From Acidimicrobiia bacterium (GTDB taxonomy: Bacteria; Actinomycetota; Acidimicrobiia; IMCC26256; JACDBD01), in assembly GCA_051002235.1 (NCBI GenBank), contig JBPCMN010000069.1, positions 670 through 64,669 on the forward strand: a stretch of DNA of 64,000 nt. The letters run 5' to 3'. Numbering within the stretch: position 1 is the first letter of the stretch; each line of letters begins with the position of its first letter. This document shows positions 1-64,000 of this stretch, one piece after another. The notes under the pieces are model-generated. The model worked only from the letters and a program-made list of their open reading frames with translations, did no database searches and was not told the DNA's origin. The translations under genes and the position numbers were made by a program.

Positions 1-1
1 C

Positions 2-2101
2 ACGAGCGACAACCTCCCCGGGGTCCCCGGCATCGGCGAGAAGACCGCATCCAAGCTCATCTCGACCTACGGCAACCTCGAGGGGGTCTTCGAGCACCTC
101 GACGATCTCCCACCCAAGCAGCGTCAGAACCTGGGCGAGATGCGCGACCGCGTGCTCAAGAACCGCGCGATGTCGGTGCTGCGCCGCGACCTTGACCTCG
201 ACGTCAAGGTCGACGAGTTGCAGCAGGGTGGCTGGGACCGCGAGCAGGTCCGGGTCCTGTTCGACCAGCTCGAGTTCCGCACACTGCTGCCGCGGCTGTT
301 CGAGGCGGTAGGCGAGTCGGCGGCGGAGGAGACGGTCGCGGACGCGTTCGAAGCCGACGTCAGCGTGCTCCGCGACGCCGACGCGGCCGTGCAACGGCTC
401 AAGGCGATCAGCGCTGCCGACGACCCGTACGTGCTCGAAGCCCGGTGGGCGGCCGTTCCGGGACGCAGCGACCTGCTCGGCCTGGGCGTGGCCGACCGCG
501 ACGACGAGGCCGTGTACCTCGACGCCGCGCTGCTCGGCGAGCCGTCCGTCCAGGACGCGCTGCGGGAGCTGCTCGGGCGGGACGGGCCACCGCTGGTCGC
601 GCACCGGGCCAAGGACCTCATGCACGGCCTCCACGTCGATGTCCGGTCCCTGCACCAGGACACCGCGGTGATGGCGTACCTGCTCGACCCGGCCGAGGGG
701 AACTACCGCCTCGACGACCTCGCACTCCGGTACCTGTCGCTCGAGGTGCGCTCGCCCGACGCGCCCGAGGAGTCAGGAATGCTCGACCTCGACGGTGAGT
801 CGGGTGCCGACGACACGGGCCGGCGGGCGCTCGCCGTCCGGCGGCTGGCGGGGGTGCTGGCCGAGGCGCTCGAAGCTCGCGAGCTCACCGACCTCTATGA
901 GCGGTTCGAACGGCCGCTCGTACGGGTGCTCGCGCGCATGGAAGAGGCGGGGGTCCGGATCGATCGCCGTTTCCTGGACGAGCTGCGCGGGGAGCTGAGC
1001 AAGAGCTGCGAAGACCTGATCGGGCGCATCCACGCCCACGGCGGGGAGGAGTTCAACGTCAACTCGACGCCGCAGCTGCGGCGGATCCTGTTCGAGAAGC
1101 TCGGGCTCGTGCCGGTCAAGAAGACCAAGACAGGCCCGTCCACCGACGCCGACTCCCTCCAGAAGATGGCGGCCGAGCACCCGATCGTCGAGGACCTGCT
1201 CCGGTACCGGGAGGTCGAGAAGCTTCGCAGCACGTATGCCGACGCGCTCCCGCCGCTGATCGGAGACGACGGCCGGATCCACGCCACCTTCAAGCAGACC
1301 GATACGACCACCGGGCGGATCTCCAGCGAGGCCCCCAACCTCCAGAACGTGCCGGTACGCACCGCCGACGGTCGGGAGATGCGCCGGGCGTTCGTCGCCG
1401 ACGACGGTTGCGGTCTGCTCACCGCCGACTACTCGCAGATCGAGCTGCGGGTGCTCGCGCACCTGACCGACGACCCCGGGCTCGTCGACGCGTTCTCCCG
1501 CCGGGCCGACATCCACACGACGACCGCGGCCCGGGTGTTCGGGGTCGAGGAGTCGGACGTCGACGAGTTCCAGCGCCGGTTCGCCAAGGTCGTGAACTTC
1601 GGGCTCGCGTACGGGATGGAGGCCTACGGCCTCGGACAGCGTCTCGACATCCCCACCGACCAGGCGAAGGAGATCCTCGACAGCTACTTCGAGAGCTTCC
1701 CCAACGTGAAGGTGTTCATGGACGAGACGGTCCGGGAGGCCAAGCAGCGCGGCTACACGACCACCATCTTCGGCCGGCGGCGCCAGATCACCGAGCTGTC
1801 GTCCGACAACTTCCGCATCCGCCAGATGGGTGAGCGCATGGCCCAGAACGCGCCGGTGCAGGGGTCGGCCGCCGACATCTTCAAGCTCGCCATGATCGAG
1901 CTCGACCGTGCCCTGGAGGACGCCGGTCTCCGCTCGAGGATGGTCCTCACCGTGCACGACGAGCTCGTCCTCGAAGTGCCGCTCGAGGAACGCGAACGGG
2001 TGGAGGCGATCGTGCGCGAGGTCATGGAGTCGGTCTGCGAGTTGAAGGTCCCGCTCGAGGTCGACCTCGGCTTCGGCCCCAACTGGGCCGAGGCGAAGTA
2101 A
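2..2101 (+). CDS. polA: DNA polymerase I, C-terminal ~700 aa (5' end lies upstream of the window)
   Basis: Reading frame is open from the window edge (frame of nt 2): TSDNLPGVPGIGEKTASKLI is the H3TH of the 5'-3' exonuclease. Pol I motifs follow: DYSQIELRVLAH, QGSAADI, LTVHDELVLE. Stop at 2099-2101. Confidence 0.95.
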   Translation, partial: TSDNLPGVPGIGEKTASKLISTYGNLEGVFEHLDDLPPKQRQNLGEMRDRVLKNRAMSVLRRDLDLDVKVDELQQGGWDREQVRVLFDQLEFRTLLPRLFEAVGESAAEETVADAFEADVSVLRDADAAVQRLKAISAADDPYVLEARWAAVPGRSDLLGLGVADRDDEAVYLDAALLGEPSVQDALRELLGRDGPPLVAHRAKDLMHGLHVDVRSLHQDTAVMAYLLDPAEGNYRLDDLALRYLSLEVRSPDAPEESGMLDLDGESGADDTGRRALAVRRLAGVLAEALEARELTDLYERFERPLVRVLARMEEAGVRIDRRFLDELRGELSKSCEDLIGRIHAHGGEEFNVNSTPQLRRILFEKLGLVPVKKTKTGPSTDADSLQKMAAEHPIVEDLLRYREVEKLRSTYADALPPLIGDDGRIHATFKQTDTTTGRISSEAPNLQNVPVRTADGREMRRAFVADDGCGLLTADYSQIELRVLAHLTDDPGLVDAFSRRADIHTTTAARVFGVEESDVDEFQRRFAKVVNFGLAYGMEAYGLGQRLDIPTDQAKEILDSYFESFPNVKVFMDETVREAKQRGYTTTIFGRRRQITELSSDNFRIRQMGERMAQNAPVQGSAADIFKLAMIELDRALEDAGLRSRMVLTVHDELVLEVPLEERERVEAIVREVMESVCELKVPLEVDLGFGPNWAEAK

Positions 2102-2143
2102 TTCGACGTCCTTGCGTCACCTATCCCGGATAGTTGTGGGTAC

Positions 2144-2878
2144 GTGACGCCGAAACCCCCTCGACCGGACTGGTTCAACCCGATCGCCGCATTCCTCGGG
2201 GCCGCCTACCTGCGCAACGCCTTCACCAAGGGCACCGAGCAGGAGGTCGAGTTCCTGGTCCACGCGCTCGGCCTCGAGCCCGGCCAGCGGGTGCTCGACG
2301 TCGGCTGCGGCCCGGGACGGCACGCGCTCGCCCTCGCCCGGCGCGGGATGGAGGTGGTCGGCGTCGACCTCTCTCCCGACTTCGTGAAGCTCGCCCGGGA
2401 GGTCGCGACCGCCGAGGGGCTCCCCGCCGCGTTCGCGGTGCTCGACGTGCGTGACCTCGCCTACGACGGCGCGTTCGACGCCGCCATCTGCCTGTGCCAG
2501 GGCGGGTTCGGGCTCCTCGGCGGAGCCGACGACGCCGCCGTGATCGAGCGGATCGTGCGGGCGGCCGAACCGAACGGGGGTGTGGCGATCACCGCCTTCT
2601 CCTCCTACTTCGCGGTCCGGGGCCTCGAGGACCGCGAGGACTTCGACCCGGGAACGGGTGTCCTGCGCGAGGTGGCGACGGTTCGAGACGAAGCGGGCGA
2701 GGAGCGCGACTTCGACGCCTGGACGACCTGCTTCACCGCCCGCGAGCTCACCCTGCTCGGTGAGACTGCCGGCCTCCGCGTCGACGCCGTCCACGGCGTC
2801 ACCCCCGGGCGGTACCGGGTCGCGCCGCCGGCGCTCGACCAGCCAGAACTGCTGCTCCTCGGCCGCCGCCGGGCCTAG
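2144..2878 (+). CDS. class I SAM-dependent methyltransferase
   Basis: 244-aa ORF with SAM-binding motif [29 protein letters not shown]. Confidence 0.8.
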
Positions 2879-3306
2879 GGATCGAGGACGACGACCGGGA
2901 TCTCCCGGTCGGTCTTCGTCTGGTAGTCGTCGTACGGCGGCCACACCTCAGCGGCGCGCGCCCACCACTCGTCCCGCTCGTCGCCGGTCACGACCCGGGC
3001 GCGCCGGTCGCTGACCGCGTCGCCGTCCTGGAGCGTGACCTCGGGGTCGGCGAGGAGGTTGAGGTACCAGACCGGATGCTTGGGTGCGCCGCCCAAGGAC
3101 GCCACGACCGCATAGGCGCCGTCGTGCTCCACCCGCATCAGCGCGCTCTTGCGGAGCTTGCCGGTGCGGCGACCACGGGTGGTCAGGATCACGCACGGCT
3201 TGCCCTCGAGCGTGCCACCTTCGCGGCCCCCGGTCTCCTCGTACTGGCGGACGTGCTCGGCGACGAAGTCCCAGGGGCTGGGTTCGTACTCGCCCTCGAT
3301 CGGCAT
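2875..3306 (-). CDS. deazaflavin (F420H2)-dependent nitroreductase-family oxidoreductase (DDN-like)
   Basis: Family-typical sequence: [51 protein letters not shown] chose the internal ATG at 3306 (MPIEGEYEP), preceded by a GGAGGAG RBS, over the ORF-track start at 3429. Confidence 0.8.
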
Positions 3307-3433
3307 CAGTTGCTCCTCCCGTCCTCGGACAGTCCCTACTACCACGCGGCGCCGTTCGACCTGTACGCTGGTTGACCGGCCTACGCGCGAGGTGCGCGCG
3401 AGGTCGAGGTCTGGTTCCCGAGGAGTCAATCAG

Positions 3434-4933
3434 TTGTCCGAGCAGGAAGCGGCGGAGGCGGTCGACAGCGCCACTGCCCCCGAGTCGAGTGAAGCAGCGC
3501 CGGCAGCAGCGGCTGCCACCGCCTTGAGTGGCGAGAGCGGCGCCCAGGACGGCACCGTCGTCCTCGACGACCTCGGCAGCCAATCGTTCTCTGATGCGGT
3601 TGACGAGACCATCGTCGCGTTCGACGACGGCGACATCGTCAAGGGCACGGTCGTCAAGATCGACAGCGACGAGGTTCTGCTCGACATCGGCTACAAGTCC
3701 GAGGGCGTCATCCCGTCGCGCGAGCTCTCGATCCGCAACGACGTCGACCCCGGCGAGATCGTCCAGCTCGACCAGGAGCTCGAGGCCCTCGTCCTCACGA
3801 AGGAGGACAAGGACGGCCGGCTCATCCTCTCCAAGAAGCGGGCTCAGTACGAGCGGGCCTGGGGCACGATCGAGGAGATCAAGGAGAAGGAAGGCGTCGT
3901 CGAGGGCCCGGTAATCGAGGTGGTCAAGGGCGGGCTCATTCTCGACATCGGGCTGCGGGGCTTCCTCCCCGCGTCGCTCGTCGACCTCCGTCGGGTGCGC
4001 GACCTGCACCCGTTCGTCGGCCGCACGCTCGAGTGCAAGATCATCGAGCTCGACAAGAACCGCAACAACGTCGTCCTCTCGCGCCGGGCCTACCTCGAGG
4101 AGACCCAGCGGGAGCAGCGCGACGAGTTCCTCACCAACCTCAAGCCGGGCGAGATCCGCAAGGGCGTGGTCTCCTCGGTCGTCAACTTCGGCGCCTTCGT
4201 CGACCTCGGCGGCATGGACGGGCTCGTCCACGTCTCCGAGCTGAGCTGGAAGCACGTCGACCACCCCAGCTCGGTGGTCCAGGTCGGCGACGAGGTCGAG
4301 GTCCAGGTCCTCGACGTCGATCTGAGCCGCGAGCGCATCTCGCTCTCGCTCAAGGCGACCCAGCAGGACCCGTGGCAGGAGTTCGCCAACTCCCACGAGG
4401 TCGGCGAGCTCGTCTACGGACGGGTCACCAAGCTGGTGCCGTTCGGAGCCTTCGTGCAGGTAGGTGACGGCATCGAGGGGCTCGTCCACATCTCGGAGAT
4501 GGCGGCCCACCACGTCGAGGCGCCCGAGCAGGTCGTCACCCCGGGCGAGGAGCTCTGGGTGAAGATCATCGACATCGACCTCGACCGCCGTCGCATCTCG
4601 CTGTCGGTCAAGCAGGCGGCGGAAGGTGGGGTGGTCGCGGCCGAGTACCAGGAGCAGTTCGGCGAACACGCCTACGACGATCAGGGCAACTACATCGGCC
4701 CCGACTACACCGAGGGCGCGGCCGCACCGCCCGCGCCCGGGAACGTGCCGACGACCGACGAGGAGATCATCGTGGGCAGCGCCGCGGTGGCGGGGACCGT
4801 GGCAGCCGCGCCCGAGGTCGACGCCGCACCCGAGATCGAGCCCGCACCCGAGGTCGAGGCCGCGTCCGAGGTCGAGGCCGCGTCCGAGGTCGAGGCCGCG
4901 CCTCCGCCCGAGCCTGACGTCCCCGACGCCTGA
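3434..4933 (+). CDS. rpsA: 30S ribosomal protein S1
   Basis: Four or more S1 OB-fold repeats (GDIVKGTVVKIDSDEVLLDIGYKSEGVIP, GEIRKGVVSSVVNFGAFVDLGGMDGLVHVSE, GELVYGRVTKLVPFGAFVQV). Proposed TTG start at 3434 after GAGGAG. The ORF-track N-terminal extension from 3149 overlaps the divergent gene. Confidence 0.9.
   Translation: MSEQEAAEAVDSATAPESSEAAPAAAAATALSGESGAQDGTVVLDDLGSQSFSDAVDETIVAFDDGDIVKGTVVKIDSDEVLLDIGYKSEGVIPSRELSIRNDVDPGEIVQLDQELEALVLTKEDKDGRLILSKKRAQYERAWGTIEEIKEKEGVVEGPVIEVVKGGLILDIGLRGFLPASLVDLRRVRDLHPFVGRTLECKIIELDKNRNNVVLSRRAYLEETQREQRDEFLTNLKPGEIRKGVVSSVVNFGAFVDLGGMDGLVHVSELSWKHVDHPSSVVQVGDEVEVQVLDVDLSRERISLSLKATQQDPWQEFANSHEVGELVYGRVTKLVPFGAFVQVGDGIEGLVHISEMAAHHVEAPEQVVTPGEELWVKIIDIDLDRRRISLSVKQAAEGGVVAAEYQEQFGEHAYDDQGNYIGPDYTEGAAAPPAPGNVPTTDEEIIVGSAAVAGTVAAAPEVDAAPEIEPAPEVEAASEVEAASEVEAAPPPEPDVPDA
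4808..4897 (+). repeat. five tandem 18-bp units (6-aa A-P/S-E-V/I-E/D-A) in the 3' end of rpsA
   Basis: Direct reading gives gcgcccgaggtcgacgcc / gcacccgagatcgagccc / gcacccgaggtcgaggcc / gcgtccgaggtcgaggcc / gcgtccgaggtcgaggcc. Confidence 0.9.
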
Positions 4934-4946
4934 GGCGATACGTAGC

Positions 4947-5555
4947 TTGCTCCTCGTCGGGCTGACCGGCGGGATCGGCGCCGGGAAGTCGACGGTCGCG
5001 GAACTGCTGACGGCCAAGGGCGCGGTCGTCGTCGACGCCGACGAGGTGGCCCGTGCCGTCGCCGAGCCGGGGCAGCCCGCGTTCGACGCGATCGTCGAGC
5101 GGTTCGGGCCGGAGGTCGTTACCGCCGACGGCACGATCGATCGTGCCGCCCTCGCCCGGGTGGCGTTCGCCGACGACCAGTCGCGTCAGGATCTCGAGGG
5201 CATCACCCACCCCGCGATCAATACCGAGTTCACCCGCCGAGTGGCCGAATCGCCCACCGATCGGGTCGTCGTGCTCGACGTTCCCCTCCTGGTGGAGTCG
5301 TCGAAGGCGCGGGAGCGGCCGTACGAGGCGGTGATCGTGGTCGAAGCTCCTCGCGATGTCCGTCTCGCCCGGCTGGAGGCCCGAGGCGTGCCCCGAGCGG
5401 ATGCCGAGCGGCGCATGGCCGCCCAGGCCAGCGACGAGGACCGGCGGGCGGTCGCCACGCTCGTCGTGGACAACTCGGGCGACCGCGACGACCTCGCCCG
5501 CCAGGTCGACGAGGTGTGGGCCGAGCTCGAGCGAATACACCGCGAGAAGGGTTGA
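4947..5555 (+). CDS. coaE: dephospho-CoA kinase
   Basis: P-loop LVGLTGGIGAGKSTVAELL near the N-terminus and a single-domain length of about 200 aa. The start (TTG 4947) is uncertain. Sits in the conserved rpsA-coaE-uvrB position. Confidence 0.85.
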   Translation: MLLVGLTGGIGAGKSTVAELLTAKGAVVVDADEVARAVAEPGQPAFDAIVERFGPEVVTADGTIDRAALARVAFADDQSRQDLEGITHPAINTEFTRRVAESPTDRVVVLDVPLLVESSKARERPYEAVIVVEAPRDVRLARLEARGVPRADAERRMAAQASDEDRRAVATLVVDNSGDRDDLARQVDEVWAELERIHREKG

Positions 5556-5613
5556 CCGCGCCTACTCGCGAGTAGGGTTCCGCCTTCGTCCGCGTAGAAC
5601 CAGGAGCCCGCCC

Positions 5614-6075
5614 ATGCGGCGTGCCAGCACGCTCACCACCACCGCCCTGCTGACTCTCGGACTCGCAACTGCCGCCTTCGCTGGTGTCGCCGCTGCCGGC
5701 GAGCTCAGCAAGAAGGAGTACAAGGCCGAGATCAACGATGTTTGCGTGAGCGCAAACGAGGACCTCGGCGTGGTCTTCGAGGAGGTCTTCGCCGACCTCG
5801 AGGAGGACGAGGAACCGTCGCCGGAGCAGCAGCAGGCCGCCGCCGACGACGCCCTCCCGATCTTCCGGCAGATGCTCGACGACATCGAGGACCTCGACGG
5901 CCCGAAGGCGCTGAAGAAGAAGGTCGACAAGCTCGTGGACGGGTACCGGGACGTCGCCGACGAGATCGAGGATGATCCCGAGATCGTCTTCAGCGCGGAC
6001 GCCGAGGACCCATTCGTCAAGCTCGACAAGCAGGCGGCGAAGCTCGGCCTCGACGACTGCGTCCAGAGCGGCTGA
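5614..6075 (+). CDS. hypothetical secreted protein
   Basis: ATG at 5614 after a CAGGAG RBS. N-terminal signal-like segment [29 protein letters not shown], followed by an acidic helical region. No family recognised. Confidence 0.6.
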
Positions 6076-6133
6076 TCTCCGGGGGGTCGGCACCGGGCGT
6101 AACCGTCACACCCCGCCGGTACGATCGGGGGCG

Positions 6134-8161
6134 GTGCCGCCCCTCGAGCTCGTTACCGAACTGGAGCCTGCCGGCGACCAGCCGGCGGCCATCGAAGCGC
6201 TCGCGCGCGGGCTCGAACGGGGTGACCGTTACCAGACCCTGCTGGGCATCACCGGGTCGGGCAAATCGTTCACGATCGCGGGGGTGATCGCCCGGGCGCA
6301 GCGGCCGACGCTGCTGCTCGCGCCCAACAAGAGCCTGGCGGCCCAGCTCGCCAGCGAGTTGCGTGAGCTCTTCCCGAAGAACCGGGTCGAGTACTTCGTC
6401 TCGTACTACGACTACTACCAGCCCGAGGCGTACCTCCCCACGACCGACACGTACATCGAGAAGGACTCGTCGATCAACGACGAGATCGACCGCCTCCGCC
6501 ACTCGGCCACGAGCGCGCTCATGTCCCGGCGGGACGTCGTGATCGTGGCGTCGGTGTCCTGCATCTACGGGCTCGGCGGTCCCGAGGAGTACGCCCGCCA
6601 GGGCCTGATCCTCGACGTGGGGGAGGAGCGCGACCAGCGCTCGATCCTGGGCCGGCTCGTCGACCTCCAGTACGAGCGCAACGACTTCGACTTCGCCCGC
6701 AACAAGTTCCGGGTCCGAGGCGACACCATCGAGGTGTTCCCGGCGTACGAGGAACGGGCGGTGCGCATCTCGCTGTTCGGCGACGAGGTCGAGCGCATCG
6801 CATCGGTCGACCCGATGACCGGCGAGGTGGTCGAGGAGCTCGAGCGGCTGGTGCTCTTCCCGGCCTCCCACTACGTCACCTCCGAGGCCGGCATGAAGCG
6901 GGCTATCGCCCAGATCGAAATGGAGCTGAAGGACCGGCTGGCCTGGCTCGAAGAGCACGGCAAGCTGCTCGAGGCGCAACGGCTGCGGATGCGCACCACC
7001 TACGACCTCGAGATGCTGCGCGAGATCGGTGTGTGCTCCGGCATCGAGAACTACTCCCGTCACCTCGACGGGCGCGCCCCCGGCGAGATGCCCTACACGC
7101 TCCTCGACTACTTCCCCGACGACTACCTCGTCGTGCTGGACGAGTCCCACGTCTCCGTGCCGCAGCTGCACGGTCAGTACGAGGGCGACCGGTCCCGCAA
7201 GGAGACCCTGGTCGAGCACGGGTTCCGGCTCCCGTCGGCGATGGACAACCGGCCGCTCCGCTTCGACGAGTTCACCGAGAAGGTCAACCAGCTCGTCTTC
7301 CTCTCGGCCACGCCGAGTCCCTACGAGATCGAGGTGTCGAACCAGGTCGTAGAGCAGATCGTGCGACCCACCGGCCTGGTCGACCCCGAGATCGTGGTGA
7401 AGCCGACCAAGGGCCAGATCGACGACCTCGTCGCCGAGATCAACGTCCGTGCCGAGCAGGACCAGCGAATCCTCGTGACCACCCTCACCAAGAAGATGGC
7501 CGAGGACCTCACCGACTACCTGATCGAGCTGGGCATGCGGGTCCGGTATCTGCACAGCGAGGTCGACACACTGGAGCGGATCGCGATCCTGCGCGACCTG
7601 CGGCTCGGTGAGTTCGACGTGCTCGTCGGCATCAACCTCCTGCGCGAGGGCCTCGACCTGCCCGAGGTCTCGCTGGTCGCGATCCTCGACGCCGACAAGG
7701 AAGGGTTCCTACGGTCGGAGACGTCGCTCATCCAGATGACGGGGCGCGCCGCCCGTAACGTCGACGGGTCGGTGATCATGTACGCCGACCAGGTCACCGA
7801 TTCGATGCGGCGGGCGATCTCCGAGACCGGGCGGCGACGCAAGAAGCAGCTCGAGCACAACGCCGAGCAGGGCATCGACCCCCAGACCATCCGCAAGAAG
7901 GTCACCGACATCCTCGAGATGGTGCGCGCCCGTGAGGGCGAGGAGGTCACCGTCGGCGGGGGCGGTGGGCGCCGAGGCCGGGGCCGGGCCCGCCGTCAGG
8001 TCTCCGACTTCGCCGAGCTTCCCCGCGACGAGCTGGGCCGGCTCATCCAGAGCCTCCAGGAGGAGATGCACGAGGCGGCCAAGGAGCTGCGCTTCGAGGA
8101 GGCCGCCCGCCTGCGGGACGAGATCAACGATCTCAAGCGCGAGCTGCGCGAGGTGTCCTGA
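6134..8161 (+). CDS. uvrB: excinuclease ABC subunit B
   Basis: Walker [10 protein letters not shown], helicase motifs and the C-terminal UVR domain [23 protein letters not shown] start at 6134 chosen. The ORF-track start at 5972 overlaps the upstream gene. Confidence 0.95.
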
Positions 8162-8260
8162 GGCGCGTTCGGGGTACGACCGCGGGGCAGCCGCCCGGAG
8201 AAGCCGAGCACTTCGTCGAACATCCGTTCGATCCGGGCCCGCGCCCGGTAGGATGAGCGC

Positions 8261-11134
8261 GTGGCGGAGACGCTCACAGTCCGCGGGGCGCGGGAGCACA
8301 ACCTCAAGAACGTCGACCTGGAGCTGCCGCGCGACCGGCTGATCGTCTTCACCGGGATCTCGGGCTCGGGAAAGTCGTCGCTGGCGTTCGACACCATCTA
8401 CGCCGAGGGCCAGCGCCGGTACGTCGAGTCGTTGTCGGCCTACGCGCGCCAGTTCCTCGGTCAGATGGACAAGCCCGACGTCGACTTCATCGAGGGCCTG
8501 TCGCCGGCGATCTCTATCGACCAGAAGTCGGCGTCGCGGAACCCGCGCTCGACCGTCGGGACCATCACCGAGGTGTACGACTACCTCCGCCTCCTCTACG
8601 CGCGCATCGGCATCCCGCACTGCCCGAACTGCGGCCGGGTGATCACGCGCCAGACGCCTCAGCAGATCGTCGACCGCGTCCTCCAGCTCCCCGACGACAC
8701 CCGGTTCCAGGTGCTGGCCCCGGTCGTGCGGGGTCGCAAGGGGGAGTACGAGGGGCTGATGTCGGAGCTCGCCGGTCAGGGGTTCACCCGCGCCCGTATC
8801 GACGGCGAGGTCGTCGAGCTCGCCGACGTGGTCGGATCGGGGGCGGGCAAGTCCCGCCTGGCGCGCTACGAGCAGCACACGATCGAGGTCGTCGTCGACC
8901 GGCTCGTGCGCCGCTCGGGGATCGAGCGGCGCCTCACCGACTCGCTCGAGACCGCGCTGCGTCTGGCCGAGGGCGTCGCCGAGGTCGAGATCGTGCCGCG
9001 CCAAGAGGACCGCAAGACCGACGACGAGCCCGAGATCCTCACGTTCTCCGAGCATCTCGCCTGCACGCACTGTGGGCTGTCGTTCGAGGAGCTCGCCCCC
9101 CGCAACTTCTCGTTCAACTCGCCCTACGGCGCCTGCGACCGCTGCGACGGCCTCGGCACCCGCTTCGAGGTCGATCCCGAGCTCGTGGTCAACGACGACG
9201 ACCTGAGCCTGGCCGAGGGCGCGATCGCGCCGTGGTCCGGCTTCCGGAGCCAGTACTTCGACCGCGTGCTCTCGTCCCTGGCCGAGCAGTTCGGCTTCTC
9301 GGTCGACACCCCGTGGCGGAAGCTGCGCAAGCGCGACAAGCAGGCGGTGCTGTACGGGTCGGGCACCAAGGAGGTGCAGGTCTCGTACAAGAACCGGTAC
9401 GGGCGGCGTCGTTCGTACAAGACCCGGTTCGAAGGTGTGATCCCGTGGCTCGAGCGACGCCACTCCGACAGCGAGAGCGACCGGGCGCGCGAGCAGATCG
9501 AGGGCTATATGCGCGAGGTGCCCTGCCCGGCGTGTGACGGCGCCCGCCTCCGCCCCGCGTCGCTGGCCGTCACCATCAACGACAAGAACATCTTCGAGGT
9601 CGGCGAGCTCTCGATCGCCAGGGCGGCGGTGTTCCTGGGCGGACTGGAGCTGTCCGAGCGCGACCGGATCATCGCCGAGCAGGTGGTGAAGGAGGTCAAC
9701 GAGCGCCTGCGGTTCCTCCTCGATGTCGGCCTCGACTACCTCACGCTCAACCGGGCGTCGGGGACGCTCGCCGGAGGAGAGGCCCAACGCATCCGGCTGG
9801 CGTCCCAGATCGGGAGCGGGCTCGTCGGCGTGCTCTACGTGCTGGACGAGCCGTCGATCGGCCTCCACCAGCGCGACAACCGCCGGCTACTCGACACGAT
9901 GGTGCGACTGCGCGACCTCGGCAACACCGTCATCGTGGTCGAGCACGACGAGGAGACGATCCGAAGCGCCGACCGTGTCGTGGACATCGGGCCGGGGGCG
10001 GGGGAGCACGGCGGCGAGATTGTCGTGGCGGGGAGCCTCGACGACGTTCTAGGCGAGCCCCGGTCGATCACCGGCCAGTACCTGAGCGGCGAGCGCGAGA
10101 TCCCCATCCCCGAGATGCGGCGCCAGCCCGGTGAGGCGTGGTTGACGGTGCGGGGTGCCCGGGAGCACAACCTCCAGGACATCGACGTCGAGTTCCCGCT
10201 CGGGTGCTTCGTCGCCATCACCGGCGTCAGTGGCAGCGGCAAGTCGACGCTGGTCAACGACATCCTGTTCCACGCCCTGATGCAGAAGGTGTACCGGTCG
10301 CGCACGGTGCCGGGAAGGCACAAGACGATCGAGGGCGCCGAGCTCCTCGACAAGGTGATCAACATCGACCAGTCGCCGATCGGGCGGACGCCCCGGTCCA
10401 ACCCCGCGACCTATACGGGCGTGTTCGACAAGATCCGGGCGCTGTTCGCCTCGACCCAGGAGGCGAAGATCCGGGGCTACCAGCAGGGCCGGTTCTCGTT
10501 CAACGTCAAGGGCGGGCGGTGCGAGGCGTGCGCCGGCGACGGGACGATCAAGATCGAGATGCACTTCCTGCCCGACGTGTACGTGCCCTGCGAGGTGTGC
10601 AAGGGCGCCCGCTACAACCGCGACACGCTCGACATCACGTTCAAGAACAAGAACATCGCCGAGGTGCTCGACCTCTCGATCGAGGAGGCGCTCGAGTTCT
10701 TCGCCAACCAGCCGACGATCGCCCGCCAGCTCCAGTGCCTGTTCGACGTCGGGCTGGGCTACGTGCGGCTGGGCCAGCCGGCTCCGACGCTCTCGGGCGG
10801 TGAGGCCCAGCGGGTGAAGCTGGCCTCGGAGCTGGGGAAGCGCGCGACCGGCCGGACCGTCTACATCCTCGACGAGCCGACGACCGGGCTGCACTTCGAG
10901 GACGTGCGCCGGCTCCTCGGGGTGCTGATGCGGCTGGTCGAGACCGGCAACACCGTGCTCGTGATCGAGCACAACCTCGACGTGGTGAAATCGGCCGACT
11001 GGATCATCGACCTCGGCCCCGAGGGCGGCGACGCCGGCGGCCGGGTGATCGCCGAGGGCTCACCCGAGCAGGTGGCCAAGACACCCGAGAGCCACACCGG
11101 CCGGTTCCTCGCCCCGATCCTCGGCATCGACTGA
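8261..11134 (+). CDS. uvrA: excinuclease ABC subunit A
   Basis: 957 aa with two ABC modules ([23 protein letters not shown]; [15 protein letters not shown]), two LSGGEAQR signatures and CxxC zinc modules. Confidence 0.97.
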
Positions 11135-11155
11135 CTCTGTCTCTGGCGACGACAC

Positions 11156-12346
11156 CTAGCCGCCGATGGCGTGGGTGGCCATGCGCTCGTACAGGCCGAT
11201 GACCTTGCCGGCGTAGCCGGGGTCGGTGGCCCACTTCCCCTTGCCCATCATCTCCCAGATGGGGGCCCAGCCCTTGGCGTAGAAGGTGTCGAAGTTCCGC
11301 GCCGCGGTCGCGGGGTCGGAGCCGTACCAGTACGGCGACGGGGGATTGGTCAGCGCCGCCGCGGTGGACTGCTCGTCGGCGTAGTTGCGCAGGTGCTGGA
11401 TCTGGGCCCGCACGCCGTCGCGCGCGGTCGGGAACTGCCGCCCGGTCGAGCACGAGTCGCACGCTCCCAGCCCGGCGAAGTTGTCGTCGTCCGCGCTTAC
11501 CTGGCCGTGGCCGGGGAAGGCGAAGCCACCGGTCTCGAGGTACGCCTGCGCGAACGCGACGTCACCCCGCACGCTCTCGGCGGCACCTTCCTCGATGAAG
11601 AGCGTGGCGAGTCCGTCGATGGTCAGGCCGTTGGCTAGGTGGGGCTTGGCGCTCGTCGTGCGGTACCAACCGGCGAGGTCGGCGGCGGTGAGCACCGACT
11701 GACCGAGGACCGGCGTCCCGCTGGCGAGGACCGCGCCGAGGGCTTCGGCCTTCTCGAGCGCGGCGTCGGCGGCGGCCACCGTGGCCTCGAACTCGGCCTT
11801 CTCGCCGTCGAGGCGGACGATGAGGGCATCGAGCTCGACCCGCTTCTGCTCGAGCTGGGTGCGTTGAGTGTCGAGCTCGGTGTGCTTGGCCTCCAACTGG
11901 CCGGTCGTCTGGGCCAGCTCCTCGGCGTTGGCGAGGTCGGCCTCGATCGCCGACTCGCCGAGCTTGCGCCGCCGGCCCGCGGTCCTGCTGTCCTCGAGCG
12001 CCCCGAGGACGTCGGACGGGTCGCCGCTCCGGTACAGCTCGGCCGCGCGCTCGTTCACGAGCTCCTTGAGCGCCGCCCGCCGCGCCTTCAGCAGCGTGAT
12101 GCCATCCTTGACCGTCACGATCTCCTGCTCGAGCCGGGCGACCTCCTGCTGGGTGGCGTCCCGCTCCGACAGCGTGCCCTCGTAGCGATCGGCCGCCGCG
12201 GCCGCGGCGCTCTGAGCCTCTTCGAGGCGGGCCCGGGCATCCGCGACCGGATCACCGGCGGCGACGGGTGGACCCGTGAGCGCGAAGGATCCCAACCCGG
12301 TGACGACGGTTGCGATCGCCGCGAACCAGCCCTGGCGGCGAGGCAT
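11156..12346 (-). CDS. secreted coiled-coil protein with a C-terminal glucosaminidase-like peptidoglycan hydrolase domain
   Basis: Signal/TM segment (FAAIATVVTGLGSFALTG) and a long heptad-like Ala/Glu/Leu region. The C-terminus contains AQAYLETGGFAF...DDNFAGLGA...KWATDPGYAGKV, which resembles the mannosyl-glycoprotein endo-beta-N-acetylglucosaminidase family. Confidence 0.65.
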   Translation of the reverse strand: MPRRQGWFAAIATVVTGLGSFALTGPPVAAGDPVADARARLEEAQSAAAAAADRYEGTLSERDATQQEVARLEQEIVTVKDGITLLKARRAALKELVNERAAELYRSGDPSDVLGALEDSRTAGRRRKLGESAIEADLANAEELAQTTGQLEAKHTELDTQRTQLEQKRVELDALIVRLDGEKAEFEATVAAADAALEKAEALGAVLASGTPVLGQSVLTAADLAGWYRTTSAKPHLANGLTIDGLATLFIEEGAAESVRGDVAFAQAYLETGGFAFPGHGQVSADDDNFAGLGACDSCSTGRQFPTARDGVRAQIQHLRNYADEQSTAAALTNPPSPYWYGSDPATAARNFDTFYAKGWAPIWEMMGKGKWATDPGYAGKVIGLYERMATHAIGG

Positions 12347-12393
12347 GGCGCACCAGTCTAGGTGGGGGCCGAGACTCGTGTTGCTGGTGAGGG

Positions 12394-13281
12394 CTATGTG
12401 GTCAGGATGTCGCCGACGCCCATGCCGAGCAGGACCAGGCCGAGTACCGCCACGGCCCCGAGCAGCAGCTGTCCGCCCCGCTGGACGCCAATCGATTGCC
12501 AGCGCGAGGCGAGCCCACGGAGCCGGGGCAGGTACATCGCGACGACGGCGCCCAGCGCGACGGTGAGGGCGAAGGGGGGCGCGAGCACAAAGAGAAGAAG
12601 CGGAGCGTGAGCCGCGATCGGGCCGGGTCGCGCCGCCAGCGTGGGGTAGGAGCGGTCAAGACGTTCGATGAGGGCGGCCAAGACGATCCCGTACAGCGGC
12701 GGCAGGATCACGAACAAGAGCACGGCCAGCCAGCGGGGGCTCAGTATCTCGAAGTCGACGTTGTCGGGGTCGAGAGCGGCCGCCCGTCCGAGGACGGCCA
12801 GTCCCAACACGCCCAGGACGAGGCCGGCGCACCAGGCCGGTCCGCGTAGCCACCGCCGGATAGCGATGTACAGGAGACCTCCCGTCAAACCGCCGAACAG
12901 TCCGACGAAGATCACGAGCCCGATCGTTCCGCCGAGCGTGATCTCGCCGACGGTCTCCTCGGCTTCGGTGAGCGCACCCTGGACCCGATCGTCCGACGTG
13001 GCGGCCGTGATCCTCATGGCCAACCGTCCGCCGAACCCGAGCACCAGTGGCCCGGCGATCGCGCCACCGACGAACGCCAGCGCCGCGGCTCGGAGATAGC
13101 GGAGGAGCGCTTCACGCTTCGATGGTGCCGGGTCGGCCGACAGGAACGGTTGTGGATCCACTGGAAGCCGGCCCCAGCGGAGCGCGAACAGCGCGGCGAG
13201 GCCGAGTGCGGCAACGCACACGACCGTGAGGATCACGAGACCCACGAGTCTCCCTTCGCCCTGCGTCGGTTCGGGACACAC
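12394..13281 (-). CDS. integral membrane protein, unknown function
   Basis: 295 aa with about 8 hydrophobic segments rich in Gly/Leu/Ala/Val. No motif recognised. Confidence 0.6.
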   Translation of the reverse strand: MCPEPTQGEGRLVGLVILTVVCVAALGLAALFALRWGRLPVDPQPFLSADPAPSKREALLRYLRAAALAFVGGAIAGPLVLGFGGRLAMRITAATSDDRVQGALTEAEETVGEITLGGTIGLVIFVGLFGGLTGGLLYIAIRRWLRGPAWCAGLVLGVLGLAVLGRAAALDPDNVDFEILSPRWLAVLLFVILPPLYGIVLAALIERLDRSYPTLAARPGPIAAHAPLLLFVLAPPFALTVALGAVVAMYLPRLRGLASRWQSIGVQRGGQLLLGAVAVLGLVLLGMGVGDILTT

Positions 13282-13289
13282 TACGGCTG

Positions 13290-14024
13290 GTGACGACCGA
13301 TCCGCTCGATCCCTGGGAGCGCCACGCCGGCTGGTGGCAACGAGAGTTCACCGACGGCGCCGACCCCGAGTACGAGGAGCAGATCCTCCCGCTCGTCGAT
13401 CGCCATCTCGTCGACGCCGGGCGCGTGCTCGACGTCGGCTGCGGCGAGGGTCAAGTAGCCCGGCGAGTGGCGACGCTGGGCGCGTCCGCCGTTATCGGGA
13501 TCGATCCGACGGACGCACAGCTGGTGGTTGCGCGTCAGCGCGCCGGTGGACCGCTCTACACGGGCGGTAGGTCCGAGGACCTTCCGTACCGGGACGGGTC
13601 GTTCGACAGCGTCGTCGTCTGCCTCGTGCTCGAGCACGTCGACCCGTTCGAACCCGCCATCGCCGAGATCGCGCGGGTCCTCGCGCCGAACGGGCGGCTG
13701 GTGCTGTTCCTCAATCACCCGCTGCTCCAGGCACCCGGCAGCGGCTTAGTCGACGACCATGTGCTGGAGGAGCAGTACTGGCGGATCGGCCCCTACCTGC
13801 CCGATGACCGGGCCATGGAGGAGGTCGCGCCCGGCGTCGACCTGCCGTTCCTGCACCGACCGCTCCACCGGTACGTCAACTGCATGGCCGAGCACGGCCT
13901 CCTGGTGGAGCACATGGACGAGCCCGCGCCCCCGACCGGCTTTCTGTCGCGCGCTCCCGAGTACGAGGAAGCGGCGCTGATCCCGCGCCTGCTGGTGCTG
14001 GTCACGCGCAACCAGGCGGCGTGA
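13290..14024 (+). CDS. class I SAM-dependent methyltransferase
   Basis: Motif I VLDVGCGEGQVARR and post-I/II regions (SFDSVVVCLVLEHV, LAPNGRLVL). Confidence 0.8.
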   Translation: MTTDPLDPWERHAGWWQREFTDGADPEYEEQILPLVDRHLVDAGRVLDVGCGEGQVARRVATLGASAVIGIDPTDAQLVVARQRAGGPLYTGGRSEDLPYRDGSFDSVVVCLVLEHVDPFEPAIAEIARVLAPNGRLVLFLNHPLLQAPGSGLVDDHVLEEQYWRIGPYLPDDRAMEEVAPGVDLPFLHRPLHRYVNCMAEHGLLVEHMDEPAPPTGFLSRAPEYEEAALIPRLLVLVTRNQAA

Positions 14025-14028
14025 CGGG

Positions 14029-15147
14029 CTAGTCACCGTCCTTGGGCGAGCCTCCGGGCAGATCGAGCATGCGCTGCAGCGCGACGCGCGCCCATTCGGT
14101 GGTGTGCTCGTCGACGGTGATCTGGTTGACGATCTCACCCCGGGCGAGGGCCTCCAGGCACCACGCCAGGTGGGGCCCGTCGATGCGGAACATGGTCGAG
14201 CACGGGCAGATCAGCGGGTCGAGGGAGACCACCGTCTTGTCGGCGTGCTCCCTGTCCATCCGCTGGACCATGTGGATCTCGGTGCCGATCCCGAGCACCG
14301 TGCCCGGGGGCGCGCCGTCGACCCATTCGAGGATCCGTTCGGTCGATCCGGCCTTGTCGGCCAGCTCGACGACCTCGTGGGAGCACTCGGGGTGCACGAT
14401 CACTTCACCGTCGGGGTACTCGGCCCGGAATGCGGCGATGTGCTCGACGGTGAACCGCTGGTGGACCGAACAGTGGCCCTTCCACAGCAGGAGCGTCGCC
14501 TCCTTGACGTCGCGCTCCTCGAGGCCGCCGAGGTCGAAGCGCGGGTTCCAGACCCGCATGTCGGCTTCGCCGAAGCCCATGTCGTGGCCGGTGTTGCGGC
14601 CGAGGTGCTGGTCGGGGAAGAACAGCACCTTGTCGCCACGGGCCAGTGCCCAGTCGAGGATCGCCCGGGCGTTCGACGACGTGCAGACGGCACCGCCGTG
14701 CTCGCCCACGAACGCCTTGAGGGCGGCCGACGAGTTCATGTAGGTGACCGGCACGATGCGCTCGACCGCGGTGACGGCGCCGAGCTCCTCCCACGCTTCC
14801 TCGACCTGGTCGATGTCGGCCATGTCGGCCATGGAGCAGCCGGCGTTGAGGTCGGGGAGCACGACCCGCTGGTGGGGGCCGGTCAGCACGTCGGCCGACT
14901 CGGCCATGAAATGCACGCCGCAGAACACGATGTCGGTGGCCTGGTGGTTGTCCGCGGCGAACCGGGCCAGCTTGAACGAGTCGCCGCGAGCGTCGGCCCA
15001 TTTGATGACCTCGTCGCGCTGGTAGTGGTGTCCGAGGATCAGGAGCTTGTCGCCCAATGCCGCCTTGGCGGCGGCGATCCACTCGTCGAGCTCCTCGGGC
15101 GTCGCGAGGGTGTAACGGTCCGGAAGCGGAGCCTGAAGTCGCAACAT
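14029..15147 (-). CDS. nadA: quinolinate synthase
   Basis: NadA-typical sequence: LLILGHHYQRDEVIKWAD, VFCGVHFMAESADVL, LNAGCSMADMA, conserved Cys positions (CTSSNA, PECSHEV, CPCSTM). ATG at 15147 (MLRLQAPLP) preferred over the ORF-track start at 15267. Confidence 0.9.
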   Translation of the reverse strand: MLRLQAPLPDRYTLATPEELDEWIAAAKAALGDKLLILGHHYQRDEVIKWADARGDSFKLARFAADNHQATDIVFCGVHFMAESADVLTGPHQRVVLPDLNAGCSMADMADIDQVEEAWEELGAVTAVERIVPVTYMNSSAALKAFVGEHGGAVCTSSNARAILDWALARGDKVLFFPDQHLGRNTGHDMGFGEADMRVWNPRFDLGGLEERDVKEATLLLWKGHCSVHQRFTVEHIAAFRAEYPDGEVIVHPECSHEVVELADKAGSTERILEWVDGAPPGTVLGIGTEIHMVQRMDREHADKTVVSLDPLICPCSTMFRIDGPHLAWCLEALARGEIVNQITVDEHTTEWARVALQRMLDLPGGSPKDGD

Positions 15148-15291
15148 GAGAACGCCCCTAACGGGTGCGGGCTCCGGTCTTGGCCGGCGGGGACAGCCTG
15201 GTCGCCTCACCGCGGGGTTGTCGGCCCCGGAGCCGATATGTGGCCGGAAATCCAGGCCGGCCTTCATTCAGCATAACGCCGGAAGTGGCGT

Positions 15292-17205
15292 GTGAGCTTC
15301 CCGGTTCGCGGGACAATGGGGGTCGTGCTCGCCCGTCCCGAAACCGGCTCCATCCCCACCGGGCCCGGGGCCTACCTGTTCCGGGACGCCCACGGCCGGG
15401 TCCTGTACGTCGGGAAGGCGAAGAGCCTCCGCAGCCGGCTCTCCAACTACTTCGCCCCACCGGCGTCGCTGCCGGAGCGGACCCTCCAGATGGTGGCCGC
15501 CGCCGACGCGGTCGAGTGGATCGAGGTCCGCAACGAGGTCGAGGCGGTGTTCCTCGAATACAACCTCATCCAGCGGCACAAGCCCCGCTTCAACATCCGG
15601 CTCAAGGACGACAAGTCCTACCCGTTCCTCTCGGTGACGCTCGACGAGGAGTGGCCCCGGGCGATGGTGATGCGGGGATCGAAGCGCAAGGGTGTCCGCT
15701 ACTTCGGGCCCTACGCCCACGCCTACGCGATTCGCGAGACGCTCGACCTGCTGCTGCGCACGTTCCCGATCCGGACCTGCACCAAGAACAAGTTCGAGCG
15801 GCACCAGCGGCTGGGCCGCCCGTGCCTCTACGCCCACATCGAGAAGTGCGCGGCGCCGTGCGTCGGGGCGATCGAGCGGGACGACTACGACCGCCTCGTC
15901 GCCGAGCTGCTCGAGTTCCTCGACGGCGATACCGCTCCGGTGCTCGACCGCCTCGACAAGCAGATGCACCAATCGGCCGACGCCCTCGAGTTCGAGCGCG
16001 CCGCCCGGCTGCGCGACCAGATCAACTCGGTGCGCAAGGTGATCGAGCGCCAGCAGATGGTGGCGCCCAAGGAGGAGGACCTCGACGTCGTCGGACTCGT
16101 CGAGGACCCGCTCGAAGCCCAGGTCGAGGTGTTCTTCGTCCGCCGGGGTCGTGTTGTCGGCCGGAGGGGGCTGGTGGTCGACAAGGTCGAGGACGTGCAG
16201 ACGTCGGCGCTCGTCGGCAGGGTGATCGAGCAGCTCTACGCGGCCGCGCCGGCCGAGGACGTGCCCCGCGAGGTGCTCGTCCCGGTGGCGCCCGACGACC
16301 TCGGGCTGTACGAGGAGTTCCTGACCGAGGCGCGCGGGTCGCGCGTGGGGGTACGCGTTCCGCAACGGGGCGCGAAGCGCGAGCTGCTCGGCACGGTGAC
16401 GCATAACGCCCAGGAGGCGTTCGCCCGCCACAAGCTCAAGCGGGCGTCCGACCACAACGCTCGCGCCCGGGCCCTGACCGCGCTGCAAAACGCCCTCGGG
16501 CTCCACGAGGCCCCGCTGCGCATCGAGTGCTTCGACATCTCCCACATTCAGGGCAGCGAGATCGTCGGGTCGATGGTCGTGATGGAGGACGGGCTGGCCA
16601 AGCGGTCCGACTACCGCCGGTTCAAGGTGCGGCGCCAGGAAGGACAGGACGACCTGGCGGCGATGGAAGAGGTGCTGACGCGGCGCTTCCGCAAGTACCT
16701 CGACGAGCGCGACGAGGGCGCCCGCAAGGGCCGGCGCTTCGCCTATCCGCCCAACCTGCTGCTGGTCGACGGGGGCAAGGGGCAACTCGGGGTCGCGACG
16801 CGCGTGCTCGAGGAGCTCGGGCTCGAGGAGATCGACGTGGCCTCCCTCGCCAAGCGCTTCGAGGAGGTGTACGTGCCCGGGCGGTCGGAGCCGGTGCAGG
16901 TGCCCCGCGACTCGGAGGCCCTCTACCTGCTCCAGCAGGTGCGCGACGAGGCCCACCGGTTTGCGATCACCTATCACCGCCAGCTCCGGGACAAGAAGAT
17001 GACCCGCTCGGTCCTGGACGACGTCCCCGGGTTGGGGCCCGGTCGGCGGGCGCGGCTGCTCAAGCAGTTCGGCTCGGTGAAGCGGCTCCGCGAGCTCGAG
17101 GAGTCGGAGTTGGTCGAGCTGCCCTGGCTTCCCGGCAAGGTGGGGCACGCGCTCTACGATCATCTCCACGGGAGAGCCGGAGGCGGGGGAAGAGCCGATG
17201 CCTGA
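15292..17205 (+). CDS. uvrC: excinuclease ABC subunit C
   Basis: GIY-YIG (GAYLFRDAHGRVLYVGKAKSLRSRLSNY), UVR domain (LEFERAARLRDQINSV), and endonuclease and HhH regions at the C-terminus. The start could also be ATG 15316. Confidence 0.95.
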   Translation: MSFPVRGTMGVVLARPETGSIPTGPGAYLFRDAHGRVLYVGKAKSLRSRLSNYFAPPASLPERTLQMVAAADAVEWIEVRNEVEAVFLEYNLIQRHKPRFNIRLKDDKSYPFLSVTLDEEWPRAMVMRGSKRKGVRYFGPYAHAYAIRETLDLLLRTFPIRTCTKNKFERHQRLGRPCLYAHIEKCAAPCVGAIERDDYDRLVAELLEFLDGDTAPVLDRLDKQMHQSADALEFERAARLRDQINSVRKVIERQQMVAPKEEDLDVVGLVEDPLEAQVEVFFVRRGRVVGRRGLVVDKVEDVQTSALVGRVIEQLYAAAPAEDVPREVLVPVAPDDLGLYEEFLTEARGSRVGVRVPQRGAKRELLGTVTHNAQEAFARHKLKRASDHNARARALTALQNALGLHEAPLRIECFDISHIQGSEIVGSMVVMEDGLAKRSDYRRFKVRRQEGQDDLAAMEEVLTRRFRKYLDERDEGARKGRRFAYPPNLLLVDGGKGQLGVATRVLEELGLEEIDVASLAKRFEEVYVPGRSEPVQVPRDSEALYLLQQVRDEAHRFAITYHRQLRDKKMTRSVLDDVPGLGPGRRARLLKQFGSVKRLRELEESELVELPWLPGKVGHALYDHLHGRAGGGGRADA

Positions 17206-18085
17206 CGACCCGGCTCCCCAGGCTGAGCTCGACGTCACCATCATCACCGGAATGTCCGGCGCGGGCCGGTCTGCCGCCGCCGACGTGCTCGAGGACCTCG
17301 GCTTCTTCGTCATCGACAACCTGCCGCCGGCGCTGATCGCCAAGGTCGCCGAGCTGGGGCGGGCGAAGGACGGCGGCGGTCGCTTCGCGCTCGTCGTCGA
17401 CACCCGGTCAGGGGACTTCATGATCGAGCTCGAGCTCGCCCTGGCCGAGCTGCGTGACAGCGGGGCGCGCACCCGTATCCTCTTCCTCGACGCGTCCGAC
17501 GACGTGCTCGTGCGCCGATTCGACGCCACCCGGCGCCGTCACCCGCTCGGGGAGACCGACCGGGTGTCGGACGGGATCATCCGGGAACGCGCGCTGCTCG
17601 AGGAGCTCAAGGGCCAGGCCGACCTCGTGCTCGACACCTCCGACCTCAACGTGCACGAGCTGCGCGACCGGCTCCACGAGCTGTTCGGCGAGCACGACAG
17701 CGGGCAGGGGACGCTCCAGGCCAGCATCGTGTCGTTCGGCTACAAGCACGGGCTCCCGCTCGACGTCGACGTGGTCTTCGACTGCCGCTTCCTCCCCAAC
17801 CCGCACTGGGTCGAGACGCTGCGACCGTTGCCCGGCACCGATCCCAAGGTCCGCCGCTACGTCATGAAGCAACCCGAGACCAAAGACTTCCTCGCCGAGC
17901 TCGAGCGGCTGTTCGCGCTGCTGCTGCCCGCGTACGTACGTGAGGGCAAGGCGTACCTGTCGATCGGCGTCGGCTGCACCGGCGGGCACCACCGCAGCGT
18001 GGTGATCGCCGAGGAGCTGGCCAAGGTGTTCAAGCGGCTGGGCTTCGAGTCGCGCGTGCACCACCGCGACGTGGAACGCGGCTGA
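17198..18085 (+). CDS. rapZ: RNase adapter / nucleotide-binding protein RapZ
   Basis: P-loop ITGMSGAGRSAAADVLEDLGFFVIDNLPP and C-terminal GVGCTGGHHRSV motif. Overlaps the uvrC stop by 8 nt. Confidence 0.9.
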   Translation: MPDDPAPQAELDVTIITGMSGAGRSAAADVLEDLGFFVIDNLPPALIAKVAELGRAKDGGGRFALVVDTRSGDFMIELELALAELRDSGARTRILFLDASDDVLVRRFDATRRRHPLGETDRVSDGIIRERALLEELKGQADLVLDTSDLNVHELRDRLHELFGEHDSGQGTLQASIVSFGYKHGLPLDVDVVFDCRFLPNPHWVETLRPLPGTDPKVRRYVMKQPETKDFLAELERLFALLLPAYVREGKAYLSIGVGCTGGHHRSVVIAEELAKVFKRLGFESRVHHRDVERG

Positions 18086-18975
18086 TGGACCCGCGCTCGG
18101 GACCGGCGGTCGTCGCGCTGGGCGGGGGGCACGGTCTCGCGGTCGCGCTGCGCGCCGCCCGCGAGTACGCCGGGTCGGTGACCGCCGTCGTCAGCGTCGC
18201 CGACGACGGCGGGTCGTCGGGTCGGCTGCGCCGCGACTTCGGCGTCCCCGCTCCCGGTGACCTGCGCAAGTGCCTGGTTGCGCTGGCCGGCGGCGACACC
18301 CGTTGGCGGGAGGCGTTCGAGTACCGCTTCGAGGTCGGCGATCTCGGTGGGCACGCGTTGGGCAACCTCGTCATCGTGGGACTCGCGGAGGCGTTCGGTG
18401 ACTTCGGGGCGGCGGTCGAGGAGGCGGGCCGGCTGCTGCACGCGGTGGGCTCGGTCGTGCCGGCCACGACCGACGGTGTCGTGCTGAAGGCCGACGTCGA
18501 AGGCGAGCCCGTCGAGGGCCAGGTCGCGGTGGAGAACAGCCCCGGCCGCATCCGTCGGGTCGGGCTCGTGCCCGACGACGCCGACGCCAGCCCCGCCGCG
18601 GTCGCGGCGATCGCGGCCGCCGACCAGGTCGTCCTCGCCCCCGGCTCGCTGTACACGAGCCTGTTGCCGGTGCTGTGCGTCCACCAGCTGTGCGACGCGG
18701 TGGCGGCGGCGACGGGGAGCGTCGTCCAGGTCTCGAACCTGCGCCCGCAGCCGCCCGAAACCGACGGGCTCGACGCCACCGACCACCTGCGGGCCGTGCG
18801 CGAGCACGGCGGCCGCGTCGACACGTTCCTCTACCAGGTGGATGGTGCACTCGCGGCCGACGACAACGCCATCCGCGAGTGGGGGATCGAGCCGGTCGCG
18901 GCCGACGTCGCTCGGGCCGACGGCCGGGTGCACGACCCATCGAGATTGGCGACGGCCCTGCGGGCTCTGCTGTAG
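18085..18975 (+). CDS. yvcK: YvcK/CofD-like (UPF0052) gluconeogenesis/cell-shape factor
   Basis: LGGGHGLAVALRA...VVSVADDGGSSGRLRRDFGVPAPGDLRKCL...GSLYTSLLPVL. TGATG overlap with rapZ. Confidence 0.85.
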   Translation: MDPRSGPAVVALGGGHGLAVALRAAREYAGSVTAVVSVADDGGSSGRLRRDFGVPAPGDLRKCLVALAGGDTRWREAFEYRFEVGDLGGHALGNLVIVGLAEAFGDFGAAVEEAGRLLHAVGSVVPATTDGVVLKADVEGEPVEGQVAVENSPGRIRRVGLVPDDADASPAAVAAIAAADQVVLAPGSLYTSLLPVLCVHQLCDAVAAATGSVVQVSNLRPQPPETDGLDATDHLRAVREHGGRVDTFLYQVDGALAADDNAIREWGIEPVAADVARADGRVHDPSRLATALRALL

Positions 18976-19005
18976 TCCGATGTCGTGCGACGAGGAGGCA
19001 ACCAG

Positions 19006-20037
19006 ATGACCGTACGAGTCGGGATCAACGGGTTCGGGCGGATCGGCCGGTCCTTCTACCGGGCCCAGCTCGACCGGGGGGCCGGCGCCGGCGTCGAGCT
19101 CGTCGCGGTCAACGACCCCTTCGGGGACAGCGCCACCATGGCCTTCCTGCTCAAGCACGACTCCGTGGGCGGCACCCTCCGCAACGAGGTCAAGGCGACC
19201 GATGACGGCTTCTCCGTAGACGGTCACGAGGTGAAGAAGCTCGACGTGAAGGAGCCGGCCGAGATCCCGTGGGAGGACCACGGAGTGGAGGTCGTGATCG
19301 AGTCCACCGGTCTGTTCACCGCTCGCGAGAAGGCGGCCGCCCACCTCGAGGGCGGCGCCAAGCGAGTGATCATCTCCGCCCCCAGCGGCGATGCCGACGC
19401 CACCATCTGCATGGGCGTCAACGACAGCGTGTACGACCCGGCCGCGCACACGGTCCTGTCGAACGCGTCGTGCACGACCAACTGCCTGGCGCCCCTAGCC
19501 AAGGTGCTCGACGACCGGTTCGGAATCGACCACGGGCTCATCACGACGGTGCACGCGTACACCAGCGACCAGCAGCTCCAGGACCTCGCCACCCCGTCGC
19601 GATCGGGGAAGCCCGACCTGCGGCGGATGCGTGCCGCTGCCCTCTCGATCGTGCCCAACACCACCGGCGCGGCCCGGGCGATCGGGCTCGTGCTGCCGCA
19701 ACTCAAGGGCCGCCTCGACGGCATGGCGCTGCGTGTGCCCACGCCGACCGGCTCGATCACCGACTTCGTCGCGAACCTGTCGAAGGACACCTCGGTCGAT
19801 GAGGTGAACGCCGCGTTCGCCGAGGCCGCCAACGACGCCGGCTACCGGGGTGTCCTCGAGTACACCGAGGAGCCGCTGGTATCAGCCGACATCATCGGCA
19901 ACCCGGCGTCGTGCGTCTTCTCCGCGATCGACACCATGGCCAACGGCGACACGGTCAAGGTGTTGGGCTGGTACGATAACGAGTGGGGCTACTCGAACCG
20001 GCTCATCGACCTGGTCGAGTTCGTCGGTACGAAGTAA
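19006..20037 (+). CDS. gap: type I glyceraldehyde-3-phosphate dehydrogenase
   Basis: GINGFGRIGR Rossmann motif and SNASCTTNCLAP active site. ATG 19006 is preceded by a GAGGAGG RBS. Confidence 0.95.
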   Translation: MTVRVGINGFGRIGRSFYRAQLDRGAGAGVELVAVNDPFGDSATMAFLLKHDSVGGTLRNEVKATDDGFSVDGHEVKKLDVKEPAEIPWEDHGVEVVIESTGLFTAREKAAAHLEGGAKRVIISAPSGDADATICMGVNDSVYDPAAHTVLSNASCTTNCLAPLAKVLDDRFGIDHGLITTVHAYTSDQQLQDLATPSRSGKPDLRRMRAAALSIVPNTTGAARAIGLVLPQLKGRLDGMALRVPTPTGSITDFVANLSKDTSVDEVNAAFAEAANDAGYRGVLEYTEEPLVSADIIGNPASCVFSAIDTMANGDTVKVLGWYDNEWGYSNRLIDLVEFVGTK

Positions 20038-20041
20038 CCGG

Positions 20042-21229
20042 GTGACGCAGCCGCTGCCGCGTCTGGAGGACCTTCCCCTCGCGCGCGGGACACGAGTGCT
20101 GATGCGGGCGGACTTCAACGTGCCCCTGCGGGACGGCACGGTCGAGGACGATCTCCGCATCGCGACGGTGCTGGACACCGTGCGGTGGCTGCGAGAGCAC
20201 CACGCCGCGGTGGTGGCCTGCGGCCACCTCGGCCGGCCGAAGGGGAAGCCAGATCCGCAGTTCTCGATGGCGCCGGTAGCGGAACGGCTCGGCGAGCTGC
20301 TCGGCACGCAGGTCCCGCTCGCGCCGGCGACGATCGTCGGGCCGAAGGTGCATCCGCTGGCCGCGACCCTGGCGCCTGGCGAGGTGCTCATGCTCGAGAA
20401 CCTGCGGTTCCACCCGGGCGAGACCGACAACGACCCCGCGTTCGCGGTGAACCTGTCGGAGCTCGGCGACGTGTACGTGAACGAGGCGTTCGGCGCGTCG
20501 CACCGAGCCCACGCGTCGATCGTCGGCCCGCCCCGGGTGCTGCCGAGCGCCGGCGGGCGCCTGCTCTTCCGCGAGGTCGAGGTCCTGTCACAGTTGCTCA
20601 CCGAGCCCGCCCACCCGTCCGTGGCGGTGCTGGGCGGAGCGAAGGTCAGCGACAAGCTCGGGGTGATCGACGCCCTGCTCGACCGGTGCGACACCATCCT
20701 GGTGGGGGGCGCGATGGCGTTCACGTTCCTCGTCGCCCGGGGCGGTGACGTCGGCGACTCGCTCGTCGAGCCGGACATGGTGGGGGAGTGCAAACGGCTC
20801 CTCGAGACCGATCGGGTCCGCATCCCCGTCGACGTCGTCATCGCCCAGGACGTGACCGACGACGCCGAGACCCGCATCGTGTCCGCCGGCGCGATCCCCG
20901 CCGGGTGGAAGGGCCTCGACATCGGGCCCGAGACCGCGGCGATCTTCGCCGACGAGATCGGCGCGGCCGCCACTGTGCTGTGGAACGGGCCCATGGGCGT
21001 CTTCGAGGTCGCGCCGTTCGCCGCCGGGACGCATACGGTTGCCGAGGCTGTAGCGGATGCGGGTGCCTTCACGGTGGTCGGTGGGGGCGACAGCGCCGCC
21101 GCCGTACGCCAGATGGGAGTGGCTGATCAGATCGGGCACGTGAGCACCGGTGGCGGTGCGACGCTCGAGTTCATCGAGCGCGGCGACCTCCCCGGTCTCG
21201 CCGCGCTCCGGGAGGGGAGGAAGCGCTGA
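20042..21229 (+). CDS. pgk: phosphoglycerate kinase
   Basis: VLMRADFNVPL, FGASHRAHAS, WNGPMGVFE, GGGDSAAA motifs. GTG start at 20042 just after the gap stop. Confidence 0.95.
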   Translation: MTQPLPRLEDLPLARGTRVLMRADFNVPLRDGTVEDDLRIATVLDTVRWLREHHAAVVACGHLGRPKGKPDPQFSMAPVAERLGELLGTQVPLAPATIVGPKVHPLAATLAPGEVLMLENLRFHPGETDNDPAFAVNLSELGDVYVNEAFGASHRAHASIVGPPRVLPSAGGRLLFREVEVLSQLLTEPAHPSVAVLGGAKVSDKLGVIDALLDRCDTILVGGAMAFTFLVARGGDVGDSLVEPDMVGECKRLLETDRVRIPVDVVIAQDVTDDAETRIVSAGAIPAGWKGLDIGPETAAIFADEIGAAATVLWNGPMGVFEVAPFAAGTHTVAEAVADAGAFTVVGGGDSAAAVRQMGVADQIGHVSTGGGATLEFIERGDLPGLAALREGRKR

Positions 21230-21999
21230 TGCCCGAGCGGCAGCCGATCATGGCGGGCAACTGGAAGATGCACCACACGCACCTGGAGGCGATCCAGGTC
21301 GTCCAGAAGCTCTCGTACCAGCTCGACGAGAAGGACTACGACGGCTGCGAGGTCGTCGTCTGCCCGGCGTTCACCGCGCTGCGCTCGGTCCAGACGGTGC
21401 TCGAGGCCGACCGCATCCCCATCGCGCTCGGCGCCCAGGACGTGCACTGGAAGGAGCAGGGCGCGTTCACCGGCGAGGTCAGCCCGGTCATGCTGGCCAA
21501 GCTCAACGTGTCGTACGTCATCGTGGGGCACTCGGAGCGGCGCGAGCTCTTCGGTGAGACCGACGAGACCGTGAGCCTGAAGCTCAAGGCCGTGCTCAAG
21601 CACGGCATGTCGCCCATCGTCTGCGTCGGCGAGACGCTCGACGAGCGCGAGGCCGGGCGCACCGACACCAAGGTGAGCGGCCAGATCCGGGCCGGCTTCG
21701 CCGGGGTCAGGGGCGAGGACCCGCTCCGGTGCGTCGTCGCCTACGAGCCCATCTGGGCCATCGGGACCGGGCGCAACGCGACGCCCGAGGACGCCAGCGC
21801 GACGATCGCGGTGATCCGCCAGACGCTTCGGGAGCTCTACAAGGGCGACGCCGACGAGATCCGCATCCAGTACGGCGGCAGCGTGAAGCCCGGGAACATC
21901 GCCGACCTGATGGCGATGCCCGAGATCGACGGCGCCCTCGTGGGCGGCGCGTCGCTCGACCCGGTCGATTTCTCCCGGCTCATCAAGTACCGGGCCTGA
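21229..21999 (+). CDS. tpiA: triosephosphate isomerase
   Basis: AGNWKMH, VGHSERR, AYEPIWAIGTG, GGASL motifs. TGATG overlap with pgk. Confidence 0.95.
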   Translation: MPERQPIMAGNWKMHHTHLEAIQVVQKLSYQLDEKDYDGCEVVVCPAFTALRSVQTVLEADRIPIALGAQDVHWKEQGAFTGEVSPVMLAKLNVSYVIVGHSERRELFGETDETVSLKLKAVLKHGMSPIVCVGETLDEREAGRTDTKVSGQIRAGFAGVRGEDPLRCVVAYEPIWAIGTGRNATPEDASATIAVIRQTLRELYKGDADEIRIQYGGSVKPGNIADLMAMPEIDGALVGGASLDPVDFSRLIKYRA

Positions 22000-22017
22000 G
22001 CGGTAGGATCTCGGGCC

Positions 22018-22251
22018 GTGATCAACGTCATCCTCATCGGGTTCCAGATCCTGACGTCGTCGCTGCTGATCCTGTTCATCCTGCTCCACGCCGGGCGGGG
22101 CGGCGGCCTCTCCGACATGTTCGGCGGCCAGATGGGCGGCTCCATGGCCGGCTCGACCGTCGTCGAGCGCAACCTCGATCGCCTCACGATCATCACCGCG
22201 GTCGTATTCACGTTCGCGACCGTGCTCCTCGCGCTCCGCCTCAACAGCTGA
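22018..22251 (+). CDS. secG: preprotein translocase subunit SecG
   Basis: 77 aa with two TM segments and the central GGGLSDMFGG motif. Sits in the conserved tpiA-secG position. Confidence 0.85.
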   Translation: MINVILIGFQILTSSLLILFILLHAGRGGGLSDMFGGQMGGSMAGSTVVERNLDRLTIITAVVFTFATVLLALRLNS

Positions 22252-22262
22252 CGCGCTTCCTC

Positions 22263-22290
22263 TTCGGGCGCGCAGGCGCGGCGGTACAAT
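22263..22290 (+). promoter_or_regulatory. possible promoter for tRNA-Leu (TTCGGG - 16 nt - TACAAT)
   Basis: TACAAT at 22285-22290 lies 9 nt upstream of the tRNA 5' end, and a weak -35-like hexamer lies 16 nt upstream of it. Pattern match only. Confidence 0.3.
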
Positions 22291-22299
22291 CTCTTCCTC

Positions 22300-22385
22300 G
22301 TCGGAGTGGCGGAATCGGCAGACGCGCTAGCTTGAGGGGCTAGTGCCCGCAAGGGCGTGGGGGTTCAAGTCCCCCCTCCGACACC
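22300..22385 (+). tRNA. tRNA-Leu (anticodon GAG), class II with long variable arm
   Basis: Acceptor GTCGGAG pairs with CTCCGAC. Anticodon stem CTAGC/GCTAG encloses loop TTGAGGG, giving anticodon GAG. Variable arm TGCCCGCAAGGGCGT, T-arm GGGGG-TTCAAGT-CCCCC, discriminator A, then CC (no encoded terminal A). Confidence 0.9.
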
Positions 22386-22420
22386 GATCGTGTACAACGG
22401 GGCAGCCCTCACCGGCACGA

Positions 22421-23389
22421 TCAGACGACAAGAGTGGGCGCATTGCTGAGAATGCTTTCCGCCTCGGACTCGAGCATCCGCACGATGTCGGCGGCGGGCA
22501 GTAGCTCGCCGATGAGCCCAGCGCTCTGGCCTCCGACTACGACGAGCTCTTCCAGCTTGCCCTCGGTCGCGGCGGTCGCGAGTTCGGTCAGCGCCGGGGT
22601 TGGATCAGCACTGATCTCGTCCCGGCGCTGCTGCCAGGCGTCGGTGAACGCTGTACGCAGGGCGCGCACCCGCGTGCCGTAGCCCAGTGCCCCCGGATTC
22701 GGCCTGAGGTCGTTGAAGAAGTCGAGCTGCACCCATGTTTCGGAGGCCGAAGTGAGGATCGCCCGCTTCCAGATGTGCCCGACGGGCGATTCCTCCGAGG
22801 CGAGGAAGCGGGTCCCGAGGTTGACGCCCGCTGCTCCGAGAACGAGCGCAGCGGCGACGCCACGACCGTCGGCGATTCCGCCGGCTGCGAGGACCGGCAC
22901 CGGGCGGACGGCATCAACGACCTGAGGGACCAGGGCGAGCGTGGCGACGCTCCCGCCGTAGCCTCCGGCCTCTGCTCCTTGGGCGACGATGATGTCGGCG
23001 CCGTGATCGACGGCAACCTCAGCCTGCTGGACCGTGGTGACCTGTTGCATGACCAGACTGCCCACATCGTGGGCCTTCTTCATGAGTTCGCCGGCGTCAT
23101 CCAGCGCGAACGACACAACCGCGGGAGCAGCTTCGAGCGTGAGTTCGAACCCGATGTAGTCGAGATCGGGTACAACGTGGTTCAGCGCGAACGGCTGCTC
23201 GGTCGAGTCGCTGAGTTCTGCGACGTCGCGGCGTAGCTGTTCCACCGGTCGCTGCCAGGCACCGAGGCTGCCGAGGCCACCGGCGTTGGACACGGCTGCG
23301 GCGAGGGCCGGTGAAGTGAAGATGCTCATCCCGGCCTGGACCACAGGCACGTCGATGCCCACCAGGTCACACAGTGCCGTGTGCAGCAT
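22421..23389 (-). CDS. nitronate monooxygenase / 2-nitropropane dioxygenase-like FMN oxidoreductase
   Basis: MLHTALCDLVGIDVPVVQAGMSIFTSPALAAAVSNAGGLGSLGA, AQGAEAGGYGG and LAAGGIADGRG are typical of the NMO/FabK-like TIM-barrel family. Confidence 0.85.
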   Translation of the reverse strand: MLHTALCDLVGIDVPVVQAGMSIFTSPALAAAVSNAGGLGSLGAWQRPVEQLRRDVAELSDSTEQPFALNHVVPDLDYIGFELTLEAAPAVVSFALDDAGELMKKAHDVGSLVMQQVTTVQQAEVAVDHGADIIVAQGAEAGGYGGSVATLALVPQVVDAVRPVPVLAAGGIADGRGVAAALVLGAAGVNLGTRFLASEESPVGHIWKRAILTSASETWVQLDFFNDLRPNPGALGYGTRVRALRTAFTDAWQQRRDEISADPTPALTELATAATEGKLEELVVVGGQSAGLIGELLPAADIVRMLESEAESILSNAPTLVV

Positions 23390-23582
23390 GGATCCCTCGC
23401 CAGAGTGGAGCTCGGCTCGCGCTCGGCGAATCTAGTCATGCTCGGAGACGTCGGCCGGCCGTTCCCGCGGCGGCCGCGTGCGCTTTCGGTCTCGTAGCTC
23501 GAGAGGCGAACGCGCAGACGGCGTGGACCTGACGTGATAGCTGAAGGTTTCCTCGACGAACCTTCGCACGAAAACGCGACCA

Positions 23583-23621
23583 CCCCACCCGTCACCGGTT
23601 CTCTGCCGATGACGGGTGGGG
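23583..23621 (-). terminator. 12-bp perfect stem hairpin downstream of the small secreted-protein gene (copy A)
   Basis: CCCCACCCGTCA - 15 nt - TGACGGGTGGGG. On the minus strand it is followed by CGCGTTTTCG. The same hairpin is conserved at 39969-40007 behind the paralogous gene. Confidence 0.45.
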
Positions 23622-23647
23622 CGAGCGAACTCCGACGTAGGGCTCCG

Positions 23648-24175
23648 TTAGAGCGGGCTGTCGAATCTGTGACAGCCGTAGTACTCGAAGGGGACACCGA
23701 TGTCAGGAAGGTACGTGTACTGCCGACTCGGCGGGTCGGTGGGACAAGGCTGACCCTGGAACAGGTCGGCTCTGATGTTGAACTCCGTTCCAAGGAACGG
23801 CGCGTCGGTAGATGCCGGGTCCGTCGTGTCGAAGACGAGGACGGTGAACGTCTCCGCGTCGCCGGAGGTGACGCTCGCGAGCACCCCGGGGCCTGCGCAG
23901 TGCACAGCGTGTACCACGTATAGGCAGTCCCAACCCACGGCGTCGAGGGCTGCGGGACTGACGCCATTCGCGGCCCAGGGGTTGACCGAAGGCGACTCGG
24001 TGCCGGCGGCTGCTCCCCGTCCGTTTACGGCCGAGGCAACTGTCGGTTTGGTCGGATTGGTCGCGTTGGCGCTCCTTGGGCTGACGGTCGTGAACAGCGC
24101 CAGGATCCCGAGAGCGAGCACGACGACCACGGTCAGCGCCGCGAGTCGGTGTCGATGCAGAGAGATGAGGTGCAT
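23648..24175 (-). CDS. small secreted/membrane-anchored protein with four conserved Cys (paralog A)
   Basis: ATG at 24175 (MHLISLHRHRLAALTVVVVLALGILALF) with an AAGGAAAGG RBS. The C-terminal ~110 aa are close to those of 40038-40532 (GWDCLYVVHAVHC...QGQPCPTDPP...FEYYGCH.FDSPL). Confidence 0.65.
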   Translation of the reverse strand: MHLISLHRHRLAALTVVVVLALGILALFTTVSPRSANATNPTKPTVASAVNGRGAAAGTESPSVNPWAANGVSPAALDAVGWDCLYVVHAVHCAGPGVLASVTSGDAETFTVLVFDTTDPASTDAPFLGTEFNIRADLFQGQPCPTDPPSRQYTYLPDIGVPFEYYGCHRFDSPL

Positions 24176-24444
24176 GGCGTACGCCTTTCCTTGGGTGGAA
24201 GTTCGGGTGAGTACCCGGACTTCGGTCTTCGTGTGACGCGATCGTGCGCTGAGGGGCTCTCGCGTCACTCCCGCGTGATCTGTTTCGACAAGCGAGGAAC
24301 GGGGATGTCCGATCCGGTTCCCGCGCATGCGCTGCCGACTCTGGAGCAGCGGATGGATGACGTTCGGGCGGTGCTCGACGCGGTCGGTTCGGAGCAGGTG
24401 AGCATCCCCCCTTTCTGTGGAGGCATCACCTATGAGGAGATGTC

Positions 24445-24732
24445 ATGACGGAGAGACGGAGGTTCGATCCGGAGTTCCGTGAGGGTGCGGTCCGGATCGT
24501 GAGGGAGACGGGCAAGCCGATCGCGGTGGTCGCTCGGGATCTCGGGATCGGGGCGGGCACGCTTGGGAACTGGGTCAAGAACGATCGCGTCGAACGCGGT
24601 GAGGCCGAGGGGCTGACGTTCGATGATCGTGGCGAGTTGACGCGGCTGCGCAAGCGGGTCGCGGAGCTCGAGATGGAGCGTGATGTCCTCAAACGATCGG
24701 TGGTCCTGTGGGTCAAGGAGGCGACGCGATGA
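24445..24732 (+). CDS. IS3-family transposase OrfA (HTH)
   Basis: [45 protein letters not shown]...[18 protein letters not shown] is a typical IS3 OrfA with a leucine-zipper end. Confidence 0.85.
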
Positions 24733-25622
24733 GCGTGGCGTCGCATATCGCCTCCCAGAGGACCGAGCACGGTGTTCCCCATGCGGTCGCGTGTCGGGCC
24801 CTGGGGGTGAGCGAGTCCTGGTTCTACAAGTGGCACCACCGGCCCCCGACGCCACGCCAACGACGACGGGTCGCGCTGGTCGAGGCGATCACCGAGGCGT
24901 TCGAGGCGTCGGGGCGGACCTATGGCTCCCCGCGGGTCCACGTCGAGCTGCGGGACCAGGGCTGGACGGTCAACGAGAAGACGGTGGCTCGGCTCATGGC
25001 CACCGAGGGCCTGGTCGCCCGAGCCAAGAAGCGCCGGCGCAGTCTGACCCGCCCCGACACGCGCGCAGTGCCGTTTGCGGACCTGGTCCGGCGGGACTTC
25101 TCGGCCCCGGCCCCCGATGTGACCTGGTGCGGGGATCTCAAGGTCATCGACACGCTCGAGGGACCGTTGTATCTGGGGACGGTCGAGGACCTGTTCTCCC
25201 GGCGGCTGTTGGGCTTCGCGATGAGCGAACATCCCGACGCGGCCCTGGCCCGTGACGCGATCCACATGGCCGTCGCGGTGCGCGGCGGGGACGTCGCCGG
25301 CGTGATCTTCCATTCGGATCGCGGGTCGACCTACACCGCGGACCTGTTCACCAGCGCGTGCACCAAGCTGAAGATCCGCCAGTCCATGGGCCGGGTCGGC
25401 TCCGCGCTCGACAACGCGGCGGCCGAGTCGTTCTTCTCGACGCTCGAACACGAGCGGCTGACCCGACGAACGTACGCGACGCGAGCCGAAGCCCGTCGAG
25501 ATGTCGCCCGCTGGATCGACGAGTTCTACAACCCGCGTCGACGACACAGCACCTGCGGCATGCTCTCGCCCGTCGCGTACGAGCACGCTCACGCAGCGCA
25601 ACTCGCACGGACCGCCGCGTGA
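24708..25622 (+). CDS. IS3-family transposase OrfB (DDE/rve integrase core)
   Basis: The HTH_21-like N-terminus ([10 protein letters not shown]) and rve core (WCGDLKVI...[10 protein letters not shown]...[15 protein letters not shown]) are both present. It lies in the -1 frame relative to OrfA, with an ATGA overlap at 24729-24732, so it is expressed either as a fusion by frameshift or from ATG 24729. Confidence 0.9.
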
Positions 25623-26936
25623 ACGTCAAACCGAGCGCGCGTGCGACGCTGTGTTGCGATCTCAGCCACGTTGACGAACGCGCTGGCACCAGACACCCGG
25701 CCGCGCGATCGTTCACCCAACCCAACACAACCCTCCACGATCAGGGGGGAAGCTCACAGGCGGCCGTGGTCGGGGTGTCCGAAGGAGGTCAGATGGCGGC
25801 TCTCTTCGCCGCCACGTACCCGGAGCGTACCCGGGCACTCGTCCTGTACGGCACACCTACGCCCGCATCAAAAGCGACCCGGACTACCCGCCGGGCGTGT
25901 CAGACGACGTTCTGGAGGCGCTCATCGGTGAGATCGAGGCCCACTGGGGCGAGGTAACGGAGCCCTTGGCCGCGTTTGCGATCAGCGCAGTAGGCGACCC
26001 ACGGTTCAAAGACTGGCTGGGTCGCTACGCACAGAACTCGGCCAGCCCGGGGACAGCGGTGACCCTGCTGCGCATGAACAACGACATCGACGTGCGCCCC
26101 GCACTGCCGGCCATCCCGGTCCCGGTCCTCGTACTGCACCGAGTCGACGATCCACTCATCAGGGCCGAGCACGGCCGGTACCTCGCCGAGCACATTCCGC
26201 GAGCGAAGTACGTCGAGCTCCCCGGCGACGACCATCTCGTCTTCGCGGGGGATGTGGACGGCCTCGTGGACGAGATCGAGCACTTCCTGACCGGGGCCCA
26301 CCGAGTAACCGAACCAGACCGGGTGCTGGCGACATTGCTCTTCACAGAGATCGTGGACCCCACCTCGCGAGCAGCTGAGCTGGGAGAGCAGCAATGGAGC
26401 GAATTACTCGATCGTCACCGCGAGATCATGCGGCGCGAGCTCGAGCGATTCCGCGGCCGGGAGGTGACAGCAACCGGTGACGTATGCCTCGCCGCATTCG
26501 ATGGTCCAGCCCGGGCCGTACAGTGTGGCCTGGCCGCAATCGAAGCGGTCCGGTGCCTCGGTATCGAGTTGCGCGTCGGCATCCACACCGGCGAATGCGA
26601 ACAGCGCGGCGACCAGCTCGGCGGCATCGCACTGCACGTCCCGGCCCGGATCGCTGCACTCGCGCAACCCGGCCAAGTGCTCGTCTCGCGCACCGTCACC
26701 GATCTCGTCGTCGGTTCCAGCCTCGAATTCACCGACCGCGGCGAGCACGAACTCAACGACGTACCGGGGAGCTGGCGGCTCTTCGCCGTCGAGCCGCCTG
26801 ATCGGGTGGGGTCGTAGGGTTCCTGTCGCCCCGCCCCGTGGCCGCAACGTCCTAACGCTCGGCCCGCGGTACGAGCCCTTCTGTTCAGGCCCCGATCGGA
26901 GCCGTGCGGATGAGCCGCGCCCGTGGGGTCAAGGCG

Positions 26937-26955
26937 CAAGTCCCCCCTCCGACAC
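26937..26955 (+). repeat. 19-bp copy of the tRNA-Leu 3' end (att-like core)
   Basis: CAAGTCCCCCCTCCGACAC is identical to 22366-22384. It is preceded by a ~120-bp block that is also conserved upstream of the copy at 43082-43100. Confidence 0.85.
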
Positions 26956-27410
26956 GCCTGGTCGCGAGCGAAACCGCTGGTCAGCGCCACTGTTACGAGC
27001 GCACGAACCGGCCTGAGGAGCCCCGCGATCACAGAATGATCACAGGGGAGGTGACTCGTGGGCTGGCGCCCGCTCAGCCAAAGGAGCGACGCCGATTCCG
27101 CCAGGAGTGGCCAATCACTCGCGCGGACATCTTCGCCGCCGACGAGGAGTGGATACCGCCATCCTTCCCGCAGGAGACGCCACTCCATCCGCCGATCGGC
27201 GCGTGGTGAGGCTTACGGAAGCGCCAGCGTTCCACGGATCAGGTGTGTGCTTTCGGGCGCCAACGCCTCACCGAGCGGCGGCGCCGGTGGCGGCGGTGAG
27301 TGACGACGACCGCGCATCCCAACGGGGGACCCCTATCGGAGCCCGAGCTGTCCGCGTATAGTCCCCAGAGGGGATATATGACCGATTTGGTCATTGTGGG
27401 GTAGGCGCGC

Positions 27411-28082
27411 ATGACGGTGGGGTGGTATCCCGACCCGACTGGTCGGCGGGAACAGCGGTATTGGGACGGGTCCGCCTGGACTGAACACGTGAGCGCAGGC
27501 GGGCAGCAATCGACGGACGAGATCACCGGGGATTACGCGGCTCCTCGCACACAGGCGACCCAGACGACCTCGACGCAGGCTCCCGTGGCAGTTGCACCCA
27601 GGAAACGTCCACCGACGAACCTGGGGCCGCTGCTCGTCACGCTGGGCGGTGGCGGGCTGATCGCCGGGGCGCTCATGCCGTGGGTGAGCGCGACCGCTCC
27701 GTTCATCGGGCAGGTGTCCTACGCCGGCACGAAGGGTGACGGCCAGCTGACCCTCGTCGGTGGTGCGATCATCGCAGTGCTCGGCCTGGTGCTGTTCAGC
27801 AACCCGGCGAACCGTGCCGCCGCGGTCTTCGCGCTGCTCGTCGCGATCGGCGCGGCGGTGGTGTGCTTCTACGACATCAGCAACGTCTCCGAAGCTGTCG
27901 ACGAAGCCAAGGACCTCGAAGTCGGGGTTGACGCGGAAGTCGGCTCGGGTTTGTACGTCTCGGTCGTCAGCGCCGTTGGCGCCGGCGTCGGAGCGATCAT
28001 TGCCGTGAACACGAAGACCTCAACGCCCCGCGCTGGACGCGAAGAAGCCCCCCGCCCGGAGGCGGGGGGCGTTGACACGTAA
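27411..28082 (+). CDS. DUF2510-like membrane protein
   Basis: N-terminal GWYPDPTGRREQRYWDGSAWTEHV (DUF2510 signature) followed by about four TM segments. A TATAGT -10-like hexamer lies about 50 nt upstream. Confidence 0.7.
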   Translation: MTVGWYPDPTGRREQRYWDGSAWTEHVSAGGQQSTDEITGDYAAPRTQATQTTSTQAPVAVAPRKRPPTNLGPLLVTLGGGGLIAGALMPWVSATAPFIGQVSYAGTKGDGQLTLVGGAIIAVLGLVLFSNPANRAAAVFALLVAIGAAVVCFYDISNVSEAVDEAKDLEVGVDAEVGSGLYVSVVSAVGAGVGAIIAVNTKTSTPRAGREEAPRPEAGGVDT

Positions 28083-28911
28083 GCAGCACGCGATGCTACG
28101 ACCCGCTCAGAGGCAGAGGCCAAGCAGCTGGGAGAGAGCGGCGTTCTGTCGGCTCTCCGTCGCAATCACGGTGGTCGTGGTCGCCGCCGCTCCCGCGTTC
28201 GCCAGCGTGGGGCGTCAGAGTGCTTTACCGGTGGTCATCAGCGGCGAGGAAGCTGCGCCGGCTGACCAATCATTGGTGGGGACAGCCGACACCGCAACCA
28301 TCCCGAAGGGCCGGAATCGGAAGCTCGTCGTTGTAGCGAACGGCCCCTCGCAAGACGGCAGTGTCCCAGTTGTCGTTCGCAACAACAAGAAGCGACGGGT
28401 CACCAACATCGAGGTACAGGGCACCGCGCGGGATGCCGCGGGGACCGTGATCGGGAGCGGCTCGTCCCAGGGCATCGAACCAGCTGCCCTGCCTCCCGGC
28501 GGCATCGGAATCGGTTACGTGTACTTCGGGTTCGACGATGAGCAGCGACTCGCGGACGCCACCTTCAAGTTCACGGTCAGTGCGGAGAAATCGAGTGACG
28601 CGGAGCGCGACTACTTCGTCTCCGTCGAGGTCACCGAGCACAACAAGGTTGAGAGCCTCGAGTTCGACTTTCTGCAGGGCGAGATCGTCGGCATCGTCCG
28701 GAACCCGCTCGACATAGAGGTGACGGGTCCAATCGGAGTCCTCGCGGCGTGTTTCGACGAGAGCGGTGCGCCAGTGCTGTCATCCAGGGGCTACACAGAG
28801 GTCGAAGACCTTCAGCCAGGCGCCGAATCACCGTTTTCGGTCGACTACTTCGAAACGCCGTGTCCCACCTACCTAGTTGGCGCGAGCGGCTTCAATGAGA
28901 GCGCGCTCTAG
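28072..28911 (+). CDS. hypothetical secreted protein
   Basis: 279-aa ORF with an N-terminal hydrophobic segment (LSVAITVVVVAAAPAFASV). No family recognised and the start is uncertain. Confidence 0.5.
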   Translation: MTRKQHAMLRPAQRQRPSSWERAAFCRLSVAITVVVVAAAPAFASVGRQSALPVVISGEEAAPADQSLVGTADTATIPKGRNRKLVVVANGPSQDGSVPVVVRNNKKRRVTNIEVQGTARDAAGTVIGSGSSQGIEPAALPPGGIGIGYVYFGFDDEQRLADATFKFTVSAEKSSDAERDYFVSVEVTEHNKVESLEFDFLQGEIVGIVRNPLDIEVTGPIGVLAACFDESGAPVLSSRGYTEVEDLQPGAESPFSVDYFETPCPTYLVGASGFNESAL

Positions 28912-29091
28912 GTTGATCCATGCAGATGATGCGACGGGAACCCAATCTCGAACGTCTCCACGCGGACCGCGCCATTCCACTCGATCATCTGAGCTGTCGG
29001 CCGCGACTTTGAGGTCAACGGCCTGCTGCGTGAACGCCTGAAATCAGTGCAACCTGTAGCGTCTACTACGGCATAGGGGCGGGGCGGCTCG

Positions 29092-29979
29092 ATGCCGTTT
29101 TCCGCGGTTTCGCGACGTCGTGCAGTGGGAGGCACCCAGCTCGTCGAGAACCGCCGCCAGATCCACGCCTGGGAGCGTGCTGCGCTCGCCGAGCTGCGAA
29201 CCGGCGATCCCGAGACGGCTTTTGACATCTATCGAGACCGCGGGCGCGTCTATCACGCCCAAGACTCCGAGCGGGTGCGGGAGCAACTCGTCGACGACTG
29301 GTGGACCGCCCGCGCCCGCAAGCCGGACAGCATCATGATCGCCAGCCGGCGCGCCGACGTCGACGACCTCAACCACCGCGCCCGCCACCGCCTCGCCACC
29401 GCCAAGCGACTCGGGCCGGACGAACTCATCGCCTGCGGGCGCGCCTTCGCCGTCGGCGACGAGGTCCTCGCTGCCCGCAACGACTACCAACTCGGCATCC
29501 TCAACGGCACCCGCGCCACCATCACCCGAATCGACCATGCCACGGAAACAATCCACGCCCGTCGCGGCTGTGCCAGCCACGAGATCGTCTTCCCACGCGG
29601 CTATGCCGGGGGCGGTTACCTCACCCATGCCTACGCGATGACGTTCCATAAGGCCCAGGGCATGACCGCGACGGAGAGTTTCGTCCTAGGTGACGACACC
29701 CTCGATCGCCAACGTGCCTACACCGGCCTCTCGAGAGGCACACATCGAAACGCGCTCTACATCGAGTCATCCGGCCAAACGAACGAGGAACAGCACGCGC
29801 CGTCAGCCGTGAACGATGCCGTCGCTCGCGCTCGCCTGGCCCTCGCGCGCACGCTCGCCAAGTCCATGGCGACCGACCAAGTCGAGCCCAGCCGCGGCCC
29901 CGCGACCGCGCCCACTCGTGGTGCGCCGTCGCGCCCACCTCCCGCCCCGCCGGACCTCGGACCCGACCTGGGCCTCTGA
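29092..29979 (+). pseudogene. 5'-truncated conjugative relaxase/helicase (MobF TraA/TrwC-like) fragment, C-terminal helicase part only
   Basis: WERAALAELRTGDPETAFDIYRDRGRVY, IMIASRRADVDDLNHRAR, GDEVLAARNDYQLGILNGTRATI, THAYAMTFHKAQGMTA and RQRAYTGLSRGTHRN match the C-terminal RecD-like region of MobF relaxases. No relaxase (HUH) or Walker A region lies upstream. Confidence 0.7.
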
Positions 29980-30211
29980 CGCGCGCCGGCTGAGGGCTTC
30001 GGCCGTTCTCGCATCCTGCGAGATACTCAGGCGTGAAGTGCGCAAAGTATCGCTCACCTCGCCGGCGGGGAACGCGCCATCGGCGAGAACCTCCCTACGT
30101 GGAACGGCTGCAGTAGGTGGGAGCGCAGCGACTTCTCGTACCCGCGCTGATGCCCGGTGCTTGGAGCAGCCGTGCGGGTTACTCTCGCAATCGGCGTTCG
30201 CTGGAACGGGG

Positions 30212-32893
30212 GTGGACGACGTGCCGGCCCATGGCACGACGGTCCTGGTCGACCGCGATTTCGAGCTCCAGGTGCTTTCCGGTGCCGCCGCGGAGGTTGT
30301 CTCGGGTTGGCCTCGACTGGTCGTCGTCACCGGAGAGGCCGGCGCCGGCAAGACCCGGCTGTGGATCGAGTTCGTCGACACGCTTCCCGACGGCTGGTCG
30401 ACCGTCCAGACGTCGGTTCATGGGAGGTCCGGTTCATTTGCGCCGCCGTTCGATGATCTCGTCGGCGGGTTCGAGCCGTCGCTCGACGATCCTGCCGCCG
30501 CACTCGGCCGTGCGCTCGCCGATCGTCTTCGCAACGATGCTGCGCGTCAGCCGGTCGCGTTCTGTGTCGAGGATCTCCATGCTCTCGACCCCGTCGCCGC
30601 CGGCGCGCTGAGCGAGACACTGGATGCCCTGGACGGTGCCTGCGTTTTGCTGGTCGCCACGTCACGCGTCGGCAGCGGCGCCATCGGCGATGCACGTGCG
30701 CGCGCGATCGCGGCGGCGCTCGAGCATCCTGGAGCCACCGAGCTTCGGCTGGGGCCACTCAGCCGCCTGGGCGTGGCGGCGGTGCTGCAGGATCTCACCG
30801 GGCGCCAAGATCCCGGCCGCGTGGATGAGCTCTTGTGGCGCTCGGGCGGCAACCCGCTCTTCCTCGAGGAGCTCGCGATGACCCGTCGCGACGCCGTTCC
30901 GGCCACGGTCCACGAAGCTGTCCACGCGCGACTCGCCGAAGTGGACCGAAGCGCGGCCGACCTAGCCGAGCTCGTTGCCGTCGCGGACACGCCGGTTCCC
31001 GAATCGCTCCTCGGCGAGCTGGCTGACGGGACATCCCGAGCGCTCGCACAATTGCTCGACAACGGGATTGCGATTCGAGTCGGTCACGGCCAGATCGCCC
31101 TTCGGCACGCCGTCGTCGGAGAAGCCCTTGTCGCGGCGATGGCACCGCCTCACCGAGCGCTGCTCCACCGCCAGCTCGCACAGTTGTTGGAGCACAGCCC
31201 GGAAGTGAAGCCCGAAGACCTCGCCCGTCACTGGTCGGCGGCCGGCGAAAATGAGCGCGCCGCGCCTCATGCGCTCGCGGCCGCCGATCGCTGCCATCTG
31301 GTTGGTGCCCACGCGACCGCAAGCGAGTTCTTCGAGATCGGACTACGACACCCGCCGGGCGGTCATGTTGAGCTTCTCCGATATCTAGAGCGAGCGGCCG
31401 TGTCGGCCACCCTGGCCGGCGACGATGCCCGTGCCGCTACCTGTCTGGCCCAGGTCCGAGACTTGCGGGACGAGGACGACCGGGTCCGGTTGGCACATCC
31501 TTGGCTGAACCTCGCCGTCTTGCAGCTTGCCGACCGAGATCAGAGGCGGGCGTATCGAACAATAGCGGGTTCTCCCACGGATCTGCTCGCGACGGCCATG
31601 GGGGCGATCGAACGGGGGGAGTTCGACCGTGCGCGTCGGTTCGCGGCGAGGGCAGCTGATGCCGCATCCACCGCATCAGAGCTGACGTCGTGGGCCACGG
31701 CGGGACTGACGCTGTTCTATGCCGGCGACGTACGCGGTGCGCACACTGCGCTGGGGCGGCTCTCCGACATTGCTCTGGAGACCGGTGACATCTCCATAGC
31801 CGCTCGCGCGTTCGGTCACCGGGCGCGGGTCGGCTGGGGCGCGGGTGAGGTCGAGCTGGCAACGTCGCTCGCTCGCGAGGCGTTGTCGATAGCACTGCGC
31901 GAGCCGCACAGCGGAGTCTGGCCGCACATGCAAGTCGGTCTGATCTCGGCGCTGTCAGCGCGCGCCGACCTGGTCGAAGCGAAGTCGCTCGCTTCCGAGA
32001 TCGTTCGGCTCGAAGATCCGCTCTTGGCGACGATGGTCGAATTCCCGCTCGCGCTGATCGATCTCGAGGAAGGCGAACTCGACAGCGCGCGGTCACGACT
32101 CGAGCCGCTGGCGACGGTGGTCCGGGCCGTTGCCAACGACTACCTCACCGCGCCGGTGATCCTTGCCCTGGCTCGGCTCGAGCTGCTGTCGGACCGCCCG
32201 CGCGAGGGACTCGATCTTCTGGAGGAGGCACACGGGTTGATCCGCTCGCCCTTCCACGACTACGCGTGCGAGCTCCAACATCTGAGTGCGCGCGCCGCCG
32301 TGGCGTGTGGGGACGCGGCGCGGCTGGCCCGTGTGGATGCGGACGCCGCCATGCTCGCTCGTCACCTCAGGGGTCCCGACGTGCAAGCGACAGCGACGTC
32401 CGTCGCCGCCTGGGGAGCGCGGGCCGCCGGACGCCACGAGGAAGCGACGTCGAGGTTCGAGACGGCCGCGACGATTTGGGAGCATGCGCCCCGATGGGGT
32501 CGAGCCGCCGAAGCGTGGCTCGATGCGGCCGAGGCGGCGCGGACGGCCGGGCTCGACCATCGCACGGCTATCGACCGAGGAACGGCGCTCGCTGAGGAGC
32601 ACGGGCTGGGCTGGCAGTCGCGACGGGCGCGCGCGCTCTCGGCGGCGGCCAGCGCCGCGGTGGTGACACCGAGCGACGGCGTCGCCCGCCGGCTCACGCC
32701 GCGGGAGCGCGAGCTCTTGTGCCTGGTCGCGGCGGGGCGGACCAATCGCGAGATCGCCACTGCGCTCTTTCTCTCGCAGCACACGGTGCGCAACTATCTC
32801 GCAGCGTTGTTCGCCAAGCTCGGCGTCGCTCGCCGCGCCGAGGCGGCCGCGCTGGCGGCCCGCTCGCAACTGGCACCGGAACCTCGGGAATAG
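30212..32893 (+). CDS. large ATP-binding LuxR-family (LAL/MalT-like) transcriptional regulator
   Basis: N-terminal P-loop VVVTGEAGAGKTRLWIEF, a long helical/TPR-like middle, and a C-terminal LuxR HTH LTPRERELLCLVAAGRTNREIATALFLSQHTVRNYLAALFAKLGV. GTG 30212 chosen. The ORF-track start at 29816 overlaps the relaxase fragment. Confidence 0.8.
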   Translation: MDDVPAHGTTVLVDRDFELQVLSGAAAEVVSGWPRLVVVTGEAGAGKTRLWIEFVDTLPDGWSTVQTSVHGRSGSFAPPFDDLVGGFEPSLDDPAAALGRALADRLRNDAARQPVAFCVEDLHALDPVAAGALSETLDALDGACVLLVATSRVGSGAIGDARARAIAAALEHPGATELRLGPLSRLGVAAVLQDLTGRQDPGRVDELLWRSGGNPLFLEELAMTRRDAVPATVHEAVHARLAEVDRSAADLAELVAVADTPVPESLLGELADGTSRALAQLLDNGIAIRVGHGQIALRHAVVGEALVAAMAPPHRALLHRQLAQLLEHSPEVKPEDLARHWSAAGENERAAPHALAAADRCHLVGAHATASEFFEIGLRHPPGGHVELLRYLERAAVSATLAGDDARAATCLAQVRDLRDEDDRVRLAHPWLNLAVLQLADRDQRRAYRTIAGSPTDLLATAMGAIERGEFDRARRFAARAADAASTASELTSWATAGLTLFYAGDVRGAHTALGRLSDIALETGDISIAARAFGHRARVGWGAGEVELATSLAREALSIALREPHSGVWPHMQVGLISALSARADLVEAKSLASEIVRLEDPLLATMVEFPLALIDLEEGELDSARSRLEPLATVVRAVANDYLTAPVILALARLELLSDRPREGLDLLEEAHGLIRSPFHDYACELQHLSARAAVACGDAARLARVDADAAMLARHLRGPDVQATATSVAAWGARAAGRHEEATSRFETAATIWEHAPRWGRAAEAWLDAAEAARTAGLDHRTAIDRGTALAEEHGLGWQSRRARALSAAASAAVVTPSDGVARRLTPRERELLCLVAAGRTNREIATALFLSQHTVRNYLAALFAKLGVARRAEAAALAARSQLAPEPRE

Positions 32894-32908
32894 GTACGTC
32901 TGTACCTA
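32891..32908 (+). promoter_or_regulatory. 7-4-7 inverted repeat TAGGTAC-GTCT-GTACCTA between the LuxR gene and the first downstream gene
   Basis: Read directly from the sequence. It is relatively AT-rich for its context and lies 34 nt upstream of ATG 32942. Candidate operator or small hairpin; function is inferred only. Confidence 0.3.
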
Positions 32909-32941
32909 CCGCGGCGAGGGAGAAGCGGTGATGCTGGGTTC

Positions 32942-34762
32942 ATGGCCCAGACGCTGCCCGACGCGCTTGCCTCTGGGCTGCTCACGGGGCTCGTCACTCC
33001 CGTGCTCGACGGTGTGTTGCGTACCGCCCGCATCACACCTCGTCCGGACCCGACCGGGCTCGGTTTGGTCACGCTGGCCGTCGAGCCCGGCCAAACGGTC
33101 GCCGCCCTGACCCAGCGCGTCGACCTTCCGGCCCTCACGGAGGCGGGCGCGGACGCCCTCACGGCGGCCGGTCTTCCCGTCGACCTCGCCGCGCTCAATG
33201 TCCATGTCGACGTCCCCGAGGTCGCCGAGACGTTCGAGCTGAGCCGCCGACTCACCGGCGTCCTCGACGGCACGCTCGAGCTGCCGGCATCCGACGCAGT
33301 CACCGGCACGCTCGACGGCACGGTCGAACTGTCGGCGACCCAACCAGCCGTCGGGACCCTCGACGGCACGGTCCAACTCCCGGAGGTGGGCTCACTCACC
33401 GGGGCGCTCGACGGCACCGTCGAGATTCCGGGGAGCGATGCAGTTGCGGCCCCGCTGGGAGGCACGCTGGACCTCCCCGCCGTCGGCCCAACCACGGGCA
33501 CGCTCGATGGCGCGTTCGGTGCCGTCGATGATCTGAGCCTCGAGGTGCGCCAGCCGACGCAGGCGATCGATGTGTCAGGCTCGCCCGCTCGGCTCGAGCT
33601 GCCCGTGCGCAACTTGCCGCTCCAGACCCTGGCGGAACTCATCGGTGTCGAGCTCAGTTCCGTCTGGTCGGCCGAGCCCGCCGCGCTGTTGGGCCGGACG
33701 GCACAGGCCGCGACGCCCGCTCCGGACGTGCACGTTCCCGCGGTGCCACCGATTCGCGACGATCTTCCCGGCCTCAATCCTGATCGGCCGGCACCAGGCG
33801 ATACGATCGGTCCCCGGCCGGTCGGCGTGAGTGACGGAGCGCTCGTGCCGATCTCGCTCGCGCCCCTCGGCCTGGTGCCGGCCGACGGCCTGCCAGGCCT
33901 TCTGGCGTCATTCCTGCCCGTGCCGCCGGTGACGACGGCGCCGGCGGAGTGGCGCGCCACGGTCAAGGCCCGACTCGGTGTGGAGCGCATCACGGGCCAA
34001 GTCGCCGCCACGCCGATCGCTGACCTGATCGACGTCGCTCAGCTCCTTCCCGACGCTGTCGTGCAGCAGCTCTCGCTCGCGTTCCCAACCATTCCGGTGC
34101 CGCCGATCCTCGCTCTGTTCGTCGGCCGCCGCTATGGCAATCCGGTGCTCATCCTCACCCCGCTGGACATCATGGGCCACTCCCCCGACGCGCTCGTCGC
34201 CCATTGCTCGAGCGTGCTCCAGCAGATCGAGCGCGTCCTTCGGCTGATCCCACACAACCTGCTCGACGACCTCGCCGGTCCGGTCGCGCAGTACACGCGC
34301 GTGGCGACTGCGCTACGGGCCATCCTCCGAGTGCTCGGGGGACCGAACGTGCGGGTCTTGGTCTCGCGCCAGGAGCCGAACCTCAACCTGTTCGACCTCC
34401 AGCTCCGCCGGCTGAACGACACCGAAGCGGACAATGTGTTCTCGTCGTTCGCGTATTTCGGGTTACCCGGGACGAGTGTCGACCTGCACCTCAAGCAGGA
34501 GTTCAGCGGCGCACGCCTGAGGGTCGGGATCAGTGACGGGATGGCCACGGAGGGCCGCCTCGTCACCGCCCACCCGCTGCTCTCTGACGTGAAGCGAGCC
34601 AACCCAGCCGGGGGAGTGCTCGAGGTCGAGCCAGGCATCGGGCGGGACGATGTCGTCGAGTTCGGCTTCGGAAACCGAATCTCGTCGTTCCGCTTCAACG
34701 GCATCCTGGAGTCGCCGCTGGACCGAGAGGTCCAGAGATTGTCGGCGGCTCTCGGCATCTAG
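32942..34762 (+). CDS. hypothetical 606-aa protein with six 16-aa tandem repeats (consensus ..xxxxTGTLDGTVEL)
   Basis: Long ORF with third-position GC bias consistent with neighbouring genes. Repeats occupy aa ~101-194. No signal peptide and no recognisable family. Sits immediately upstream of the lipoprotein/YcaO genes. Confidence 0.6.
   Translation: MAQTLPDALASGLLTGLVTPVLDGVLRTARITPRPDPTGLGLVTLAVEPGQTVAALTQRVDLPALTEAGADALTAAGLPVDLAALNVHVDVPEVAETFELSRRLTGVLDGTLELPASDAVTGTLDGTVELSATQPAVGTLDGTVQLPEVGSLTGALDGTVEIPGSDAVAAPLGGTLDLPAVGPTTGTLDGAFGAVDDLSLEVRQPTQAIDVSGSPARLELPVRNLPLQTLAELIGVELSSVWSAEPAALLGRTAQAATPAPDVHVPAVPPIRDDLPGLNPDRPAPGDTIGPRPVGVSDGALVPISLAPLGLVPADGLPGLLASFLPVPPVTTAPAEWRATVKARLGVERITGQVAATPIADLIDVAQLLPDAVVQQLSLAFPTIPVPPILALFVGRRYGNPVLILTPLDIMGHSPDALVAHCSSVLQQIERVLRLIPHNLLDDLAGPVAQYTRVATALRAILRVLGGPNVRVLVSRQEPNLNLFDLQLRRLNDTEADNVFSSFAYFGLPGTSVDLHLKQEFSGARLRVGISDGMATEGRLVTAHPLLSDVKRANPAGGVLEVEPGIGRDDVVEFGFGNRISSFRFNGILESPLDREVQRLSAALGI
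33242..33523 (+). repeat. about six tandem 48-bp units encoding the TG(T/A)LDGT(V/L)(E/Q)L repeats
   Basis: SRRLTGVLDGTLEL / PASDAVTGTLDGTVEL / SATQPAVGTLDGTVQL / PEVGSLTGALDGTVEI / PGSDAVAAPLGGTLDL / PAVGPTTGTLDGAFGA. The DNA core ctcgacggcac(g/c)(c/g)tcga recurs every 48 nt. Confidence 0.85.
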
Positions 34763-34782
34763 CGCACAAAGAGGAGCACCCC

Positions 34783-35484
34783 ATGTCACCCGAGTACTGG
34801 CGAAGCCCAGACGGTCAAAAGGTCGCGGCGGGTACCGTCGCCTTGCTGGCGGTGTTCGGCCTCGCCGCCTGCGGAGGCGGCGACGGCGCGGACAAAACCG
34901 CGAAGGAACAAGGCACCGCAACCGCGTCCAGGGGCGAGATCGACCCCGTGGTGCAGGTCGACGAAGTCGTCCGAGAGTTCGCCGGCGCCGTCCCGGGAAC
35001 GAACATCTACGCCGCCCTCGTGACCACTGAAGCGGACGACGCCGACGGCACCGGCGGTGAGGACGCCTTCGTCTACCTCTGCGACGGCGCCGCAATCGCC
35101 CAGCGGTTCTTCCAGGTCGAGGGGAACAAGACGCGGTTCGAAAACTTCAACGGGGGAACGGTGAGCGTCAAGGTCGCCGACGGCCAGGCGACAATCACCG
35201 GAAAGCTCAACGACGGCACCCAAGTCGACTTCACGATCCCCGAGGTCGACCCGGACGGACAGCCGGGCCTGTACTTCGCAGGCGACCAGGAGCTCGGTGC
35301 CGAGCCCGGCGACTACGCGGGTTGGATCGTGCTCGCTGACGGCTCCCAGCGGGGCAACGCCGTCATCGGCGGCACCGTGCAGCAGGCCGGCACGCTCGAC
35401 CCGGGCTCGCTCACGGTCACGGGGTCGCCGCTCGTGCAGGTCCGACCGAAGCTGCAGGGCTTTTTCATCATAACCTTCCCTTGA
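34783..35484 (+). CDS. hypothetical lipoprotein
   Basis: GAGGAG RBS and a lipobox in ...GTVALLAVFGLAACGGGDGA (L-A-A-C). The mature part has no recognised family. Confidence 0.65.
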   Translation: MSPEYWRSPDGQKVAAGTVALLAVFGLAACGGGDGADKTAKEQGTATASRGEIDPVVQVDEVVREFAGAVPGTNIYAALVTTEADDADGTGGEDAFVYLCDGAAIAQRFFQVEGNKTRFENFNGGTVSVKVADGQATITGKLNDGTQVDFTIPEVDPDGQPGLYFAGDQELGAEPGDYAGWIVLADGSQRGNAVIGGTVQQAGTLDPGSLTVTGSPLVQVRPKLQGFFIITFP

Positions 35485-35542
35485 TTGTACAGGCGGTGCG
35501 TCTCTCGACGTCGTTGACGAGCTCGTCACCCACCGGCTCGTC

Positions 35543-38023
35543 ATGCGGGACGGTGCTCTGCTCGGAGCGCTCGCTCTTCCAGTCGTGACCGCGCGACAGG
35601 CATCACACCGACGCAACTTCCGCACGCGCGCGATGAACCCCTCGGAGGTCGCATGGGACCTCGATGACCGACTTGCGCCGACCAGTCGCTGGCGGGTTCC
35701 GGACAAGGTCCTGACGCGGGGCACGCACCGCACTCGATCTCTGGAGGAGACCCTGGCATTGATCCTCCCGCACCTCGAGCGGTTCGGGATCACCCGCGTC
35801 GCCGACATCACGGGACTCGACCACGTCGGCATTCCCGTCGTCCATGTCGTGCAACCGATCGCCAAGACGCTCTCGGTCGCCTCCGGCAAGGGGCTCGACC
35901 TGGACGCCGCGCGCGTCTCTGGAATCATGGAGGCAATCGAGGTCGCCTGCGTGGAGACCGCTCCCGAGGTCGTCGTGTGGGGGGCTGGTGAGGGCGTCGC
36001 TCGGGAAGCTGCCGTGCTGCACGCTTGGGGTCTCCCCGTGGCTGCGGGGAGTCGATACAGGCGCGACGTCGACATTCCCTGGGTCCTCGGCACCGACCTT
36101 GCCTCCGGCGATCCCCTGTACGTCCCCGCCGAAGCGGTGCATCTCGACTTCGTCGTGTCGAAGCGCTCTGTCGGCTCCTCCTCCCCGTTTCGGCAGACGA
36201 CGAACGGCCTGGCATCCGGCAATACCCTCGACGAGGCGCTCCTCCATGGACTCTGTGAGCTGGTGGAGCGCGACTGTGGGGGCCGCGCTCAGCGACTCGC
36301 AGGGCACAGGGACCGCCGGCGGCGCCTCGATCTCGAGTCGGTGCACGATGACGCCGCGGCCGGCCTGCTCTCTCGATTGCAGGACGCCCGAATGGCGGTT
36401 GTCGTCTGGGACATCACCGGACCGTCCGGCCTTCCCTGCTTCAGCTGCAAGATCGCCGACCCGAACGACGTGCCGGGGCGCTTCCAGTTTCCCGTCGCCG
36501 AGGGAGAGGGATGCCATCCCGACCGCTCCGTCGCGCTGTGTCGGGCGCTCACGGAAGCGGCCCAGAGCCGGGCCGCCGCGATCTCGGGCGCGCGCGAAGA
36601 CACCGAGGCCATCCGTTCGGGTCGGCCGGATACCCCTGGCCTGTACGAGAGCGTTCTTCGAGCGGCGCGAGAGGGTGGACGCCGTGACTATCGGTCGATC
36701 ACGAGCGTCAGCTCGGGCTCAGTGGGGGAGGACCTCATGCTCGCAGTGCAACGGGTCCAGAGCAGTGGCGTTTCCCAGCTCGCCTTCGTCGATCTCTCAC
36801 CACCCGATGTCCCCATCAGCGTGGCGCGAGTGCTCGCTCCCGGCCTCCTGCTCGCCGGCCACCGCCGGCGCACGAGCCGGACGCGCACCGGTGGGGTGAA
36901 CGCGCGCCCAAGAGGCGGGCGGGCCCGGCCGCCCGTCGTCTTCCTCGGGCCCACGCTTCCGCGCGAGGAGGCGCGCCAGATCCTGGCTGCCGACTACCGG
37001 CCGCCGGTGCAAGCGGGCGACGTGCTGTACGCGCTCGAAGAAGGCCCACCGCCGGCGATCGGCATCATCGATGGACGCCTCGGCGATGTGCCGTCGGTCT
37101 GGCACAAGGAGATCCTCCTCGCGCTCGAGCACGGTGTTCCGGTGCTGGGGGCCGCCAGCATGGGTGCGTTGCGGGCGGCCGAGTTGCACACCCTCGGAAT
37201 GATCGGCATCGGCCGGATCTTCGAGCTGTACCGGGACGGAACGCTCACCAGCGACGACGAGGTCACGGTGACTCACGCCGACTCCGAGCACGGTTTCGCT
37301 CCGCGCTCGGAGGCATTGGTGGACATGCGCGACGACTGCGAGTCAGCGGTGGAGCACGGCGTCATCCCAGCCTCGAGCGCCGAGCTGTTCCTGGAATGCG
37401 CGAAAGGCCTCTACTTCCCCGACCGAACATGGCCCCTCGTGCTTCGCCTCGGGAGAGAAGCAGGAGTCTGCGTCGAGGCTCTCCAGGCGATGGCCACCTT
37501 CACCGCCGGCCGCGGCCCGGGCCTCAAACAGCGCGACGCCGTCACACTGCTGCGGCGGCTCGCACGGGGCGACTTCGAAGCGCCGGGTACCGCGACCTCG
37601 GTGCCGCGGACCGCGTACCTCGAGCGCGCGCGCCACGAAGCCCGGCTCTCAATCGCCGCCGCGCGTCATCCGAGCGGCACAGCGCGAGAGGAAGTCCTCG
37701 ACGCCGCCGAAGAGCAGGCGCTCCTTCGCGTGCTCGCCCGACGCGTCGCCGCCAACCTCGACCTGCAACCGACCGCCTACGATCTCGCGCTCGCCCGGCG
37801 CCAGTTGCTCGCTGAACATGCAATCGACGGAGCCGAGCGTGCCACCGGCCGAGCGCAGCCTGGCGTCTGCGCAGAGGTCGTCGAGGAACTGGTCCGCGAT
37901 GCGGCGCTGCTCGCCCTCCTCCGCACGCGTCTCGAGCTCGAGATCGCGGCCGTCCTTCCTGACGAGCTCGGCCTCGGGGCCGACCCGACGGCGGTCCGAG
38001 GCTGCCGAACGGCGGAAGCATGA
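35543..38023 (+). CDS. YcaO-domain protein fused to a TfuA-like domain (826 aa)
   Basis: The YcaO region shows RTRSLEETLALILPHLERFGITRVADITGLDHVGIPVVHVVQP, SGKGLDLDAARVSGIMEAIE and TNGLASGNTLDEALLHGLCELVERD. A basic linker follows, then the TfuA region with VVFLGPTLPREEARQILAADYRPPVQAGDVLYAL, AIGIIDGRLGDVPSVWHKEILLALEHGVPVLGAASMGALRAAEL and DDEVTVTHA, plus a ~180-aa helical C-terminal extension. It is a single uninterrupted ORF. Confidence 0.85.
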   Translation: MRDGALLGALALPVVTARQASHRRNFRTRAMNPSEVAWDLDDRLAPTSRWRVPDKVLTRGTHRTRSLEETLALILPHLERFGITRVADITGLDHVGIPVVHVVQPIAKTLSVASGKGLDLDAARVSGIMEAIEVACVETAPEVVVWGAGEGVAREAAVLHAWGLPVAAGSRYRRDVDIPWVLGTDLASGDPLYVPAEAVHLDFVVSKRSVGSSSPFRQTTNGLASGNTLDEALLHGLCELVERDCGGRAQRLAGHRDRRRRLDLESVHDDAAAGLLSRLQDARMAVVVWDITGPSGLPCFSCKIADPNDVPGRFQFPVAEGEGCHPDRSVALCRALTEAAQSRAAAISGAREDTEAIRSGRPDTPGLYESVLRAAREGGRRDYRSITSVSSGSVGEDLMLAVQRVQSSGVSQLAFVDLSPPDVPISVARVLAPGLLLAGHRRRTSRTRTGGVNARPRGGRARPPVVFLGPTLPREEARQILAADYRPPVQAGDVLYALEEGPPPAIGIIDGRLGDVPSVWHKEILLALEHGVPVLGAASMGALRAAELHTLGMIGIGRIFELYRDGTLTSDDEVTVTHADSEHGFAPRSEALVDMRDDCESAVEHGVIPASSAELFLECAKGLYFPDRTWPLVLRLGREAGVCVEALQAMATFTAGRGPGLKQRDAVTLLRRLARGDFEAPGTATSVPRTAYLERARHEARLSIAAARHPSGTAREEVLDAAEEQALLRVLARRVAANLDLQPTAYDLALARRQLLAEHAIDGAERATGRAQPGVCAEVVEELVRDAALLALLRTRLELEIAAVLPDELGLGADPTAVRGCRTAEA

Positions 38024-39408
38024 CGCCCGGGCCCGAGCGGGACGTAGAAGGTCGCCCGCCCCTCTACTTCCTCCACATTCCCAAGACGGCGGGGAACACC
38101 GTTTCCTGTTACCTCGCCGCTGGCTTCCGGGCCGACGAGGTCTGTCCCGCGACCGATTGGGCCGCCTTCCTTCGCCTGCCACCGCGGCAACTCGAGCATT
38201 ACCGACTGTTCCACGGCCACTTCGGTGCAATGCTCCCGGCGCTGCTGCCGAGCCGTCCGACCATCGTGAGCATGGTGCGCGATCCGGTCGATCGTGCCGT
38301 CTCTCACTGGCGATACATCCAACGCCACGCCGACCACCGCCTTCATCGAGACGTCATGCAGCAAGGTCCCAGACTCGCTGCGTACTTGCGCAGTCGCATC
38401 CCGAACGCACAGGTACGTCAGCTCGGCGTCGACCGGATCCCAGCCGAGCTCGTGCACCGTTTTCGCACGAGGCCCGAGTGCCATCCGCACGAAGCGAGCC
38501 TCGCGTTCGACCGGTGGACGTCGGGCCATGCAGACCTACTCGAGCGAGCCGTATCTCGCCTGGAAGAGTGCTTTGCCTTCGGGGTCGTGGAGCGACTCGA
38601 CCAGTCCCTCGCCCTCCTTGCGCATGCCCTCGGATGGGCACCTCCGTCGGGGGTCGCGTCGCTGAACGTGAGGCCTCCGAACGAGCCGACCTATGAGCCG
38701 ACTTCCGAGGAGATCGAAATCATTCACGAGCGGGACGCACTCGACGTGGCGCTCTACCACGAAGCCGTCCGGATGTTTGACGAGCGTTGGGAAGCTCTGC
38801 GCCCTGCCGACGCGAGACGGGCCTACGAAGGGCGCGTGGCTCGGCGCTCTCAGCCACTGGAGGCGCCGCTGACGGTCGACATGTCCGAGCGGATCGCGGG
38901 GACAGGCTGGCTTCCGCCAGAGGAAACGATCTCCGGATGGGCGCGCTGGATGGGGCCGGCTGGCCCGGCTTCCATCGACCTCCCCGTGGTGTTGCCGGCT
39001 GGTACTCGGGTCGAGGTCATGTGTACGGCCGCCATGAGCACGGAGCTCCTAGCGGAGTTGACACTGGAGCTCAACGGAACTCCGGTGCCACTGACGTGCG
39101 AGCCGTGCGGTCGAGGCGTGCGGTACGTCGGGATCGTTCCTGAGCAGTCTCAACACCGACCACCGTTCTCGCGCTTCGTCTTCCGCACCCCGAGGACGAT
39201 TACGTGGCGGCTCGAATCGGGGAGCAACGGGGACGCGCTCGACCTTGCCGTGGCGATCTCGTGGATGAGGCTCGTTCCACGCGAGTCGCTCGAGTGGCGG
39301 TCCCCGCCCCAGCGGGTCGCTTCCGGACGTGAGCACGGAACGCAAGTGCTTCCCGTGAGAGCCATGCGGGCCTCGAAGGTCGTGCGAGCTCGCCGCCAGC
39401 GGTCGTGA
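38020..39408 (+). CDS. PAPS-type sulfotransferase-family protein with a ~200-aa C-terminal domain of unknown function
   Basis: 5'-PSB-like motif LYFLHIPKTAGNTV and 3'-PB-like motif IVSMVRDPVDRAVSHWRY. ATGA overlap with the YcaO::TfuA stop suggests translational coupling. Confidence 0.75.
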   Translation: MTPGPERDVEGRPPLYFLHIPKTAGNTVSCYLAAGFRADEVCPATDWAAFLRLPPRQLEHYRLFHGHFGAMLPALLPSRPTIVSMVRDPVDRAVSHWRYIQRHADHRLHRDVMQQGPRLAAYLRSRIPNAQVRQLGVDRIPAELVHRFRTRPECHPHEASLAFDRWTSGHADLLERAVSRLEECFAFGVVERLDQSLALLAHALGWAPPSGVASLNVRPPNEPTYEPTSEEIEIIHERDALDVALYHEAVRMFDERWEALRPADARRAYEGRVARRSQPLEAPLTVDMSERIAGTGWLPPEETISGWARWMGPAGPASIDLPVVLPAGTRVEVMCTAAMSTELLAELTLELNGTPVPLTCEPCGRGVRYVGIVPEQSQHRPPFSRFVFRTPRTITWRLESGSNGDALDLAVAISWMRLVPRESLEWRSPPQRVASGREHGTQVLPVRAMRASKVVRARRQRS

Positions 39409-39809
39409 CAGCGGTCTGCCCGCCCCGTGTCCATCCCGGAGCTGTGTTGGACACCTGTCGACTACCAAGTTGAGGTTTCGCTTCGGGTCTCGCGGAACAG
39501 CAAGCTTCCCGACGTCGCTCCCGACGCGCGACCCAGCGACTGACTGACGCGGCGGGACGTGCCGTCCCGACGCCGCCCGGGCAACGGCGTCGCTGACCGA
39601 CTCGGGACGGAGCCATCCGACTGATGAGCCGACGAGCTGCGCCACGCCTCGCTAGGCGGTAACGGTCGTCGAGGGCCGAGGCGCCGCGTCTAACGCGCGT
39701 CTAACGAACGGGTCGCAAGGGCGTGGTACGGGCCGGCATCACGACGGCTGCGCACCGCACGTGACCTGCTAAAACGCGACGCGCTGACACGCGCTGAACG
39801 TGCCCGAGA

Positions 39810-39864
39810 TGCTTGAGGGGCTAGTGCCCGCAAGGGCGTGGGGGTTCAAGTCCCCCCTCCGACA
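39810..39864 (+). repeat. 55-bp exact copy of the 3' half of tRNA-Leu (anticodon loop to discriminator+C), att-like
   Basis: GCTTGAGGGGCTAGTGCCCGCAAGGGCGTGGGGGTTCAAGTCCCCCCTCCGACAC is identical to 22330-22384. No matching 5' half is present. Confidence 0.9.
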
Positions 39865-39968
39865 CGGAGGTCGAGCGTGGGGGCGGGGGCGACCGAGTCA
39901 TCGTTATCCCAACAGCCTGCAGCTGATCAGCTGACCTTCGCACGCACCTTCGCACGAAGCGTGACCAG

Positions 39969-40007
39969 CCCCACCCGTCACCGGTTCTCCGCCGATGACG
40001 GGTGGGG
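39969..40007 (-). terminator. 12-bp perfect stem hairpin downstream of the small secreted-protein gene (copy B)
   Basis: CCCCACCCGTCA - 15 nt - TGACGGGTGGGG, the same hairpin as at 23583-23621. Confidence 0.4.
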
Positions 40008-40037
40008 CGGGCCAACCCGAAGGAAGTAGGACTCCCG

Positions 40038-40532
40038 TTAGAGCGGGCTGTCGAACTTGTGACAGCCGTAGTACTCGAACGGGACACCGATGTCGGGGAG
40101 GTACGTGTACTCTCGCGTGGGCGGGTCGGTCGGACATGGCTGACCCTGGAAGAGGTCGGCTCTGATGTTGACCTCCTTCCCGAGGAACGGCGCGTCGCTG
40201 GATTCCGGGTCCATCGTGTCGAACACGAGGACGGTGAACTTCTCCGCCGTGCCGGACGTGATGGTCGCGAGCGCGCCGGGTTCTGCGCAGTGCACCGCGT
40301 GCACCACGTAGAGGCAGTCCCAGCCCTCGGCGTGGAGGGCGGCGGGACTCGACTGGGTGCGGACGTCTGCTTCCTGACGGTTCCCTCCGGCTTCAGTGGC
40401 CGGTTTCGCCGGATTGGTCGCATTGGCCCTCCACGGATTCAGGCTCGTGAAGAGCGCCGCGACCCCGAGAGCGATGACGACGACCACTGCCAGCGCTGCG
40501 AGTCGGTATCGACGCAAATTGGTGAGAAGCAT
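40038..40532 (-). CDS. small secreted/membrane-anchored protein with four conserved Cys (paralog B)
   Basis: ATG 40532 (MLLTNLRRYRLAALAVVVVIALGVAALF) after an AAGGAAGG RBS. The C-terminal domain is shared with 23648-24175. The long ORF-track extension to 41654 is antisense to the cyclase gene and was rejected. Confidence 0.7.
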   Translation of the reverse strand: MLLTNLRRYRLAALAVVVVIALGVAALFTSLNPWRANATNPAKPATEAGGNRQEADVRTQSSPAALHAEGWDCLYVVHAVHCAEPGALATITSGTAEKFTVLVFDTMDPESSDAPFLGKEVNIRADLFQGQPCPTDPPTREYTYLPDIGVPFEYYGCHKFDSPL

Positions 40533-40754
40533 GGGATTGCCCTTCCTTTGGTGGAAGTTTCGGGGTGAGGACCTCGAGACTTCGGTCTTCGTGTGCCGAG
40601 ATGGTGCGGGGAGGGCCTCTCGTGTCGGTCTCGGCCGACTCTCAGCTCGCTTTCGTCGGATCGGGACGTCCGCGCGCGCGTCGTAGGCTGGGTGTCGACG
40701 CGGCTCGGAGCCGCATTCACGGCTACCGGCGGGACGCGCGAAACGGGGGGCCGC

Positions 40755-42962
40755 GTGCAGTTTTCGGTGCTCGGCCCGCTCGAGGTCTTCGACGGGGGAT
40801 CTCCGGTCCCCCTGGGCAGTGCCAAGCAGCGTGTGTTGCTTGCGGCGTTGTTGGTGCAGGCCAACACGGTGGTGTCCGTCGATCGGCTCGCCGACATCCT
40901 CTGGGGTGACGAGCCGCCGCGGCACGCGGCCGCGACCCTGCAGAACTACGTGTCCCGCCTCCGCGCCGCGCTGGAGCCGGGTCGGGCCGGTGGACGCGCG
41001 GGCACGGTGTTGCTCACTCGGTCGCCGGGTTACCTGCTCCGCGTCCAGGAGGACGAGGTGGACGCCAGCCGCTTCGAGCAGCTCGTCGCCGAGGGACGCG
41101 TAGCTCTCCGCCAAGGGGAACGGGCCGGCGCAGCGAAGCGGTTGGACGACGCACTGGGGTTGTGGCGAGGTCCAGCGCTTGCGGAGTTTGCCGATGAGCC
41201 ATTCGCCCAGGCCGAAGCGGCTCGCCTCCATGAGCTGCGAGTGAGCGCGTTGGAGGACCGGATCGAGGCTGAGTTGGAGTTGGGTCGCCATACCGAAATG
41301 ATCGGTGACTTGGAAGCGGCGGCCCGCGACAACCCGTTGCGCGAACGACTGTGGGCCCGGTGGATGCTGGCGTTGTACCGCTGCGGCCGTCAGGCCGAGG
41401 CGCTGGGCGCCTACCAGGAGTTGCGCGCCCGTCTGGGCGAGGAGTTGGGGATCACGCCGAGCCCGGAGCTGGTGGCCCTGGAAGAGGCAATCGTGCTGCA
41501 AAAGCCCGAACTCGACTGGGCTCCACCCACACCGCAGCTGATGGGGGAGGAGGCTGCCCCCCGAGAGAGCGCGACGCACCGAGACCCACTCGGCCCCGCC
41601 CCGATGGTGGTGATGCCCAGGACTCGCTACGCCCAGGCCAGCGACGGTGTCCACATCGCCTACCAGGTCGTCGGCGACGGGCCGTTCGACCTGGTGGTGG
41701 TGGGCGGTCTCGTCTCACATTTGGAGTTCGCCTGGGAGGGGCCGGAGTACGCCCACTACCTCCGGCGACTCGCCGGCTTCGCTCGGCTGATCTGCTTCGA
41801 CAAACGAGGAACCGGCATGTCCGACCCGGTCTCCGTGCACGCGCTCCCGACCCTGGAGCAACGCATGGATGACTTCCGCGCGGTGCTGGACGCCGTCGGT
41901 TCCGAGCAAGCCGCCCTCTTCGGGGAGTCGGAAGGAGGCCAGATGGCGGGGCTGTTCGCGGCCAGCTACCCCGAGCGCACCCGGGCGCTCGTCACCTACG
42001 GGAGCTATGCGCGGCTCCGGAGCGCCCCCGACTACCCGCAGGGCCAGTCCGCCGACGACTTCGAGGCCTTCGTGACCGAAATGGAGGCCACCTGGGGTCA
42101 GGTAGCCGAGGGATCGGTGTGGGCAGTCAACGCGACGCGCGACCCGCGATTCAGGGACTGGCTTGGCCGCTGGGTGCGGAACGCGGCGAGCCCGGGGGCC
42201 GCCGGCACCCTGCTGCGCATGGACTACGACGTCGACGTTCGCCAGGTGCTGCCAACTATCCGGGTCCCGACCCTCGTGCTGCACCGCGTCGACGATCCGC
42301 TCGTTCCGGTAGCCCACGGCCGGTACTTCGCCGCGCACATCCCCGGGGCCAAGTTCGTCGAGCTTCCCGGCGATGACCGTCTCGTCTTCGCCGGGGATGT
42401 GGACCGCCTCGTCGACGAGATCGAGGAGTTCTTGACGGGTTCGCTCGTAATGCCCGAGCGCGACCGGGTGCTAGCGACGGTGTTGTTCACCGACGTCGTC
42501 GATTCCACCCGACGTGCGTCCGAGCTCGGTGACCAGCGTTGGCGTGAAGTGCTCGACCACTACGACGAGTGCCTGCGCCTCGAGTTCGGGCGGTTCCGCG
42601 GCCGGGAGGTGACCAAAGCCGGCGACGGATTCCTCGCCGCGTTCGATGGTCCTGCCCGAGCTGTGCAATGCGCCCTAGCGGCGACCGACGCTGGCCGACG
42701 CCTCGGTCTCGAGGTACGCGCCGGAGTCCATACCGGCGAATGCGAACAGCGCGGCGACGACCTCGGCGGTACCGCCGTTCACATCGGGGCCCAGATCGCG
42801 GCACTCGCGCAACCCGGTCAAGTGCTCGTCTCGCGCACCGTGACCGACCTCGTCGCGGGCTCTGGCCTCGAGTTCACCGGCTGGGGTGACCACGAGCTCG
42901 AGGGCGTACCGGGGATGTGGCAGCTCTTCGCCGTCAAGCCGCCTGATCCGGTGGGGTCGTAG
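40755..42962 (+). CDS. SARP (OmpR-type wHTH + BTAD) :: alpha/beta-hydrolase :: class III adenylate/guanylate cyclase tri-domain protein
   Basis: The N-terminal SARP region reads VQFSVLGPLEVFDGGSPVPLGSAKQRVLLAALL...LWRGPALAEFADEPFAQAEAARLHELR...YRCGRQAEALGAYQELRARL. The hydrolase region has FDLVVVGGLVSHLE, FDKRGTGMSDP, GESEGGQMA and LVLHRVDDPLVP. The cyclase region reads RVLATVLFTDVVDSTRRASELGD...KAGDGFLAAFDGPARAVQCA...VRAGVHTGECE...GTAVHIGAQIAALA. GTG start at 40755. Confidence 0.85.
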   Translation: MQFSVLGPLEVFDGGSPVPLGSAKQRVLLAALLVQANTVVSVDRLADILWGDEPPRHAAATLQNYVSRLRAALEPGRAGGRAGTVLLTRSPGYLLRVQEDEVDASRFEQLVAEGRVALRQGERAGAAKRLDDALGLWRGPALAEFADEPFAQAEAARLHELRVSALEDRIEAELELGRHTEMIGDLEAAARDNPLRERLWARWMLALYRCGRQAEALGAYQELRARLGEELGITPSPELVALEEAIVLQKPELDWAPPTPQLMGEEAAPRESATHRDPLGPAPMVVMPRTRYAQASDGVHIAYQVVGDGPFDLVVVGGLVSHLEFAWEGPEYAHYLRRLAGFARLICFDKRGTGMSDPVSVHALPTLEQRMDDFRAVLDAVGSEQAALFGESEGGQMAGLFAASYPERTRALVTYGSYARLRSAPDYPQGQSADDFEAFVTEMEATWGQVAEGSVWAVNATRDPRFRDWLGRWVRNAASPGAAGTLLRMDYDVDVRQVLPTIRVPTLVLHRVDDPLVPVAHGRYFAAHIPGAKFVELPGDDRLVFAGDVDRLVDEIEEFLTGSLVMPERDRVLATVLFTDVVDSTRRASELGDQRWREVLDHYDECLRLEFGRFRGREVTKAGDGFLAAFDGPARAVQCALAATDAGRRLGLEVRAGVHTGECEQRGDDLGGTAVHIGAQIAALAQPGQVLVSRTVTDLVAGSGLEFTGWGDHELEGVPGMWQLFAVKPPDPVGS

Positions 42963-43081
42963 GTTCCGCTCGCCCGGCCCGTGGCCGCATCGTCCTAACG
43001 TTCGGCGTCGACGGTGCGAGCCCTTCTGTGCAGGCCCCGATCGGCGCCGTCCGGGACAACCGCGCCCGTGGGGTCGAGCCG

Positions 43082-43100
43082 CAAGTCCCCCCTCCGACAC
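43082..43100 (+). repeat. 19-bp copy of the tRNA-Leu 3' end (att-like core)
   Basis: CAAGTCCCCCCTCCGACAC is identical to 22366-22384, in the same context as 26937-26955 (about 120 nt after the cyclase stop). Confidence 0.85.
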
Positions 43101-43225
43101 GTGGGGTTTCAAGTCGGGTTGTGGACAACCCACTTCTCCGCACGCGCTCGTCGCTCGAAGGGTCGCGGGAGTCGCGCCGCGTGGCGTTGTTGGCCCGAGC
43201 GAACCAGATTCCGTCGAGGCGCCGT

Positions 43226-43734
43226 CTATCGCGCGCTCCCGTCCGCCTCAGTCATTGAAGGGGGAGGCACGGAGCGGAGGTAGCTGGTCAGAGCGTCTGC
43301 CTGGTTCGCCAGATTCCGTGCGAACAAGCGGGCTGTCAGGGCGACGAGTGGACGGGTGATGATGCTGACTTCGCGAAACGTGATCGACCACGTGTAGTTC
43401 GTTCCACCATCCGCGCGTGGCTCGAAGCGGTGCTGAGCAATCATCTGAGCCGGCCACGTCACAATGCTCCGAAACTCCGCGAGCAGGGGTGGCTCCCATC
43501 GCACGGTCTCGCTGGTGCCCCGAATAGGCAGCACGCCGAGACGTCCACGGATCGAGAAGCGCGTGCCCACCCCGATCGGTTCTGCATCGGGCGCCACTCC
43601 CGCACGCCCGGATCGATCAGTGGCGCCGTGTCGGGCGACATCACCGCCGCGAAGACCACGTCTGGGGGGCTCGGGATCACCGTGGTCCTGTCGACGACCG
43701 TCGTCCGTTCCACCATCGGCGGAGATCCTTCCAC
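43226..43734 (-). pseudogene. SRPBCC (polyketide cyclase/dehydrase-like) protein, frameshifted
   Basis: The N-terminal part MVERTTVVDRTTVIPSPPDVVFAAVMSPDTAPLIDPGVREWRP is in one frame. The rest, DAEPIGVGTRFSIRGRLGVLPIRGTSETVRWEPP...YTWSITFRE..., is in another. The junction at about 43588-43593 is consistent with a 1-nt deletion. Confidence 0.7.
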
Positions 43735-43828
43735 GTCGAGTCGTGGTCGCGGCTCGCCGTAGCTGAGCGTTGGTCATGCTGCGAGATGGATCACCCGCGT
43801 CAGCTGAACCGCGTGGCGCTGAACGTCA

Positions 43829-43849
43829 AAGTCCCCCCTCCGACACCGA
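43829..43849 (+). repeat. 21-bp copy of the tRNA-Leu 3' end plus 3 nt of its downstream flank
   Basis: AAGTCCCCCCTCCGACACCGA is identical to 22367-22387. Confidence 0.8.
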
Positions 43850-43896
43850 GCGGGTCAGCCGTGCGGCCCGCCGCTCGAGGATCGCCACGAGCCCGC

Positions 43897-45204
43897 CTAG
43901 CTCGGTGACGGCGGCCTCGACTCGGGGCGGGGGCGCCGCGCGCGGGTGGCACCGACTTCCTCAGCGACGTTGCGGTAGAGCACCAGCAATAAGACGTCGT
44001 ACGTGACCTTCACCACGCCGGCGATCACGAGTGGCCAGCCGAAGGTCGTCCGCGCGAGCAGTGCCCCCGCGAGGAGAGGCGTTGCCGCCGCGGCGAGGCT
44101 GCGCGGGACGTTGGTGACACTCGCGGCGGCGGCCCGTTCCTCGGGTGGGACGACTGCCATCACGAACGACTGGCGCGCGGGCACGTCCATCTGCGAGAGG
44201 AACGCGCGTCCGAGGAGCAGCGCGATCGCGACGCCACCGTTCGGCGCGAACGCAGCGAGGAGTAGCAGCACGTTGGCAGGGATGTGGGTGAACGCCATCG
44301 TCCGCACGAGCCCCAGCCGGCGCGCGAGCCGGGGCGCGAGCAGTTGGGAGAACCCGGACAGGACGCCGGCAGCGAAGAACACCACTGCGGTGGTTCCCGC
44401 CGACAGATCGAAGCGCAGATGCAGCCACAACACGAGCAGGGAGGTCACGACGAACCCGCCGCCCGCGGCGTCGAGGCTGAACAGGCCAGTGAGCTCGAGC
44501 ACCGTCCGTCGCGACGTGTCGAGCACGCGACGCCTCTCGCGGCGCGAGACCGCCGGCAGCACCTCGTGATGGCGCGTCAGGCGGCGGTACACAAGGAAGA
44601 TCGCGACGCCTGCGAGCGCGTACAGCAGGAAGCTCGCCTGCTGAGTCTCGGTCACGTCCCAGTCCTGCGCGTGCGCTAGGCCCTCGGGGATGCTGGACGC
44701 GAGCGCGCCCACTGCGCCGGCGAAGATCGCGCCGAGGTTATAGATCGCGAACGTCCACGGCCGGCGCGGCGCGTCGACGCGGGATGACACCAGCGCCTGC
44801 TCGGTGGGGAGGAACACGCTCACGTCGCCCGACGACGGATTGAGGGTACCGACCACCGCGATGACGAGGAGCGGCCAGAACGCGGTGATGCTCGCGAACC
44901 CGAGGCCGGTCGCGACCATGATCCCGGTCGCCGCGAGCAGCAGTCCCCGCAGGGTGAACCGGTGGCTGGTGAGGCCGAACGTCAGGGTCAGCACCGCCGA
45001 GCCGAGCAGGGTGCCGGTGACGATCGCGCCGACCTCGACCGGGGAGAAGCCGAGCCCGGTGAGGTACTGCGCGAGAAGCACGCTCACGAACCCGTCGGCG
45101 AAGCCCCGGATCGCGCGACCGGTGACCACGCGCCGGACGTCGGGCGGCATGCCGTGCAACCTACGGCGGTCGACAGTTCGGAGCGGGCGGATTCTCGGCT
45201 GCAT
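43897..45204 (-). CDS. MFS transporter
   Basis: 435 aa with about 12 TM segments and the MFS loop motif region GRAIRGFADGFVSVLL. Confidence 0.8.
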   Translation of the reverse strand: MQPRIRPLRTVDRRRLHGMPPDVRRVVTGRAIRGFADGFVSVLLAQYLTGLGFSPVEVGAIVTGTLLGSAVLTLTFGLTSHRFTLRGLLLAATGIMVATGLGFASITAFWPLLVIAVVGTLNPSSGDVSVFLPTEQALVSSRVDAPRRPWTFAIYNLGAIFAGAVGALASSIPEGLAHAQDWDVTETQQASFLLYALAGVAIFLVYRRLTRHHEVLPAVSRRERRRVLDTSRRTVLELTGLFSLDAAGGGFVVTSLLVLWLHLRFDLSAGTTAVVFFAAGVLSGFSQLLAPRLARRLGLVRTMAFTHIPANVLLLLAAFAPNGGVAIALLLGRAFLSQMDVPARQSFVMAVVPPEERAAAASVTNVPRSLAAAATPLLAGALLARTTFGWPLVIAGVVKVTYDVLLLVLYRNVAEEVGATRARRPRPESRPPSPS

Positions 45205-45363
45205 GCCCGCGTACGACCTCGGTCATTCGCCTTCGGTCACGGGCGTGTGCCGAGCGCCCGGCGATGGAACAGCCTGCGGAGGGGCAGCCCGAGGGTGTGA
45301 TCTCAGTGGTTGTCAGGCCAGAGACAGGGGTCGGATTGGCCGCATCCGTGGGGTCAAGCCGCG

Positions 45364-45383
45364 AGTCGCCCCTCCGACACCGA
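45364..45383 (+). repeat. degenerate copy (19/20) of the tRNA-Leu 3' end
   Basis: AGTCGCCCCTCCGACACCGA versus tRNA AGTCCCCCCTCCGACACCGA. It is preceded by CCGTGGGGTCAAGCCGCG, matching the blocks before 26937 and 43082. Confidence 0.7.
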
Positions 45384-45767
45384 CTGCTGCGAAGCCCGAA
45401 GAACGCTCGGCTCAACCGTCGGGAAGCGTCGGCTCCCGGTCATCGCACCCTCGGCGCACTCAACGTCGGGCTGTGACGAGCCAGGCGCCATTCTCGTTCA
45501 TCACGACACCCTCTGGGCGTGCATACGGCTCGAGCGCCTTTCGCGCCGCGTCAATTGCGGCGGCTGCCTTGTCGGCGGGCGCGGCTGCGAGGAGGTCCCG
45601 AACGAGTGGCAGTGAGCGTGTGAAGAAGGTCTCGACGTCGTCGAGATCGTCACCGATGCGCATTGGCCGGGTCAGCTCTTCCTGCGGGCGAGCTGACCGC
45701 GGTTCTAGCGTCGCCCGCTTGGATCAGCCCCATGTCAAGCGACGCCAAAACGGGAGTCAGTTCCCCT

Positions 45768-45822
45768 ACCAGGGATGCGGCAGCTCTTCGCCGCCAATCT
45801 GCCTGATCGGGTGGGGTCGTAG
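45768..45822 (+). pseudogene. remnant of a third cyclase-gene 3' end
   Basis: ...PLPGMRQLFAANLPDRVGS* with DNA gcagctcttcgccgccaatctgcctgatcgggtggggtcgtag matches the last ~55 nt of 26817- and 42962-terminated genes (ctcttcgccgtc.agccgcctgatc.ggtggggtcgtag). Confidence 0.6.
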
Positions 45823-45860
45823 GGTCCCGAGCTAGGCGCGCACCACCGCAGTGCAGCAGC

Positions 45861-46259
45861 TCAGCCGGGCGGGGCGAAGAACTCGAGCGCGATGCCGTCC
45901 GGATCCCGGAAGCTCACGCCCGAGCCGTACGGCGCGTCCTTGATCCCGCCGTGTTCGATGCCGAGCTCGTCGAGTCGGCGTGCCCTGTTCTCGAGCTCTG
46001 CGCGGTCCGCGCAGCCGAAGCTGACATGGTCGAGGCCGACCCTGAACTCGCTGAACTTCTCATCGGGCGCAGGTGTCTCGTGCTGGTGCAACCCGATGAG
46101 CGTGCTGTTGCCGATCATGTACACGGTGTGGTGGAAGGCTGGGTCGGTGTCCTCGTCGAGCACGGGCGTTGTATCGAACAGCGCTTCGTACCAGGGAACG
46201 CTGACCGAAAGATCGCGGACGGTGAGCGCCACGTGGGTGAGCGGTGGAAACTCTGCCAT
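45861..46259 (-). CDS. VOC-family (glyoxalase/bleomycin-resistance/dioxygenase fold) protein
   Basis: 132 aa; LTHVALTVRDLSVSVPWYEALF...GLDHVSFGC...GSGVSFRDPDGIALEFF. Confidence 0.8.
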   Translation of the reverse strand: MAEFPPLTHVALTVRDLSVSVPWYEALFDTTPVLDEDTDPAFHHTVYMIGNSTLIGLHQHETPAPDEKFSEFRVGLDHVSFGCADRAELENRARRLDELGIEHGGIKDAPYGSGVSFRDPDGIALEFFAPPG

Positions 46260-46315
46260 GCGTTATCCCCCTTTTGGAGCTGGATCCTATTCCGGGCCAG
46301 AAGAATTGAGCCCGT

Positions 46316-47488
46316 TCATCGCGAGCCAGGCGACGAGGGCCCGCCGGTCGTGGGTTCCCAGGAGTCGGCGACGAGTCCGTCGTACGCGAGTCCCCACGGG
46401 GGTCGGAGGAACCCGAGGGCCCGTACGTCCTCGAACCAGTGGCCGAACGGTGAGTGTCGGGCGAACGTCCCGCCGCCGAGCACGCGGCAGATCCGCAGCA
46501 GGCACGACTCCGCGAGCTGGGCCGCGATCGTCTTGCCGCGCAGCGCAGCGCCCCGGGCGGGATTCCCTGACTCGATCGCACGGAGCATGCCTTCGTAGGC
46601 CTGCTCGGCGGTCCACGCCTCGAGCTCCGCCTGGGCCCATTCCACCTGCTCGTAGGGTCGGAGCGATTCTGCCTTCGGTGCCAGCTGTGCCCGCGCGGCC
46701 GCGGTGGCGGTCTCGAGGATGCCGAGGACCACGGCGGTGAAGAGCGTGCCGATGAACGGGGCGGCGGCGTCGATCAGGTCGTCGAGGTGTCCGGGCCAGG
46801 CGAAGCGTTCGACCGGGCAGTCAGCGAACGCGAGCGCGTGGCTCTGAGTCGCCCGCATTCCGTGACCATCCCATGGAGCCATGAGTGTGATGCCCGCGGA
46901 TCCGTCGAAAGGATTGCCCTCGACAGGGACGTAGAACCAGTCGGCATCTTCCTCGCCGTCGGGCACGGCGGTGGTCACCATGTAGGAGGTGATCCCCGAC
47001 CCGCTCCCGAAGTGCTTCTGTCCGCTCAGCCGCCATGCGTCGGCGTCACGCCGAGCGACGGCTCTCGATCGGTGGACGTCACCGCCGCTCCCCGGCTCCG
47101 AGGTGATCGTGCCCCACCACGCGCCCTGCTCCACACTGTCGAACACCGCGGTGCGCTGACCGCTCCAGTCGCCGGTGTCGAGCTCGGGGACGTGCGGTGT
47201 GGCGAGCCAGAACGAGAGGACGGCGGGATGCATGGCGCAAACGAGTGCGACTGACGAGTCGCCGTGGGCGAGTATCCGGTAGATCTCGCAGATCGATCGT
47301 GTCGACTCCGGAAGGCTGTGCCAGAGACCATCCCGCTCGGCGGGAAGCCCGGCCGTCTGCAGCCCGGCTTCGGCCAGGAGACCGAAGTCCTCCCGGGCGA
47401 GCGTGGTGCGCATCTGGCGTTCGCTCCGGTCGGCCGCGAAGCTCTCGGCCAGCTTCTCCACCGCACGACGGACACTCTCCGCGCTCAT
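46316..47488 (-). CDS. acyl-CoA dehydrogenase-family flavoprotein
   Basis: ATG 47488 (MSAESVRRAVEKLAESF). ACAD-like middle and C-terminal regions (WWGTITSEPGSGGD, RLSGQKHFGSGSGITSY). The ORF-track N-terminal extension to 47848 was rejected. Confidence 0.75.
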   Translation of the reverse strand: MSAESVRRAVEKLAESFAADRSERQMRTTLAREDFGLLAEAGLQTAGLPAERDGLWHSLPESTRSICEIYRILAHGDSSVALVCAMHPAVLSFWLATPHVPELDTGDWSGQRTAVFDSVEQGAWWGTITSEPGSGGDVHRSRAVARRDADAWRLSGQKHFGSGSGITSYMVTTAVPDGEEDADWFYVPVEGNPFDGSAGITLMAPWDGHGMRATQSHALAFADCPVERFAWPGHLDDLIDAAAPFIGTLFTAVVLGILETATAAARAQLAPKAESLRPYEQVEWAQAELEAWTAEQAYEGMLRAIESGNPARGAALRGKTIAAQLAESCLLRICRVLGGGTFARHSPFGHWFEDVRALGFLRPPWGLAYDGLVADSWEPTTGGPSSPGSR

Positions 47489-47546
47489 GGCACCCCCTCT
47501 GCGCCGGTGGGAAGGGTACAAGGTCGTCCCGACTTCATTTTCTTCT

Positions 47547-48470
47547 TCACCGGTCAACGTCGCGATCCGCTTCGGCCAGTTCCCTGAACTCATCGGGGAC
47601 GCCCCGCGCTTCACGGAACACGACGGCCGCGTAGCCGACCGCATCCCGGCCGAACCGGGCACGTACCTCGTCGACGGCCCGGTCCAACGCCCAGCGAGCC
47701 GAGGCAGCCGCCGTGCCCGGGCGGTGCGGTTCGTCGCCGAGGCCGAGAGGCAACTCGAGCTGGAGTGTGGATTCTGCAACCAGGTTGGAGACCGAGATCG
47801 CAAGGAGGGTGATCTCGCGCTCACCGGGATGGTCGGCGAGCGCCGCATTCGCGAGATCGACGCTCAGCTCGGCGAGCGCGAGCGTCGTCGAAACCGCCCA
47901 CGGCAGCGTCACCGACCGCGTGACCGAGCGGAGGCCCGTGAACCGAACCCGGACGGTGATGGTCCGTCCGGCGCGTTCGTTGGCCCGCAGCCTCGTCGCC
48001 ACGCGGTCGGCGAGAAACCCGAGCGCCGCCCGTAGCAGCTGGTCGGTGGCGACGCGACGCCCAAGGGCGGACTGGGCACCCACTGACCGGGTGCGCCGAC
48101 TCGTCTGGATCCGGCGAGGATCAGCGTTGGCCGCGAGTGACCCGAGCTTCGCTCCTGCCGCCTCACCGAGCAGCCGCGGCAATGTTGACGGCGAGATCGA
48201 GGCCAGCTCGCCGATGGTACGGATACCCGTCGCCGCGAGCCGCGCTCCTTGTGACCGGCCCGACGCCCCACAGCAGTTCGACCGGCAACTGTTCCGGTCG
48301 AGACGGAGGTCGAGGCGGGTGACCTCGTCGTGCGCACCGTTGCGGGGCCCCACAGCTACGTCGTCGAGCGCGCCTGACGGCGGGCGCCCAGGACCGCGGG
48401 TAGCGTCACCGGCGAGCGGGAGGGATGCCTTCGGGCGCCTTCGAGCGGAGCAGCGCAAGACAGCGCGATG
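47547..48470 (-). pseudogene. Y-family DNA polymerase (DinB-like), 5'-truncated and frameshifted
   Basis: The HhH and little-finger part is intact in one frame (ARLAATGIRTIGELA...RSVGAQSALG...RTITVRVRFTGLRSVTRSVTL...ITLLAISVSNL). The immediately preceding hallmark LPVELLWGVGPVT is in a different frame, with the shift near 48240-48252. No catalytic N-terminal domain is found in any frame upstream, where the RT gene begins instead. Confidence 0.7.
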
Positions 48471-49796
48471 GTCACATCGATCCCTGGAGGCGGATGCTTG
48501 CGTACCTCCGAGTGCGGCGATGCCGCTTCAAAGCGACCTCCCTCCCGCTCCCTTCTCGATGACGTCGTCACCGATGCACCATGGGTCGCGGTCGTCGACG
48601 GGTTCCGAACCCGACAGCCCCGCCGGCGCGATCGCATCGCCGAGTACGAGGGGCTCCTCGATCGGGGCGAGCATCTCCGGGTCGGCGCCGAGGTTCTCGC
48701 CGGGTGCTACCAGCCGAACCCACCGGCAGAGGGTTGGCTGAACAAGGCTGATGGCCGCAAGAAGCGGCTCTTCCAGTACCAGCCGGTCGACGAGCTGCTC
48801 TTTAGGGTGGTCAACCGTCTGATGCAGCCGGCCGCGGTGGAGAAGGCCTCACCGTGGTGCCGGTCGTTTCTTCCCGGCGGCGGCGCGAGGGCCGCGTTCC
48901 GCAGCGTGCTCGCCGACCCGGATACCGAGCCCAAGGCCGCGCTGCGCCTCGACGTGCGCGACTACTTCAACTCGATCGACGTGCGAGATCTCCTCAGCCG
49001 GCTCCCCGAACCGTTCGCCGAAGGTCCAGTGGGCAGGCTCCTGACCACCGCACTGCTGGACCCGCGGGTGGTGCGATCGGGGCGCATCGTCGACGGCGGC
49101 CGCAAAGGCGTCATGGCCGGAACGCCCATCGCGCCGATGCTCGCCACCCTCTACCTGCGTGACCTCGACCGCGAGATCGCCGCGACCGGTGCAACGTACG
49201 CGCGCTACAGCGACGATATTCTCGTGCTCGCGCCACCCGGTGAGCTCCCGACGGTGGAGCGACTCGTTCGCGATCGCCTCGCGGAGCGCGGCCTGGACGT
49301 CAACGAAGAGAAGTCGGCGTCGACCGCGCCGGGCGAGGCCTGGGACTTCCTCGGCTTCCGTTACGAGGGGGGCGCGATCGGGCTCGCTCCCATCACCGAG
49401 CGGAAACTCAAGGCGAAGACCACCCGCCTCGCCCGCAGCCTGCTCCGCTGGCGGGAACGGAAGGGCGCGTCGTCGACCCGGACGGTTGGCGCGTTCGTCC
49501 GTCGCAGCAACCGGCGCCTCTACGGCGTGCCGGCCGAGCGCGCCGACTTCTCGTGGGCCACGTGGTTCCTCCCGATGCTCGACCTGCCGCAGGGCCTCGA
49601 GGGGCTCGACCACCACCTGCAACGCGAGGCCCGCTACGCCGCGACCGGGCAACGGACGGCCCGCAGCCGCCGGCTCGTGCCGTACTCGGCGTTGATCGAC
49701 GCCGGTTACCTGCCGCTGGTGTCGGCCTTCTGGGCGATGCAGCAAGGGACCGGGGCCTACGACGAACTCGTCTCCCGTCGCACCGGTCTGATCTGA
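48468..49796 (+). CDS. stand-alone reverse transcriptase (RVT_1-type), class undetermined
   Basis: RT motifs appear in order: KADGRKKRLF (1), LRLDVRDYFNSID (3), GVMAGTPIAPMLATLYL (4), YARYSDDILVL (5, YxDD), GLDVNEEKS (6), FLGFRY (7). A ~150-aa C-terminal region follows with no maturase or endonuclease motifs that I recognise. Confidence 0.85.
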   Translation: MVTSIPGGGCLRTSECGDAASKRPPSRSLLDDVVTDAPWVAVVDGFRTRQPRRRDRIAEYEGLLDRGEHLRVGAEVLAGCYQPNPPAEGWLNKADGRKKRLFQYQPVDELLFRVVNRLMQPAAVEKASPWCRSFLPGGGARAAFRSVLADPDTEPKAALRLDVRDYFNSIDVRDLLSRLPEPFAEGPVGRLLTTALLDPRVVRSGRIVDGGRKGVMAGTPIAPMLATLYLRDLDREIAATGATYARYSDDILVLAPPGELPTVERLVRDRLAERGLDVNEEKSASTAPGEAWDFLGFRYEGGAIGLAPITERKLKAKTTRLARSLLRWRERKGASSTRTVGAFVRRSNRRLYGVPAERADFSWATWFLPMLDLPQGLEGLDHHLQREARYAATGQRTARSRRLVPYSALIDAGYLPLVSAFWAMQQGTGAYDELVSRRTGLI

Positions 49797-49814
49797 CGTC
49801 GCGCTGGCAGCCGA

Positions 49815-50372
49815 TCAGCGTCCGAGATGCTCGGCGACGGTGCGGGCGAGACTCGTCTGTTCCCCAGCCTCGAGGCCGGTGATCTCCAGCACAACCCGCG
49901 ACTCGTTGGCGCCGAGGAACACGAGCGACCGTCCGTCGGGGAGCGTGGCGGTGGAGCCACCCGCGACATCGGTCGACGGTGTCGTGCCGCCCGGGGGCTC
50001 CCACGCCTGGTGCTCGGGATACAACTGGTAGAAGAGCGCAGCCGAACGCCCCGCCGTGGCCCACCGTCGCCCCATACCGAAGGGCTCCTCCACGACTTCG
50101 CTCTTGGTGCTACGCGGCACACCGGCGCGGTCCCGCTCGTCGATGGGGAGCACGGCCGCAGGGTCGACGAGACCGCGCTCGCGCCACCCAGGACGCCCGA
50201 GCATGCCGGGCACATACGGCGTGCCGAACCGGGAATCGGTCGACGCCGCGGAGGGTCCGGAGGCTCCGCCCGCAGCTCCTCGCTTCGCCTGCACGTCGGC
50301 CACCGCGTCCCCGGCCAACTCCTTGGCCTGCTCGGCCACTTTCTTGGCCCGATCGAGGAATCCCACGACCAA
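49815..50372 (-). CDS. hypothetical protein
   Basis: 185-aa ORF convergent with the RT gene, with coding-like composition. No family recognised. Confidence 0.45.
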   Translation of the reverse strand: MVVGFLDRAKKVAEQAKELAGDAVADVQAKRGAAGGASGPSAASTDSRFGTPYVPGMLGRPGWRERGLVDPAAVLPIDERDRAGVPRSTKSEVVEEPFGMGRRWATAGRSAALFYQLYPEHQAWEPPGGTTPSTDVAGGSTATLPDGRSLVFLGANESRVVLEITGLEAGEQTSLARTVAEHLGR

Positions 50373-50380
50373 GACGGTAC

Positions 50381-51499
50381 TCAGTCGAGCGGGACCATTC
50401 GAATGTCGTGGGAGTCGGCGTCGGCGGCGAGGAACCGGAGCACGCGCCGGCCCTCGGCGGCGACCGCCGAGGTCGCCCGCTTGGTGAGGCGGCCGAGGCG
50501 GGTCACGACCAGGGTGGCGGCATCCGTGGTCTTGACCCGGTCGATCCGCCAGACGGCGCGCAGCGTGCCGTCGACCAGCACCGACCCGTGGAAGGGGTCA
50601 CCCGTCCCGTAGAGCCGGGGTTGATCGGCATCGAGAAACCGGGACCGGTCGGCGTGCGAGAGCAGCGCGTTGTCGAACTCGGGCAGGAAGCGTGGCGGGG
50701 CCGGCACGTCGGGCTCGGGTCGGGGGGCGTCGGGAAGGTCGACGAGCTCACGACCGGCCTCGTCGTGAAAGACGCGGACGCGAGGTCGGAGGCGCTCCAC
50801 CACCTCCCGCAGGCCGGTGAGGCGTGACCATGTCGTCATGTCGGCCACCGACGCGGGCCCGAACGCGCCGAGGTAGCGCAGCAGCACCTCATCGATCGGC
50901 GGATCCGCCATAGGTCGCCCCAGCCACGACTCGGCGGTCGCCAACGTCACCGGGCCGGCGCGACCCCAGATCCCGCGCGGGGGCACCTGAACGAGCGCGA
51001 GGTGGTTCCGGCAGGCGAATGCCAGCGCGGCGGCGTCGTGCTCGGCGAACCGCTCGGCCAGGGCCGCTCGGAGCTGGGGCGCGGTATGAGGCTGGCGGAG
51101 AATCTCGCGAGCGACGGTCAACACCTCGCCGAGGTCGATGCGCTCGAGGACGGGCGCGTGGTCGCGATGGCGGCGCAGTTCGGCGTCGAGCACCGGCTGC
51201 ACGAGCCGGGGCAGCACCAGGGCATCGTCGGCGGTGACCAGATGGATCGTCCCCCGCATGACGACGGTGCGCACGACCTTTCGATCGAGGATGAGCTCCG
51301 CCAGGTCGTCCGGCCGGAACCGCTCCAGCCGGGACCACAGCCCGAGGTAAGGGTTGAGCGGCACCTGGGCCTGCATGCCGACGAGATGGTGCACGGTGTC
51401 GAGCACGGGCGCGTCGGCACGGCGCAGTAAGAGCTGGCGCTCGAGGGTCGCCCGGTTGAGGGCCCGCCGGCTCAGGACGTCGGTGCTCACGGCGGTCAT
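50381..51499 (-). CDS. winged-helix DNA-binding domain protein (YcaQ/AlkZ-like DNA glycosylase family)
   Basis: LSRRALNRATLERQLLLRR...VHHLVGMQAQVPLNPYLGLWSRLERF...VRTVVMRGTIHLV is typical of the DUF1006/YcaQ family. Confidence 0.75.
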   Translation of the reverse strand: MTAVSTDVLSRRALNRATLERQLLLRRADAPVLDTVHHLVGMQAQVPLNPYLGLWSRLERFRPDDLAELILDRKVVRTVVMRGTIHLVTADDALVLPRLVQPVLDAELRRHRDHAPVLERIDLGEVLTVAREILRQPHTAPQLRAALAERFAEHDAAALAFACRNHLALVQVPPRGIWGRAGPVTLATAESWLGRPMADPPIDEVLLRYLGAFGPASVADMTTWSRLTGLREVVERLRPRVRVFHDEAGRELVDLPDAPRPEPDVPAPPRFLPEFDNALLSHADRSRFLDADQPRLYGTGDPFHGSVLVDGTLRAVWRIDRVKTTDAATLVVTRLGRLTKRATSAVAAEGRRVLRFLAADADSHDIRMVPLD

Positions 51500-51519
51500 G
51501 ATCGTCCTACGCTGGCCGC

Positions 51520-54019
<2,500 letters not shown>

Positions 54020-54027
<8 letters not shown>

Positions 54028-54829
54028 CGACCTCGCGCAGACGTTCGAAGGCGTGGTCGTGCCCGAGGCGACCCCCAGCCCCCGCACGATCCGATTCGCC
54101 ACCCCGACGCTGCACGCCGGGCCCGGGCGCTCGTACGAGTCGGCTGCCGACGCGTCGGCCGATGCCCGGGTGGCCCGTATCTTCGGCGACTTCGAGGAGG
54201 TGACGAACGTCCTCCTCGGCCCCGACTTCGTGGCGGTCACGATCTCGCGTCCGGACCGGTGGGAGACGCTGCTCGCGCCGATCCTGGGCGTCGTCGCGGA
54301 GGAGTTCACCGGCGAAGACGCCGAGGCCGAAGCCGAGCGCGAGCCGCCGGTGACGATGACGCTGACCGTCGGAACCGAGGAAGGTGACGTCCGCGCCCCG
54401 CGCCGGCTCGAGCGGGCCTGGACCGAGCTCGGCGCCCTGCGAGCGGACCGGCCCGAGCACCTCGACCGGGTCCTCGGCGCGACGCGCGACGCCGAACCGG
54501 CGCGACGCCAGGTTGCCGCCGCCCTCCTCACCGACGCGCCGCCGGACGCGGCGGCGCGGGCGTGGGACCGCCTCCTCGGCGACGACAGCCGGGCGGTGCG
54601 GCGCAGCGTCGTCGATGCGATGGCCGGCACCGGGCGGGAGGGGTTGCGACCGCTCCTCGACCGGGCCCTGGATGACGCCGACGCGTGGGTGCGATGGAAG
54701 GCGTTGCGGGGGATCGCCGAGCTCGGGGTGGAACCGAGCCGACCCGTGGTCGAGGAACGAACCGCGGACCCCGACTTCCGCGTGCGCCTCGAAGCTGCCC
54801 GCGTGCTGGCGCGTCACTCGCCCGTGTAG
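54020..54829 (+). CDS. NifU/Nfu N-terminal-like domain protein with C-terminal HEAT-like repeats
   Basis: The N-terminus (PSPRTIRFATP...VARIFGDFEEVTNVLLGPDFVAVTISRPDRWETLLAPI) resembles the Nfu_N scaffold domain. The C-terminus has DADAWVRWKALRGIAELG and DPDFRVRLEAARVLA, which are HEAT-like. Confidence 0.55.
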
Positions 54830-56196
54830 CGGGCCTTCGTGAGCCGACGGCGAACGTCCTCGCCGGCGGCAACCTTCCCCGCGAACTCGTCGAGCCAGGC
54901 GTGGAAGCCGTCGGCGCCGTCGCGGTCGGCGATCGAACGGGGAATGGCGGGGAACTCGTAGTCGGGCGGCATCAGCGGCGGATGATCGTCGGGCGGCTTG
55001 CGGGCGAGCACCGCGTCGATCACGGGCTCGAGCCGCTTCGCCTTCTCGCGGCTCGCCTGCTCGTCGCGCTCCAGGAACTCCGGCAGCACCTCGCGTCCGA
55101 ACAGCTCGAGGCTCTCCATGACGTGCTCGTGGCGGTTCTTGCCCGCCTGGCAGGTGAGGATGACCTGGTCGACGCCGTAGGCCTCGTACCGGCGGAGGTA
55201 GTCGCGCACCTGGTCGGGCGTACCGATCGCGCCGCGCAGCCCTTCGACGCCGCCCTCCACCGCCTTGGCGCCCAGCCGATCGGCGTTGGCGGCCGCGGCC
55301 TGGACCGCGGCGGGGTCGTAGCCGGCCTCGGCGCGCCGGCGCTGGTACTCGCTCCACAGGTCGGTGCGGCCGGGCTGGTGGCGCCCGAAGATGTAGTAGT
55401 GCGCGAGCGAGTAGCCGAAGAAGTTCGCGCCCTCGACGCCGCGCCGCAGCGCCTCGTCCTCGTCGGGATGGCACAGGAAGGTGGTCACGCAGGCGATGTT
55501 GGCGTTCACGGCGTCGCCGATCGGCACGCCCTCGGCGGCCAGGGTCTCGTAGTAGTCGGCGACCCACTGCCGCGCTTCCTCGGGGTCGAGGAAGGCGAAC
55601 GTGAGCGCGCCGATGCCCTTCTGCGCCGCGAGGTGGATGGTGTCGCGGCGGCTGCACGCCACCCACACCGGCGGGTGCGGGCGCTGGTGCGGCTTGGGCA
55701 CGACGTTGCGGGGCGGCATCGTCAAGTACTCGCCCGCGTGCCCGGTGAACGGCTCCTCCGTCATGCACCGCAACGCGACCCGCAGCCCCTCCTCCCACAT
55801 CGCCCGCTTCACCGCGGGCTCGATGCCGAACCCGCCGAGCTCGGCCTCCGACGACGACTCGCCGGTGCCGAACTCGACGCGGCCGTCCGAGAGCAGATCG
55901 AGGGTCGCGATGCGCTCGGCGATCCGGGCGGGGTGGTTGAACGGCGGCGGCATCTGCACGATCCCGTGTCCCAGCCGCAGCCGGGGGCAGCGCTGCGACA
56001 CCGCCGCCAGGAACACCTCGGGGGCGCTGGAGTGGCTGTACTCCTCGAGGAAGTGGTGCTCGACCTCCCAGCAGTACTGGATGCCGAGCGAGTCGGCGAG
56101 CTCGCACTGCTCGAGCGCCTGGTGGAGCACGGCCCGCTCGGCACCGTCCTCCCAGGGTCGGGGAAGCTGGTGCTCGAAGAACAGACCGATCTTCAT
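54814..56196 (-). CDS. LLM-class (luciferase-like) flavin/F420-dependent oxidoreductase
   Basis: ATG 56196 (MKIGLFFEHQLPRPW...). WEVEHHFLEEYSHSSAPEVFLAA and LSDGRVEFGTGES are typical of the LLM family. The ORF-track start at 56655 was rejected. Confidence 0.8.
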   Translation of the reverse strand: MKIGLFFEHQLPRPWEDGAERAVLHQALEQCELADSLGIQYCWEVEHHFLEEYSHSSAPEVFLAAVSQRCPRLRLGHGIVQMPPPFNHPARIAERIATLDLLSDGRVEFGTGESSSEAELGGFGIEPAVKRAMWEEGLRVALRCMTEEPFTGHAGEYLTMPPRNVVPKPHQRPHPPVWVACSRRDTIHLAAQKGIGALTFAFLDPEEARQWVADYYETLAAEGVPIGDAVNANIACVTTFLCHPDEDEALRRGVEGANFFGYSLAHYYIFGRHQPGRTDLWSEYQRRRAEAGYDPAAVQAAAANADRLGAKAVEGGVEGLRGAIGTPDQVRDYLRRYEAYGVDQVILTCQAGKNRHEHVMESLELFGREVLPEFLERDEQASREKAKRLEPVIDAVLARKPPDDHPPLMPPDYEFPAIPRSIADRDGADGFHAWLDEFAGKVAAGEDVRRRLTKARYTGE

Positions 56197-56242
56197 GGTG
56201 ACGCCAAGATACGCATCCCAGCCCCCTACCGCGGAAGAGGTC

Positions 56243-57241
56243 GTGCCGCAGATCCACTTCGTCCCTGACGAACAGTCTGTCGACGTCCGGGGCGAGACCA
56301 CCGTACTGAGGGCGGCCATCGCCGCCGGGCTGCCCCACGCGCACGCCTGCGGGGGCAACGCCCGCTGTTCGACGTGCCGGGTTCTCGTGGTCGAGGGGCT
56401 CGAGCACTGCAGCGATCGCAACGCCCGCGAGACCGCGATCGCCGACCGTCTCCAGTGCGGGCCCGAGATCCGGCTCGCCTGCCAGACCAAGGTCTCCGGC
56501 GACGTCGCGGTGCGGCGGCTCGTCCTCGATCCCGAGGACATCGAGTTGACCGACCTCCGCAAGCGCACCGGCCCGCGCCAGGTGGGCGAGGAACAGGCGG
56601 TGGCGGTGCTGTTCGCCGACATCCGGGGGTTCACGGCGTTCGCCGAGACCCACATGGCCTACGACGTGATCCACATCCTTCGCCGTTTGTTCCGGGACAT
56701 GTCTGAGGTGGTCAGGGCGCACGGCGGGATCGTTACCACCTTCATGGGCGACGGCTTCATGGCGCTCTTCGGGATCGACCATCGGCACGGCGCGGCGGAG
56801 CACGCGGTGCGGGCCGGGCTGGGCATCCTCGCGGTGGCCGACGAGGCGGAATCCTGGCTCGAGGAGCTCGTCGGGCGCGCGCTCGAGATCAACGTGGGCA
56901 TCCACTACGGCGAGGCGGTCGTGGGATCGATCCGCGACACGCCGACGCACGACGTCGTGACCGCCATCGGCGACACGGTGAACCTGGCGAGCCGGATCGA
57001 GGCGGCCAACAAGGTGACCGGGACCCGCCTCCTCGTCTCGGAGACCGCCCTCACTGAACTCGGCGATCAGGCCGAGGTTGGCGGGTCGTTCCGCGTCCCG
57101 CTGCCGGGGAAGGCCGGGCACTACGTCCTCACCGAGGTGACGAGCTGGCGCGGTCCAGCGGCCGGCGACGTGGCTCCGGCACCACCTCTGCGGCGGCCGC
57201 GGGCCCGTCGAGCCCGGTGGCGATTCTTCGGGCGACGATGA
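56243..57241 (+). CDS. 2Fe-2S ferredoxin domain :: class III adenylate/guanylate cyclase fusion
   Basis: GTG 56243 after GGAAGAGG. The plant-type ferredoxin Cys pattern (ACGGNARCSTCRV...LACQT) is followed by the cyclase domain (VAVLFADIRGFTAFAE...FMGDGFMALFG...VGIHYGEAVVG...GDTVNLASRIE). Confidence 0.8.
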   Translation: MPQIHFVPDEQSVDVRGETTVLRAAIAAGLPHAHACGGNARCSTCRVLVVEGLEHCSDRNARETAIADRLQCGPEIRLACQTKVSGDVAVRRLVLDPEDIELTDLRKRTGPRQVGEEQAVAVLFADIRGFTAFAETHMAYDVIHILRRLFRDMSEVVRAHGGIVTTFMGDGFMALFGIDHRHGAAEHAVRAGLGILAVADEAESWLEELVGRALEINVGIHYGEAVVGSIRDTPTHDVVTAIGDTVNLASRIEAANKVTGTRLLVSETALTELGDQAEVGGSFRVPLPGKAGHYVLTEVTSWRGPAAGDVAPAPPLRRPRARRARWRFFGRR

Positions 57242-58344
57242 CTGCCGCGTCCCCCGGCGTCGACGCCACCGGGCTCTTGGCCGGTGTCCGGGTGGTCGAC
57301 CTGAGCATCTGGCGCCCGGGGCCGTACGCGACGCAGCTCCTCGTCGAGATGGGTGCCGACGTCGTGAAGATCGAGCCCCCCGGCGGCGATCCGATGCGGG
57401 TCTTCCCGACGTTGTTCGCGGTGCTCAACGCCGGGAAGCGCAGCGCGGCCGTTGATCTCAAGGACATCACCGGTCGCGACGCGGTGCTCGACCTCGCGCG
57501 GGGAACCGACGTCGTCGTCGAGGGGTTTCGCCCCGGCGTCGTCCGGCGCCTCGGCGTCGACCATGAGGCGATCGCGCGCGTCAACCCGACGGTCATCTAC
57601 TGCTCGATCTCCGGATACGGCCAGGATGGACCGCTCTCGGAGGTGCCCGGGCACGATCTGAACTACCAGGCGTGGGCCGGGACCCTGGAACCGCGCCCGG
57701 GAGCGGACGAGCCCATCGTGCCCCGCCCGCCCATCGCCGACCTCGCCGGCGGTGCCTACGCGGCGATGGCGATCTGCGCCGCGCTGGTGAAGCGGGCCAA
57801 TACCGGGGACGGTGAGACGATCGACGCCTCCATGACCGACGTCCTGGCGAGCTGGACCGGCGCGGTGCCGCCGCTCACCCTGCCCGACGGGCAGAAGGTC
57901 GGAGGGGGAGTGCCGGGCTACGGGACGTTCCGTACCGCCGACGGCGGGTGGGTGGCGCTCGGCGTGATCAGCGAGGACCACCTGTGGGAGCGACTCACGA
58001 CTGCGCTGGGCCTGACCGACGCCGCGTCACTCACGTTCCCCGAACGGCTCGCCCTCACCGGGTCGCTCAACGACCGGCTCGCCGACGCCATCGCCGCCCG
58101 GGAACGCGACGAGCTCGTGGCCGACCTCGCGGCGGCGGGTGTGCCCGCGTCGCCGGTCCTGTCGCAGTCCGAGATGCTGGCGGCGGAGCATTTCCGGCAG
58201 CGGGGAATGGTCGCGCACGACGGGCAGGGTCAGCCGTTCATGCACCATCCGCTGCGCTATGAGCGCCATCCCGCCCGGGTGGCGCCGGAGGTCCCGCCCC
58301 TGGTCGAGGGGCCCCGCCGTCTCCCCGAGTGGACGGCCCGCTGA
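57238..58344 (+). CDS. CaiB/BaiF family (class III) CoA-transferase
   Basis: LAGVRVVDLSIWRPGPYATQLLVEMGADVVKIEPPGGDPMR and DLNYQAWAG. ATGA overlap with the upstream stop. Confidence 0.85.
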   Translation: MTAASPGVDATGLLAGVRVVDLSIWRPGPYATQLLVEMGADVVKIEPPGGDPMRVFPTLFAVLNAGKRSAAVDLKDITGRDAVLDLARGTDVVVEGFRPGVVRRLGVDHEAIARVNPTVIYCSISGYGQDGPLSEVPGHDLNYQAWAGTLEPRPGADEPIVPRPPIADLAGGAYAAMAICAALVKRANTGDGETIDASMTDVLASWTGAVPPLTLPDGQKVGGGVPGYGTFRTADGGWVALGVISEDHLWERLTTALGLTDAASLTFPERLALTGSLNDRLADAIAARERDELVADLAAAGVPASPVLSQSEMLAAEHFRQRGMVAHDGQGQPFMHHPLRYERHPARVAPEVPPLVEGPRRLPEWTAR

Positions 58345-58439
58345 CCTGCCCTTTCGGCCCGGCCTGATGATGCCGAGGCCCGGCCCCGGGGGTTGTACGA
58401 TGGTGATCAACCCACGTTTCCGACCTTGGACGCGCGCGC

Positions 58440-58655
58440 ATGAGTGGCAAGCGACAGCGGACGACCTTCGCCAAGACCCAGCGGGAGAGAGCCCGCATGG
58501 ACAAGGCCGCCGAGAAGCGAGCGCGGCGTCTGGCTCGAAAGCGGGGGGAGCTTGAGGAAGACGGCGCCGCCGATCCTGACGGCGATCTTCCGGTCGACTC
58601 GACCGAACAGCCGAATGAGCAAGCACAGCAAACACAAACAAAGGAAACAGCGTGA
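58440..58655 (+). CDS. possible small basic/acidic protein upstream of the cold-shock gene
   Basis: 71-aa ORF ([42 protein letters not shown]...). Its stop overlaps the GTG start of the cold-shock gene (GTGA). No family recognised, so this could instead be a 5' leader. Confidence 0.35.
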
Positions 58656-58852
58656 CCAGAGGTACCGTGAAATTCTTCAACGCCGAGAAGGGCTATGGCT
58701 TCATCTCGCGCGATGACGGCGACGACGTCTTCGTCCACTTCTCCCAGATCGTGGGAGAGGGGTACAAGACCCTCGAAGACGGCCAGTCGGTCGAGTTCGA
58801 CGTAGCCCCCGGCCGCAAGGGCGAGGAAGCTCAGAACGTCCGTCCCGTCTAG
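58652..58852 (+). CDS. cspA: cold-shock protein (CspA family)
   Basis: [28 protein letters not shown] contains the RNP1/RNP2 motifs. 66 aa, with an AAGGAAA RBS upstream. Confidence 0.9.
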
Positions 58853-59680
58853 CTAGCTGCGGACGGGTTCCCGCTCGCGGTACGCGACTGCGAGCGCCAA
58901 CCGAGTCGACACGCCGATCTTGGCGTAGATGCTGCGCAGGTGGGCTTCCACCGTGCGTCGGCTGATCCCCAGTCGCTCCGCGACCTGGGGATTCGACCGT
59001 CCCCCACAGACCTCCTCGACCACCTCGTGCTCGGTCGGGGTCAACGCCTCCCATCCCGTGACCGCGCGTCGCGGGGCCGGGCGGCGTTCCCCCGAGGGTG
59101 ACAGGCGGGCCAGCCGGGCGCGGACGCGGTCGGCCTCGAAGGTCGCGCCGATGTCGTCGTAGTCGGACAGCGACCGCTCGAACAGGCCGGTTGCCTCGGC
59201 GGTGTCGCCCTGGGCGAGGAGCAACTCGGCCCGCTCGGCTCGTGCCACTGCGGCTTCGAAGCGGTGCCCGAGCTGCTCGAAGACGCCCGCGGCTTCCTCG
59301 AGCGCGTCGGCGTCACGGTCGACGAGGCCCCGGGCCCGCCGCTCGCGCCCACGCACGACGAGGTCCTCGGGTGATCGTTTGACTAGCGACGCGAGCTCGG
59401 ACGCGACCTGTGCTCCGCCCTCTTCGTCGCCCGACTCGACCGCCAGGCGGGCGAGGTCGCCGCCGACGAGGACGAGCGACGCCGACGCCTGGAGGCCGGC
59501 GGCGGCCTCCCACACCAGCCGGAGCAGGTCGAGGCCTTCGGGCCGCCGCCCCTGGGCGTCGAGGAGCAAGGCCCGCGCCAGCACGATCCAGTCCACTCCG
59601 AACTGGGCGCCACGCTCGGCGACGAGCTTGTCGCCGTCGTCGAGAAGTCGTGTCGCCTGGTCGAGCTCACCGCGGTGCAC
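58853..59680 (-). CDS. LuxR-family HTH protein, apparently the C-terminal third of a LAL-type regulator (likely 5'-truncated)
   Basis: C-terminal HTH LTPTEHEVVEEVCGGRSNPQVAERLGISRRTVEAHLRSIYAKIGV, preceded by TPR-like helices. No ATPase region is present. The frame stays open upstream into an unrelated gene fragment with no plausible start other than GTG 59680. Confidence 0.6.
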   Translation of the reverse strand: MHRGELDQATRLLDDGDKLVAERGAQFGVDWIVLARALLLDAQGRRPEGLDLLRLVWEAAAGLQASASLVLVGGDLARLAVESGDEEGGAQVASELASLVKRSPEDLVVRGRERRARGLVDRDADALEEAAGVFEQLGHRFEAAVARAERAELLLAQGDTAEATGLFERSLSDYDDIGATFEADRVRARLARLSPSGERRPAPRRAVTGWEALTPTEHEVVEEVCGGRSNPQVAERLGISRRTVEAHLRSIYAKIGVSTRLALAVAYREREPVRS

Positions 59681-59754
59681 GTGGACGCGTCCGGCGACGC
59701 CGTACGCCCACGCCTGTCCGATCGAGAACGCCCGCTCCTCGCTGTGGCTCCGAT

Positions 59755-59939
59755 CCGAACACGACGAGGCGGCTGCCGTCCTGGCGCTACGCCACCGGGT
59801 TGACGTGCTCCTTGCCCGACTTGGCTCCGGTGGTGTGCAGCAGGAGCAGCGGGGCCCCCTCGAACGGGCCGCCGACCTTGCCGGCGTTGGCCCGGAACTC
59901 GTCGATGATCTGCTGGTTGAAGTCGTTCACGTCGGTCAT
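59755..59939 (-). pseudogene. fragment of a deazaflavin-dependent nitroreductase-family gene with an in-frame stop
   Basis: The fragment reads MTDVNDFNQQIIDEFRANAGKVGGPFEGAPLLLLHTTGAKSGKEHVNPVA*RQDGSRLVVF. TAG at 59787-59789 occupies a position where I expect Tyr from my recollection of family members, not from an alignment. Similarity to the family ends after VVF. Confidence 0.6.
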
Positions 59940-60059
59940 GCCACTGGCAACGCCCGGCGTTGCCGGATCTAGTCCCGTGCACGAACGAGAAGCGGGTGGC
60001 GGCCGGGGGAGCCGCCACCCGCCCTCAGGTGGTTCGGTTGCGTTGCTGCTTCGGTGTTG

Positions 60060-60395
60060 CTACCGGTCGTCGCCGGGACCCTCGTCCTCGCCGGCGCCGT
60101 CCGACTCGCTGCCGACGACGTTGAAGTTCTCGTCGAGCTGCACGTCGACCTGGGTGCCGTCGTCGAGGGTGACCTCGACCTCGTAGAGGCTCTCCTCGTC
60201 GCCGACCTCGGTCTCGGTGACGGTGCCGCCGCCGGTCTCCGCGAGCGCGGCCGCCTTGGCCTGCTCGAGGGCACCGCCGGTGATCGGGGCCTCGTTGTCG
60301 TCGCCGCCGCCACCGGCGATGGCGATTCCGGTCCCCGTACCGAGGGCCACCACTGCGGCAGCCCCGGCGATGAGGATCTTCGTTCGACCTTGCAT
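60060..60395 (-). CDS. PepSY-domain secreted/membrane-anchored protein
   Basis: ATG 60395 after AGGAGGA. It has a TM anchor (KILIAGAAAVVALGTG) and a PepSY-like segment (ALEQAKAAALAETGGGTVTETEVGDEESLYEVEVTLDDGTQVDVQLDENFNVV). It is divergent from a two-component system. Confidence 0.7.
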   Translation of the reverse strand: MQGRTKILIAGAAAVVALGTGTGIAIAGGGGDDNEAPITGGALEQAKAAALAETGGGTVTETEVGDEESLYEVEVTLDDGTQVDVQLDENFNVVGSESDGAGEDEGPGDDR

Positions 60396-60533
60396 CGGTC
60401 CTCCTGCTGGATTCGTCGTTTCTTCGGTCTTCGTGAGCATGCCGGACCGGCGCTGAACCCACCCTGAACGTTCGCTATTTCAGCCTGCGTTCAGGTACCA
60501 ATGACGAGTGTAATGGGGGAGGAGCCCGGGCTG

Positions 60534-61211
60534 ATGCGAGTACTGGTGGTCGAGGACGAGCCCAAAGTGGCCGCCGCGGTCAAGCGCGGGCTCGAAGGGG
60601 AAGGCCTCGCGGTCGACGTGGCCGGCGACGGCGTCGACGGGCTCTGGATGGCCACCGAGCACGAGTACGACGCGATCGTGCTGGACATCATGTTGCCGGG
60701 GAAGAACGGCTTCGACGTGTGCGCGGCGCTCCGGGAGGCAGGGAACTGGACGCCGGTCCTGATGCTGACGGCCAAGGACGGCGACCTCGACGAGGCCGAG
60801 GCGCTCGACACCGGCGCCGACGACTACCTCACCAAGCCGTTCTCCTTCGTTGTGCTGGTCGCCCACGTCCGCGCCCTGCTCCGGCGGGCCAACCGCAGCG
60901 CGCCTGCACCGATCGAGGCCGGTGACCTGCGCGTCGACCCCGCCCGGCACCGCTGCTGGCGCGGTGACGCGGAGATCACGTTGACGGCGCGCGAGTTCGC
61001 GGTGCTGGAGTTCCTCATTCGCCGGGCGGGGGAGGTCATCCCGAAGTTGCGCCTCCTCGAGGGCGTGTGGGACTACGAATTCGACGGCGACCCGAACATC
61101 GTGGAGGTCTACATCCGGCATCTCCGCCGCAAGATCGACGAGCCGTTCGGCCGCAAGGCCATCGAGACCGTCCGAGGCGCCGGGTACCGCCTCGCTGCTG
61201 ATGGCGGCTAA
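60534..61211 (+). CDS. OmpR-family response regulator
   Basis: MRVLVVEDEPKVA...DAIVLDIMLPGKNGFDV...LMLTAKD...DDYLTKPF receiver domain plus a winged-helix output domain (LTAREFAVLEFLIRRAGEV...VRGAGYRL). Confidence 0.9.
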   Translation: MRVLVVEDEPKVAAAVKRGLEGEGLAVDVAGDGVDGLWMATEHEYDAIVLDIMLPGKNGFDVCAALREAGNWTPVLMLTAKDGDLDEAEALDTGADDYLTKPFSFVVLVAHVRALLRRANRSAPAPIEAGDLRVDPARHRCWRGDAEITLTAREFAVLEFLIRRAGEVIPKLRLLEGVWDYEFDGDPNIVEVYIRHLRRKIDEPFGRKAIETVRGAGYRLAADGG

Positions 61212-62493
61212 CGCGGGCAGGCGCCGCCTGCGCCGGGTGTTCGGGAGCGTCCGGTTCCGCATCACCGCGGTTGCGACGGGTGTCGTGGCGCTCGTGCTGG
61301 TCGGCACCGCGGTGTGGTCGGTGGGGACCCAGCGTCGGGCGCTGACCAACGTCATCGACGACCGGGTGGAGCAGCGGGCCGACGACATCACCGCGCTGGT
61401 CTCGGGAGGCACGATCGAGGAGCCACTGGCGCGGGAGTACGACGACGACGGCCTCGCTCAGCTCGTGGCGGCCGGCGGCGACGTGGTGGCTGCCAGCCCC
61501 AACATCGCCGGCGACCCCGCGGTGGCGGAGCCGCCCCCGCCCGGCCGGCGAGCGCGCGTCACGACAGTCGACAACCTCCCGCTCGGGGATCCGGGTGCCG
61601 AGTTCCGGCTCCTGGCCCGCCGGATCGAGGGACCGGCTGGTCGCTACGTGCTCTACGTCGCCGGTGAACTCGATGACGCCAACGAGAGTGTTGCCGTCCT
61701 CAGGCGCAATCTCTCGGTCGCGTTCCCGGGAGTCCTCGTCGTTGTCGCCGCGATCATCTGGTTCGTGGTCGATCGCTCGCTCCGCCGGGTGGAGGCGGCA
61801 CACCAACGGCAGCAGCGCTTCGTCGCCGACGCGTCTCACGAGTTGCGCACGCCGCTCACGAGCATCCGGTCGGAGCTCGAGGTGGATCTCGCTCATCCCG
61901 AGCAGCGCGACCTCGGCGCGACGCAGCGAAGCGTGCTCGAGGAGACCGTGCGGCTCCAGCGATTGGTGGACGACCTGCTGTACCTGGCGCGCAGCGACGC
62001 CGGCGCCGCCGGGTTGCGGCACGATTCGGTGGACCTCGATGAGGTCGTGCTGGAGGAAGCTCGCACCGTGCGCGCCCGCCGGGATCTCGAGGTGGACACC
62101 GCGGCGGTGTCAGGCGCCCAGGTGATCGGCGACGGCGATCAGCTCGGGCGAGTAGTGCGCAACTTGCTGGACAATGCCGAGCGTCACGCCCGCTCACGCG
62201 TGACCATCACGCTGGGGGAAGACGGTGCCGGGGTCGTGTTCGTGGTTGCCGACGACGGTCCTGGCATCCCCGCCGACCAGGCGGCCGGGATCTTCGAGCG
62301 GTTCGCGCGCGTGGACGAAGCTCGGGGGCGCGCCGAGGGCGGCAGCGGACTCGGACTCGCCATCACCCGCGACATCGTGAGCCGCCACGGCGGGACCATC
62401 ACCGTCGGCCCGAACCATGGCACCGGCGCCCGCTTCGTCGTTCGCCTCCCGCTCGGCCACGGGTCAGAATCACCACCCGACCCCCCGGAGTGA
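61201..62493 (+). CDS. sensor histidine kinase (HAMP-HisKA-HATPase_c)
   Basis: Two TM segments, H-box FVADASHELRTPLTSI, N-box RNLLDNAERHA, and G-boxes DDGPGIP and GGSGLGLAI. Overlaps the regulator gene by 11 nt. Confidence 0.9.
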   Translation: MAANAGRRRLRRVFGSVRFRITAVATGVVALVLVGTAVWSVGTQRRALTNVIDDRVEQRADDITALVSGGTIEEPLAREYDDDGLAQLVAAGGDVVAASPNIAGDPAVAEPPPPGRRARVTTVDNLPLGDPGAEFRLLARRIEGPAGRYVLYVAGELDDANESVAVLRRNLSVAFPGVLVVVAAIIWFVVDRSLRRVEAAHQRQQRFVADASHELRTPLTSIRSELEVDLAHPEQRDLGATQRSVLEETVRLQRLVDDLLYLARSDAGAAGLRHDSVDLDEVVLEEARTVRARRDLEVDTAAVSGAQVIGDGDQLGRVVRNLLDNAERHARSRVTITLGEDGAGVVFVVADDGPGIPADQAAGIFERFARVDEARGRAEGGSGLGLAITRDIVSRHGGTITVGPNHGTGARFVVRLPLGHGSESPPDPPE

Positions 62494-62503
62494 AGGAGCG
62501 CCC

Positions 62504-62974
62504 ATGAGTCCGGTCAAGCCCATCCCCGACGGCTACCCCCAGGTCAGCCCGTACCTCGTCGTCGACGACGGCGCCAAGGCCATCGACTTCTACACGAACG
62601 TCCTCGGCGCCAAGGAGCGCATGCGCATGCCCGCGCCGGGTGGCAAGGTCGGGCACGCCGAGCTTCAGCTCGGCGACTCCGTGATCATGCTGGCGGACGC
62701 CTTCCCCGACATGGGCCACGAGAGCCCCACGAAGATCGGTGGCACCCCCGTGACCATCAGCGTGTTCGTCGACGACGTCGACAAGACCTTCGCCACCGCG
62801 CTGAAGGCGGGCGCGAAGGAGCTGCGTGCTCCCGAGAATCAGTTCTACGGCGACCGGTCGGGTCAGTTCGAGGACCCGTTCGGGCACCGTTGGAGCGTGT
62901 CAACGCATGTCGAGGACGTACCTCCCGAGGAGATGAGCAAGCGCGCCGCTGCGATGGCGGAAGCCGGAGGCTGA
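62504..62974 (+). CDS. VOC-family protein (PhnB-like)
   Basis: ATG 62504 after GAAGGAG. PYLVVDDGAKAIDFYTNVLGAKE...GKVGHAELQLGDSVIMLAD...DPFGHRWSV. Confidence 0.8.
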   Translation: MSPVKPIPDGYPQVSPYLVVDDGAKAIDFYTNVLGAKERMRMPAPGGKVGHAELQLGDSVIMLADAFPDMGHESPTKIGGTPVTISVFVDDVDKTFATALKAGAKELRAPENQFYGDRSGQFEDPFGHRWSVSTHVEDVPPEEMSKRAAAMAEAGG

Positions 62975-62981
62975 CCGCGGG

Positions 62982-63410
62982 ATGGTCAACGCCAAGGATG
63001 TCGCCGCCAAGGTCGTGACCGGTTTGCACGAGGCGATCTTCCGCGCGAGCAAGGGGCGGCTGGCCAACAAGGGCTTCGGCATGCCGGTCGTGATGCTCAC
63101 CACGACCGGGCGGAAGAGCGGGAAGCCGCGCACCACCATGCTGACCTCGCCCGTCCAGGACGGCGAGCGGGTCGTGCTGGTCGCGTCCTGGGGCGGCGAC
63201 GACCGCCATCCGACCTGGTACCTCAACCTGCGCGACCAGCCCGCGGTCGAGCTCACCATGGAGGGGAAGACCCAGCCGATGCGGGCCCGGATCGCATCCA
63301 CAGAGGAGAAGGCCGAGCTCTGGCCGCGCGTGGTCGACGCCTATAAGGGCTACGCGCAGTACCAGAAGCGCACCGACCGCGACATCCCGCTCGTCATCCT
63401 CGAGCCGTAG
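62982..63410 (+). CDS. deazaflavin (F420H2)-dependent nitroreductase-family oxidoreductase (DDN-like)
   Basis: MPVVMLTTTGRKSGKPRTTML, GGDDRHPTWYLNL, YKGYAQYQKRTDRDIPLVILEP. Confidence 0.85.
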   Translation: MVNAKDVAAKVVTGLHEAIFRASKGRLANKGFGMPVVMLTTTGRKSGKPRTTMLTSPVQDGERVVLVASWGGDDRHPTWYLNLRDQPAVELTMEGKTQPMRARIASTEEKAELWPRVVDAYKGYAQYQKRTDRDIPLVILEP

Positions 63411-63418
63411 CGATCCAC

Positions 63419-64000
63419 TCAGCGCCCGAGCCGAACCGGCAGTGCCTTCAATGCGTTGTTGAGGTTCGAGCGGGTGCGACGAGGCTCGCCGGTGAGCTCG
63501 ATGGTCGCGAACGTGTCGAGCAGCTCCTCGAAGAAGATCCGCCCTTCGAGGCGGGCCAGGTGTACGCCGAGGCAGAAGTGCTCGCCGATGCCGAACGACA
63601 GGTGCGGGTTTGGGTCGCGGTGGATGTCGAAGCGGTGCGGGTTCTCGAACACGTCTTCGTCGCGGTTCGCCGACGTGTACACCATCGCCAGCTTCTGCCC
63701 GGCGGCGACCCGTACGCCCCGGATCTCGGTGGGGGCGGTGGCGGTCCGCCGGAAATAGTGCAGGGGGTTCGCCCAGCGCAGGATCTCCTCCACCGCGCCG
63801 GGGACGAAGCTGCGGTCAGTGCGGAGCTCGGCGAGCTGGTCGGGATGCTCGAGCAGCGCCAGCAGCCCCGCCGACAGCATGGTCTTCGTCGTGTCGTTGC
63901 CGGCGGTGACCAGCTGTACGAAGAAGCTCCCGAAGTCGATGTCGGTCATCGGGGCGCCGTCGAACTCCGATGCGAGGATGAGCGACGTCAGGTCCTCGCC
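63419..64000 (-). CDS. cytochrome P450, C-terminal part (5' end beyond the window)
   Basis: Heme-ligand motif FGIGEHFCLGVHLA, ExxR region (VEEILRW) and the I-helix motif VTAGNDTT. The frame is open to the window edge. Confidence 0.85.
   Translation of the reverse strand, partial: GEDLTSLILASEFDGAPMTDIDFGSFFVQLVTAGNDTTKTMLSAGLLALLEHPDQLAELRTDRSFVPGAVEEILRWANPLHYFRRTATAPTEIRGVRVAAGQKLAMVYTSANRDEDVFENPHRFDIHRDPNPHLSFGIGEHFCLGVHLARLEGRIFFEELLDTFATIELTGEPRRTRSNLNNALKALPVRLGR

What the first reader, a model, noticed from the sequence alone, without database searches (positions are those of the whole stretch)
48468..49796. Orphan reverse transcriptase inserted where the Y-family polymerase gene loses its 5' half
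The 442-aa ORF contains RT motifs 1-7 with a YSDD catalytic box. I see no maturase or endonuclease domain, no recognisable retron-type VTG region and no DGR-type SQ motif. Its 5' end abuts, head to head, the point where the decayed dinB-like gene runs out, so the RT probably arrived on an insertion that deleted the polymerase N-terminus. Stand-alone bacterial RTs of this kind are frequently components of anti-phage systems (DRT/UG classes, Abi-like), often with an adjacent structured ncRNA. The ~170 nt upstream and the convergent 185-aa ORF downstream are candidates for partner elements.
Basis: partly seen in the sequence, partly recalled or inferred. Interest (0 to 1): 0.7.

Follow-up and report, generated by a model that had tools for sequence, protein, structure and literature searches.

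The report
Three-part reverse transcriptase, RNA, partner module
The reverse transcriptase is not an orphan: it belongs to a compact 2-kb unit, together with a highly conserved folded RNA at its 5' end and a small partner protein, that recurs in actinobacteria, Firmicutes and archaea and most resembles recently described phage-defence systems that write repetitive DNA from an RNA template.

Summary
The ORF, its YSDD motif, the head-to-head truncated dinB and the convergent ORF are all real.

- **RT:** it is a full-length member of UG26, an uncharacterised Class 2 UG/Abi group (PADLOC E 2.8e-82).
- **Missed RNA:** a 137-nt structured RNA (48414-48550) overlaps the first codons of the ORF. It is 83-97% identical in relatives whose RT coding DNA is 71-80% identical. 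Across 52 sequences, 45 of 48 base pairs show compensatory changes.
- **Link to RT-5:** my covariance models connect it to Rfam RT-5 (RF03026), a motif of unknown function. Rfam's own model does not detect the window copy.
- **Partner ORF:** it follows the RT in 18 of 18 actinobacterial loci with enough sequence. It shares only an N-terminal MG-F/L-F/L-D motif with the known UG26 accessory protein, RTasCOG2852.
- **Module:** the unit (about 48383-50380) keeps sharp boundaries while its flanks differ between genomes.
- **dinB:** it lacks orthologue residues 1 to about 185. Insertion by the module is plausible but unproven.
- **Mechanism (inferred):** by analogy with DRT9 and DRT10, the RT would make RNA-templated repetitive cDNA with the partner as effector. 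A defence role is unproven, because all sampled actinobacterial contexts are housekeeping genes.

I rate it a new variant of a known kind, of moderate to high interest.

The parts
48383..50380 (.). The whole conserved module (promoter region, RNA, RT gene, convergent partner gene), about 2.0 kb.
   Evidence: blastn of four close relatives with unrelated flanks (L162, L161, L158, L068) matches the window at 77.6-80.3% identity. The matches start at 48383-48397 and end at 50355-50380.
48401..48406 (+). Conserved TAGCGT box (TANNNT), the candidate -10 promoter element, 7 nt before the RNA's first paired base.
   Evidence: 'GGTAGCGT/GGTAGCCT' is conserved in the 20-locus upstream alignment, and sequence further upstream is unrelated between loci. 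The E. coli-type promoter scan found nothing. Promoter function is inferred.
48414..48550 (+). Structured RNA of 137 nt, a divergent relative of Rfam RT-5 (RF03026). Helices: P1 48414-25/48539-50; P2 48427-30/48433-36; P4 48447-50/48506-09; P5 48453-61/48496-503; variable hairpin P6 48466-79; P7 48480-85/48489-95; P9 48514-18/48522-26. Helices 3 and 8 are weak.
   Evidence: It is near-invariant across 20 loci. On 52 distinct sequences, 91.4% of cells are paired against 45-52% with slid partners, and 45 of 48 pairs show compensatory change. The covariation score is 0.674 against 0.16 or less, and 0 of 500 shuffles reach it. Model R1, built from actinobacteria only, finds the Firmicutes and archaeal copies, and those copies are RF03026 by Rfam.
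48527..48538 (+). Conserved loop UUCAAAGCGACC between the last hairpin and the 3' strand of the basal stem. Candidate template or RT-recognition site.
   Evidence: UUCAAA(G/U) is conserved in nearly all 53 aligned sequences of all clades. It occupies the same position as the DRT10 template loop, immediately 3' of a boundary hairpin (PMC12632851). The template role is an inference. The A-B-A' test did not discriminate.
48498..49796 (+). UG26-class reverse transcriptase, 432 aa from TTG 48498. The maximal ORF runs from ATG 48468 (442 aa).
   Evidence: PADLOC RT_UG26 matches at E 2.8e-82 over profile positions 2-397 of 398. There are 963 homologues, the top 120 at 66-100% identity, and those carrying a taxon name are Acidimicrobiia, Acidimicrobiales or Actinomycetota. 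Start-codon evidence: the second NTG is ATG, GTG or TTG in 10 of 11 loci where it is in frame. It is CTG in 8 of 9 loci where the upstream ATG is in frame instead. The conserved protein begins at 'SLLD', right after the RNA.
49815..50366 (-). Partner protein (183 aa from GTG 50366). It has an N-terminal MGFLDRAKK helix, a low-complexity linker, and a conserved C-terminal alpha+beta domain of about 130 aa with no known relative.
   Evidence: It lies immediately after the RT in 18 of 18 actinobacterial loci that have enough downstream sequence (49-69% identity), and in L068, L155, L157, L158, L161 and L162. It has about 390 homologues with no Pfam domain. The AF2 model gives pLDDT of about 90 for the C-domain. 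It has no match in Foldseek-PDB, PDB sequence profiles, Pfam, NCBIfam or PADLOC. Only the N-terminal ~20 residues align with the RTasCOG2852 family.
47547..48288 (-). Remnant of a Y-family DNA polymerase IV (dinB) gene. It keeps the C-terminal thumb and little-finger part only, with one frameshift near 48240. It is a flanking pseudogene, not part of the module.
   Evidence: Pfam IMS_C and NCBIfam NF003015 positions 185-399 match. tblastn with six full-length orthologues gives 60-71% identity at 47568-48245 and a short frameshifted piece at 48232-48288, with no N-terminal remnant elsewhere.

Best explanation
Window 48383-50380 is a self-contained three-part reverse-transcriptase system of the UG26 group (Class 2 UG/Abi RTs). 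It consists of:
- a 137-nt multi-helix RNA, a divergent relative of the Rfam RT-5 motif;
- the RT, whose translation starts inside the RNA's 3' half;
- a convergent 183-aa partner protein.

**Shown:**
- The three parts co-occur and are conserved as one block.
- The RNA fold is supported by covariation.
- The RNA is the most constrained part of the module.
- The same RNA accompanies UG26 RTs in Firmicutes, Bacteroidota, Acidobacteriota and Methanomassiliicoccales. There it usually comes with a partner carrying the same MG-F/L-F/L-D N-terminus on a different C-terminal domain.

**Inferred**, by analogy with the related Class 2 systems DRT9 (UG28) and DRT10 (UG17):
- The RT binds this RNA as a scaffold.
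- It repeatedly copies a short internal template, possibly primed from a residue of the RT itself. The best candidate template is the conserved loop UUCAAAGCGACC, just 3' of the last hairpin.
- The resulting repetitive single-stranded DNA acts through the partner protein, most probably to stop growth when a phage infects.

In the actinobacterial branch the start codon and a GGAGG lie inside helices P5 and P7. RT binding or RNA folding should therefore also limit the RT's own translation. The truncated dinB is a neighbouring casualty of rearrangement at the module's edge, not a functional partner.
For: **RT class**
- PADLOC RT_UG26 matches at E 2.8e-82 over the full length. The next best models are UG17 at 4.8e-29 and UG4, UG27 and Drt9.
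- The catalytic motifs are intact.

**RNA**
- The block is near-invariant.
- The covariation statistics are strong.
- Model R2 finds it on the RT strand in 53 of 57 UG26 loci.
- The distant copies are RF03026 RT-5.
- The RNA segment is 83-97% identical, against 71-80% for the RT coding DNA and 67-79% for the partner.

**RNA as a component, not just a leader**
- It lies about 90 nt downstream of the RT in the archaeal loci L055 and L058.
- It ends before the RT ATG in Firmicutes.

**Partner**
- Synteny holds in 18 of 18 actinobacterial loci.
- 31 of 44 distant loci have a clustered upstream partner, which PADLOC recognises as RTasCOG2852 in 19 of 25.
- The N-terminal motif is shared between the two partner families.

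**Module boundaries:**

**Start codon inside the RNA:** (pair col57-col123 has five pair types).

**Mechanistic precedent**
- DRT10 is a three-part system of ncRNA, effector and RT. Its 137-nt RNA has a basal stem, several stem-loops and a template loop just 3' of a boundary hairpin. It makes protein-primed tandem-repeat cDNA (PMC12632851; bioRxiv 10.64898/2026.04.29.721553).
- That paper proposes that other Class 2 UG systems also use ncRNA templates.
Against: - There is no experimental or sequence evidence for any cDNA product, template or priming residue.
- The A-B-A' repeat test was no better than a control that swaps stems between sequences (2.64 against 2.67).
- The eight sampled actinobacterial neighbourhoods contain no defence genes, integrases or transposases.
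- Mestre et al. found the defence association of UG26 inconclusive.
- The partner has no recognisable effector fold and no transmembrane SLATT-like domain.
- About 10 of 44 distant loci and three viral-contig UG26 RTs show no partner, and the viral ones show no detectable RNA.
- The very high conservation of the RNA and RT within Actinomycetota is atypical for fast-evolving defence genes.
Confidence: 0.55

Rival explanations
1. The RNA is primarily a cis-acting translational leader. The RT binds the structured 5' end of its own mRNA, or the fold itself hides the start codon and GGAGG, and thereby autoregulates RT synthesis. This would resemble a group II intron protein binding domain IVa (from my knowledge of the L. 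lactis Ll.LtrB system). No templating role is needed.
For: In the window and the other actinobacterial loci the start codon lies in the 3' strand of helix P5. The base at its first position covaries with its pairing partner (GC 8, UA 6, AU 2, GU 2, UG 2). A GGAGG sits 7-8 nt upstream, in hairpin P7.
Against: The same RNA ends 5-10 nt before the RT ATG in Firmicutes. It lies about 90-115 nt downstream of the RT stop in two archaeal loci. So the overlap with the start codon is specific to one clade. The GGAGG corresponds to GCAGG in the other clades. Unpaired nucleotides conserved in every clade (UUCAAAG, CGUAC) are not explained by start-site occlusion. This reading can coexist with the best explanation as a secondary function.
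Confidence: 0.12
2. The module is not an immune system in Acidimicrobiia. It is a vertically maintained, domesticated RT-RNA-protein machine with a cellular role. One example would be making a specific single-stranded DNA for DNA-damage tolerance, repair or genome maintenance.
For: - There are hundreds of homologues at 66-81% protein identity across Acidimicrobiia and up to other Actinomycetota classes.
- The RNA is 83-97% identical.
- Each locus searched holds one copy.
- Every sampled context is metabolic or housekeeping.
- The window and L158 share the nearby ADH gene, and the window and L162 share AlkZ, so the module has stayed in one neighbourhood within this lineage.
- DNA-repair genes recur nearby: AlkZ, the dinB remnant, EndoV and LigD.
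- No UG26 copy appears in the plasmid or phage genome collections.
Against: - The DRT10 paper (PMC12632851) states that all experimentally characterised UG RTs have been implicated in phage defence.
- The module's nucleotide identity (78-80%) is lower than that of adjacent housekeeping genes in the same pairs of genomes (88-89%). Its position relative to AlkZ differs between relatives. Both fit a more mobile or faster-evolving element.
- The flanks differ in most genomes.
- The repair-gene association rests on very few loci, and AlkZ-like paralogues are common in actinobacteria (my knowledge).
Confidence: 0.2
3. It is a retron or the remnant of a mobile retroelement. The upstream RNA with its long closing stem would play the role of msr-msd, making branched multicopy single-stranded DNA.
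For: The RNA sits immediately 5' of the RT, and its ends pair in a 12-bp stem like the retron a1/a2 repeats. Weinberg et al. 2017 speculated that many RT motifs act in retrons. The module occupies different genomic positions.
Against: - Retron RT profiles score poorly (PADLOC retron models E about 1e-9; NCBIfam retron_St85 39.7 bits against a cut-off of 235) compared with UG26 at 274.6 bits.
- The base after the 5' strand of the closing stem is U or A, not the conserved branching G of retrons (the retron feature is from my knowledge).
- Rfam detects no group II intron domains, and the group II RT/maturase model scores 84.6 bits against a cut-off of 300.
- There is no endonuclease or maturase domain.
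- There is one copy per locus, and no terminal repeats above chance.
Confidence: 0.05

Closest known systems
UG26 group of Class 2 UG/Abi reverse transcriptases (Mestre et al. 2022, PMC9226505; PADLOC models RT_UG26 and RTasCOG2852)
   Same: The RT matches the UG26 profile over its full length (E 2.8e-82). It has no fused extra domain and sits next to a small accessory gene.
   Different: - The published description had 35 members, an accessory COG2852/YcjD-like protein in 9 of them, no ncRNA, and an inconclusive defence prediction.
- In the window the accessory protein is a different family that shares only the ~20 N-terminal residues. It is convergent and downstream, not upstream on the same strand.
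- The clade is actinobacterial, only 27-38% identical to the Firmicutes-type RTs.
RT-5 RNA motif (Rfam RF03026; Weinberg et al. 2017, PMC5737381)
   Same: It shares the central helices (my P4, P5, P7, P9) and the UUCAAA loop, and it lies next to the RT gene on the same strand. Copies in Firmicutes, Bacteroidota and archaea that my models align with the window RNA score above Rfam's gathering threshold.
   Different: - The window copy is not detected by RF03026 even at E 10 in a 171-nt search.
- The Rfam model lacks the 12-bp basal stem P1 and hairpin P2, which covary in all clades.
- The paper gave RT-5 no function, and neither it nor Mestre et al. 2022 links it to UG26 or a partner protein.
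- In the window the RNA contains the RT start codon.
DRT10 (UG17 RT + ncRNA + SLATT effector; PMC12632851, bioRxiv 10.64898/2026.04.29.721553)
   Same: - UG17 is the second-best RT model after a generic PADLOC RT model (E 4.8e-29).
- It has the same three-part layout of RNA, small protein and RT.
- Its RNA is of similar size (137 nt), with a basal stem, several stem-loops and a single-stranded loop just 3' of the last hairpin.
   Different: - The RT class is different.
- The partner is not a SLATT transmembrane protein.
- The loop sequence is conserved across the whole family here but poorly conserved in DRT10.
- No cDNA product, priming residue or defence phenotype is known for UG26.
DRT9 (UG28 RT + ncRNA; PMC12483538, PMC12489045)
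   Same: It is a Class 2 UG RT with an upstream ncRNA that is unusually conserved in sequence as well as structure, including a universally conserved template stretch.
   Different: DRT9 has no partner protein, and its template is poly-U, giving poly-dA. The UG26 loop is UUCAAAG. The Drt9 profile match to the window RT is weak (E 4.2e-16).
Retron msr-msd RNA with its RT
   Same: A structured RNA lies immediately 5' of the RT gene, and its two ends pair in a long stem.
   Different: The RT is not of retron type. There is no conserved branching G after the 5' strand. There is no msd-like long hairpin.

Membership tests
UG26 (Class 2 UG/Abi RT) | The RT matches the UG26 profile better than any other RT class, over its full length. 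| tested here: met
   PADLOC RT_UG26 gives E 2.8e-82, 274.6 bits, profile positions 2-397 of 398. The next class-specific model, UG17, gives 99.5 bits.
UG26 (Class 2 UG/Abi RT) | Intact RT catalytic core (motif A aspartate, YxDD) and no additional fused domain. | tested here: met
   D152, YSDD and the other motifs are invariant in the 24-sequence alignment. Pfam finds RVT_1 only.
UG26 (Class 2 UG/Abi RT) | Accessory COG2852/YcjD-like protein (PADLOC RTasCOG2852), reported in a subset of members. | tested here: not met
   The window partner and all 37 aligned homologues give no RTasCOG2852 hit at E up to 5. The profile-profile comparison aligns only about 20 N-terminal residues. 19 of 25 distant partners do match.
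UG26 (Class 2 UG/Abi RT) | Anti-phage activity (the basis for calling a UG group a DRT). | not testable with these tools
The literature calls the prediction inconclusive.
Rfam RF03026 RT-5 RNA | Scores at or above the family's gathering threshold (45.7 bits). | tested here: not met
   No RF03026 hit appears in window 48000-50500 at E 1, nor in 48395-48565 at E 10.
Rfam RF03026 RT-5 RNA | Homologous fold: shared helices supported by covariation, linked by reciprocal model searches. | tested here: met
   Model R1, built from actinobacterial sequences only, finds about 20 distant loci at E 1e-7 to 5e-3. Five of those were tested and all are RF03026. The joint alignment has 91.4% of cells paired and compensatory change in 45 of 48 pairs.
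Rfam RF03026 RT-5 RNA | Located next to a reverse-transcriptase gene. | tested here: met
   It lies on the RT strand in 53 of 57 loci, and within about 120 nt of the RT in those examined.
DRT10 (UG17) | UG17-class RT with a SLATT transmembrane effector. | tested here: not met
   UG17 is the second-best class-specific RT model, not the best. The partner has no Pfam or PADLOC match and no SLATT hit.
DRT10 (UG17) | Template loop with an A-B-A' repeat 3' of a boundary hairpin. | tested here: inconclusive
   A loop is present in the right position. A (U)UC...(U)UC spacing of about 11 nt is regular. But repeat length equals the swap control (2.64 against 2.67).
DRT10 (UG17) | Protein-primed tandem-repeat cDNA product. 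| not testable with these tools
   This needs cDNA sequencing. The only lead is a nearly invariant Tyr (Y396) in the C-terminal region.
Retron | Retron-type RT. | tested here: not met
   NCBIfam retron_St85 gives 39.7 bits against a cut-off of 235. PADLOC retron RT models give E about 1e-8 to 1e-9.
Retron | ncRNA with terminal inverted repeats and a conserved branching G next to them. | tested here: not met
   A terminal stem is present, but the adjacent base is U or A in the alignment. The branching-G criterion is from my knowledge.
Group II intron | RT/maturase reaching the family cut-off, with intron RNA domains on both sides. | tested here: not met
   TIGR04416 gives 84.6 bits against a cut-off of 300. 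Rfam finds no intron family in 48000-50500.
DNA polymerase IV (DinB), for the neighbouring gene | N-terminal catalytic palm and fingers domain (Pfam IMS). | tested here: not met
   Only profile positions 185-399 are present. No N-terminal remnant appears anywhere in the window.

The most novel reading that the evidence does not exclude
In Acidimicrobiia the UG26/RT-5 module is not a phage-defence island gene. It is a stably inherited cellular ribonucleoprotein: an RT that uses its own invariant RNA loop to write a defined repeat DNA, with a clade-specific partner protein, serving genome maintenance or damage tolerance. That would make it a bacterial and archaeal counterpart of telomerase-like repeat synthesis with a housekeeping function. 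It would also explain its extreme RNA conservation, its single-copy core-genome contexts and its recurrent proximity to DNA-repair genes.
Probability: 0.12. Interest if true: 0.9.

Novelty: new variant of a known kind. Interest (0 to 1): 0.6.

Why it matters
UG26 is one of the RT groups for which nothing is known beyond a sequence profile. RT-5 is one of many orphan RNA motifs.

**What this locus and its relatives show**
- UG26 and RT-5 belong together.
- The RNA is larger than the Rfam model: it also has a covarying 12-bp basal stem and an extra hairpin.
- The system has a third, modular protein component recognisable by a short N-terminal motif.
- It extends into Actinomycetota and archaea.

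**Why that is useful**
- It turns an uncharacterised RT group into a defined, clonable 2-kb unit with precise mutational targets: YSDD, the loop 48527-48538, P1, the partner's N-terminus and Y396.
- It adds a candidate member to the family of RNA-templated DNA-writing systems (DRT2, DRT9, DRT10) now being linked to the origin of telomerase.
- It gives annotators a covariance model that finds copies Rfam misses.
- It corrects the RT's start and shows that its first ~18 codons are really RNA structure.

Tried and rejected
**Partner function**
- Foldseek against the PDB gave no hit below E 0.001 (best 0.0096, TM 0.13-0.26).
- PDB sequence-profile searches gave nothing for the orf185 family and only coiled-coil noise for the distant partners.
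- Pfam and NCBIfam gave nothing meaningful.
- hhalign of the C-terminal domains alone found no relationship.

**dinB insertion test**
- The metagenome scan for dinB relatives returned 80 loci with full-length genes. None shares the window's flanking genes, so no empty site was found.
- Same-species contigs all carry the truncation.
- The 8-nt direct repeat GTCGAGCG just outside both module edges is no longer than chance (shuffles give a mean of 7.1 and a maximum of 12).
- I first thought the short AlkZ-like ORF upstream of the RT in L162 was a second truncated target gene. It is the intact orthologue's N-terminal part, split by frameshifts and cut by the contig end.

**RNA analyses**
- Reading the conserved block as codons was rejected. 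The frame differs between loci and L013 has an in-frame stop.
- The apparent CGAU...CGAU direct repeat around the variable region is only the palindromic P6 hairpin (reading).
- The A-B-A' template test did not discriminate.
- Alignment A3 was contaminated with antisense hits and was discarded.

**Other**
- The E. coli-type promoter and terminator scan found nothing useful.
- Phage and plasmid collections hold no close UG26 relative.
- One 2026 preprint on ncRNA mining could not be read.


Full report
**1. The observation**

The 442-aa ORF at 48468..49796(+) exists.
- It carries a single Pfam domain, RVT_1 (E 1.1e-14).
- It has intact catalytic motifs, including YSDD.

Head to head with it lies ORF 47547..48458(-). 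This ORF matches only the C-terminal half of DNA polymerase IV (NCBIfam NF003015 positions 185-399 of 399; Pfam IMS_C). A convergent 185-aa ORF (49815..50372) follows the RT after 18 nt.

**2. What kind of RT it is**

PADLOC places the protein in RT_UG26 over the full profile (E 2.8e-82, 274.6 bits). UG17, UG4, UG27, Drt3a and Drt9 score far behind. NCBIfam's group II intron, retron and Drt models all fall far below their cut-offs. Rfam finds no intron or other family in 48000-50500.

UG26 is a small Class 2 UG/Abi group in Mestre et al. 2022 (PMC9226505). It had:
- 35 members;
- an accessory COG2852/YcjD-like gene in 9 of them;
- no ncRNA reported;
- an 'inconclusive' defence prediction.

The protein database holds 963 homologues. 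The best 120 are 66-100% identical, and those that carry a taxon name are Acidimicrobiia, Acidimicrobiales or Actinomycetota. A genome scan returned 20 actinobacterial loci at 58-71% identity (one of them a truncated match). It also returned about 45 distant loci at 27-38% from Firmicutes, Bacteroidota, Acidobacteriota, Bifidobacteriaceae and Methanomassiliicoccales archaea.

**3.

Aligning the upstream regions of the actinobacterial loci shows that all similarity stops abruptly about 25 nt before the RNA. From there a block of about 150 nt is almost invariant, although the proteins are only 58-71% identical. The block starts with a TAGCGT box (48401-48406). Its ends, GAGCGGGAGGGA and UCCCUCCCGCUC, are exact complements.

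The block covers the first ~28 codons of the annotated ORF but is not conserved as codons:
- the reading frame through it differs between loci, because the hairpin loop is 3 nt in some and 4 nt in others;
- one locus has an in-frame stop.

RNAalifold gives a multi-helix junction. Covariation counts on three alignments:

| Alignment | Sequences | Cells paired | Paired with slid partners | Pairs with compensatory change | Covariation score |
|---|---|---|---|---|---|
| Actinobacterial only | 20 | 98.4% | 37-51% | 5 (0-1 slid) | 0.092 (0.04 or less slid) |
| Both clades | 29 | 95.0% | 42-57% | 40 of 49 | 0.547 (0.14 or less slid) |
| Full set | 52 distinct | 91.4% | 45-52% | 45 of 48 | 0.674 (0.16 or less slid) |

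- A covariance model built from the actinobacterial sequences alone (R1) finds full-length matches at E 1e-7 to 5e-3 in about 20 of the distant loci. They are always on the RT strand, in the spacer next to the RT.
- In the full set, 0 of 500 shuffles reach any observed measure.
- The two later alignments were fitted to the model, which favours the structure. But the margin is large, and the first, MAFFT-based alignment already showed the key pairs.
- Helices 3 and 8 are weak (65-70% paired) and should not be relied on.
- A second model from both clades (R2) finds the RNA in 53 of 57 loci searched.

Window coordinates:

| Element | Coordinates |
|---|---|
| RNA | 48414-48550 |
| P1 | 48414-25 / 48539-50 |
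| P2 | 48427-30 / 48433-36 |
| P4 | 48447-50 / 48506-09 |
| P5 | 48453-61 / 48496-503 |
| P6 (variable hairpin) | 48466-79 |
| P7 | 48480-85 / 48489-95 |
| P9 | 48514-18 / 48522-26 |
| Conserved loop UUCAAAGCGACC | 48527-38 |

Against eight relatives (L162, L161, L158, L068, L157, L155, L016, L017), the RNA is 83-97% identical. The RT coding DNA is 71-80% identical and the partner gene 67-79%.

**4. The RNA is partly known**

The distant-clade copies match Rfam RF03026, 'RT-5 RNA', above its gathering score (50.8-79.7 bits against 45.7) in all five loci tested.

RT-5 is one of nineteen 'RT motifs' that Weinberg et al. 2017 (PMC5737381) listed as lying near RT genes. They speculated these might act in retrons or DGRs, and the main text makes no specific statement about RT-5.
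- The 104-position Rfam model covers my P4, P5, P7, P9 and the loop.
- It does not cover the basal stem P1 or hairpin P2.
- It does not detect the window copy, even at E 10 in a 171-nt search.

So the window RNA is a divergent relative, connected to RT-5 only through the models built here. In the papers I could search or read, RT-5 is not linked to UG26.

**5. Where translation starts**

The RT frame stays open through the RNA in nearly all actinobacterial loci. It offers two alternative starts within 'GGCGG-AUG-UC-NUG-CGU':
- where the NUG is in frame it is AUG, GUG or UUG in 10 of 11 loci;
- where the upstream AUG is in frame the NUG is CUG in 8 of 9 loci.

The first base of that NUG also pairs with a covarying partner in P5, with five pair types. 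In the window the start is therefore most likely TTG 48498, as public gene calls have it (432 aa). A GGAGG lies 7 nt upstream, in hairpin P7.

In the distant clades the RT begins 'M-SLLDEL'. This aligns with window '...RSLLDDV', immediately after the RNA, and there the ATG lies 5-10 nt after P1. The ~18 extra N-terminal residues of the actinobacterial RTs are thus encoded by the RNA's 3' half.

**6. The partner protein**

tblastn shows the 185-aa ORF immediately after the RT in all 18 actinobacterial loci that extend far enough. Identity is 49-69%. It is convergent in 17 loci and on the same strand in L005. By contrast, dinB, AlkZ and the acyl-CoA dehydrogenase are not conserved neighbours.

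- The family has about 390 members and no Pfam domain.
- Its members start MGFLD(R/K)AKK, continue with a low-complexity linker of variable length, and end in a highly conserved domain of about 130 aa.
- That consensus shows the window gene starts at GTG 50366.
- AlphaFold models the C-domain with pLDDT of about 90.
- Nothing matches it significantly in Foldseek-PDB, PDB sequence profiles, PADLOC or NCBIfam.

In 31 of 44 distant loci a 160-207-aa ORF lies immediately upstream of the RNA on the RT strand. It starts MGLFDK or MGFLDK, has a linker, and ends in a different domain of about 100 aa. PADLOC recognises 19 of 25 as RTasCOG2852, the accessory protein of Mestre et al.. Profile comparison aligns only the ~20 N-terminal residues of the two families.

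An archaeal locus (L050) has a third variant, MGLLDK followed by a Cys-rich tail, downstream of the RT. About 10 distant loci show no such ORF.

The recurring N-terminal motif on interchangeable C-domains suggests a docking peptide plus a variable effector or sensor. This is inference. From memory, the motif resembles the N-terminal amphipathic helix of PspA/Vipp1 and of actinobacterial MT0933-like proteins. I did not test this.

**7. The module and its surroundings**

blastn against four close relatives (RT 76-80% identical at protein level) matches the window only from 48383-48397 to 50355-50380, at 77.6-80.3% identity. The flanks are unrelated:

| Locus | Left flank | Right flank |
|---|---|---|
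| L158 | CorA | peptidase M24 |
| L161 | ORF cut by the contig end (not annotated) | LigD Prim-Pol |
| L068 | methyltransferase | CLC channel |
| L162 | AlkZ | DUF6510 |

- In L162 the AlkZ orthologue (88% nt identity) lies upstream of the module. In the window it lies downstream.
- L158 shares the window's ADH gene about 1 kb away.
- Further contexts (L155-L157) are also metabolic.
- No integrase, transposase or recognised defence gene was seen.
- No close UG26 relative appears in the phage or plasmid collections.
- Three IMG/VR contigs carry UG26-class RTs at 22-27% identity among phage-like genes, but without a detectable RNA or partner.

**8. The dinB question**

- Orthologues have open frames of about 418-450 codons wherever the contig allows.
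- Six of them align to the window at 47568-48245 (60-71% identity), plus a frameshifted piece up to 48288, from about orthologue residue 186 onward. Nothing of residues 1-185 is found anywhere in the window.
- The breakpoint is about 100 nt from the module's left edge.
- All same-species contigs have the same arrangement.
- No relative with shared flanks and an intact dinB was found.
- The 8-nt repeat outside both edges is at chance level.

A rearrangement linked to the module's arrival is therefore the simplest reading, but it is not demonstrated. The remnant is a pseudogene, not a partner.

**9. How it most likely works**

Shown:
- It is a conserved unit of RNA, RT and partner.
- The RNA is the most constrained part.
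- Its position relative to the RT can change: upstream, overlapping, or downstream in the archaeal loci L055 and L058.

That positional freedom argues for an RNA component rather than a mere leader.

Inferred: the related Class 2 systems are RT-ncRNA machines that repeatedly copy a short template.
- DRT9 makes poly-dA from a conserved poly-U.
- DRT10 (UG17) is a three-part system of ncRNA, SLATT effector and RT. Its 137-nt RNA has a basal stem and several stem-loops. A template loop lies just 3' of a boundary hairpin and carries an A-B-A' repeat. The system makes protein-primed tandem repeats.

The UG26 RNA has the same general layout. It has a conserved loop in the corresponding position, and the RT has a nearly invariant Tyr in its C-terminal region. 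I therefore propose RNA-templated, probably repetitive, cDNA synthesis, with the partner acting downstream.

My A-B-A' test found a regular (U)UC...(U)UC spacing of about 11 nt. But repeat length equals the control that swaps stems between sequences (2.64 against 2.67). The shuffled-loop control is lower (2.18 +/- 0.12), but this does not separate a real repeat from the effect of the pyrimidine-rich stem. So the template assignment remains a hypothesis.

In the actinobacterial clade the start codon lies inside P5 and the GGAGG inside P7. This should couple RNA folding or RT binding to RT translation.

Whether the output is anti-phage defence or a cellular function is open. Precedent favours defence. 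The housekeeping contexts and strong conservation in Actinomycetota leave room for a non-defence role.

**10. Verdict**

- The RT is a member of the known UG26 group.
- The RNA is a divergent, extended relative of the known RT-5 motif.
- The partner is a new protein family sharing only a short N-terminal motif with the known UG26 accessory protein.

The new result is the link between these three and the resulting three-part architecture. It makes an uncharacterised RT group directly testable.

Noticed in passing
L008:279-390, L024:2342-2450, L007:6057-6115, L001:6045-6110 (just 3' of the RNA); also protein P0078: In-frame tandem repeats (18, 27, 27 and 21 nt; 2-6 copies) lie directly after the RNA. 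In L008 and L024 each unit re-copies the 3' strand of the basal stem (CCUCCCGCUC); the L007 and L001 units are more diverged. They give the RT N-terminus peptide repeats such as SPQASR x6. Slippage, alternative stem registers or a trace of RT activity are all possible.
   Followed up: no
window 48414-48425 / 48539-48550 and the same stem in all loci (alignment A6): All 12 pairs of the basal stem covary. Yet the 5' strand stays purine-rich and the 3' strand pyrimidine-rich in every clade (GAGCGGGAGGGA in actinobacteria, AGAAAGAGAAA in Firmicutes). This strand asymmetry is not explained by pairing alone.
   Followed up: partly
L055:7228-7390 and L058:7252-7410 (Methanomassiliicoccales archaea): The RT-5-type RNA lies about 90-115 nt downstream of the RT stop codon instead of upstream, and no MG-x-x-D partner ORF is nearby.
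   Followed up: partly
L162:1-800 versus window 50691-51476: The same AlkZ-like glycosylase orthologue (88% nt identity) sits upstream of the module in L162 but downstream of it in the window, a circular permutation of gene order. The L162 copy has two frameshifts, either assembly errors or decay.
   Followed up: partly
window 47547-48288 and 50381-51499; L068:15047-16126; L161:2413-3426 and 4279-5295: DNA-repair or DNA-processing genes recur near the actinobacterial module: the dinB remnant and AlkZ in the window, endonuclease V in L068, LigD primase-polymerase and topoisomerase IB in L161. There are too few loci to tell association from chance.
   Followed up: no
L163:2767-3963, L164:2998-4200, L165:2189-3382 (IMG/VR contigs): Three low-GC viral contigs encode RTs that PADLOC calls UG26 (E 1e-76 to 1e-91) among phage-like genes. 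Model R2 finds no RNA there and there is no MG-x-x-D partner. They may be a third branch with a diverged or absent RNA.
   Followed up: partly
L036:5985-6000 and other Firmicutes-type loci: The RT ATG lies 5-10 nt after the pyrimidine strand of P1 and a run of U, with no Shine-Dalgarno sequence. How these RTs are translated is unclear.
   Followed up: no
window 50355-50380: Module homology ends at the partner's start codon, so no conserved promoter region precedes the partner gene. In the window it starts 14 nt after the AlkZ stop, and in L068 and L155 it also follows a co-directional gene closely. Its transcription may depend on whichever gene lies upstream.
   Followed up: no
L012:3965-3995: A 25-nt insertion in the variable P6 region forms an extra hairpin, so this part of the RNA tolerates expansion.
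   Followed up: no
L005:7297-7791: In this one actinobacterial locus the partner gene is on the same strand as the RT, directly downstream, instead of convergent.
   Followed up: no
window 46316-47848 (-): The 510-aa ORF in the mechanical list is an over-extension typical of high-GC DNA. Public gene calls give a 385-aa acyl-CoA dehydrogenase, corresponding to 46331-47488.
   Followed up: partly
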